Assembly (NCBI GenBank): GCA_043803765.1
Contig: JAZDJQ010000009.1
Span: 1-36,191 of the forward strand
Direction of reading: 5' to 3'
Source: Candidatus Iainarchaeum sp.
GTDB lineage: Archaea; Iainarchaeota; Iainarchaeia; Iainarchaeales; VGJJ01
DNA: 36,191 nt
Shown here: positions 1-36,191 of the stretch, one piece after another
Layout of the letters: the number at the start of each line of letters is the position of its first letter
Position numbering within the stretch: the first letter of the stretch is position 1
The notes under the pieces: generated by a model
Seen by the model: the letters and a program-made list of their open reading frames with translations, nothing else
Databases searched by the model: none
What the model was told of the DNA's origin: nothing
Made by a program: the position numbers and the translations under genes

Positions 1-120
1 GGAGGGTTCGTGGGTTCCCGCTCGAGCGGGAACCAAGAAAAACAAGCACTCCTAAAGGCACTAACCTACAATTTGGAAATAATCAACCGAAAAATCACTT
101 TAACGATTAACTTCCTCTAA
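1..120 (+). CDS. 3' end of a gene entering the window (possibly the C-terminus of a large serine recombinase)
   Basis: Frame 1 is open from base 1 to TAA at 118-120 (GGFVGSRSSGNQEKQALLKALTYNLEIINRKITLTINFL). EKQALLKALTYNLEIINRKITL loosely resembles serine-integrase C-termini; too short to be sure. Confidence 0.3.
   Translation, partial: GGFVGSRSSGNQEKQALLKALTYNLEIINRKITLTINFL
13..34. repeat. Perfect 22-bp palindrome GGTTCCCGCTCGAGCGGGAACC
   Basis: Sequence equals its own reverse complement. Confidence 0.9.
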
Positions 121-363
121 AAGAGGAAGTCAACAGAGCCCGTAACGTGTACAACCTTTAGAACTTTAGGTGGTCCTTATTCGAGCGGTGACTATCTTAT
201 CTCAGTTTGTACATATGAGTATGATGAAGATGGAAAGTTGACGTGGTCGGATTGCAGACATGAAACACAGAAAAGACCTGTAGATTCGGGAATTTGTGGA
301 GCGAGTGACGGGCATGCATCGGCTGATATAGTGTGCAAGCCCCCAGTATTATCAAAAAACTAG
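121..363 (+). pseudogene. Start-less remnant of a Cys-rich protein C-terminus
   Basis: 80 open codons (KRKSTEPVTCTTF...SVCTYEYDEDGKLTWSDCR...GICG...IVCKPPVLSKN*), 5 Cys, no ATG. Its TAG overlaps the convergent GTPase stop within CTAG at 360-363. Confidence 0.4.
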
Positions 364-1130
364 ACAATACGGCTTTTTTTGGATCCCCCCTGCCAATCCA
401 AAACAAGTTTGATTGCCGCGGTATGCAAATCAGGAATGCCCCCTTTCCTTATTTTCCTCCAATGAATAGCAAGTTCGGCCAATTGCTCATCTCCATCCTT
501 TCCCCCTTTTGGAGAAAAACCATACGTTCGCTGCAACCAATCACTCCATATTTCTTGACTGGGCAACCATTCCAACAATTGCATGGCTAAACTCTCAATA
601 TCTCTCAACTGGTTAGGAGAACGAGCATTCATCAACATGAGTTGAAACGAATCATTCTCATTAAGGGGAATAACACCTGGCGTATCAAACAAGTATATTC
701 CTTCACGCAACCGTATTCTTGAACGACCGCGAGTAAAACCAGCCTGCTTGGAAGTAGGAGCGGCATGCCTCCCCGCAAGCGCATTGATTAAGGATGATTT
801 CCCTGCATTAGGATAACCCACCACGGCAACATTTCCTCCATCCTTTAACATTGAAAAGATGAGACTGCGCAATCGAATAATATTACGCTTGGGAAGAGCC
901 GAAACTAACACAATTGGAATTTCTTCACTCAACCAGTCCTTTACATCAGGCTTTTTACCCATTAACAAATCCATTTTATTCAACACGAGAATGAAAGGAA
1001 TTTTTTTCCTCTTCAACCAATTCTCCATATCCGAGACACGCATCATCTGAGGAAAACGAGAATCAATCACCACCAAAACAAGATTGGCTTCTTTCAACGC
1101 ATCAAAGGCCTGGCGGAAAAAGGAAGACAT
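360..1130 (-). CDS. Circularly permuted ribosome-biogenesis GTPase (RbgA/YlqF family)
   Basis: Motif order G4 NKMD, G5 VSA, G1 GYPNAGKSS, G2 FTRG, G3 DTPG; N-terminal DSRFP; C-terminal KGGIPD. Confidence 0.92.
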   Translation of the reverse strand: MSSFFRQAFDALKEANLVLVVIDSRFPQMMRVSDMENWLKRKKIPFILVLNKMDLLMGKKPDVKDWLSEEIPIVLVSALPKRNIIRLRSLIFSMLKDGGNVAVVGYPNAGKSSLINALAGRHAAPTSKQAGFTRGRSRIRLREGIYLFDTPGVIPLNENDSFQLMLMNARSPNQLRDIESLAMQLLEWLPSQEIWSDWLQRTYGFSPKGGKDGDEQLAELAIHWRKIRKGGIPDLHTAAIKLVLDWQGGSKKSRIV

Positions 1131-1145
1131 AGCAAGATAGTAAAA

Positions 1146-1499
1146 TCAAAGGAGTTTTAAATGACCGGTGTATCGTTGAATTTCATTTTCATTCCCAGGA
1201 CCAATACCAACACACGTTTTCGTTCCAGGAAGGACTTGCGTGTGGCCTGCATCCGTAATGAGGGAAGCAGGAAAGTGTTTCTTCACTTGTTCAAACAACA
1301 GCACTAATTCCTTTTCACTATTCACTTTTACCACGATCTTTTTCATTCCCTCATCTAACCATTCTTCCCATACACTGCCGTATTTTCTTTCCTGGGATTT
1401 TAGAAAAGCAGAAATAGACGCATGAGCGCACTGCGCAGCAATCTTACCCTTACTCATTTTCAAATCATTTCGTACGACAAGAAACTGGACGTGTGACAT
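1146..1499 (-). CDS. pth2: Peptidyl-tRNA hydrolase Pth2
   Basis: VVRNDLKMSKGKIAAQCAHA, KKIVVK, ITDAGHTQV.PGT.T..GIGP, TGHLKLL. Confidence 0.97.
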   Translation of the reverse strand: MSHVQFLVVRNDLKMSKGKIAAQCAHASISAFLKSQERKYGSVWEEWLDEGMKKIVVKVNSEKELVLLFEQVKKHFPASLITDAGHTQVLPGTKTCVGIGPGNENEIQRYTGHLKLL

Positions 1500-1539
1500 G
1501 ATACTCTAAGGTAGTGCATGAGTAATTAAAAAAGAACGC

Positions 1540-1992
1540 TTATGCACTCGGACGAGAAATCTCCGTATCCACGGAAGAAGTAACATTATCCCCTTTCAAA
1601 ATGGTTGCCATCCCCTGACGAGGAGTTTCTTCCACTACTTGCACCCCTGAAGGAGATTCCTCATCGGAAGAAGAACCCTTAATGGAACGCAATGTAATCG
1701 TCTTAGTCGTTCCGTTATCCTCCCACAAAGAAGAAAACTTCACAGGAGAATGCATATCCAACCAAATCACACGCTCGGTAGGGTGCTCATACCCCTTCAA
1801 CGAGAATGCACGATTATATTCTAAGAGAGCACGCCCGCCCTGAATAGAATGCAACGCGAACAAAGGAGAACCATTCTTCAATGTCTCAAACGTCTCCCCC
1901 TCATTAATCGTAACCGATTTGGACTCTTTCCTCTTCTGAAAAGGAGGCTTCCAGTCCTGGGACAATGACTCAATCTCGATAACGGCCTGCAT
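1540..1992 (-). CDS. Hypothetical protein (beta-rich N-domain, Ser/acidic disordered tail)
   Basis: 150-aa ORF filling the gap, same strand as pth2; no family recognised. Confidence 0.7.
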   Translation of the reverse strand: MQAVIEIESLSQDWKPPFQKRKESKSVTINEGETFETLKNGSPLFALHSIQGGRALLEYNRAFSLKGYEHPTERVIWLDMHSPVKFSSLWEDNGTTKTITLRSIKGSSSDEESPSGVQVVEETPRQGMATILKGDNVTSSVDTEISRPSA

Positions 1993-2130
1993 AATTCACT
2001 CAACCCCTCTATCATTCCAACCCTGCTTTACGCATCGGAGGATTAACGTTTCTCATGTATTTAATGGTTCGCTACATATGGCGAGAACCCTTCCAAAGGT
2101 GTTTAAATGATAAAAGGAGCCCTCTCCAAC

Positions 2131-3216
2131 ATGGGGTTCTTTCAATTCTTAGAAAATGTTATCACTCACATTCGAGGAGTACAAGAAAAACAGGAACGGA
2201 TAGGAAACACCATCCGAAAACAGGCAAAGGGAGAAATCCCTCATAATGGAAACGAACCACTATTCATCGAAAACACACTAACTCATTCCATTCAAAAAAA
2301 AATGAATGATGGAAAAATTGCGGGCGTGGATTCGGGATTCGCAGGACAATCATTCTATACAATGGATATTATGATGCTGCGGGCAGCAGGAGCATGTTTC
2401 ACATACGAAAACGGGGTCATGACGAAAGCGGAATACGAACCCGAGAGTTTTTCACTGCCTCAACCCATTGTAAACGGACAAGGATTGGAACGAGAGGATT
2501 TTCACAAATTCGTTTCCCTTACACGACTCCAAGCGGAAACAGAAAACGCGATACAAGTAATACAAAAAATGAAACCGGATGTGTGCTTCATGGATGGAAG
2601 CCTCATTTTACACCCGGCTGATAAACCCGGAAGCGATTCCCCACTCAAAAAAGAATATGAAAAAACCATTTCAGGATTTGTAGAATTGTATAAAACAGCA
2701 TTACAAAAAAAATGCATGCTGATAGGAGCAATCGAAGACAGCCGCTCTACTCGATTAAGCGAATGGATACAAAAAAACATGACGCTTCCACAAGAATTAC
2801 AGAACGAAAAAATGCACGACATTCCATTACTGGACAAAGTATTACAGCCGGGAGAAAGAAGCATGATATTTCCAATCGCAGAAAAAAATGAAAAACACCC
2901 CATCTTGAGCGACTTTCCTACCGAATGGAGAGAAAAACTATTTGCATGCTACGTGAAACCATCCCAATGGGATTATCCACTACGCATTGAATTTTTGAGC
3001 AATGGAAACACGATAGAGGACGGGCAACGCGCAGCAGAAATCGCACACGCACAAAGTAATTTGCACAAAGACTATGCGTATCCTTCCATTCTCATTGAAG
3101 CCGACATGCGGGCAGGACTCAAACCGCAAGAAATAGAACTCGTGAGCGACAAAATACTATCCAAAATAGGACGAAACACGCTGCGATTGAAAAGAAGGGA
3201 TAGGAGACCGTTCTGA
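2131..3216 (+). CDS. nurA: DNA double-strand-break repair nuclease NurA
   Basis: IAGVDSG and CFMDGSL acidic motifs, YPLRIEF, YAYPSILIEAD..A. Start set at ATG 2131, downstream of TTTAAA at 2102-2107. Confidence 0.9.
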   Translation: MGFFQFLENVITHIRGVQEKQERIGNTIRKQAKGEIPHNGNEPLFIENTLTHSIQKKMNDGKIAGVDSGFAGQSFYTMDIMMLRAAGACFTYENGVMTKAEYEPESFSLPQPIVNGQGLEREDFHKFVSLTRLQAETENAIQVIQKMKPDVCFMDGSLILHPADKPGSDSPLKKEYEKTISGFVELYKTALQKKCMLIGAIEDSRSTRLSEWIQKNMTLPQELQNEKMHDIPLLDKVLQPGERSMIFPIAEKNEKHPILSDFPTEWREKLFACYVKPSQWDYPLRIEFLSNGNTIEDGQRAAEIAHAQSNLHKDYAYPSILIEADMRAGLKPQEIELVSDKILSKIGRNTLRLKRRDRRPF

Positions 3217-3226
3217 TTAATGAAAA

Positions 3227-4093
3227 TCAACGAGATTTGTGCAGTGGCATTCGGCGCATCCGCGCAATCTTACGCTTTCCCTTCATTACCCGAAGCATTT
3301 TTCCAGTAATATTGTCACGCAAGCCAAACTCCCATAACTTTTCAATATCGGAAAGAAGAATATGACGCCACACCATCGCTTCACGTGATAATACCAACCC
3401 CGGACGGGAAATTGATTTTCCAAGAAGAAAATGAAGAATTTTTTTACGCTTACCCGATAATGGAAAAAGAAATTTCATCGAATCGGTAGTGAAGAGCCAA
3501 GGAACATCATATTGCTTGATACGACCTTCCCACAATAATCTAGAATAAACTTTACTCTTAGGAGTACGTTTAGTAGTAACACTTGCACCAAAAAGAGAAG
3601 CATTCCAATTTCTTTCCCGAATAATTCCATCTAGGAGACTAAAATGTTCAGAAATCGAACCACCCGAAAATGCCTCATCAATCAACATGACACGCACCGG
3701 CTTCTGTCTTTTAACAGATGACATGACCTGACCCAGCATGTCGGTTAATTCTTTTTTCTTCTGGGCGTGTGTCATGGATTCCCTAAATCTTGCAGGAATC
3801 GTATCAAACACCAAACCATTATCCAAATCCGATTGCTCTCCCGTACGCGGATACATGACGGGAGGCATCAGAGAACTTTTTCGTTCAAGACTGGCAATGA
3901 GATGAATCGTTTTCAAAATAGGCTCTGCCCCACGCAAAGGGGCAATAATAACAGTAGGACGACGATGAATAATTTGACGATACACTGCATAACATGCACG
4001 ATAAAAACCAAGCAATTCATAAAGAGAATAAGGGTGCTTCTGCATCTCCCGATACTCTTTCTTGTTGACGTGAGGAGTATTCCTCGCTGACAT
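3227..4093 (-). CDS. Orphan protein with type I phosphoribosyltransferase-like motifs
   Basis: VIIAPLRGA (PPi-loop-like) and RVMLIDEAFSGGSI (PRPP-loop-like); TATATA about 25 nt before ATG 4093; Arg/Lys-rich C-terminus. Confidence 0.6.
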   Translation of the reverse strand: MSARNTPHVNKKEYREMQKHPYSLYELLGFYRACYAVYRQIIHRRPTVIIAPLRGAEPILKTIHLIASLERKSSLMPPVMYPRTGEQSDLDNGLVFDTIPARFRESMTHAQKKKELTDMLGQVMSSVKRQKPVRVMLIDEAFSGGSISEHFSLLDGIIRERNWNASLFGASVTTKRTPKSKVYSRLLWEGRIKQYDVPWLFTTDSMKFLFPLSGKRKKILHFLLGKSISRPGLVLSREAMVWRHILLSDIEKLWEFGLRDNITGKMLRVMKGKRKIARMRRMPLHKSR

Positions 4094-4178
4094 ATGTGAT
4101 CCTTCATAGAAAATCACCTATATAGAAGTGGCGGTATTCCCTCCAAACCCTTAAAACGAGTAAAAGGAGTAGTGATTT

Positions 4179-5735
4179 ATGACCAATGAAAAAGAAGGGG
4201 AAATAGGAACCGTCGTTTCCACCTCCGAGAGCCCGTCTCCATCAAAGGTAGACTTCGTGGTGATGAACGGGAAGGTTCATCGCGGACAGTTTGTCGAAAT
4301 ACCCTACACGGAAGGGTTGCTCGTTGGAATGATTGAGAACGTAATCAAAACAAACAAGTATTTTGAACGCGCGGACGCGGTAAAAGAATTTGAAACACAG
4401 GGGGCCAAACTGTTCGAACAGTTTCCAGTAAACGATTGGGAGTATGTATTGGCACAAGTCAACCCTCTTGGCGTGTTCCATAATGAAAAAATAAAACGCA
4501 CCACATTTCCACCCTCTCCGGGAACAAAAGTATTCAACGCGCAACCGGACAATATCATCCGATTTTTAGGATTGGACGAAGAAAAAGGAATAGAATTAGG
4601 AGAAATGGAATTCCACCCGGTGAAAGTAAGACTGAATTTATCACGATTTTTACAAAAACATGCCGCCATACTCGCAATGAGCGGAGCAGGAAAAAGCCAT
4701 TCCGTTGCATGCTTACTAGAAGAATTATTAGAACGAAAAAAAGAAAACGGACGCATCGCAGTAGTCGTATTTGATGTGCATGGAGAATACACGCATTTTG
4801 CCGAACCACCCACGCAGAAGGAATTTTCGGATTATGCGGGAAGAACACGATTGATTCGAGGAAGAGATTTGAGAATAGGCGTTCCCAAAATACCATTAGG
4901 AATGTTTTCCATTCTATTGCCCAACATGTCACCTGCACAAAAAAGAGAATTAGGAAAAGCCATTCAAACATTACAAGAAAAAATGAGGGACGGACAAGGA
5001 CCGTATGACTTACAGGATATCAAAACGGAATTGCTTGCAGAATTAGACGCAAAACAAGGAAAAGACAGCGTAGTAAATGCGCTGATTGGATGGCTTTATG
5101 AATTAGAAGAACTGCGAATGTTTGGAAAAGCAGATAACCCCGCATTAATAGACTTAATACAACCCGGAATACTCACTATCGTTGATTTGAGCGATATCAT
5201 TCACCAACGAAAAAAACAAGTAATGGTAGGATACTTAGCACAACGCATATTCAATGAAAGAAGAAACAAAGCGATTCCACCCACCACTATCGTATTAGAA
5301 GAAGCCCATCAATTCATCCCCCAACAATCAAGCAAAAGCGAATCATCCTGCAAAGGAGTATTCCGAACAATTGCAAGAGAAGGAAGAAAATTTGGAGTAA
5401 GCCTATGCCTTATTTCACAACGGCCCATTCAACTTGATACCACCACATTATCCCAATGCAACACGCAACTATTATTACGCATCACCAATCCGTATGACAT
5501 TAAACATATTGGAGAGAGTGCGGAAGGCCTTTCGAGTGAAAGCCTTGGAATGCTCACCGCACTAAAAGTAGGAGAGGCTTTGTTGATAGGAGAAGCCGTG
5601 AACGCCCCCACTTTTTTCAAAATACGCCAACGAAAAAGCCAGCCCTCGCAACACGAAGGAAGTTTAGAAAAAGCAGGAATCGCATTCGAAGAAAACGCGG
5701 AAGCAAATAGAAAAGAAACGGAAGACTTATTGTGA
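4179..5735 (+). CDS. herA: HerA bipolar helicase/ATPase
   Basis: N-terminal HAS-barrel-like region, HAAILAMSGAGKS, FDVHGEY, IVLEEAHQF, IAREGRKFG, ISQRP. Confidence 0.93.
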   Translation: MTNEKEGEIGTVVSTSESPSPSKVDFVVMNGKVHRGQFVEIPYTEGLLVGMIENVIKTNKYFERADAVKEFETQGAKLFEQFPVNDWEYVLAQVNPLGVFHNEKIKRTTFPPSPGTKVFNAQPDNIIRFLGLDEEKGIELGEMEFHPVKVRLNLSRFLQKHAAILAMSGAGKSHSVACLLEELLERKKENGRIAVVVFDVHGEYTHFAEPPTQKEFSDYAGRTRLIRGRDLRIGVPKIPLGMFSILLPNMSPAQKRELGKAIQTLQEKMRDGQGPYDLQDIKTELLAELDAKQGKDSVVNALIGWLYELEELRMFGKADNPALIDLIQPGILTIVDLSDIIHQRKKQVMVGYLAQRIFNERRNKAIPPTTIVLEEAHQFIPQQSSKSESSCKGVFRTIAREGRKFGVSLCLISQRPIQLDTTTLSQCNTQLLLRITNPYDIKHIGESAEGLSSESLGMLTALKVGEALLIGEAVNAPTFFKIRQRKSQPSQHEGSLEKAGIAFEENAEANRKETEDLL

Positions 5736-5750
5736 AGCAACGGGAAAAAA

Positions 5751-5805
5751 TGTCCCGCCCCCCGGACTTGCACTACGTGATGCCACTATCAGCGGAACCA
5801 ATGGC
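5751..5805 (-). ncRNA. Candidate small structured RNA / tRNA 3' fragment
   Basis: GC-rich patch with minus-strand TTATATA (5833-5827) upstream and T6 (5750-5745) downstream; ends TGCAAGTCCGGGGGGCGGGACA. Confidence 0.4.
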
Positions 5806-5857
5806 GGTTTGGAGCTGGTTATGGAGTATATAACGAGGGGATTTAGGGGTTATTCGT

Positions 5858-7147
5858 ATGTCCCCCAATACGTACAGCCTAACATCAGTTTCGGCCCGCG
5901 CAGATAGAAAAGGAGTTGATGTTAGCTTTGCAAACGCACACGAAAAAAGAACCGAATTCTACACATTCTTCCCATCCTTCTACCTCCCCCACACTTCCAC
6001 TAATACATTTGAAACCGTATTAGAAAAAGGAGTGGAAGAAAAACACCAAACCATTGCCCACACCCACAGTATTCAAGTGATAAGCGGAACATGGGAATCG
6101 CTCAAAAAAATAGCAACACAAATCCACACCTTTACGGGTTATTATCCCTCCCTCCTCGAACCGGAAAGACAGTTTCTATTAACACAAAAATGGAGATACT
6201 TCCAATCATTTGATGGAAAACGCATTCCTCAAACAGGAGCATTTGAAGAAACACAAATAGAAGGAATGGCAGAAGGAATCCTTACTACGTTACGCGGACT
6301 GCATCAGCACAACTCCCAATTAGAAAAACAATTAGCACGACAACTCGCAATAAGTCATGAATTAGGCATTCCCCCGCACGCCACTTCAACAAATGTAAAT
6401 GAACAAATGGAGTGTCTGCTCGAAAACACTTTTTTTCAGCATCACCTTGCTGCCCCGCTCCAATCAACTTTACCTTTACAACGAGGAAAATGGAACATCG
6501 AAAAAAGAAAAAATGCTGAAGAAAAAGGATGGGAAACACCATTACAACATGAAGGAAAATGCAGTTGTTGTACTCCCCAATCAGGAATAGAAGCTCACCT
6601 AACAAAAGGAAGCCGAATTACAGTAACCATTCTCCAAGACGGAGTGTACATTCACACCCAACATGAAGCATTAAGCCACCACTATCACACTACACACCCT
6701 CACAAAGGAAAAAGAATAACGCGTGCAAATGAATGGGGATTAGATATTTTCCCACTAGGACCTTTTTCACGAGGAGAAAAAATAGAATTGCCATTGCAAG
6801 AAGCACGAGATGCGCATGAAGCAGGATTAGGAAGAATGGAAAAAAACATGGACGCATGCACGTGGAAATGCCTCAAAGAAAAAGGAATATTAGAAAAACT
6901 AAAAGAAGAACTTATGCAGAGAAGAAATTATCACGACATGCAAGCAGGAGGAGTATTACAACCCTATATTTCACAATATCAACTTGCTTACTCTCAACAT
7001 GTATGGAAGTCTCCCGAAGCCCTACTCCACCAAGAAGGAAGAAACACTATTCAGCGATGGATGGAACAACTCCCATTACACCTCCAAAACGGAGAAACCC
7101 GATGGAGGGATAGAGAATGGGCGGAAAGCGTGCAAAATAGCACATAA
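5858..7147 (+). CDS. Inactivated, truncated family-B DNA polymerase derivative with GINS B-domain-like insertion
   Basis: PolB-like landmarks in correct order (FFPSFYL; EPERQFLL; ISHELGIP...EQMECLLE...AP; CSCC; W.C..EKGILEKLKEELMQRR; RWRDREWAESV). No Exo motifs, no DxxSLYPS, no KxxxNSxYG, no YGDTDS. Confidence 0.65.
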   Translation: MSPNTYSLTSVSARADRKGVDVSFANAHEKRTEFYTFFPSFYLPHTSTNTFETVLEKGVEEKHQTIAHTHSIQVISGTWESLKKIATQIHTFTGYYPSLLEPERQFLLTQKWRYFQSFDGKRIPQTGAFEETQIEGMAEGILTTLRGLHQHNSQLEKQLARQLAISHELGIPPHATSTNVNEQMECLLENTFFQHHLAAPLQSTLPLQRGKWNIEKRKNAEEKGWETPLQHEGKCSCCTPQSGIEAHLTKGSRITVTILQDGVYIHTQHEALSHHYHTTHPHKGKRITRANEWGLDIFPLGPFSRGEKIELPLQEARDAHEAGLGRMEKNMDACTWKCLKEKGILEKLKEELMQRRNYHDMQAGGVLQPYISQYQLAYSQHVWKSPEALLHQEGRNTIQRWMEQLPLHLQNGETRWRDREWAESVQNST

Positions 7148-7229
7148 GGGGAAAGAAAAGAGAGGAAAAGAGGACAGCGCCTTTTTATACGTTTCTTCGC
7201 GGATGATGGGTAATAAGGGGTATTAATCC

Positions 7230-7436
7230 ATGCACACGATGACACGATTTGAAAAAACACGCATTATGGGAGCACGATCCCTCCAATTAGCATTCGGGGC
7301 ACCTCCGCTCATTGAGGCAAAAAAGATGCGCACTCCTTACGAATTAGCACGAAAAGAATTCGATGAAAAAGTAATCCCATTATCCATTATACGAAACCTC
7401 CCAAATGGAGAACACATCCGAATTGAGGTGAATTAA
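7230..7436 (+). CDS. rpoK: RNA polymerase subunit Rpo6 (K)
   Basis: TRFEKTRIMGARSLQLAFGAPPLI...A.KE....IPL.I.R.LP. Confidence 0.96.
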   Translation: MHTMTRFEKTRIMGARSLQLAFGAPPLIEAKKMRTPYELARKEFDEKVIPLSIIRNLPNGEHIRIEVN

Positions 7437-7796
7437 ATGGGAAAATCCGTCCCAAAAGGAATCAAAAGCAAGGCCAACGTTATCATGAAAGAGATTCCCG
7501 ATTCATTCTCCGCAAGCTTTGAGGGAAACAAATCATCCATTCGAGGACTAAAACTGCCGTTTTCAAAATGGACAACTAATGTAATGGCGGGATTCGTTAC
7601 AAGACGAAAGAAAAGAACGATTGCTGCTGAGAAAAAACTATTAGAAGAGAAAGAGAAAAAAGAAGCCGTTATGAAAGAAGCACCCGATATGGTTGCCGAG
7701 AAAAAACCGCGCACACGAAAAACAAAAAAGAAAGAAGAAGTTGAAGGAATTCCTATCGAAGAAATAATTGACGAAAAGAAGGACGAAATTAACTAA
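7437..7796 (+). CDS. rps17e: 30S ribosomal protein eS17 with charged C-terminal extension
   Basis: MGK.....IK..A......F...FEGNK.......SK...NVMAGFVTR; about 60-aa K/E-rich tail. Confidence 0.85.
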   Translation: MGKSVPKGIKSKANVIMKEIPDSFSASFEGNKSSIRGLKLPFSKWTTNVMAGFVTRRKKRTIAAEKKLLEEKEKKEAVMKEAPDMVAEKKPRTRKTKKKEEVEGIPIEEIIDEKKDEIN

Positions 7797-10149
7797 TCCT
7801 CGTGCCCAAATCAATCACATGATTTATCGGATTGGTGACACCATCCTCGTTCTTCTCACGCTCTAACACGTATAATGAGCCGGTTGCGGATTTCTCAATA
7901 TCAGGAGAATGAGTAATTACAAAAACCTGGTCCACAAGACCCGGCAAACGATCCCGCAACATGGAAGAAAGAGACTGAATCGATTTTGCATCCAAATTAT
8001 GCGTAGGCTCGTCCAAAATAATCCAACTCAATTGACGAGTTAAAACAAACGCAATCGCCATACGCAGTGCAAGCGCGGCCGCACTGCGTTCCCCTCCCGA
8101 AAGAGAAGATTCAGCCGAAACCCAATTACCACTACGCTCACGCACCGTTAAAACGTAATCATTCTCCTGAATCAACACTTTAGCAAGAGTGAAATCACGA
8201 TACGGATAAAGAGAAGGCCACAACTCCACTAATGCGGCATTAATCGCCTCAACAACCCCTTCACGAAGCTGCTGCTGCGTTTCAACCAAAGCACGAGAAA
8301 AAACACCCAACCCTTCCTCTACATCTGCACGAAGAAGAAGAGCCGATTCCAATTCTTTCCGCTTAGCAAGCATCGAATCAATATTCTTCAGCCTGGAAGA
8401 AAGCTCATTCTCCATCTGAACAAGCATCGAATGCTCATTCTGCAATGATTTCCACTCAAACTCAAAACGAGACCATTCCGCATGACATCCATCCCATTCT
8501 TCTTTCACATGAGAAAAAGAATCCATTAATTTTTCTCTAGATGCAATAGCATCAGTAACCCTATTCCATTCCTTTTTCATACGAAACATTTCCTCTGCAC
8601 GAGTAAAGAAATGCAAACGCGTGCGAAGAGCATCCAATTCTTCAACGGAAACAAGAGAAAGAGAAAGAATGTTTTTCTCCGCCGATTGGGATTCCGCACG
8701 GGCACGAGAAACATCATCCAAAATAGTTTGACCATCTTGCAAACGAAGAAGAACCGATTCCTGCTCTGAAATAGCCGAATCAATACCACGCAACACGGTG
8801 AGAACACCTGATTCCTCACCCACCAAGGAACGGCGGCGCGCTTCCGCAGCCTCTTCCTGCAGCAAAAAAAAATTCTTCTTCTCCACGACTGATTCAAGAA
8901 TAAGGGCAACATGCTGAGGCTGGATTTCCTGCCGGCACGTTGGACAATGAGCATGAAGAGAACGAACGTTCGACTCTTCCTTATCCAATTCATTCAATTG
9001 TGTTTGAGAAAGATGAAGAATGGATACGCATTCGGCCAACTCTTTCTGTAAAAAAAGCTGTTTTTCAACCAATTGTTTTTTTTGATTCTTTAATTGATGA
9101 AGCATGTTTTCCACTTTATCAATCGTCTCCCCCTTCGTACGAGAAGACCATTCCGCATGACGCTTCTCAGCCAATTCCAACCGCTGAAGGGCTTTCTGAT
9201 GCTGAATTTCAAGAAGACGATGCTGTTCCTGCTGACGAATAAGAAAAGCCAAACGGTCAATTGTAGAGGACTTCTCAACAAGGAGCTTTTCCAAAGAATG
9301 AGCATCCCATGAAGGATTTGATTGAGAAAAAAAATCCAATTGCGATTTAATTGATTGTGATTTTCCACGCAAAGAATGAAGTTCATGCTCAATCGATTCG
9401 CGTTCCTGCACACGACGTTTTAATTCTATTAAACGTGATTCTAATACTGCTTTTTCTTCCTTTTTTTTAGAAAGAATTAATTCAAGCGATTGACGTTTTT
9501 GTTTTTGAGATTCAATCTTGAAACGCAATGCGTTCACATCCTCATTCCCAAGCAATGCATCCAAATGAGAAAGAGATTGACGCAATCCTTCCTGGGATTT
9601 CTTGAAATGATTCATTAACGTATTCGCATTAGAACGCACCACCTCATATTTCTGCAAATCAAGCAACTCATCAAACTTCTTCTTTCTTTCTCCGGGATTG
9701 AGCTTTAGAAAATAATCCACCTGATTCTGTTCCGAATATACGGCACGAGAAAACAACTCATAGGAGACTTGCAATTCTTGTTCAATGCGCTCGGTTACTT
9801 GATTAGGCTTAGGACCGGCTAAGAGAGTATCCCCTCTATACAAACGGCCTTCATTCGCCCCGGTACGTTTAAGGATACGCTCAACACGGTATTTTTTATC
9901 ACCTATCCCAAAAGAAACACTAATTTTAGCCGTATCAGAAGGAAAAGGCTTGCGCATAAACAAATCATTCGTTGAAACGCGCCTATTCTGAAGAGCAGGA
10001 AACGTACCAAAGAGACCGTAACAAAGCGCATCCATCACACTCGACTTTCCAGAACCAATAACCCCCACTAGAACATTTGTTCCCTTCCTGAAATGCAGGG
10101 TCGTTTGACGATGAGTTTTCCAATTCTCTAATGAAATAGAATCAATCAT
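7789..10149 (-). CDS. rad50: Rad50 SMC-family ATPase
   Basis: LENWKTH, Walker A GVIGSGKSS, Q-loop YSEQ, central CPTC zinc hook, LSGGE signature, ILDEPT..LD, VITH. Confidence 0.93.
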   Translation of the reverse strand: MIDSISLENWKTHRQTTLHFRKGTNVLVGVIGSGKSSVMDALCYGLFGTFPALQNRRVSTNDLFMRKPFPSDTAKISVSFGIGDKKYRVERILKRTGANEGRLYRGDTLLAGPKPNQVTERIEQELQVSYELFSRAVYSEQNQVDYFLKLNPGERKKKFDELLDLQKYEVVRSNANTLMNHFKKSQEGLRQSLSHLDALLGNEDVNALRFKIESQKQKRQSLELILSKKKEEKAVLESRLIELKRRVQERESIEHELHSLRGKSQSIKSQLDFFSQSNPSWDAHSLEKLLVEKSSTIDRLAFLIRQQEQHRLLEIQHQKALQRLELAEKRHAEWSSRTKGETIDKVENMLHQLKNQKKQLVEKQLFLQKELAECVSILHLSQTQLNELDKEESNVRSLHAHCPTCRQEIQPQHVALILESVVEKKNFFLLQEEAAEARRRSLVGEESGVLTVLRGIDSAISEQESVLLRLQDGQTILDDVSRARAESQSAEKNILSLSLVSVEELDALRTRLHFFTRAEEMFRMKKEWNRVTDAIASREKLMDSFSHVKEEWDGCHAEWSRFEFEWKSLQNEHSMLVQMENELSSRLKNIDSMLAKRKELESALLLRADVEEGLGVFSRALVETQQQLREGVVEAINAALVELWPSLYPYRDFTLAKVLIQENDYVLTVRERSGNWVSAESSLSGGERSAAALALRMAIAFVLTRQLSWIILDEPTHNLDAKSIQSLSSMLRDRLPGLVDQVFVITHSPDIEKSATGSLYVLEREKNEDGVTNPINHVIDLGTRIS

Positions 10150-10227
10150 GAACGCTCAATATACTTACAACAATGAGACATATAAGAAAACGTCCCAAAA
10201 AAACAGGGGAATAAAAACACCCCACTA

Positions 10228-10488
10228 TTAAACGAGCGTCATGCCTTCCACTTCAACGCTTTCAACGGATGGAAGGGACTCAATCTCTTTCGTGAGGAGA
10301 TCAAGAGCACCCTCTTTCTTCTCCGGAATCATAAAACCCGCTTTTAACACCACAATACCAAAACCAATAGGGGCCTTTTGAACATCCTTACACTCCCCAT
10401 TTACGCAAGAACGAATTTCCTTCTCGCAAACACCTAAATTATCCATATCCTTAGGGTTCACCTTGAAAATAACAAACGTCTTACCCAT
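10228..10488 (-). CDS. ef1b: Translation elongation factor aEF-1beta
   Basis: FKVNP.D, PIGFGIVVLK, VESVEV; follows a zinc-ribbon gene as in other archaea. Confidence 0.9.
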   Translation of the reverse strand: MGKTFVIFKVNPKDMDNLGVCEKEIRSCVNGECKDVQKAPIGFGIVVLKAGFMIPEKKEGALDLLTKEIESLPSVESVEVEGMTLV

Positions 10489-10503
10489 GAAAAAGACCAA
10501 CCA

Positions 10504-10668
10504 TTAGGGGCCGGTATAGACCTTGCCATCTTCCATTTCACACGAATAGGGCTTGACCGACTCCCGGCAGGCCTGACAACGAACAATCTTCACCTTCAGA
10601 TTGCCGGGGCATGGAAACTCAACAAAATCAGAGACGACATGCTTATTGCAGGAAGTACATACACGCAT
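10504..10668 (-). CDS. Small zinc-ribbon protein (DUF1610 / HVO_2753-like)
   Basis: MRVCTSC...FPCP....IVRCQACR....YSC......YTGP directly upstream of ef1b. Confidence 0.85.
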   Translation of the reverse strand: MRVCTSCNKHVVSDFVEFPCPGNLKVKIVRCQACRESVKPYSCEMEDGKVYTGP

Positions 10669-10794
10669 ACTAGGGAAAACGAGTGGGAAACGATTAAAAA
10701 CAAGAGCTTTGAAGCATGGAATCGAACCCCCAAAAGATGATTTGAAAGCCATTTACGAATCCCGTTTAAGACCTTTTACCTCCCTCGTTCCTAT

Positions 10795-10812
10795 GGCCCC
10801 GTAGCTAAGTCT
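10795..10812 (+). repeat. Near-exact duplicate of the first 18 nt of tRNA-Arg
   Basis: GGCCCCGTAGCTAAGTCT vs GGCCCCGTAGCTTAGTCT at 10884-10901 (17/18 identical). Confidence 0.9.
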
Positions 10813-10883
10813 CGCCGGTTTCGTCCGGCGGCACCGAAGGACTACGGTGGGTTTTAACAAACCCACAATAGGCCAGTACGGTT

Positions 10884-10958
10884 GGCCCCGTAGCTTAGTC
10901 TGGATAGAGTGTCGGGCTTCGGACCCGAAGGTCGGGGGTTCAAATCCCTCCGGGGTCG
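10884..10958 (+). tRNA. tRNA-Arg(TCG)
   Basis: Acceptor GGCCCCG/CGGGGTC, anticodon arm TCGGG-CT TCG GA-CCCGA, T-arm GGGGG-TTCAAAT-CCCTC; no intron, CCA not encoded. Confidence 0.96.
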
Positions 10959-10961
10959 CTC

Positions 10962-11519
10962 ATGACAAATATCATCATTTTCCATGGAATAGGGGGATCT
11001 CCCCATTCCTATTGGATACCGTGGTTGAGGAATGAAATTGAGAAGGCCGGCCACACCACTCAGTCGCTCCAATTCCCACATGCGAAAAGCCCCGCGATTG
11101 AAACATGGTTATCTTTCGCACTCGAGAAATTTCACTTTACGGAGGATACCATTTTGATAGGACACTCGGCAGGAGGACCCCTCATACTAAGTATTCTGGA
11201 GAACATTCCCGTAAGAGTAAAGAAGGCAATACTCGTAGCTGGATTCTCTATGCCGCTGAAAGAAGGAAAACCGGAACCTATACTCCAAGATAATTATGAA
11301 TGGGAACGCATCAAATCTCACGCATCGAAATTCATCTTTATCAACTCCGACAACGATCCGTGGGGGTGCAACGACACGCAAGGAAGATTCATGCAGGAAA
11401 AACTAGGGGGCGAACTCATTGTATTGCACGAAGGACACATGGGATCGGATACATTTAATCAACCGTATAAGGAGTTTCCATTACTTCTAAAGCTCATTTC
11501 AGCGGATTCACTGCTTTGA
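10962..11519 (+). CDS. RBBP9/YdeN-family alpha/beta hydrolase
   Basis: IIFHGIGGSP..YWIPWL, nucleophile elbow GHSAGG, SDNDPW, GHM. Confidence 0.9.
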   Translation: MTNIIIFHGIGGSPHSYWIPWLRNEIEKAGHTTQSLQFPHAKSPAIETWLSFALEKFHFTEDTILIGHSAGGPLILSILENIPVRVKKAILVAGFSMPLKEGKPEPILQDNYEWERIKSHASKFIFINSDNDPWGCNDTQGRFMQEKLGGELIVLHEGHMGSDTFNQPYKEFPLLLKLISADSLL

Positions 11520-11910
11520 TTCCGGGAATCTTTTCAAAATCCTTCGTGTTTTCCGTATAGATTATAGAAATATCCCTATCGAGGGCCGTGTAGGCTAGAA
11601 GGGCGTCAAAAAAATCAACACCATCATCACGAGACGAAACTACTGCACGCTGCAAACCACCTATAGACTCTGATAGGATATCTGGAAAGGCAAAAGTAAA
11701 TTCTTGGATATACGCATTAATCTCAACTGCAGGCATGTTCTTGTTTACCATCACGTTTCCGAATTCCCGCAAGCATTGCTGGGCAATCACATACGCGGAG
11801 GGATTTTTCTCAACATTTTTTATGATAACTCTCGCCTTTTCATGTCGCACAATATCGTTTTTGTCAGCAAAATAAACTAGAATATTAGTGTCGATGAGTG
11901 TGCGTGGCAT
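11494..11910 (-). CDS. vapC: PIN-domain toxin (VapC family)
   Basis: LIDTNILVY, QCLREF, FFDALLAYTA, IYTENTKDF, VNPL. Confidence 0.9.
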   Translation of the reverse strand: MPRTLIDTNILVYFADKNDIVRHEKARVIIKNVEKNPSAYVIAQQCLREFGNVMVNKNMPAVEINAYIQEFTFAFPDILSESIGGLQRAVVSSRDDGVDFFDALLAYTALDRDISIIYTENTKDFEKIPGIKAVNPLK

Positions 11911-11938
11911 AGAAGTCATTCCGCAGTATAGGAGAATA

Positions 11939-12235
11939 CTATTTTTCGTCACGATCCGCTAGGATTTTTTCCAATTTCTTGAAACGAGAACCTGAATACA
12001 CGTCTTTTCGATTGAACTTTCCAATTCCCCAACTCTTGGCATTATCCGATAATTCCCACAATCGTTTCCATGCCAACTCCCTTCTATTTTGGCAGGCCAA
12101 TAATTCCAACGCTTCCTCAACCGTGGAAGAAATGGACCCCTTTTTCCCGCCCCGCTCTTTGACGAGCGCCATCAACAACTTATCCTTCTCTTCGCTTAGG
12201 GAGATCAATCGCTGCTTCATATCAACTAATGCCAT
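11939..12235 (-). CDS. Putative VapB-type antitoxin
   Basis: Small ORF upstream of the PIN gene; RHH-like ISLSEE.DKLL..L......KGSISSTVEEAL; C-terminal KFNRKDVY. Confidence 0.7.
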   Translation of the reverse strand: MALVDMKQRLISLSEEKDKLLMALVKERGGKKGSISSTVEEALELLACQNRRELAWKRLWELSDNAKSWGIGKFNRKDVYSGSRFKKLEKILADRDEK

Positions 12236-12295
12236 TCCTGCTATATATACATGTCCATATATATCTGTTTTGGAGGCGGATCGCCGAACCATGCC

Positions 12296-13672
12296 CTATT
12301 TCTTTGATAGGAACCCTTTTTGCTTAAGGATTTTCTTCAAATCCAGTTTTCCTTTTTCATTCAACTCGTATTTCACACGAACGAGGGGTTTCTTCACTTT
12401 TAATACATCTTGCAGATTAATCGGAGTTCCCGAAATCACGTAGTCGCAATCCGCATTATTGATAGTAGTTTCTAAATCCCTTATTTCTTCTTTAGAATAT
12501 CCCACCGCAGGAACCACTGCTTCAAGATGATGGTATTTGGTAAAAGCATCCTTAATGCGTCCCACAATAAAGGGACGAGGATCCACGATGATAGCCTTCT
12601 TGGTTTGTGCGAATTTGAAACCCGCACCAAAAGGCATCCCCCCATGCGTAACCGAAGGACCGTCTTCCACTACTAACACTTTTTTCCCAGCCAAACGAAT
12701 GGAACTATCGGTCGTAAGCACAGAATCGGCATGAATAATTTTTGCACGAGGATTAAAGTGATTAATGTTTTTCACTGTTGTTTTAATTTGAGCGGAATGG
12801 GCGGAATTTTCCTTGTTAATGATCACATAATCCGCCATGCGCAGATTAACCTCCCCTGGATGATACCTCATTTCATCCCCTGCACGCAGGGGGTCAACCA
12901 CTACGAATAATAAATTAGGCTGGATGAAAGAAAAATCATTGTTTCCACCATCCCACAAAATAACATCATTTTCCTTTTCTGCGAGACGAAGAATCTTCTC
13001 ATAATTGACTCCAGCATACACGGCAATACCATTTCGAATGGGTTCCTCATACTCTTCACGCTCTTCAATCGTTGTCTTATATCGTTTTAGGTCGCTTAGT
13101 TTCTTGAAACGCTCCACTTCCTGATGAATTAGATTACCATAAGGCATGGGATGACGAATGAGACCGGCACGAACGCCTGCTTTCTTTAGAATAAGAGCAA
13201 TTTTCCGAGTCGTCTGACTCTTTCCACTACCCGTGCGGACGGCACAAACGGCAATCACGGGTTTTGTTGAACGCAGCATCGTAGCACTAGGACCAAGTAA
13301 ACGAAAATTGGTTCCTGCGGCCAAACATTGAGAAGCTTTATGCATTACATACTCATGCGAAACATCCGAATAAGCAAAAATAACTTCATCCACGGAAAAC
13401 TTTTTGATTAAAGAAGTGAGCAGGGTTTCAGGAAAAATAGGAATACCATTAGGATAGAGTTTTCCTGCAAGTTTAGATGGAAATTTTCTTCCCTCAATTC
13501 CAGGAATTTGGGTAGCCGTGAAGCACACCACATCATAATAGGGATTGTTCGCATACACTTGAAAAAAATCAAAAAAATCACGACCGGCCGCCCCCATGAT
13601 AATAATCTTTTTCCGTTTTATTGGAAGAGGAGAAACCAAACTCAATTTTTTCACTGAAACCATTGCATCCAC
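12296..13672 (-). CDS. Cyclic 2,3-diphosphoglycerate synthetase-like P-loop NTPase
   Basis: IIMGAAGRDF, FTATQIP.I, AVRTGSGKSQT, RHPMPYG, TIEEREEYE, WDGGNND, VEDGP..THGGM. Confidence 0.82.
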   Translation of the reverse strand: MDAMVSVKKLSLVSPLPIKRKKIIIMGAAGRDFFDFFQVYANNPYYDVVCFTATQIPGIEGRKFPSKLAGKLYPNGIPIFPETLLTSLIKKFSVDEVIFAYSDVSHEYVMHKASQCLAAGTNFRLLGPSATMLRSTKPVIAVCAVRTGSGKSQTTRKIALILKKAGVRAGLIRHPMPYGNLIHQEVERFKKLSDLKRYKTTIEEREEYEEPIRNGIAVYAGVNYEKILRLAEKENDVILWDGGNNDFSFIQPNLLFVVVDPLRAGDEMRYHPGEVNLRMADYVIINKENSAHSAQIKTTVKNINHFNPRAKIIHADSVLTTDSSIRLAGKKVLVVEDGPSVTHGGMPFGAGFKFAQTKKAIIVDPRPFIVGRIKDAFTKYHHLEAVVPAVGYSKEEIRDLETTINNADCDYVISGTPINLQDVLKVKKPLVRVKYELNEKGKLDLKKILKQKGFLSKK

Positions 13673-13723
13673 CCGCCTTTCACTGTAAGAAAAAATCCCC
13701 TATTTTAATACACACCATACTGT

Positions 13724-15106
13724 TCACCAGAATGATTCCTTTCCACGCAAATAATGACCGAGCGATTGACAAAAAGCAGTGTCTTTTTTTGCCCATGCCA
13801 GAATATGAGACTCGGACAATGTTTCCCCTTTCTGGAGAAAAGGTTTCCATTCTTTTGATTCCGTTAGAACAAGAGCCTTCCATTCATGCGAGAGCGCTTT
13901 TCCAATCGTGTCAAGCGGACGCTTCTCAATCACAATAATTCTCCCATCCTCAATACGGGGGCCACTTATCGGAGAAGGATGCGCCTTCAAAAAACGAGCA
14001 CATGCATTTTCATCCAAAACGGGCGGGCCCATGCGTTTCTTGGAGGATTGAAGTACTGGATTTTCAACATCAAATAGAATAGCACACTTTGTCTTACCAT
14101 CCGTCCAAATGAAATAACGGCGAAAAACAAAATCATGCCGTTCTAATGCATGCGCAAACTTCTTACTAATACGGCCTAATTGACCCCACACTACATCCTC
14201 TAATATGTTACTAGGATAAGGAAATAACGTTCCTTCCCACTCTTCCCTTTTGAGCATGCGACGAATATCCGAAAGAGCAAACGCATGTTGCAAATGAGAA
14301 AAGAAAAAAGACTCAGAGGGTTTAGAAAGAAATGCACGCGCGGAAGCAACAAAACGAGAAAACTGATTAAGAGAAAGAGCACCCGCCACATTACGAGAAG
14401 GATCGGTAGGGTCTACTACCACCAAAAAAGTGGAAGAGAATGCATTCCATATGGCAGGAGCATTCGCATAATATTTTTCAACATCAACAATAGTGGGATT
14501 GCCCCACTTTGATACGTGCTGAAGAGTCGAAACAAACGTTCCATATTCCAAAATAAGAATTTCAGCGAGATAACCCGGAACGCCCTGCATTTTAACATCT
14601 GCACCGTAAACACTAACCCCTTTCATGAATTGCTTAAGAAGACGCACTTCCCCTTGTTGTTTCTTGGAAAGATGCTTACGCATATATTCCGCATGAAAAG
14701 GAGTGCGGTCCACGGCCGCCATCTTATCACGAGCCGTTTTTACCTTGTAGGTAGGAACAATTTCAACATTGAAACCATTTATTACCCCCCTAATGTAAGG
14801 ATGCTCACTATAGGCTTCCTCATGCTCATTATCACCAAAAACAGAATGACCTAGTTTCAATCCTTCTTTTTCAAAGCGTTCCCTAGAAAGTGTAGGTGGA
14901 TAAAAAACAAAAATATCCAAATCCCTATCCCCGCGAAGATGAGTATTACGGGCAATAGAACCCGCCAGAATGGCATGAAGATGCTTCCCCTTCGTGGATT
15001 TGATTTTACGAATGAGAAAGCGAGCCATTTTTTCCTCAGCGGTGAGATCCACAGGAGAAGGAGTAATCCGTTTCAGGACACTACGCAAAAGAACAGGGGA
15101 AACCAT
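13724..15106 (-). CDS. cca: Archaeal (class I) CCA tRNA nucleotidyltransferase
   Basis: GSIARNTHLRGDRDLDIF, YSEHPY, VEIVP, AVDRTPFH, VRLLKQFMKG..VYGA, DPTDPSRNVA. Start trimmed to ATG 15106. Confidence 0.95.
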   Translation of the reverse strand: MVSPVLLRSVLKRITPSPVDLTAEEKMARFLIRKIKSTKGKHLHAILAGSIARNTHLRGDRDLDIFVFYPPTLSRERFEKEGLKLGHSVFGDNEHEEAYSEHPYIRGVINGFNVEIVPTYKVKTARDKMAAVDRTPFHAEYMRKHLSKKQQGEVRLLKQFMKGVSVYGADVKMQGVPGYLAEILILEYGTFVSTLQHVSKWGNPTIVDVEKYYANAPAIWNAFSSTFLVVVDPTDPSRNVAGALSLNQFSRFVASARAFLSKPSESFFFSHLQHAFALSDIRRMLKREEWEGTLFPYPSNILEDVVWGQLGRISKKFAHALERHDFVFRRYFIWTDGKTKCAILFDVENPVLQSSKKRMGPPVLDENACARFLKAHPSPISGPRIEDGRIIVIEKRPLDTIGKALSHEWKALVLTESKEWKPFLQKGETLSESHILAWAKKDTAFCQSLGHYLRGKESFW

Positions 15107-15128
15107 GCAGGAAAACCCACCAATCGGC

Positions 15129-15138
15129 TTAATATAAT
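15129..15138. promoter_or_regulatory. Shared TATA-like element between divergent cca and pilus ATPase
   Basis: TTAATATAAT near the centre of a 51-bp gap between two opposite start codons. Confidence 0.55.
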
Positions 15139-15157
15139 CCATTGCCATCCCCTCCAA

Positions 15158-16723
15158 ATGGAGAGGGAAATACCGTCCGTGCGCGGGGTAGTATTGGAAC
15201 AAAGCCCGTATGCCATCATCAAAGAGGGATTCCCCTACAATGAGTATTTGACACAAGAGGAACCCTTCACACAAGATGAAATAAAAATGGCGGCCCAATT
15301 AGCAGGAGCACTCAATCGAAGTATTCATACAGACGAATGGCTAAACCAACTTGGAAAAATGATAGGCAAATCATTTCCAAGCGCATTCAAAATAAGAATT
15401 CTCTCACTATCCGATTCAATGGAAGTAGTAGAAAAATTACCAACACAAAAAGAATATGACACGCTGCGGGAAAAACTAGAAGAACTATTAAACGAATTCA
15501 AACCAAACGTGAATGACATACCACGATTCGTAGGAAAAGTATTAGACGATGGAATAGGATATGGTTTCATCGGAACACCCATGCGAGACCCCGAATTGGA
15601 AGAAATAATGGTGAATGGAACACAACGGAACATTTTCGTATACCACCGAAAACACGGAATGTGCAAAACGGATTTGCTCATAGAAGGACATGACCAAAAC
15701 ATGGGGCGCATCATTGACAAAGCAGCCAATTATGCAGGCAGAACATTTGGAGAAAAAGAACCATTGCTCGACGCACGATTGCCCGATGGTTCACGACTCA
15801 ATGCAACATTTGAAACGATAACACCGTTTGGCCGCTCGCTCACGATACGAAAATTTACTGCTGAAAGCTTTTCCATAATCGACCTCATTGCAAAGGGAAC
15901 ACTATCAACCGAACTGGCAGCATTCCTATGGACCATGGTAGAAGGAATGAATGTTCAACCCATGAACCTCATCGTAACAGGAGGAGCAGGATGCGGAAAA
16001 ACATCGTTACTGAATGCACTATCCTCCGTCATACGGTATCGAGAACGCATCATCACCATCGAGGACACGACCGAACTGCAATTCCAACACAGGGAAAACT
16101 GGGTATCCCTCGAATCAAAACCACGAATAGGAAGCATGCGAGGAACAAGCATGAACGACCTATTAACCAATGCCATGCGCATGCGACCCGACCGCATCAT
16201 CGTAGGAGAAGTACGAGGAGAAGAAGCCCAAACCCTTTTCGTAGCAATGGACACAGGACACCAAGGAATACTCGGAACATTACACTCCAACACGGCACGA
16301 GAGATGTTGGTCCGCTTAACTACTGAACCGATGAATGTACCCCAATCATTATTGCACTTACTCAATCTTATTGTAGTATTACAAAGAGTACACGACCCAA
16401 AAAGAGGAATGCAACGAAGAGTAATGCAAGTAGCTGAAGTATCCCACTTAGATAAAAATGTACTGTTATCCAACCTCTTTGAACGAAACCCCGACACGGA
16501 TGTAGTGTTGCGAACGGATACACCTTCTCATATCATGCAAGAACTAGCGGACATTTCAGGAAAAGGAAAACAGCACATCATGCGTGAAATAGAAGTACGG
16601 GAAAAAATACTAGAATGGATGCTCAAACACCACATTCATCAGTCCGGAGACGTAGAGAAAGTCATCCAAGAATACTACTTTGACCCTACTGCGGTATTAG
16701 AACAAATCAATAAAGAGTTATGA
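15158..16723 (+). CDS. CpaF/VirB11-family type IV pilus/secretion ATPase
   Basis: DPELEEIMVNG, DARLPDGSRLNA, LTIRKF, GGAGCGKTS, TIEDTTEL, RMRPDRIIVGEVRGEEA, TGH....TLH. Start trimmed to ATG 15158. Confidence 0.93.
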   Translation: MEREIPSVRGVVLEQSPYAIIKEGFPYNEYLTQEEPFTQDEIKMAAQLAGALNRSIHTDEWLNQLGKMIGKSFPSAFKIRILSLSDSMEVVEKLPTQKEYDTLREKLEELLNEFKPNVNDIPRFVGKVLDDGIGYGFIGTPMRDPELEEIMVNGTQRNIFVYHRKHGMCKTDLLIEGHDQNMGRIIDKAANYAGRTFGEKEPLLDARLPDGSRLNATFETITPFGRSLTIRKFTAESFSIIDLIAKGTLSTELAAFLWTMVEGMNVQPMNLIVTGGAGCGKTSLLNALSSVIRYRERIITIEDTTELQFQHRENWVSLESKPRIGSMRGTSMNDLLTNAMRMRPDRIIVGEVRGEEAQTLFVAMDTGHQGILGTLHSNTAREMLVRLTTEPMNVPQSLLHLLNLIVVLQRVHDPKRGMQRRVMQVAEVSHLDKNVLLSNLFERNPDTDVVLRTDTPSHIMQELADISGKGKQHIMREIEVREKILEWMLKHHIHQSGDVEKVIQEYYFDPTAVLEQINKEL

Positions 16724-16807
16724 CGCATCAGGGAAAATGAAGGGAGAGAACGGGGCCTTGTTGAGAGAACGGCACGGGTTTATAATAACCAAATGAGTCA
16801 TAGGAAA

Positions 16808-17614
16808 ATGAGACAATGGAACGCGATACTAGTAGGAAGCGCCCTGCTTTTACTCATGGGGGTAGTATACGCAGACGTGTCACTTGTAGACCCGGTTGTA
16901 GCCAAAGCACGACCCAATGGAATCATTGACGCGGGAAGCATTTCCCCAGGAGACACGGCGGAACTCATATTTTCACGAATCAGCGGATATGGAAAAACAG
17001 CATTCTGGAATCAAGCCATACTAACACTCAATGGAAATGGAACAGGCATACGAACAACTAACTCAAAAGAGGGAACCGATTCCCTCATCACTAGCATACG
17101 CACAACCACGGCAAAACAAGAAGGAACCTACACGTTTAATGTAACACTCAAGGGAGATGGAGAAACACTACTCGATGAACATGTCTCACTCACCCTGAAC
17201 ATACAAAAAGGATTAATGAAAGCCAGCCTATCCGCAGAAAGCGTGGAAGGAAGAGTGAATGAACCACTACTCTATTACGTGTTATTAGTGAATGATTCAA
17301 GCGCAACCGTACCCGTATTCATTGAACCCATGCTCCCCCAATCGTGGACCGAGGGAAAAACAATCACCCTGAAACCCCACTCATTTGAAAGCATTCCACT
17401 AATAATAACACCGCGATTTGCCGGACCAAAAGGATTTGAAATCAATGTGATTCGAGCAGACAATGGAATTACCATCCGAAAACTAGATGCCACGCTAGTA
17501 GCTAATCCCACACTCAAAGACAGGTATTCGGCAGGACTGTATGGTTTCCCATTCTTCACAATTTCACTCGTATCCCACTACTTGGCAAACGCATTCTTCA
17601 GCTTCCTACTCTAA
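16808..17614 (+). CDS. Secreted, C-terminally anchored beta-sandwich surface protein
   Basis: Signal peptide ending VYA, Ig-like strands (GTYTFNVTL), hydrophobic C-terminus. Confidence 0.7.
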   Translation: MRQWNAILVGSALLLLMGVVYADVSLVDPVVAKARPNGIIDAGSISPGDTAELIFSRISGYGKTAFWNQAILTLNGNGTGIRTTNSKEGTDSLITSIRTTTAKQEGTYTFNVTLKGDGETLLDEHVSLTLNIQKGLMKASLSAESVEGRVNEPLLYYVLLVNDSSATVPVFIEPMLPQSWTEGKTITLKPHSFESIPLIITPRFAGPKGFEINVIRADNGITIRKLDATLVANPTLKDRYSAGLYGFPFFTISLVSHYLANAFFSFLL

Positions 17615-17653
17615 AAAGAGGCGTTTATTAGTTTTCCGACCCCACGAGGGTAT

Positions 17654-19249
17654 ATGCATGCCATTTCCAAAGTCGAGCAGTTGGCCATGCGAATAAGTAA
17701 CGAGATACAAGAAGGAAAAATACTCACTATTTCACAACTCAATAGAAAAAAGAGAGAATTATCCGATGGATTACAAATGAAACACCTTCCTACCAACCCC
17801 GACTTGCTACAACTCATACAACACCGTTTTACTCTCACCCCGGAACAGAAAAACCTGTTTCATATCAAACCCATACGAAACATATCCGGAATAGCCGTAC
17901 TAGCCGCCATGGTCAAACCCCATATATGCCCTCATGGAACGTGCATTTACTGCCCAAAGGGAATACACCATCCGTCCCCGCCCGCTTATACGGGAGACGA
18001 GCCTGCCGCCCAACGAGGATACCGGAATAATTTTGACGCATACAAGCAAGTAACAAGCCGAATTGACCAATTACAAAAAACAGGACACTCAACCGAGAAA
18101 TGCGAACTCGTCGTAATGGGAGGAACATTCCTATCCATGCCACAAGAATACCAATTCTCATTCATGAAAGGATGCTTGGATGGAATTACAGGAAAAAAAC
18201 ACACCACATTACACGAAGCAGTACACGCATGCGAAACATCCCAAAATAGAGTGATTGGAATCACCATGGAAACACGACCCGACGTAGCCAAAAAAGAAAA
18301 CATCCAACAAATGCTAACATGGGGAACCACACGAGTCGAAATGGGAGTGCAAACAATCGATGATGAAGTATTAGAAAAACTCAATCGACAACACACGATT
18401 CAAGATACTATTGATGCCACTCAACGATTGAAAGAAGCATGCCTAAAAGTAGGATATCATATGATGAGCAAGCTACCCTATTCCACACTTGAAAAAGACA
18501 TGAAAGCACATAAGGAAATATTCACGAATCCTGATTTCTGCCCCGACATGGTAAAAATGTACCCGCTTGCAGTAGTCCAAAACACCCCGCTTTATCAGGA
18601 ATGGAAAAAAGGAAACTACACTGAAATAACAGAAGAAGAAGCCATCTCATTTTATGCCGAAGTAAAACAACACGTTCCAGAATGGGTGCGCATCATGCGA
18701 GTACAGCGAGATATTCCAACACAAAATATTTCAGGAGGAGTAAAAAAAACAAACCTGAGACAAATGGTCAAAAAAAGAATGAAAGAAGAAGGAAAAAAAT
18801 GCCGATGCATCCGGTGCAGAGAAGTAGGATTCAAACACCAAGAAGAAGGAGCATGGCCAAAAAAGATTACTATTGTACGAAGAGAATATTCCGCATCAAA
18901 AGGAAAAGAAATATTCCTATCCGCCGAAGACGTGGAACAGGACATCCTAGTGGGATTTGCCCGTCTCCGAATACCCTATCACGAACTATTCCCTGAATTA
19001 GAAGGAAGCGCCTATATCCGCGAGCTACACGTATACGGAAACAGCACTCCACTAGGAGAACAAAAAGAAAAAAGCGGACAACACAAAGGATGGGGAAAAA
19101 AACTACTTATCGAGAGTGAAAGGATAGCAAAAGAAGAATACGGAAAAGAAAAAATGAATATCATTGCAGGAATAGGCGTAAGAGAATACTATTGGAAGCT
19201 AGGATACACGCCCAACGGGTTCTACGTCAAAAAGGAATTAAAGGGATGA
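17654..19249 (+). CDS. elp3: Elp3 tRNA wobble-uridine acetyltransferase (radical SAM + GNAT)
   Basis: CPHGTCIYCP, MGGTF, ETRPD, RVEMGVQT, RVQRDIP, CRCIRCREVG, RELHVYG, QHKGWGK, GIGVREYY. Confidence 0.97.
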   Translation: MHAISKVEQLAMRISNEIQEGKILTISQLNRKKRELSDGLQMKHLPTNPDLLQLIQHRFTLTPEQKNLFHIKPIRNISGIAVLAAMVKPHICPHGTCIYCPKGIHHPSPPAYTGDEPAAQRGYRNNFDAYKQVTSRIDQLQKTGHSTEKCELVVMGGTFLSMPQEYQFSFMKGCLDGITGKKHTTLHEAVHACETSQNRVIGITMETRPDVAKKENIQQMLTWGTTRVEMGVQTIDDEVLEKLNRQHTIQDTIDATQRLKEACLKVGYHMMSKLPYSTLEKDMKAHKEIFTNPDFCPDMVKMYPLAVVQNTPLYQEWKKGNYTEITEEEAISFYAEVKQHVPEWVRIMRVQRDIPTQNISGGVKKTNLRQMVKKRMKEEGKKCRCIRCREVGFKHQEEGAWPKKITIVRREYSASKGKEIFLSAEDVEQDILVGFARLRIPYHELFPELEGSAYIRELHVYGNSTPLGEQKEKSGQHKGWGKKLLIESERIAKEEYGKEKMNIIAGIGVREYYWKLGYTPNGFYVKKELKG

Positions 19250-19264
19250 ATGATTCCCTACTGA

Positions 19265-19621
19265 ATGATTGAAATCATCCTGGGAGGAATCATTCTCATT
19301 TTAGCAATCGGAGCATTCCTACTATGGAAACGCGTACAAGAATTAGGGGAATATGTGAACACGCTCTCCTTCTCCAAACAATCCCAATCCGTAAAATACG
19401 GAAAAATGTCCGAACAATGGATACCATTATCCGAAAAATTCCCATACGAAAAAGAACGATTTCGATTCATAGGAAACCCTGTTGACGGAATTGCATTCCT
19501 AGATGACAAAATAGTATTCTGCGAATTCAAATCAAATACAAGCCGATTAACTGAAAAACAAGAAGAAATCAAAAGACTAGTAAAAGAAAAAAAAATAGAA
19601 TGGTTCGAGCTGAGAACATAA
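19265..19621 (+). CDS. Membrane-anchored Holliday-junction-resolvase-like PD-(D/E)XK protein
   Basis: N-terminal TM helix; GKMSEQWIP, RFIGNPVDGIAF, FCEFKS. Confidence 0.85.
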   Translation: MIEIILGGIILILAIGAFLLWKRVQELGEYVNTLSFSKQSQSVKYGKMSEQWIPLSEKFPYEKERFRFIGNPVDGIAFLDDKIVFCEFKSNTSRLTEKQEEIKRLVKEKKIEWFELRT

Positions 19622-19629
19622 CTAAATCA

Positions 19630-20679
19630 TTATTCCAACCGATAACGAAGAAGAGAAACAATACCGCCTAAACCAGCAAGCTGTTTCCCATGCTCCTGCT
19701 GTTCATTCACCACACTAAAAGGAATGCCCATCTGCTTACAAAGAGACAATAACCGATTACACCGCTCACGCGACTGAGAAAGAAATGATTCAGTAAGAAG
19801 CACATGACGAGCCGCCCCCACTTGAACGGATTGCTCAACCTCACGCACACCATACGTTGCAAGACCATCCTCCTTACCCAAATGAAGAAGAACCTCCTCA
19901 ACCAGTGATGCTTCCTGTGCGAGACGATTCTCTCCAAGCACTTTGGTAATAGAAGACATGGATAATGCTTCTCGAATACCTTTTGGGCCGACATCTTTTG
20001 TTGCAACACTGAAAAACGCCTGAGTGTTTCCCTTAGGACGATGCTCATTAAGGAATGAAAGTAATCCTTCCCGCGCAAAACCAGGACCCGCAATAATAAT
20101 CTGCTTTTGAGGAGACGCAAAAACAATCTCAGCCAATTTAACATAGTATTTTCCATCACTAGAATCCGACTTGAACTGCTTACCCGACTTCATTGAGAAA
20201 AACTTCCCCAATTCCTTCAAACCGGAAGAAGACACCTGCAAAAGATGTGCTTCCTCATCATCCAATACTATTCCCAAATAGAGAGGGGATTGAGATTCCT
20301 TTTCATGCTGACGCAAACGGTCTATTTCATGCGAAAAAAAAGAGGACTTCTGAACCAAAATAGGTTGAAAGGGAAGAAAAAGAAGAGAATGCTGTGCACG
20401 CAACTCCACAAACTCAGGAGGAGAACCCGATTCAATCGTCCCGGAAACACGAAGAGAAGAAGACGAATCTTCTACACTCACATCATGAACACGTATAACT
20501 AAGTGCATCTTCAAACGAAAAGGCTTCTGACCCGGCTGTTTAGGTTTAATATTCCTATCCGTTTCACCCGAAACCAAATCATCCGGATGAATAAAACAAG
20601 CAAGAAAATGCATATCCTCCACCGTATGACACTCCACACGAAAAGAATGCTCAGCAGGTTTGATTGAAAGAATCTTCAT
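19630..20679 (-). CDS. pelA: Pelota ribosome-rescue factor
   Basis: MKIL, EDM..L...I.PDDLV...T.R, LRVSGTI..G, IIAGPGF, YGVREV...V..GA, GKQLAGLGGIVSLLRY. Confidence 0.93.
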   Translation of the reverse strand: MKILSIKPAEHSFRVECHTVEDMHFLACFIHPDDLVSGETDRNIKPKQPGQKPFRLKMHLVIRVHDVSVEDSSSSLRVSGTIESGSPPEFVELRAQHSLLFLPFQPILVQKSSFFSHEIDRLRQHEKESQSPLYLGIVLDDEEAHLLQVSSSGLKELGKFFSMKSGKQFKSDSSDGKYYVKLAEIVFASPQKQIIIAGPGFAREGLLSFLNEHRPKGNTQAFFSVATKDVGPKGIREALSMSSITKVLGENRLAQEASLVEEVLLHLGKEDGLATYGVREVEQSVQVGAARHVLLTESFLSQSRERCNRLLSLCKQMGIPFSVVNEQQEHGKQLAGLGGIVSLLRYRLE

Positions 20680-20734
20680 GAAAAAGGGAGGGCAGGGGGG
20701 TTATTTAAAATACGCATGGGAATAAGTAAGAGAT

Positions 20735-20932
20735 ATGCGCCCCCTATCCCGAATTGGATGGTTTTCAGCAGGAATAGGAATCATTCTACTCATTATTGCC
20801 TTTTGGCACGCCGGAGGATTCGATAACACGGGGATGGGAATCACCCAACTACTTGGGACACTATTCTGGGGGGGAATAGCATGGGCCGGAATACTCATTA
20901 TTGGAATGGCCATCCTATTCTTGAGTGCGTAA
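20735..20932 (+). CDS. Small two-helix membrane protein
   Basis: Two hydrophobic segments; TTTAAAA upstream; divergent from pelota. Confidence 0.7.
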   Translation: MRPLSRIGWFSAGIGIILLIIAFWHAGGFDNTGMGITQLLGTLFWGGIAWAGILIIGMAILFLSA

Positions 20933-20957
20933 GAAAAACGCACAGGTAAAAAAAAAT

Positions 20958-22733
20958 ATGAGCCTCAAACGCATCGCGGTCATCGACCACGACAAATGTT
21001 CCCCAGAAAAATGCAACTGGTTATGCCAACGAAAATGCCCCGTGAATCGAGGCGGAAAAGACTGCATCACCCAGAATAAGGAAAAAATGAAAGCCGTCAT
21101 ATCCGAACCACTATGCACCGGATGCGGAATCTGCCCACGCATATGCCCATTTGGAGCAATAACCATCATCAACTTAGACGTAGACTTTGGAGAACCCATC
21201 CACACCTATGGAGAAAACCAATTTAGACTGCACCGCCTGCCCATCCCCCAACAAGGAAAAGTAGTAGGAATAATAGGAAAAAATGGGACAGGAAAAACAA
21301 CTGCGATTGGAATATTATCAGGACAAATCATCCCCAACCTAGGAAAATGGGAAGAAAAAGCAACATACGAAAAAGTACTAAACAAGTACAAAGGAAAAGA
21401 ATTAGCCAACCTATTCAATTCCATCGCACACCACAAAAACACGGTTTCCATCAAACCCCAAATGGTAGAAAAAATACCGCTTATCCACAAAGGAAACATA
21501 AGAGAACTACTACGAAAAATAAACCCAGAGAAAGCAGAAAACGTGATGAAAAAAATAGGACTAACCAAAATAGCGGAAAGAGAACTATCCCACTTATCAG
21601 GAGGAGAATTACAAAAAGTAGCACTCGCAGCTACCGCACTAAAAGAAGCCGACACCTATTTCATTGACGAACCATCCTCATTCCTCGATATACGCGAAAG
21701 ACTACGCGCAGCCGAATTCATACGAGAAATACTAACCGACGGAAAAAACGTACTTGCCGTAGAACACGACCTGGTGCTGCTCGATTATTTATCCGACAAC
21801 ATTCACCTCATGTTTGGCGAGCCATCCGTATTCGGCGTCGTATCATCCACCCACCCAACAAGAGAAGGAATCAACACGTACTTAGAAGGATACGCACGGG
21901 ACGAAAACTTCAGATTCAGAGACCACGAGATTACATTCATGGAAAAAGGAGCACACGACACAAAAAAACAACAACCCCTCTTGTATTGGCCCGCATTCAA
22001 CGTGAAACAAGGAGATTTCTCCCTATCCGTAGACGCGGGAAACATCCAGACCCATCAAAGCATAGGAATCCTTGGACCAAATGGAATAGGAAAAACAACA
22101 TTCATCAAAGCAATAGCCGGAATACTAACACCAAAGGAAGGAACACTTCCCCAAAAAGTGCCGGTAGCATACAAACCCCAACAATTAGAAGCCACCCCTA
22201 ACTTAAGCGTAGAAGAATTTCTACATGGAAAACTATCAACCGAAATACGAGACACTAAACATTTACTCATCGAACCATTACACCTTCCTTCGTTGTATGA
22301 AAAACAACTCGATACTTTATCAGGAGGGGAACTGCAACGCGTTGCCATCGCAGCCGCCATGGGAACGGATGCACCGCTCATTTTGCTCGACGAACCATCC
22401 GCCATGCTCGATGTAGAACAACGACTACAAGTAGCAAAGACTATCCGCAACATCGTGGACCACACTTCTCGTACGGTATTAGTAGTAGACCACGACTTAA
22501 TGTTCATGGACTATGTTTCAGACAGGCTATTATTATTCGAAGGAGAACCCGGAATAAAAGGAAGAATGCGCGGCCCATTAGGAATGGAAGAAGGAATGAA
22601 CGGACTACTCAAACAACTGGGAATCACCGTGAGAAGAGACCAGAATACAAAACGACCACGCATCAACAAACAAGGAAGCGTGAAAGACATGGAACAGAAA
22701 AAGAAAGGAGACTACTATTATACGAAAGGATAA
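20958..22733 (+). CDS. rli1: ABCE1 ribosome-recycling ATPase (Rli1)
   Basis: Fe-S domain CSPEKCNWLCQRKCP...CTGCGICPRICP; two ABC domains (GKNGTGKTT/LSGGELQ; GPNGIGKTT/LSGGELQ); RPRINK..S.KD.EQK..G.YYY. Confidence 0.97.
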   Translation: MSLKRIAVIDHDKCSPEKCNWLCQRKCPVNRGGKDCITQNKEKMKAVISEPLCTGCGICPRICPFGAITIINLDVDFGEPIHTYGENQFRLHRLPIPQQGKVVGIIGKNGTGKTTAIGILSGQIIPNLGKWEEKATYEKVLNKYKGKELANLFNSIAHHKNTVSIKPQMVEKIPLIHKGNIRELLRKINPEKAENVMKKIGLTKIAERELSHLSGGELQKVALAATALKEADTYFIDEPSSFLDIRERLRAAEFIREILTDGKNVLAVEHDLVLLDYLSDNIHLMFGEPSVFGVVSSTHPTREGINTYLEGYARDENFRFRDHEITFMEKGAHDTKKQQPLLYWPAFNVKQGDFSLSVDAGNIQTHQSIGILGPNGIGKTTFIKAIAGILTPKEGTLPQKVPVAYKPQQLEATPNLSVEEFLHGKLSTEIRDTKHLLIEPLHLPSLYEKQLDTLSGGELQRVAIAAAMGTDAPLILLDEPSAMLDVEQRLQVAKTIRNIVDHTSRTVLVVDHDLMFMDYVSDRLLLFEGEPGIKGRMRGPLGMEEGMNGLLKQLGITVRRDQNTKRPRINKQGSVKDMEQKKKGDYYYTKG

Positions 22734-22734
22734 A

Positions 22735-22989
22735 TACCCAAAAAAGAAATTAACGACCGAAGAAGTATTCCGCCATTCGCTTTACATCACTGAAAAAAAG
22801 GGTGAAATCCGACACATCATTTTTGTCGCGCTATTCTACCTTAAACACCGAAAAAAACTTTCCAAAATCAAACACCCCATTCTTGAAAAGCTGAATCGAA
22901 CCTTTTATGGAGAGAAATTCGGCGGTTTCCCCTCCCTGCAAGAGATTAAAGACCGTGCAGCCGTATACGATTTGAAGGTCAGACCATGA
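22735..22989 (+). pseudogene. 5'-truncated gene remnant not in the ORF track
   Basis: 84 open codons YPKKKLTTEEVFRHSLYITEKKGEIRHIIFVALFYLKH...FPSLQEIKDRAAVYDLKVRP*. No ATG/GTG/TTG at its 5' end back to the in-frame TGA at 22681. Confidence 0.6.
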
Positions 22990-23053
22990 TATAGCGAATT
23001 CCTTCGACGTGAGCAATCATATTAATAAGCCGTCAAAAGCACATAGGTATGCC

Positions 23054-23320
23054 ATGAAAAACATGCTCGTCTCACTCCCCATCATGATTATGCGGGAGGG
23101 AAAATGGTTTGTTGCTTCCTGCCCCCCGTTAGATATCGCTACTCAAGGAGAGACAGAAGAAGAAGTCAAGGAAAACATGGCGGACTTGATCCAGGATTAC
23201 TTGTCCGATAAAGACACCCCTAAACCTGAAAAGTTGGCCGAGCTGAGTTCTATCTCATTTATCCAGGCAAAAATTCCAAAGGGTGGCGAGAATGGGAAAA
23301 TTAAAGCCGTTGCCGACTAA
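23054..23320 (+). CDS. hicB: HicB-family antitoxin (short, no evident DNA-binding domain)
   Basis: REGKWFVASCPPLDIATQGETEEEVKENMADLIQDYL. Confidence 0.88.
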   Translation: MKNMLVSLPIMIMREGKWFVASCPPLDIATQGETEEEVKENMADLIQDYLSDKDTPKPEKLAELSSISFIQAKIPKGGENGKIKAVAD

Positions 23321-23510
23321 GGAAGTCATTCGCATTTTGGAAAAACATGGCTTTCGCGAAGAACGGTCAAGTAAACATATCACCTTTAAGAAAACCCTTC
23401 CATCCGGGAAAGTCTTGACCACGTGGGTTCCCAAAGGAAAAGAGGTGACCATTTTCGTCCCCCAATATATTATCAAACAGACTGAAATTGCTCGGGATGA
23501 ATTTTGTTGA
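23292..23510 (+). CDS. hicA: HicA-family toxin
   Basis: KLKPLPTKEVIRILEKHGF...RSSKHITFK....VP......IIKQ; overlaps hicB. Confidence 0.82.
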   Translation: MGKLKPLPTKEVIRILEKHGFREERSSKHITFKKTLPSGKVLTTWVPKGKEVTIFVPQYIIKQTEIARDEFC

Positions 23511-23601
23511 ATTCCAATACATCGGTTATCAAAATCAACCAATTCCTGCAAACCTACATGGAAAAATGGGTGAAGAAATGAGGAAAAGAGGCGAATCGGA
23601 A

Positions 23602-24087
23602 ATGATCAGTGCCGTTCCATCAAATAAACGTCATTTTAGGAAACTTATGGAGTTTTTTCATGACATTCTTCGCATCTGCCGTAAAGCAAAAGCTAATCCT
23701 GTTGTTTATGGAAGCATGGCTTACTTTTGGCATACATTGGATACACACGCAAAAATTAATGATGTTGACTTACTGGTTTCCGAACAGGCATTCCCTTTGA
23801 TAATAGAAGGATTGAAAAAAGCTAAAATCCAACACCGATTTTACCAAAAATGGCGCACCATTCATGTTGAAAAAGATGGTTTGAAAATTGAGTTGGATTC
23901 CAAGGAATTTTGGTTTCATGAAAAAAATGAAAAATGTGTCCGTTTTAATTTTGGCGGGTTGAAAATAAAATCTTTGAATCGAAATGACTTATCCAGAACC
24001 TATGCGACGGCTATCAGAAAAAAGAAAAACAAAGATTATGAGAAAAAATATGAGAAATTAACAGATCTGGCTGCCAAACAAATATAG
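23602..24087 (+). CDS. Pol-beta-superfamily nucleotidyltransferase (start uncertain, 23567-23602)
   Basis: VVYGSMA...INDVDLLV...KIELD catalytic pattern. Confidence 0.7.
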   Translation: MISAVPSNKRHFRKLMEFFHDILRICRKAKANPVVYGSMAYFWHTLDTHAKINDVDLLVSEQAFPLIIEGLKKAKIQHRFYQKWRTIHVEKDGLKIELDSKEFWFHEKNEKCVRFNFGGLKIKSLNRNDLSRTYATAIRKKKNKDYEKKYEKLTDLAAKQI

Positions 24088-24185
24088 AAGATCCTCCCAA
24101 TCCGTTTTTAACCGCTGTCATCCGTGTAATCGCTCGATTTCCGTGCATTATTCGGACTAACGGTCACCATGCATGGAACGGGAAT

Positions 24186-24968
24186 TTATTTTCCTAATCC
24201 CCTTAATCCCAAGTGTTTTTTCCGCGCATACTCATGACCGCGAACAAGCTCAAAACGGTTCATGTAGAGAATGCTTTTGAGTATTTCAAGAAAAGGAATC
24301 ACAAAACCAAACATAAGGAGAACCGTAATGTACCTCCCAACATAAATGAATGAATCAATAAACGCCTCCACAAGAGGAAGCAAACCAATGAGAACGGTTC
24401 CTAATACAATCACCAAAAGAAAATCAGAAGGATGCGCACGAATCACATACCAATTCGTTTGAATGGATTCCCAAATAGGCTTCTCATCAATCACTAATGA
24501 TTGGGGAACAAAAACAAGAGAAAGAGAAATAAGAAGCAATAGGAGATTGAGCCAGATAATCGGAACATTCAATCCCAACCCAATCAACACTAGACCTACA
24601 AACAAAATAGAAAGAATAATGAAATAAGACACCATCTTGACAAAAAACTTTTGAACCATTTCACGCAAATAATACCGCACTTTAATATGAGAAAGATCAT
24701 TCCGAACGGCCAACAACAAGAGAGTAAGAAGAATCGAATACATCGAAATGAAAACCAATCCAGCTAAAAACTGCGCCACCATCACCTCCCACGAAATAGG
24801 GGAAAAAGAATAGTCAAAAAACATCGTGCCATTAAACAACGCGATATTACCAAAACGAAGAAAAAAGAAAACAAAAACAAGAAGAATAGCAAACGAAAGG
24901 GAAAGCTTTAGATTCTCACGATACTGAAGATGGACTTGCTTCACCAGGGAAAACTCCTCACGACTCAT
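24186..24968 (-). CDS. Multi-pass membrane protein
   Basis: About 6 hydrophobic helices; FVPQSLVIDEKPIWESI motif. Confidence 0.8.
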   Translation of the reverse strand: MSREEFSLVKQVHLQYRENLKLSLSFAILLVFVFFFLRFGNIALFNGTMFFDYSFSPISWEVMVAQFLAGLVFISMYSILLTLLLLAVRNDLSHIKVRYYLREMVQKFFVKMVSYFIILSILFVGLVLIGLGLNVPIIWLNLLLLLISLSLVFVPQSLVIDEKPIWESIQTNWYVIRAHPSDFLLVIVLGTVLIGLLPLVEAFIDSFIYVGRYITVLLMFGFVIPFLEILKSILYMNRFELVRGHEYARKKHLGLRGLGK

Positions 24969-25065
24969 AACAAGATACGTATACCATTACCGCATTAAAA
25001 GCCTGTGGGAAAACAAACGCAAAAAAAAGAAAACAACTCAACCCAAGAAAAATTACTCAACATAA

Positions 25066-25605
25066 TTAAGTGGATGCGAGATGAGGAAGCTTCTCCCCCC
25101 AATAACGATGAATAATCCAATACGAAACCCAACCCAAAAGACCTGCTAAAACAAAAAGAAAGAAAGGAGATTGGAGAAGAAAATCAAGAAAATTAGTAAG
25201 GGTATACTCCCAAGCGAAACCAAACGATTCAATCGTAGCATTGGAACTACCCCGCGACATAACCACAAGAAAAGAATTATTCCAAAAGAAAAACAAAACA
25301 GCAATAAAAAAAGCAAAATAAGAGCCTACAACATACACGAGCGCAGCAGGAATAGAAAGAATCTGCTCATCCCTAAAATGACGCAAATACCAGGAAACGG
25401 AAAGCCAAGCAAAAACAAAACCAATAACAGGAATAAAAAGAAACAACGGATCAACAAACAAATAACCCTCAAGGGGCTGCCCATTCAGAATACGAGAACC
25501 ATAACCATCCCACTTAGGAAGAAAATCCTGAGTCGAGTAAAGAAAATAAAGAAAAACATAGGAAACCAGACCAAAAACGGCAGCCTTAAGCATTCGGGAA
25601 TTCAT
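25066..25605 (-). CDS. Multi-pass membrane protein
   Basis: About 4 hydrophobic helices; TTTTAAA upstream of ATG 25605. Confidence 0.75.
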   Translation of the reverse strand: MNSRMLKAAVFGLVSYVFLYFLYSTQDFLPKWDGYGSRILNGQPLEGYLFVDPLFLFIPVIGFVFAWLSVSWYLRHFRDEQILSIPAALVYVVGSYFAFFIAVLFFFWNNSFLVVMSRGSSNATIESFGFAWEYTLTNFLDFLLQSPFFLFVLAGLLGWVSYWIIHRYWGEKLPHLAST

Positions 25606-25670
25606 GAACAAACGTATCAAAGAAAGAGCATTTAAAACAGTGCGCCACCAACCCAAAAAAAACAACCCGT

Positions 25671-27164
25671 TCACTTAGGGAAATACAATGACTGCAGGGA
25701 GGGACGGCCGGGCAGGGTATCATTCATGGTGTATGGACTGGATAATTTTCCCGAGCTCCCATTTGAATTGACCAAGCCGATAAACAAATGCTGACCGGTA
25801 GCCGCCTTGGCGGTCAAACGATCCAGCGAGAGTTGTGTAAACGAAAAAACAGCCGTGCATGTTCTAGTTGAACTCACCCCGTTCCAATTACCAATACCCT
25901 TCAATTCATACACAAGTGGGGTAGAAGCAGTAGAAATATTAGGACACATATTATTTGGAAGCGGATTCCCAATGTCATACAATAGCACATCAGAAAATTG
26001 AGCGTCCACCAACTGCTCGCAGGCATCCCCGCAACTGGTTGAAGGACCACAATCCGATAAGGTATCAAAATCGTGTACCACTGCATAGATGCCTGTAGGA
26101 ACGGATGAAACAAACTTTTCCACATTGGTAAACGGACCAACTTCCAACTGCAACGCAAAACCATTTGTGTTGTTTATCTCGAAATATCCATTATTAGCAG
26201 GGCTGTCTGTGTTCTCACAAAAAGGAGTTGAGTATATGCCAGTATCGTGAGAAAAACAGATGATTTTGTCGAGGGGGGGATTGGGACCGCAGTATGAAGT
26301 AATAGGATCATCTGGATCCAGTGGATCCCCTTCACTACATTGATGCAACTCGCAACCCGGCGTTATCGTACACCCATAGAGATTAGTCCAACTCCCCGCA
26401 TTACTCCTGCACGCATACAACGCCCCCGCGTGATCGGGATTGGAGGAAAACCAGAACAAAGTATCGGAATCGTTGTCCGTTCCAGTACCTGAAAGGGAAC
26501 CGTTCTCTAATTGCTTTACCTCAAAACTATACTGAATACCCGTCAGATTGGAACTCCTGCCCAGTCCCCCAATCTCCACTCCAAACTTCTGGGAAGAGTT
26601 AGGGGGGATAGTTATACCAATACCTACACCCGAAAAATCATACTCGAATTGACACACACCACCATTGCAGAAAGGGATACCAGGAAAAGAAAAGCAGTTT
26701 TCAGTAGTAACATTACAATAAGGACAAGTGTATATTCCAGAACCACTCGGTGACTCTGGACAATAAGGGGGGCCAGTTGGTAAAATTGTTAGTGGAAACT
26801 CAATATTAGTTACGGGAATACTCTGCCCGACATCCGACGAGGTGCAAATTTCATTACCACACATCAACCGCAGAGTCATTCTGGAAAGGTAGAGCGTGCG
26901 CCAACTGGAAGTATTCTCTACAACAAAACCATACGGTTCAGAAGCCAATCCCTCATCCCAATTAAGGAAAAATTCACACTCCGCTGATTTACCCGTACAG
27001 AGATCAATTTTGTTATATTCATCAATGTCTTCCTGAATAAGCCCACCACCATACGGACCAAGAAAGAGAAGAATAAGAAAAGCAATAATCGCAACTAATA
27101 TCCCGCCCGCAATAAGGAGCAAATATTCTAATGATCCCTGACCCGCATTATTACTAGAATGCAT
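25671..27164 (-). CDS. Large Cys-rich pilin-like protein with class III signal peptide
   Basis: NNAG|QGSLEYLLLIAGGILVAIIAF matches QxSxExxxL; 22 Cys in the predicted extracellular part. Confidence 0.8.
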   Translation of the reverse strand: MHSSNNAGQGSLEYLLLIAGGILVAIIAFLILLFLGPYGGGLIQEDIDEYNKIDLCTGKSAECEFFLNWDEGLASEPYGFVVENTSSWRTLYLSRMTLRLMCGNEICTSSDVGQSIPVTNIEFPLTILPTGPPYCPESPSGSGIYTCPYCNVTTENCFSFPGIPFCNGGVCQFEYDFSGVGIGITIPPNSSQKFGVEIGGLGRSSNLTGIQYSFEVKQLENGSLSGTGTDNDSDTLFWFSSNPDHAGALYACRSNAGSWTNLYGCTITPGCELHQCSEGDPLDPDDPITSYCGPNPPLDKIICFSHDTGIYSTPFCENTDSPANNGYFEINNTNGFALQLEVGPFTNVEKFVSSVPTGIYAVVHDFDTLSDCGPSTSCGDACEQLVDAQFSDVLLYDIGNPLPNNMCPNISTASTPLVYELKGIGNWNGVSSTRTCTAVFSFTQLSLDRLTAKAATGQHLFIGLVNSNGSSGKLSSPYTMNDTLPGRPSLQSLYFPK

Positions 27165-27261
27165 ACCCCCATCCAATCGTCAAGGGAATAAAAGCAAGAG
27201 GGACAAATATCGCCCAAAAATAGCACAGGTAAAAAAGAGGAAGGGTACTAGTTTGAACAGT

Positions 27262-29574
27262 ATGAGCGAAATGATAAACCTGAAACTACCATGGGTAGAG
27301 AAATACCGGCCTAAGGTATTGAAAGACGTTATTGGACAGGAAACCATCACCTCCCGCCTACAAAGTTATGTAAAAACAAGGGATTTGCCCAATTTGATGT
27401 TTGCCGGGCATGCAGGAATAGGAAAAACGAGCGCAGCAGTAGCATTAGCAAGAGAACTATTCGGAGAGGAATATTCACGGAATTTTTTAGAACTCAATGC
27501 GAGTGTTACGGGTGACACACCAGTGCTTGTTCGAATGAATGGCAAAATCAAACGAACAAACTTCGCAGAATTAGATAAGCAGTATTTCCATGGTGATGAA
27601 AAATATTCTACCCCAGTCAAACTTGAAACATTGTCCATAGATGAAAATAACATTGTGTGTTTTATGCCGGTATCGCTCATCTCAAAACACCGTGTTTCTG
27701 AAATCGAGACCATTGATTTTGAAGGTGGAAAGATTAAGACTAGTCTCAATCATTCAGTAATTGTTTTGGATTCTTACGGCAATTTAATTAGCAAGGAATG
27801 TCGTGATTTGACTGTTGGAGATGTTCTTCTAACATTCCATCAGGAAACAAACGAAAAACAAATTGAACTTGACTTTAATCAATTCCCTGTGCAACTCGCC
27901 AATCAACTACGAAGCGGGCTCATTCAAAATCCAAAAGTAAGTGTTTGCTTGAATCAAATAAAACTGGATGAGGATCTGTCTTGGCTTTTTGGATTGTACT
28001 TAGCTGAAGGGTGCACTGGTATGCGTAAAGGATGCAATGTGGACACAAGTGGCAACACTATTTTTACATTAGCCTATCCACAAGAACAATATGTTGCAGA
28101 CCGCGTTTCCAACATCGTAAAAAACAAATTTGGACTAAGGACACGCTACGTGCTTGGCAAGTCTGGTTTCGATCGATCCAAAAAATCATCAATCCAAGTA
28201 CAGGTGCTTAATACTCAGCTCGCTAAATTCTTTCGAAAAGAATTCTATTCAGAAGGGGAAAGAAAATATGCACGAACAAAAAGGGTGCCTGGATTTATTT
28301 TTGAATCACCCATCCCCCATCGCATTGCTTTTTTGAAGGGATATATGGGGGATGCCACCGGAAAATGGGGAGAATATGTCCGCTATAGCTCCCGATCAAA
28401 GGAAAATCTGATTGATATCGCATGGCTCGCTCAAACATGCGGACTGCGAGCCACTGTATTCGATAAAGAAATAAGATTAGTATGGCGAGTACCCAACTAT
28501 AAACAAGATAACACTAATTTGCTTCCAGCTGAGCCTTTTATTACCGCATTCAAACGCGAAGGAATTGAGTGCACACACTTCTTTAGACACTCATTATACG
28601 GCAAAAAGTCAAAAAGAATTGCACAGAGCAAATTAGTAGAATTTTTTGATAAGATGCCATTTGAAAAACGTGTTAGACTAGGAAAGCTTGAACAAATAGT
28701 ACGTTCAGGTATAACTTGTACGATTATCAAAAAAATAACAAAAACCCCCTATTCTGAATATGTATACGATTTCTCTGTACCAAAAAGTGAGAAATTTTAT
28801 GGAGGAACCACCCCCGTTCTCCTGCATAATAGCGATGATCGTGGAATTGACGTCGTGAGAAGCACCATCAAGGAATTCGCACGCACCCTTGCATTCAATG
28901 CCGATTTCAAAATTATTTTTTTAGATGAAAGCGATGCACTAACAGCTGATGCCCAGCAAGCACTCAGACGGACGATGGAAAAATACTCCAAAACATGCCG
29001 ATTTGTATTAAGCTGCAATTATTCCTCACGCATCATTGAACCCATACAATCCCGATGCGTCGTATTCCGATTTAGACCACTACGAAAAATAGATTTGGAA
29101 ACCATGATTCACAAAATAGCAAAAGAAGAAAAACTAACAGTAGAACCAAAAGCAATTGACGCAATCGAATATGTCGCAGAAGGGGACTTAAGAAAAGCCG
29201 TTAACGTACTACAAGCATCAGCAGCACTAGAGAAAAAAATAACCGAAGACGTGGTGTATTCCGTTGCAAACAGAGCCAAACCAAAAGAAGTAAAAGAAAT
29301 GATTCAACTCGCACTCAAAGGAAAATTCATGGATGCACGGGAAAAACTAGATTATTTAATGCTTGAAAATGGTTTATCAGGAGAAGATGTGATTAAACAA
29401 ATCCACCGAGAAGTATTAGATTGGGATGAAAAAGAATTAGACTCTACCACAAAAATACGCCTCGTTGACCGCATCGGAGAATACGATTTTCGCCTCGTTG
29501 AGGGGGCAAATGAACGAATCCAAATAGAAGCATTGCTCGCACAGATTGGCCTCGTTGCGAGTGAGAAGAAATAA
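27262..29574 (+). CDS. rfcS: Replication factor C small subunit, intein-containing
   Basis: PWVEKYRP, GHAGIGKT, LELNA|SDDRGIDVVR after intein removal, LDESD, ALRRTME, IQSRC, GDLRKA. Confidence 0.96.
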   Translation: MSEMINLKLPWVEKYRPKVLKDVIGQETITSRLQSYVKTRDLPNLMFAGHAGIGKTSAAVALARELFGEEYSRNFLELNASVTGDTPVLVRMNGKIKRTNFAELDKQYFHGDEKYSTPVKLETLSIDENNIVCFMPVSLISKHRVSEIETIDFEGGKIKTSLNHSVIVLDSYGNLISKECRDLTVGDVLLTFHQETNEKQIELDFNQFPVQLANQLRSGLIQNPKVSVCLNQIKLDEDLSWLFGLYLAEGCTGMRKGCNVDTSGNTIFTLAYPQEQYVADRVSNIVKNKFGLRTRYVLGKSGFDRSKKSSIQVQVLNTQLAKFFRKEFYSEGERKYARTKRVPGFIFESPIPHRIAFLKGYMGDATGKWGEYVRYSSRSKENLIDIAWLAQTCGLRATVFDKEIRLVWRVPNYKQDNTNLLPAEPFITAFKREGIECTHFFRHSLYGKKSKRIAQSKLVEFFDKMPFEKRVRLGKLEQIVRSGITCTIIKKITKTPYSEYVYDFSVPKSEKFYGGTTPVLLHNSDDRGIDVVRSTIKEFARTLAFNADFKIIFLDESDALTADAQQALRRTMEKYSKTCRFVLSCNYSSRIIEPIQSRCVVFRFRPLRKIDLETMIHKIAKEEKLTVEPKAIDAIEYVAEGDLRKAVNVLQASAALEKKITEDVVYSVANRAKPKEVKEMIQLALKGKFMDAREKLDYLMLENGLSGEDVIKQIHREVLDWDEKELDSTTKIRLVDRIGEYDFRLVEGANERIQIEALLAQIGLVASEKK
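27502..28830 (+). mobile_element. Intein (443 aa) with LAGLIDADG homing-endonuclease domain
   Basis: Begins SVTGDTPVLV, block B TSLNHSV, WLFGLYLAEGC and AFLKGYMGDA, VYDFSV, ends LLHN before extein Ser. Confidence 0.95.
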
Positions 29575-29598
29575 TAAGCCGAACGATAATAGGGAGAA

Positions 29599-30150
29599 AT
29601 GGCTGGTAGAAAAAAAGTATTACCTGTTCCCCGTAAACCATACAAATATCAGCATCAGCGCTTTTTCGAATTTGGCAGGGAAGTTGAAGAGAGAAATAGG
29701 GCAATAGAAATTATTCAACAAAGCAAAATTCCAGTATTAAACACACAGTTGAAAGCGAAATATGGAATCATAGAAATTCCCGCACACTATGCACATGAAA
29801 AGGGACTTGATGTTGAAAAATATGAAAACACGGATGTGCTCTGCCGTTTCTTCAATTTAAAATGTAAAAGATTGAAAATTCGATCTCCCAAATCAAGAAG
29901 GGCCTTTTTTGATGATGCACTTTTCACTGATAGGAATGGAAGACCAGTATTTGGAATCAAAACACACGTACCGATGGATGAGAAAGGCTATGGCATCCAG
30001 GAAAAGAAAAGAACATTTCTCGTTTTTTATTCCCATCCAGTAAGCGAAATCATTGCCAAGGCGATTTCTGAAAGAAAGGCACCAAGAGCAGACAAAAAGT
30101 GGATAGAATGGGTTCTTCCAAAAAGGCCATCAATTGAAGAAATCAACTAA
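29599..30150 (+). CDS. Orphan hypothetical protein with basic N-terminus
   Basis: 183-aa ORF starting MAGRKKVLPVPRKPYK; no family recognised. Confidence 0.65.
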   Translation: MAGRKKVLPVPRKPYKYQHQRFFEFGREVEERNRAIEIIQQSKIPVLNTQLKAKYGIIEIPAHYAHEKGLDVEKYENTDVLCRFFNLKCKRLKIRSPKSRRAFFDDALFTDRNGRPVFGIKTHVPMDEKGYGIQEKKRTFLVFYSHPVSEIIAKAISERKAPRADKKWIEWVLPKRPSIEEIN

Positions 30151-31380
30151 ACGCTTCTGGTTGTAAACTCTATCCAGTAATTTACTATTCTTTTTCCACT
30201 CTTTCATTGGAATTATTAATTTAGTTCCTATGCCAGTAAGTGCAGATTCTAATGAATCAAAAATAGTTGGCTCTTTTTCCATTGCATCACGAACTGTCTG
30301 GCGCACCAACCAAACACCCAAAGATTGTTGATAACATGGTCCAATTTCTCTAAACACCAGAACGGCGGCCTGTTTTCTCATTTCTTTTAACTTTTCAGTC
30401 ACAGCAAGACGCACAGCGTAATATCCCCCCGCCACATTTTCGGCATAATTCTTCCTTCCCTCATAGAATTCATTATCTGTACTCATGTAAACTTCTTTCA
30501 TTTCCTGCGCCCAAAAACTTCCTGGTCGATATGCTTCCATTATATCGAATGCCCATTCTCTAGGTAAAAATAATACAAAAAAATGATTATCAATAAAATG
30601 AGATTCGTAAAGTTGATATTCATTAATACTTGGGAAGTCCTTAATCGAATCAATAACTTGATTTCCAATTGTACTGTCGACACTCGTTATACTCCATCTA
30701 CTTGGGACTAACTTTCGGTTTTCTTTCTCACCTAAAGTTCCAGCGCTTAATAATTTATACAAATGGTGAACTGGAATATCTTTATCATATAATTCGCTCA
30801 TAGCTGTAGCTGCCTTTGCATGTCGATCGTTAACCAAATATTCCACCTTGTCCGGAATTTTTGGATTTTCCTGCAAATCAAACTTTTTCATCGGAGCCTG
30901 CGGACCCATGGGAGGAGCATCATGCGAGAACTCCAGTTTAGAAATAGGATTCTTTGTAAGCTCCACTTCCACATCCACCTTCTCGGAGGCCATGGCAATC
31001 TCTTGGATTTTTTGTAACTCTGCCCCCGGATCTTTCGCTTCGTGAATGGAAATGGGAATATTGGAACGAATGAGCTGGGAACGATAACCCACCAATTCAT
31101 TCAAGCTTTTGCCGAACCATCGTTCCGGATTGTCCAAAAGATCCGCCTGATTGGCATCCAAATAATTCGTGGGAGCCATGGGGGCAATCTTTACTTTAGG
31201 ATAACCATAATGCGAAACAAAAACAGAGGGAGGAGAACTCCCAGCAAAAGATTTACCATTCATTTGAGCAATAGACTTCTGCTTTGTCTCATGCTTTTCA
31301 AGTATCCAACAAGTAGGACCACACCATTGACGGCCACGACAACGCACGCAGGTGCTGGGACTGGGTTTTTCAAAAGACAT
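30130..31380 (-). CDS. nreA: Nre-family DNA repair protein
   Basis: CVRCRGRQWCG..C, GSSPPSVFV..YGYPKV, RKLVPSRWSITSVD, GGYYAVRLAV.E, LGVWLVR, C-terminal PIP box QKRLVDFF. Confidence 0.93.
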   Translation of the reverse strand: MSFEKPSPSTCVRCRGRQWCGPTCWILEKHETKQKSIAQMNGKSFAGSSPPSVFVSHYGYPKVKIAPMAPTNYLDANQADLLDNPERWFGKSLNELVGYRSQLIRSNIPISIHEAKDPGAELQKIQEIAMASEKVDVEVELTKNPISKLEFSHDAPPMGPQAPMKKFDLQENPKIPDKVEYLVNDRHAKAATAMSELYDKDIPVHHLYKLLSAGTLGEKENRKLVPSRWSITSVDSTIGNQVIDSIKDFPSINEYQLYESHFIDNHFFVLFLPREWAFDIMEAYRPGSFWAQEMKEVYMSTDNEFYEGRKNYAENVAGGYYAVRLAVTEKLKEMRKQAAVLVFREIGPCYQQSLGVWLVRQTVRDAMEKEPTIFDSLESALTGIGTKLIIPMKEWKKNSKLLDRVYNQKRLVDFFN

Positions 31381-31470
31381 GATACAAAAAGAGCGAGCCA
31401 GAACCTTTTGAATCAAACGGGAGAAAATCGCCGAGAAAAGAATTAAAACAAGGGGAAGACTATCTCTCCC

Positions 31471-31734
31471 ATGGCCAGACGAATAGTATCCAAGTGGCAG
31501 GAAAGATATACTTTGCTCCCTTCGGAAAGACTGGACCGCACGGTGCGACAACAAATGACAAGAGCGATGCATGAGCAAGGGAAACAATCCCTGTTGGAAA
31601 AATTGCATCAGCCGCCCAAATGGTTTGGAAAACCAAAACAGATAAGCTTCACGAAAAGAAAAACAGTCCCTGCAGAATACGAAATAATTGATAACGTATT
31701 GGGCCCATCAAAAAAAACGCAAACTGGCCAATGA
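31471..31734 (+). CDS. Basic ORF upstream of and overlapping the sigma-like frame (N-terminal half or partner gene)
   Basis: ATG follows GAGAAAAGAATTAAAA (BRE/TATA-like, 31433-31448); overlaps the next frame by 47 nt. Confidence 0.55.
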   Translation: MARRIVSKWQERYTLLPSERLDRTVRQQMTRAMHEQGKQSLLEKLHQPPKWFGKPKQISFTKRKTVPAEYEIIDNVLGPSKKTQTGQ

Positions 31735-32287
31735 CCCGCACATGAGGGAATGGGCCATGGATCGGATTGCACAGGAATTCAATTTTTTGGCGGCAAACTA
31801 TCTACGATACCATTTCAAAAGATACCCTGAAGTCTCCTATTCCTTCGAACAAGCGTATTCCTCAATCTGTTACTATTTTTTCCCCGGATTCCTATCAGCC
31901 GTGAAGGAACATGGAATCAAAAACGCCGCAGGAGGACTATACAAACTCCTTCAAAAAGGATCAAAAAAAGTGATTTTTAGAGAAGTACGCCGTTCCCAAG
32001 GAAAAAATATCGTGCCATTGGACCTGCAATCTTCTGCGATAGCCACTCGAACACCTCACATGTCTAACCCCGGACGATTCGAAGAGATGATTGCCCACTT
32101 GTCCAATAGGGAAAAAAGGATTCTTCGCTATCGGTATGAACAAGGGCTCACATTCGAAGAAACGGGGAAAAAACTCTCCCTCCACCATACACGAATCCAG
32201 CAGATTGAAGAAAAAACACTCCAAAAAATGAGAAGATGGCTGGAAAGAGAAAGACACCCCAATAACCCCACGCAATCTAGGGAATGA
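31688..32287 (+). CDS. Sigma-70-like protein (degenerate region 2 plus region 4 HTH)
   Basis: LSNREKRILRYRYEQGLTFEETGKKLSLHHTRIQQIEEKTLQKMR matches region 4; upstream RIAQEFNFLA...SFEQ...GFLSAVKE...IFREVRR resembles region 2. Confidence 0.75.
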   Translation: MITYWAHQKKRKLANDPHMREWAMDRIAQEFNFLAANYLRYHFKRYPEVSYSFEQAYSSICYYFFPGFLSAVKEHGIKNAAGGLYKLLQKGSKKVIFREVRRSQGKNIVPLDLQSSAIATRTPHMSNPGRFEEMIAHLSNREKRILRYRYEQGLTFEETGKKLSLHHTRIQQIEEKTLQKMRRWLERERHPNNPTQSRE

Positions 32288-32336
32288 AAAGCCTTGCACC
32301 CTGCGTCATTTAAACCATTCGATGCCTAATCCGAAT

Positions 32337-34271
32337 ATGCCGGAGACCGTGCACTTGACCCTCCCAGACGGGAAAAAAGTACAAATCATCAAGGGGCAGA
32401 CCGCGCTCGAAGCAGTTGAAAAGATAGGGGAACGATTGGCAAAAGATGCCATTTCCGCAGAAGTGGATGGAAAATTAGTTGATTTAACAATCCGAATAGA
32501 ACACGATGCATCATTCCGCGCTTTCACATTTAACACAAAAGAAGGAAAAGAAACATACTGGCATTCCACTTCCCACTTGATGGCGTATGCCATTGAAGAA
32601 ATTTTTCCAAATGCTATTATCACCATCGGACCGGCAATTGAAGAAGGATTTTATTACGACATTGACTTTGAACGACCCTTCACTCCCGAAGATTTGCAGA
32701 AAATAGAAGAGAAAATGCGGGAACTCATAAAGAAAGATTTGCCAATAAAACGAATCGAGTTACCACGGAAGGATGCAATCCGCTATTTCGAGAAACGAAA
32801 AAACAAATACAAAGTGGAAATACTCAACGAATTAGACGCGGAAAACGTTTCACTATACGAAGAAGGAAAATTCACGGATTTATGCACTGGCCCCCACGTT
32901 ATCCGCACGGGAAAAATTGGCGTGGTAAAATTATTGAAAACAGCAGGAGCATACTGGAGAGGAGATTCCAAAAACAAGCAATTACAACGCATTTATGGAA
33001 TAAGCTTCCCCACGCAGAAAGAAATGAATGCTTACTTGCACGAATTGGAAGAAAGAGAAAAAAGAGACCATCGGAAAATAGGAAAAGAAATGAAAATTTT
33101 CACATTCAACGAGGACATTGGAATTGGACTGCCGCTGTGGATGCCTAAAGGGGAACAATTATTCCATACCCTGGAAGAATACATGCGGGAAGAAGAAGAA
33201 AAAGAGGAATACCACTACGTACGAACACCCCACATCATCAATGGAAAAATGTACGAAAAGACAGGACACATCCCCTATTACACGGAATCCATGTACGCCC
33301 CAATCGAAATAGAAGGGGAAAACTATTACCTCAAACCCATGAACTGCCCGCACCACCACGCCATATTCTCCGAATTAGTGCAAAGCTACAAACAATTGCC
33401 CTACCGCATCGCAGAAGCAGGAACCGTATACCGATTTGAGTTGAGCGGAACAATGTACGGAATCATCCGGGCACGAGGATTCACCCAGAACGACTCCCAC
33501 AATTACTGCACCATGGAACAAGTGCACGACGAAGTACTGCGTGTCCTGAAGATGAACATACGCATATACAAACAATTAGGAGTATCGAACTACTGGTTCA
33601 GATTATCACTCCCTGACTTTGAGGGACACCCCGAAAAATATTCTGGAGACAGGGAAAGATGGGAAGCCGCAGCCGAATCCCTACGCAAAGCCGCACAACA
33701 TATTAATATTCCCTGCATCGAGACCAAAGATGAAGCGGCATTCTACGGACCCAAAATAGACATCCAGACAAAAAACATCCGTGGAAAAGAAGAAACGATT
33801 GCTACCGTGCAAGTAGACATCATGGTACCCAAGCGCATCGGGATGCACTACACCGACGAAAAAGACCAACCAGCCACCCCCGTCGTGATTCACCGCGCCA
33901 TACTGGGAAGCTACGAACGATTCATCGCCTTCTTACTCGAACAGACAATGGGAAAATTCCCCACATGGCTGAGCCCCGTGCAGGTAAAAGTCCTCCCGCT
34001 GAGTGAAAAATACAAAAAATACGCGCAACACGTGCATGACACATTGAAATCGCACCATATACGAACCGAAATGGACTCGACGGACGAAACACTGAATTAC
34101 CGCATCCGGAATGCCCAGATGGAGAAAATCCCCTACATGATTATTGTAGGAGAAAAAGAAGAATCAGAAAAAACAATCAGCATCCGAACAAGAGAAGGAA
34201 AACAAGAAAATGGAATCCCATTTTCAGGATTTATCACAAAAATAAAAGAAGAAATCAACCAGAAAAAATAG
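32337..34271 (+). CDS. thrS: Threonine--tRNA ligase, bacterial type
   Basis: TGS domain, HSTSH and DLCTGPHV editing motifs, GAYWRGD, RDHRKIG, KPMNCPHH, AAFYGPKID, IHRAILGSYERF. Confidence 0.97.
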   Translation: MPETVHLTLPDGKKVQIIKGQTALEAVEKIGERLAKDAISAEVDGKLVDLTIRIEHDASFRAFTFNTKEGKETYWHSTSHLMAYAIEEIFPNAIITIGPAIEEGFYYDIDFERPFTPEDLQKIEEKMRELIKKDLPIKRIELPRKDAIRYFEKRKNKYKVEILNELDAENVSLYEEGKFTDLCTGPHVIRTGKIGVVKLLKTAGAYWRGDSKNKQLQRIYGISFPTQKEMNAYLHELEEREKRDHRKIGKEMKIFTFNEDIGIGLPLWMPKGEQLFHTLEEYMREEEEKEEYHYVRTPHIINGKMYEKTGHIPYYTESMYAPIEIEGENYYLKPMNCPHHHAIFSELVQSYKQLPYRIAEAGTVYRFELSGTMYGIIRARGFTQNDSHNYCTMEQVHDEVLRVLKMNIRIYKQLGVSNYWFRLSLPDFEGHPEKYSGDRERWEAAAESLRKAAQHINIPCIETKDEAAFYGPKIDIQTKNIRGKEETIATVQVDIMVPKRIGMHYTDEKDQPATPVVIHRAILGSYERFIAFLLEQTMGKFPTWLSPVQVKVLPLSEKYKKYAQHVHDTLKSHHIRTEMDSTDETLNYRIRNAQMEKIPYMIIVGEKEESEKTISIRTREGKQENGIPFSGFITKIKEEINQKK

Positions 34272-34306
34272 AATGGATTAAAAAGAAGAAAAAAACATTT
34301 ACCAAC

Positions 34307-34639
34307 ATGAGACCAAAGGAACGAGAAGAAGCGGAAAGGATATACACTTCCGTACTCCAACAACAACTCTATCATCTCATGACAGGCGGAAGCATCATGA
34401 TAGACAAAGAGGTATTGAAATCACTTGAACGAATCATTAACGGAAAACCAGCAGGTAAAAGCGAAAAAACCATCTTCCAACGCATCCGAGCAATCGATAT
34501 CCCGATAGCCGAACTAAAGGAAAAACTCGAAAGGGAAAAAGCATTAATCACCGCATTGGCAAAACAACACAAAAAAAGAAAAGAACCAAACCCTTTCAAC
34601 CGACAATGGATAGGAAGACCAAGAAGACGACCCAAATAG
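34307..34639 (+). CDS. Orphan hypothetical protein with Arg-rich C-terminus
   Basis: 110-aa helical ORF ending WIGRPRRRPK. Confidence 0.6.
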   Translation: MRPKEREEAERIYTSVLQQQLYHLMTGGSIMIDKEVLKSLERIINGKPAGKSEKTIFQRIRAIDIPIAELKEKLEREKALITALAKQHKKRKEPNPFNRQWIGRPRRRPK

Positions 34640-34750
34640 GCCGGAATCACGACAATCGCCAAAAGACCAGAGGGATTAGTTTATATTCCCCCTCCGAATG
34701 GCATCTGCAACTAACGCCAAAAATGGCGTAAAAAGGAGAGGAGATAGACT

Positions 34751-34912
34751 ATGGCAAAAGACATGGAGAATCCCATGATGTGGCTGTTCGCCATCCTGTT
34801 CTTGATAATGGGACTAGGATTGTGGAGCGGTGCCCCAGCATGGTGGAACTTGTATACCCTAATCGGGCTGTTTTTCCTGCTAAAGGCATTACTACCCATG
34901 ATGAAAGGATAA
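34751..34912 (+). CDS. 53-aa two-helix membrane microprotein (not in ORF track)
   Basis: MAKDMENPMMWLFAILFLIMGLGLWSGAPAWWNLYTLIGLFFLLKALLPMMKG*; GGAGAGGAG SD-like site and TTTATA at 34680 upstream. Confidence 0.75.
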   Translation: MAKDMENPMMWLFAILFLIMGLGLWSGAPAWWNLYTLIGLFFLLKALLPMMKG

Positions 34913-34929
34913 GAAATATCGTACTACTG

Positions 34930-34961
34930 TAGCCGTTCACGAAAACGGCTACTCTTTTTTT
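34930..34961 (+). terminator. Hairpin plus T-tract
   Basis: TAGCCGTT-CACGAA-AACGGCTA followed by CTCTTTTTTT, between convergent genes. Confidence 0.5.
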
Positions 34962-36046
34962 ATCACAAAAACGCGCTCGGTTGTTTTACCGACAAAACCG
35001 GAGTGGCGATGATACGCATCCAAAGTACGCGCAACATGGTTATCTTCAACCGTAAAACCTAATTCAATCGCTTTCTCTAGAAGCAATTCATCACTATTCA
35101 CAATACGATCAGGGAATGCCCCGCCCGCCACATTGATAACTGCCTTTCCACTCTCAACTAGTACGCGATGCATCTGTTTCAAACATTTTTCCATATCCTG
35201 CATATAGGCATCCACAATAGGAAGAGCGCTTTCTCCATTCGAATCATGAACATTCTCTCCAACAAAAGAACGAAGCTGGGTTTTGGGTTCATCAAAAAAC
35301 AAAGCCAGTTCCAATTTGTACGCGGACGCATACTCAATCTTATTCAAGTAAGGAGGAGACGTAATAATAGAAGAAATAGAAGCAGTATCTACTTTTCGAA
35401 GCAAACGAGCATCATCATCCAATACAACCGACTCTATTCCAAGAGAAGGAGACTTCTTCAAATCCTTAAGCATGAGCTCAATCTTCTTCAACCAAAATTT
35501 CTTAACAGGCAGGTATCCCTTTTTCACCCGCCTCAACGAGGCGCCCATGCGTTTAACATTTGAGACGCGCAACGTTTGGTCAATAAGAGCAAGCAATGCA
35601 ATATCATGCAAGGGATTTTTCTTGTACTCATGATTGAGGAATTTCTTAACCGTAACAAGTTCACGAAATGAACGAGGGTGAAAACGCTTCGCTACCCAAC
35701 TCTCCAATTTTATTTCATGAAGAGAAGAAAAATCAATTTTTTTCAACAATGAAAATTCTTTCTGCAACTCAACTATGTCATAGTTGCGCGTTTTGGTTTG
35801 AGAAACAAAACGACCCAAAGGAGAAACATCACACCCAATAGAAGAAAGACTATTTTCCTTGCACGCAAGAAGCGTTGTTCCCACCCCGCAAAAAGGGTCC
35901 AATACCGGACTGCTCAACGAATACGTTTCAATCGCCCAATCAACAAAAGCCTTGGAAAAACCCTCCCGATAATAGAACCAGCGATGAATGGGAATATTCT
36001 TGTTAGGAGAAAACGTGACCATTTGAGAAAGAGGAATAAGGGACAT
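34949..36046 (-). CDS. Orphan amino-DNA methyltransferase (motif I before SPPY; likely N4-cytosine)
   Basis: IHRWFYYREGFS, VLDPFCGVGTT, IITSPPY. Confidence 0.88.
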   Translation of the reverse strand: MSLIPLSQMVTFSPNKNIPIHRWFYYREGFSKAFVDWAIETYSLSSPVLDPFCGVGTTLLACKENSLSSIGCDVSPLGRFVSQTKTRNYDIVELQKEFSLLKKIDFSSLHEIKLESWVAKRFHPRSFRELVTVKKFLNHEYKKNPLHDIALLALIDQTLRVSNVKRMGASLRRVKKGYLPVKKFWLKKIELMLKDLKKSPSLGIESVVLDDDARLLRKVDTASISSIITSPPYLNKIEYASAYKLELALFFDEPKTQLRSFVGENVHDSNGESALPIVDAYMQDMEKCLKQMHRVLVESGKAVINVAGGAFPDRIVNSDELLLEKAIELGFTVEDNHVARTLDAYHRHSGFVGKTTERVFVIKKE

Positions 36047-36104
36047 TACACACGCATTCCAGGAGCGGGCTTTTAACCCTTTATTAACGATTTTTGAAAG
36101 AGCA

Positions 36105-36176
36105 GGCCCCGTAGTCTAACGGCTAGGATGAATCCTTTACATGGATTAGGCGGCAGTTCGATTCTGCCCGGGGCCA
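36105..36176 (+). tRNA. tRNA-Val(TAC)
   Basis: Acceptor GGCCCCG/CGGGGCC-A, anticodon arm AATCC-TT TAC AT-GGATT, T-arm GGCAG-TTCGATT-CTGCC; CCA not encoded. Confidence 0.95.
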
Positions 36177-36191
36177 CTCCTATTACACAAC

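Follow-up and report, generated by a model that had tools for sequence, protein, structure and literature searches.

What is the protein encoded between herA and rpo6 in Candidatus Iainarchaeum sp., and what could it do there? The window studied, a stretch of 36,191 nucleotides, carries at this place a 429-aa ORF, here called ORF X, which the first-pass annotation had read from the letters of the sequence as an orphan gene for a dead, miniaturised family-B DNA polymerase (PolB), intact and with its own TATA box. The reading frame is indeed open over its whole length, and a candidate TATA element lies upstream, although it was read from the sequence and not from an archaeal promoter model. The coordinates of the gene, of its parts, and of its neighbors are given in Table 1.

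Table 1. Features of ORF X and its surroundings, with positions in the window (residue numbers are those of the ORF X protein)
Feature	Position	Strand	Basis
nurA, conserved neighbor	2107-3216	+	
herA, directly 5′ of ORF X	4179-5735	+	
TATATAA, TATA-box-like, 25-31 nt 5′ of the ATG	5827-5833	+	By eye from sequence
ORF X (P0001), dead, domain-reduced PolB paralogue, 429 aa	5858-7147	+	ORF calling, AF2, Foldseek, HHalign
PolB N-terminal domain, first part, residues 1-128, with FFPSFYL and the invariant EPERQFLL..W.YF..FD	5858-6241	+	
Exonuclease-deletion scar, ~residues 112-130, in place of ~180 PolB columns with Exo I-III	6191-6247	+	HHalign
Post-exonuclease helices of the N-terminal domain, residues 141-200, ISHELGIP...LLENTFF	6278-6457	+	
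Motif A palm strand remnant, residues 205-232, Asp column = K211	6470-6553	+	Profile alignment
C235-x-C237-C238, N-terminal base of the insert (three near-invariant Cys of four)	6560-6571	+	
Palm insert, ~97 residues (239-335), resembles a GINS B-domain interrupted by two helices	6572-6862	+	
W336-x-C338, counterpart of PolB WFC, with the fourth Cys at the C-terminal base of the insert	6863-6871	+	
Fingers-like helical hairpin, residues 344-411, motif B Lys/Asn/Tyr absent	6887-7090	+	
RWRDREWAESV, residues 415-425, equivalent of PolB RWY..E.A.AV	7100-7132	+	
rpo6, directly 3′ of ORF X	7230-7436	+	
rps17e	7437-7796	+	
rad50, convergent with ORF X	7789-10149	-	

The search for known families revealed that ORF X has no Pfam match at E ≤ 0.01, including DNA_pol_B (PF00136) and DNA_pol_B_exo1, and three 500-aa relatives and a 905-aa form gave no Pfam match at E ≤ 1. 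NCBIfam returned no family match for ORF X, and the ESM Atlas had no usable one, its own model of the protein being poor. Searches of the PDB with the single sequence and with a 21-sequence profile gave no relevant match; only a profile of 105 family members (alignment A2) reached PolB, with 5mdn_A first (E 0.0032, in two collinear stretches) and Pol alpha next. The same profile matched the PolB ORF of the organism's own genome at E 2e-6.

Profile-profile comparison by HHalign of A2 with 31 canonical PolBs from the same order aligned 411 columns (probability 98.8%, E 1.1e-16), and family columns 13-526 corresponded to columns 5-627 of the 824 in PolB. This alignment was unsupervised, and it recovered every one of the collinear PolB landmarks that the first-pass annotation had listed. 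FFPSFYL was paired with F.PYFYV, EPERQFLL with IPFTKRYLID, AISHELGIP...EQMECLLEN with ELsrLv..LfDv...VE.LL, CSCC and W.C with C..C and WFC, KGILEKLKEEL with KGLFTIVLERIL, and RWRDREWAESV with RWYSRESA.A. The AF2 model, built from a 21-sequence alignment, had a pLDDT of 89.6 and a pTM of 0.85; when it was compared with the PDB by Foldseek, all of the 50 matches listed were family-B polymerases (best E 1.6e-5, probability 1.0, TMq 0.37-0.48). Both the profile and the structure searches thus bear out the proposed descent. The likeness covers three regions (N-terminal, palm, fingers) that follow each other as they do in PolB, which places the protein in the family-B DNA polymerase homologous superfamily, and we regard its origin from a PolB as highly probable.

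ORF X is collinear with the canonical archaeal enzymes (Pab, KOD, Tgo, and the 812-aa PolB of its own genome) in the N-terminal domain, the post-exonuclease helices, and the motif A palm, and it has, as they do, Cys at the C..C and WFC positions, a fingers hairpin, and a segment that corresponds to RWY..E.A.AV. In contrast to these enzymes of ~800 aa, it has 429 aa, lacks the exonuclease domain and the thumb, has motifs A and B erased and motif C missing, carries an extra insert of ~100 residues, and goes undetected by the Pfam DNA_pol_B model.

Exo I-III are the motifs of the 3′-5′ exonuclease domain of PolB. The ~180 PolB columns that contain them found no counterpart in ORF X by HHalign, in agreement with the deletion proposed earlier; residue pairing within this gap is of low confidence. 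The erasure of motifs A and B was confirmed as well: the Asp column of motif A (DxxSLYPS) holds K211, and the Lys, Asn, and Tyr of motif B (KxxxNSxYG) are absent. Besides the N-terminal domain, the protein retains part of the palm as well as the fingers, whose two helices span residues 344-382 and 386-411 in the AF2 model. The chain terminates four residues past RWRDREWAESV, before motif C. The earlier statement that the ORF stops just before YGDTDS and the thumb is correct for ORF X but does not describe the family, since most relatives (~500 aa) retain a degenerate motif C strand, and the shortening to a point before this strand, seen in the genus of ORF X, is special to a few lineages. The thumb is absent, and even the 500-aa family stops at PolB column 627 of 824.

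ORF X is very probably non-catalytic. An alternative is that it or its 500-aa relatives keep nucleotidyl transfer, or some other catalysis, by means of non-canonical residues. The motif A column is Asp in 68 of the 105 family members and Asn in 14, R286, E292, and D261 are invariant polar residues in the close subfamily of ORF X, and the excerpted text of PMC7544198 states that activity is possible in PolBs without the first Asp of motif C and refers to reports of an active PolB2. Nevertheless, there is neither a thumb nor an exonuclease domain, the motif B residues are gone, and in the family alignment no acidic residue is conserved where the 500-aa forms have their motif C (YGDTDS) region. 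ORF X itself has no motif C strand and a Lys at the motif A Asp column, and the invariant residues are located in the insert, outside the catalytic palm. We therefore consider retained catalysis very unlikely, with the qualification that, to judge from the alignment, the 500-aa forms may have residual activity, the motif A Asp persisting in 65% of the family.

The Cys cluster had been taken as a plain palm motif, and what it flanks had been overlooked. The four Cys (CxCC...C) are near-invariant, with CxCC 99% conserved in the family alignment, and the distance from CSCC to W.C is ~98 residues in ORF X versus ~14 in PolB, which indicates that the protein holds an inserted domain at this point. 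The invariant residues of the insert are R286, P299, G301, and P302. Modeled separately, it reached a pLDDT of 87.2, and its top seven matches in Foldseek were GINS B-domains (E 0.087-0.78), the best being 5ghr_D (E 0.087, probability 0.99, TMt 0.68). Among the inserts of 36 family members, the two Pfam families matched most were PSF2_N (PF25005; 5/36, best E 0.018) and Gins51_C (PF22090; 2/36, best E 0.006), although no insert reached the gathering score of either model and that of ORF X itself had no match. By HHalign, the insert family was similar to the local Gins51 (P 8.4e-5) and to its B-domain alone (P 8.7e-6 over 59 columns), and none of 30 column-shuffled controls scored better than 0.021. 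The insert and the GINS B-domain also appear to have in common the motif GPF.(R/K)G....LP...A.

These data suggest that the insert resembles a GINS B-domain of the Gins51C/Psf2-N type with an extra helical hairpin, at a level below the curated thresholds. The fold is small, and convergence could explain the likeness. Like the GINS B-domains (C-terminal in Gins51, PF22090; N-terminal in Psf2, PF25005), the insert appears to be a small β-rich fold; unlike them, it is embedded in a polymerase palm, split by a two-helix hairpin, and flanked by four Cys.

Alternatively, the insert and the four Cys might correspond in archaea to the P-domain of Pol epsilon, in which CysX holds an Fe-S cluster. According to the excerpted text of PMC6582351, CysX consists of C665/C668/C677 and C763, binds a [4Fe-4S] cluster, and belongs to the P-domain. 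In ORF X, the insertion point (past motif A, directly ahead of the fingers), the size (~85-100 residues), and the arrangement of three Cys before and one after the insert are as that text describes for Pol epsilon, and Pol epsilon chains had the top TMq values (0.46 and 0.48) among the 50 matches listed for the full-length model. The fold does not agree with this: with the insert-only model, GINS B-domains came first and no Pol epsilon chain was among the 50 matches listed. The CxCC spacing is also unlike that of CysX, and the local canonical PolB has Cys at C..C and WFC around a short loop, so that the Cys of ORF X could come from an ordinary archaeal PolB. Homology to the P-domain was rejected on the Foldseek result and is kept here as a low-odds explanation only.

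The description of ORF X as an orphan had to be abandoned. Its close orthologues number 24, and the wider family, of which we found no published description, comprises ~136 cluster representatives, mostly of ~500 aa. Strong matches were present in ~175 of the 196 sampled genomes of the order, and a family profile (A1) had a match in 34 of the 39 genomes with a completeness of ≥90%. Among the class genomes surveyed, the gene is almost wholly confined to this one order; family f16 of the same class comprises 14 genomes without it. Outside records labeled Iainarchaeota or Diapherotrites, A1 yielded no related loci, in a search whose reach was limited by two peptide patterns and which is weak evidence. 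One relative (G003; an 828-aa form and a 905-aa ORF, from the one genome of its order examined) still has a degenerate exonuclease domain. The C-terminal part of its 905-aa ORF, used as a query, matched only itself, and the A2 search found no fused or longer forms between 957 and 2730 aa.

Orthologue pairs gave an omega of ~0.20, a value that comes from only two informative pairs (at ≥60% identity) with dS above 1 and near saturation. Together with the matches in the order, it argues for selection on ORF X rather than decay, as its reading as a functional scaffold had presumed. The failure of Pfam, NCBIfam, and the single-sequence PDB search, as well as the poor ESM Atlas model without a usable match, would suit a decaying pseudogene or a chance ORF with a coincidental likeness to PolB. 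Against this stand the intact orthologous ORFs in ~175/196 genomes of the order, the dN/dS of ~0.2 at dS above 1, the high-confidence AF2 model, and the HHalign E of 1e-16 to PolB, and we give the pseudogene explanation practically no credence.

The first-pass annotation had also drawn attention to the position of the gene beside herA, nurA, and rad50, and this linkage holds in other genomes. The order nurA-herA-X-rpo6-rps17e/rad50 is widely conserved: among 20 loci of the order, herA is upstream on the same strand in 18, rad50 is within 8 kb in 19, and rpo6-rps17e follows downstream in all 20. The arrangement herA-X-rps17e-rad50 occurs in a genome of another order, which has the only relative outside the order of ORF X. 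Such a neighborhood would fit an accessory of end resection by HerA-NurA and Mre11-Rad50, for example one that loads on or caps DNA ends, with an insert that is structural only; the gene stands directly 3′ of herA, and the sole relative from another order is also placed between herA and rad50. However, the conserved block also carries rpo6, rps17e, and the genes for EF-1beta and a Zn-ribbon protein. Since unrelated housekeeping genes such as rpo6, rps17e, and EF-1beta keep the same conserved order, the adjacency may reflect inheritance and not function. The gene is not always close to herA, several loci having 1.5-4 kb of other DNA in between, and ORF X has a TATA-like element of its own. A look for transcripts over positions 4179-7796 of the window listed neither a sequencing run nor an RNA source. 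HerA is present in 61/61 genomes of the class, including the 14 of f16 that lack the gene, whereas the gene is nearly limited to one order, so presence and absence provide no link between the two. In addition, an Mre11-like gene of 434 aa, unlinked to ORF X, is found on contig 4. On this evidence, a role as an accessory of resection is unlikely, and we judge a partner in HerA-NurA/Rad50 repair to be unlikely to the same degree. The Mre11-like gene also ruled out ORF X as a substitute for Mre11.

The genome encodes, besides ORF X, a canonical PolB (812 aa, L001:1429-3867), PolD, Gins51, and GAN. Canonical PolB and Gins51 were each found in 41 of 41 genomes of the order, and the DP2 subunit of PolD is present in the genome itself; ORF X is thus an extra gene and replaces none of these. 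GAN of the CID type was found in 24 of the 41 genomes, unlike the near-universal ORF X, which indicates that GAN is not its obligate partner. That the partner belongs to the replisome (GAN, PolD, GINS, or MCM) is rather doubtful.

The explanation that we favor, with modest confidence, is that ORF X is a vertically inherited, non-catalytic PolB paralogue with a GINS-B-like insert, which acts as an adaptor. Compared with an archaeal PolB, it has lost most of its mass: the thumb and the 3′-5′ exonuclease domain are gone, and so are the polymerase motifs A, B, and C. The insert of ~100 residues follows the motif A region and precedes the fingers, with CxCC at one end of its base and WxC at the other. 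The polymerase-derived body would be a platform for binding DNA or protein. The Cys-stapled B-like module, which probably binds metal, would be a docking hook, as Gins51C is for GAN and for DP1 of PolD. In Thermococcus, Gins51C is described as a mobile hook that binds GAN (PMC5100581, excerpt), and its binding to DP1N of PolD has been described (PMC9023282, excerpt). For the module of ORF X, a function as a protein hook is a tentative proposal, and the role that the first-pass annotation had suggested, a scaffold in replication or break repair, is likewise putative.

Inactivated relatives of PolB are reportedly known from archaea (PolB2) and from eukaryotes, where the C-terminal PolB module of Pol epsilon is inactive, and are said to go back to work by Rogozin in 2008 and Tahirov in 2009. 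Both are dealt with in the excerpted texts of PMC7544198 and PMC4104785, and the first of these presents the Pol epsilon module as a non-catalytic link to CMG. ORF X is similar to them as a selected PolB paralogue with disrupted catalytic motifs. It differs from the full-length exonuclease-plus-polymerase architecture that the excerpt of PMC7544198 gives for them, as it has no exonuclease domain or thumb and a GINS-B-like insert has been added; the separation from PolB2 is made by this described architecture. The adaptor that we favor would be a functional analogue of the half of Pol epsilon that is an inactive PolB.

A more specific form of this explanation is a dead PolB with a genuine, captured GINS B-domain and a four-Cys metal site, which would tether GAN/Cdc45, PolD, or the CMG helicase. 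Its Cys site would have the same position as the Fe-S-stapled P-domain of Pol epsilon, and the 828-aa relative, whose exonuclease domain is degenerate, would show the path that the reduction took. We consider it improbable; if true, ORF X would be a prokaryotic equivalent, of independent origin, of the non-catalytic link between Pol epsilon and CMG.

Inactivated polymerase paralogues that serve as scaffolds are central in the eukaryotic replisome, as with the C-terminal half of Pol epsilon, and their archaeal antecedents are few. Here, a DPANN lineage with genomes of ~1 Mb retains under selection a PolB relic made of the N-terminal domain, palm, and fingers, and this relic bears a module that resembles the GINS hook. 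The family is invisible to Pfam and NCBIfam, so that PolB surveys relying on such models would probably overlook it. As a compact protein, ORF X can be used to ask what the non-catalytic parts of PolB do alone, and it raises the question of whether the Cys-flanked insertion point before the fingers is a recurrent site for metal-stapled domains. It also bears on how reduced archaea connect replication with break repair.

P0001, the ORF under study, is an intact frame of 429 codons, as the first-pass annotation had stated, and the TATA box claimed for it would be a TATATAA read directly from the sequence, 25–31 nt 5′ of the ATG. As a single sequence, the protein matched no Pfam family, no NCBIfam family, and no PDB chain. 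The earlier description of it as an orphan was refuted. A word-indexed search returned 24 proteins of ~430 aa with 40–54% identity (two of them source-named Candidatus Diapherotrites or Candidatus Iainarchaeum archaeon) and a 515-aa relative with 27% identity; phmmer, run exhaustively against 1.84 billion representatives, gave 136 clusters at E ≤ 0.001, mostly of 480–530 aa. Two members, P0003 (459 aa) and P0005 (595 aa), carry long unconserved N-terminal extensions ahead of a conserved M(S/T)PNT start, which are probably mis-called start codons.

A profile built from 21 family sequences matched 40 of 61 sampled genomes of the class: 39 of 42 in the window's own order and one of 19 elsewhere. 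With a 105-sequence profile, a match was present in 198 of the 215 genomes of the phylum sample. Of these, 22 had only weak matches (E 1e-4 to 1e-9), which we take by analogy to be probable matches to the ordinary family-B DNA polymerase (PolB), because the second match in the window's own genome (E 2e-6) falls inside the canonical PolB ORF. A weak third match there (G000:C12:172627-172839, minus strand, E 0.006, profile positions 409–478, within a 328-aa frame) is probably noise. Strong matches (E ≤ 1e-27) occurred in ~175 of the 196 order genomes. A scan across the species genomes of GTDB, limited by its search patterns, found 18 loci, titled Iainarchaeum, Diapherotrites, or uncultured archaeon, except one "Thaumarchaeota archaeon" (L146), which encodes an orthologue 50% identical to P0001. 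Either mislabelling of this MAG or chimeric binning is probable, since every other titled match is Iainarchaeum or Diapherotrites.

Profile and structure searches both found the PolB similarity that had been proposed, and P0001 is a PolB derivative. HHalign of the family against 31 same-order canonical PolBs gave a probability of 98.8% (E 1.1e-16, 411 columns), spanning family columns 13–526 and PolB columns 5–627 of 824. Against PDB, the 105-sequence profile had PolB 5mdn_A as top match (E 0.0032), followed by Pol alpha; the 5mdn_A match consisted of two collinear stretches, one with the post-exonuclease helix and motif A, the other with the fingers, RWY..AESV, and motif C. The AlphaFold2 model from the 21-sequence alignment had a pLDDT of 89.6 and a pTM of 0.85, and its best 50 Foldseek matches listed in PDB were all family-B polymerases (Pyrococcus abyssi, KOD, Tgo, 9°N, Pol epsilon; best E 1.6e-5, probability 1.0, TMq 0.37–0.48). 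These alignments reach ~600 columns, and therefore contain a large gap at the position of the exonuclease domain.

The anatomy of P0001, taken from the HHalign alignment and the AlphaFold2 model, is shown in the table with the neighboring genes. Domain and motif names (Exo I–III, motifs A–C) follow general usage for PolB. All PolB landmarks named by the first-pass annotation were correct in the family–PolB alignment, as were the deletion of the exonuclease domain and the erasure of motifs A and B; the catalytic parts of PolB are lost in P0001. Across the family, the Asp column of motif A holds Asp in 68 and Asn in 14 of the 105 sequences. The claimed stop before YGDTDS and the thumb applies to P0001 but not to the family, as the ~500-aa relatives run on through the strand equivalent to YGDTDS, which has no conserved acidic residue in them. 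They end near PolB column 627, which leaves every member without a thumb. Judging by open-frame lengths and profile coverage, the window's genus shares the stop before motif C with a few others.

Features of the P0001 locus (nucleotides of the window) and of the P0001 protein (residues)
Feature	Position	Strand	Remark
ORF, 150 aa	1540–1992	−	divergent from nurA
nurA	2107–3216		neighbor of P0001
ORF, 296 aa	3227–4117	−	between nurA and herA
herA	4179–5735		neighbor, upstream of P0001
P0001	5858–7147	+	429 aa
rpo6	7230–7436		downstream of P0001
rps17e	7437–7796	+	downstream of rpo6
rad50	7789–10149	−	convergent
EF-1beta and small Zn-ribbon gene			also among the neighbors
N-terminal domain, first part	residues 1 to ~128		FFPSFYL; invariant EPERQFLL..W.YF..FD
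Exonuclease deletion			~15 residues in place of ~180 PolB columns with Exo I–III
Post-exonuclease helices	residues 141–200		
Motif A strand remnant	residues 205–232		Asp column is Lys211
Cys positions	C235-x-C237-C238 and W336-x-C338		align with C..C and WFC of local PolBs
Fingers	helices 344–382 and 386–411		Lys/Asn/Tyr of motif B absent
RWRDREWAESV			pairs with RWYSRE.A.A; chain stops four residues on

A conserved insert flanked by the Cys positions, which the earlier annotation had missed, is present in the family. It comprises ~98 residues in P0001 versus ~14 in PolB, lies after motif A and immediately ahead of the fingers, and has R286, P299, G301, and P302 invariant. The three-plus-one Cys arrangement recalls the P-domain and the Fe–S site CysX of Pol epsilon, as described in PMC6582351. 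According to PMC7544198, both are unique to Pol epsilon orthologues, and no metal-binding domain was known in archaeal PolBs. When the insert was folded alone (36 sequences, pLDDT 87.2), no Pol epsilon chain appeared among the best 50 Foldseek PDB matches listed, and we hold the P-domain assignment to be unlikely. The best seven matches were all GINS B-domains, led by Gins51C bound to the Cdc45-like RecJ GAN (5ghr_D, E 0.087, probability 0.99, TMt 0.68); others were Thermococcus kodakarensis Gins51, the Sulfolobus solfataricus GINS tetramer, and one yeast CMGE chain (7qhs).

A Pfam scan of the 36 inserts gave PSF2_N in five (best E 0.018) and Gins51_C in two (best E 0.006) as the top two families, and nothing for the insert of P0001 itself; one full-length relative matched PSF2_N at E 0.0095. 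HHalign of the insert against 30 same-order Gins51 gave P 8.4e-5 over the GPF.(R/K)G....LP...A motif, and, with the Gins51 B-domain alone as template, P 8.7e-6 across 59 columns. The controls scored far more weakly (reversed template, 0.038; best of 30 column-shuffled, 0.021; unrelated GAN alignment, 0.093). All these GINS matches are under curated thresholds; the model and profile comparisons suggest that the insert is probably a B-domain-like module homologous to the GINS B-domain.

The sole relative outside the order belongs to G003, the only sampled genome of its own order, so this apparent "intermediate" form is a single case. The protein (828 aa, taken here as a 905-aa ORF that begins at a TTG start codon further upstream) is encoded between herA and rps17e/rad50. 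It has the same CNCC...PTGPF...WFC insert, a degenerate exonuclease region, and HIEGSS where PolB has YGDTDS. Alone, it matched the PolB profile with an HHalign probability of 95.4% (E 1.6e-8).

The family is under purifying selection and its neighborhood is conserved. Only two non-identical pairs among the loci compared were at least 60% identical; dN/dS was 0.198 in each, a thin estimate near saturation (dS 1.16 and 1.45). Together with the open frames across the order, this excludes neutral decay. The claimed linkage to herA, nurA, and rad50 is kept in relatives. A set of 20 loci was drawn, not at random, from the head of the 21-sequence-profile genome list and covers many genera. In 18 of them herA precedes the P0001 homologue on the same strand, in all 20 rpo6-rps17e follows it directly, and in 19 each rad50 and nurA are within 8 kb. 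The whole block is syntenic, including translation and transcription genes, and adjacency by itself is therefore no proof of a functional link. In the window, the convergent rps17e and rad50 share 8 nt at their 3′ ends (7789–7796). The 296-aa and 150-aa ORFs had no Pfam or NCBIfam match; tblastn found a counterpart of the former in only one of 21 related loci, of the same genus, and of the latter near nurA in 11 of 21.

P0001 is an additional gene in its genome (1.02 Mb, 93% complete), which also encodes one canonical PolB (812 aa), PolD DP2, Gins51 with its own B-domain, and a CID-type GAN split by a LAGLIDADG intein. PolB and Gins51 were both present in 41 of 41 sampled order genomes, and CID-type GAN was detectable in only 24. 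The intein-bearing GAN (G000:C5; L129:1-1974:−, the N-terminal 658 aa of an open frame of 1000 aa) is interrupted after ...STVLNA, at the conserved NACGR site; three same-genus genomes (G029, G036, G044) have intein-free GANs of ~487 aa. Other replication and repair genes of the order also look intein-bearing: canonical PolB frames of 1253–1311 aa with the Pfam match in two parts (G050, G056, G123), and herA frames of ~1150–1190 aa adjoining the P0001 homologue (G017, G043, G055, G060). The sole Mre11-like gene (G000:C4, L055:853-2157:−, 434 aa) is unlinked to rad50, herA, and nurA; its best NCBIfam matches were Mre11 models, all far under cut-offs.

A full-text literature search, including the GINS/GAN literature, found no description of the family. 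Passages of PMC7544198, PMC4104785, PMC12680538, and PMC9258230 hold no account of it, and the supplementary PolB-group tables of PMC7544198 could include members. Inactivated PolBs are already known; what is new is the combination of a lost exonuclease domain and thumb with a putatively Cys-stapled GINS-B-like insert.

We infer that P0001 is a non-catalytic adaptor. A partner within the replisome is possible though doubtful, and one in HerA–NurA/Rad50 repair only slightly less likely. Phyletic distribution is uninformative here: HerA occurs in all 61 sampled genomes of the class, and the distribution of GAN does not follow that of the P0001 family. The closest functional precedents may be Pol epsilon's inactive PolB module, a link to CMG according to PMC7544198, and Gins51C, described in PMC5100581 as a mobile hook for the GAN DHH domain, to which it binds, and in PMC9023282 as a ligand of PolD DP1N. 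Given these precedents, we favor a model in which P0001 would act as a platform plus hook.
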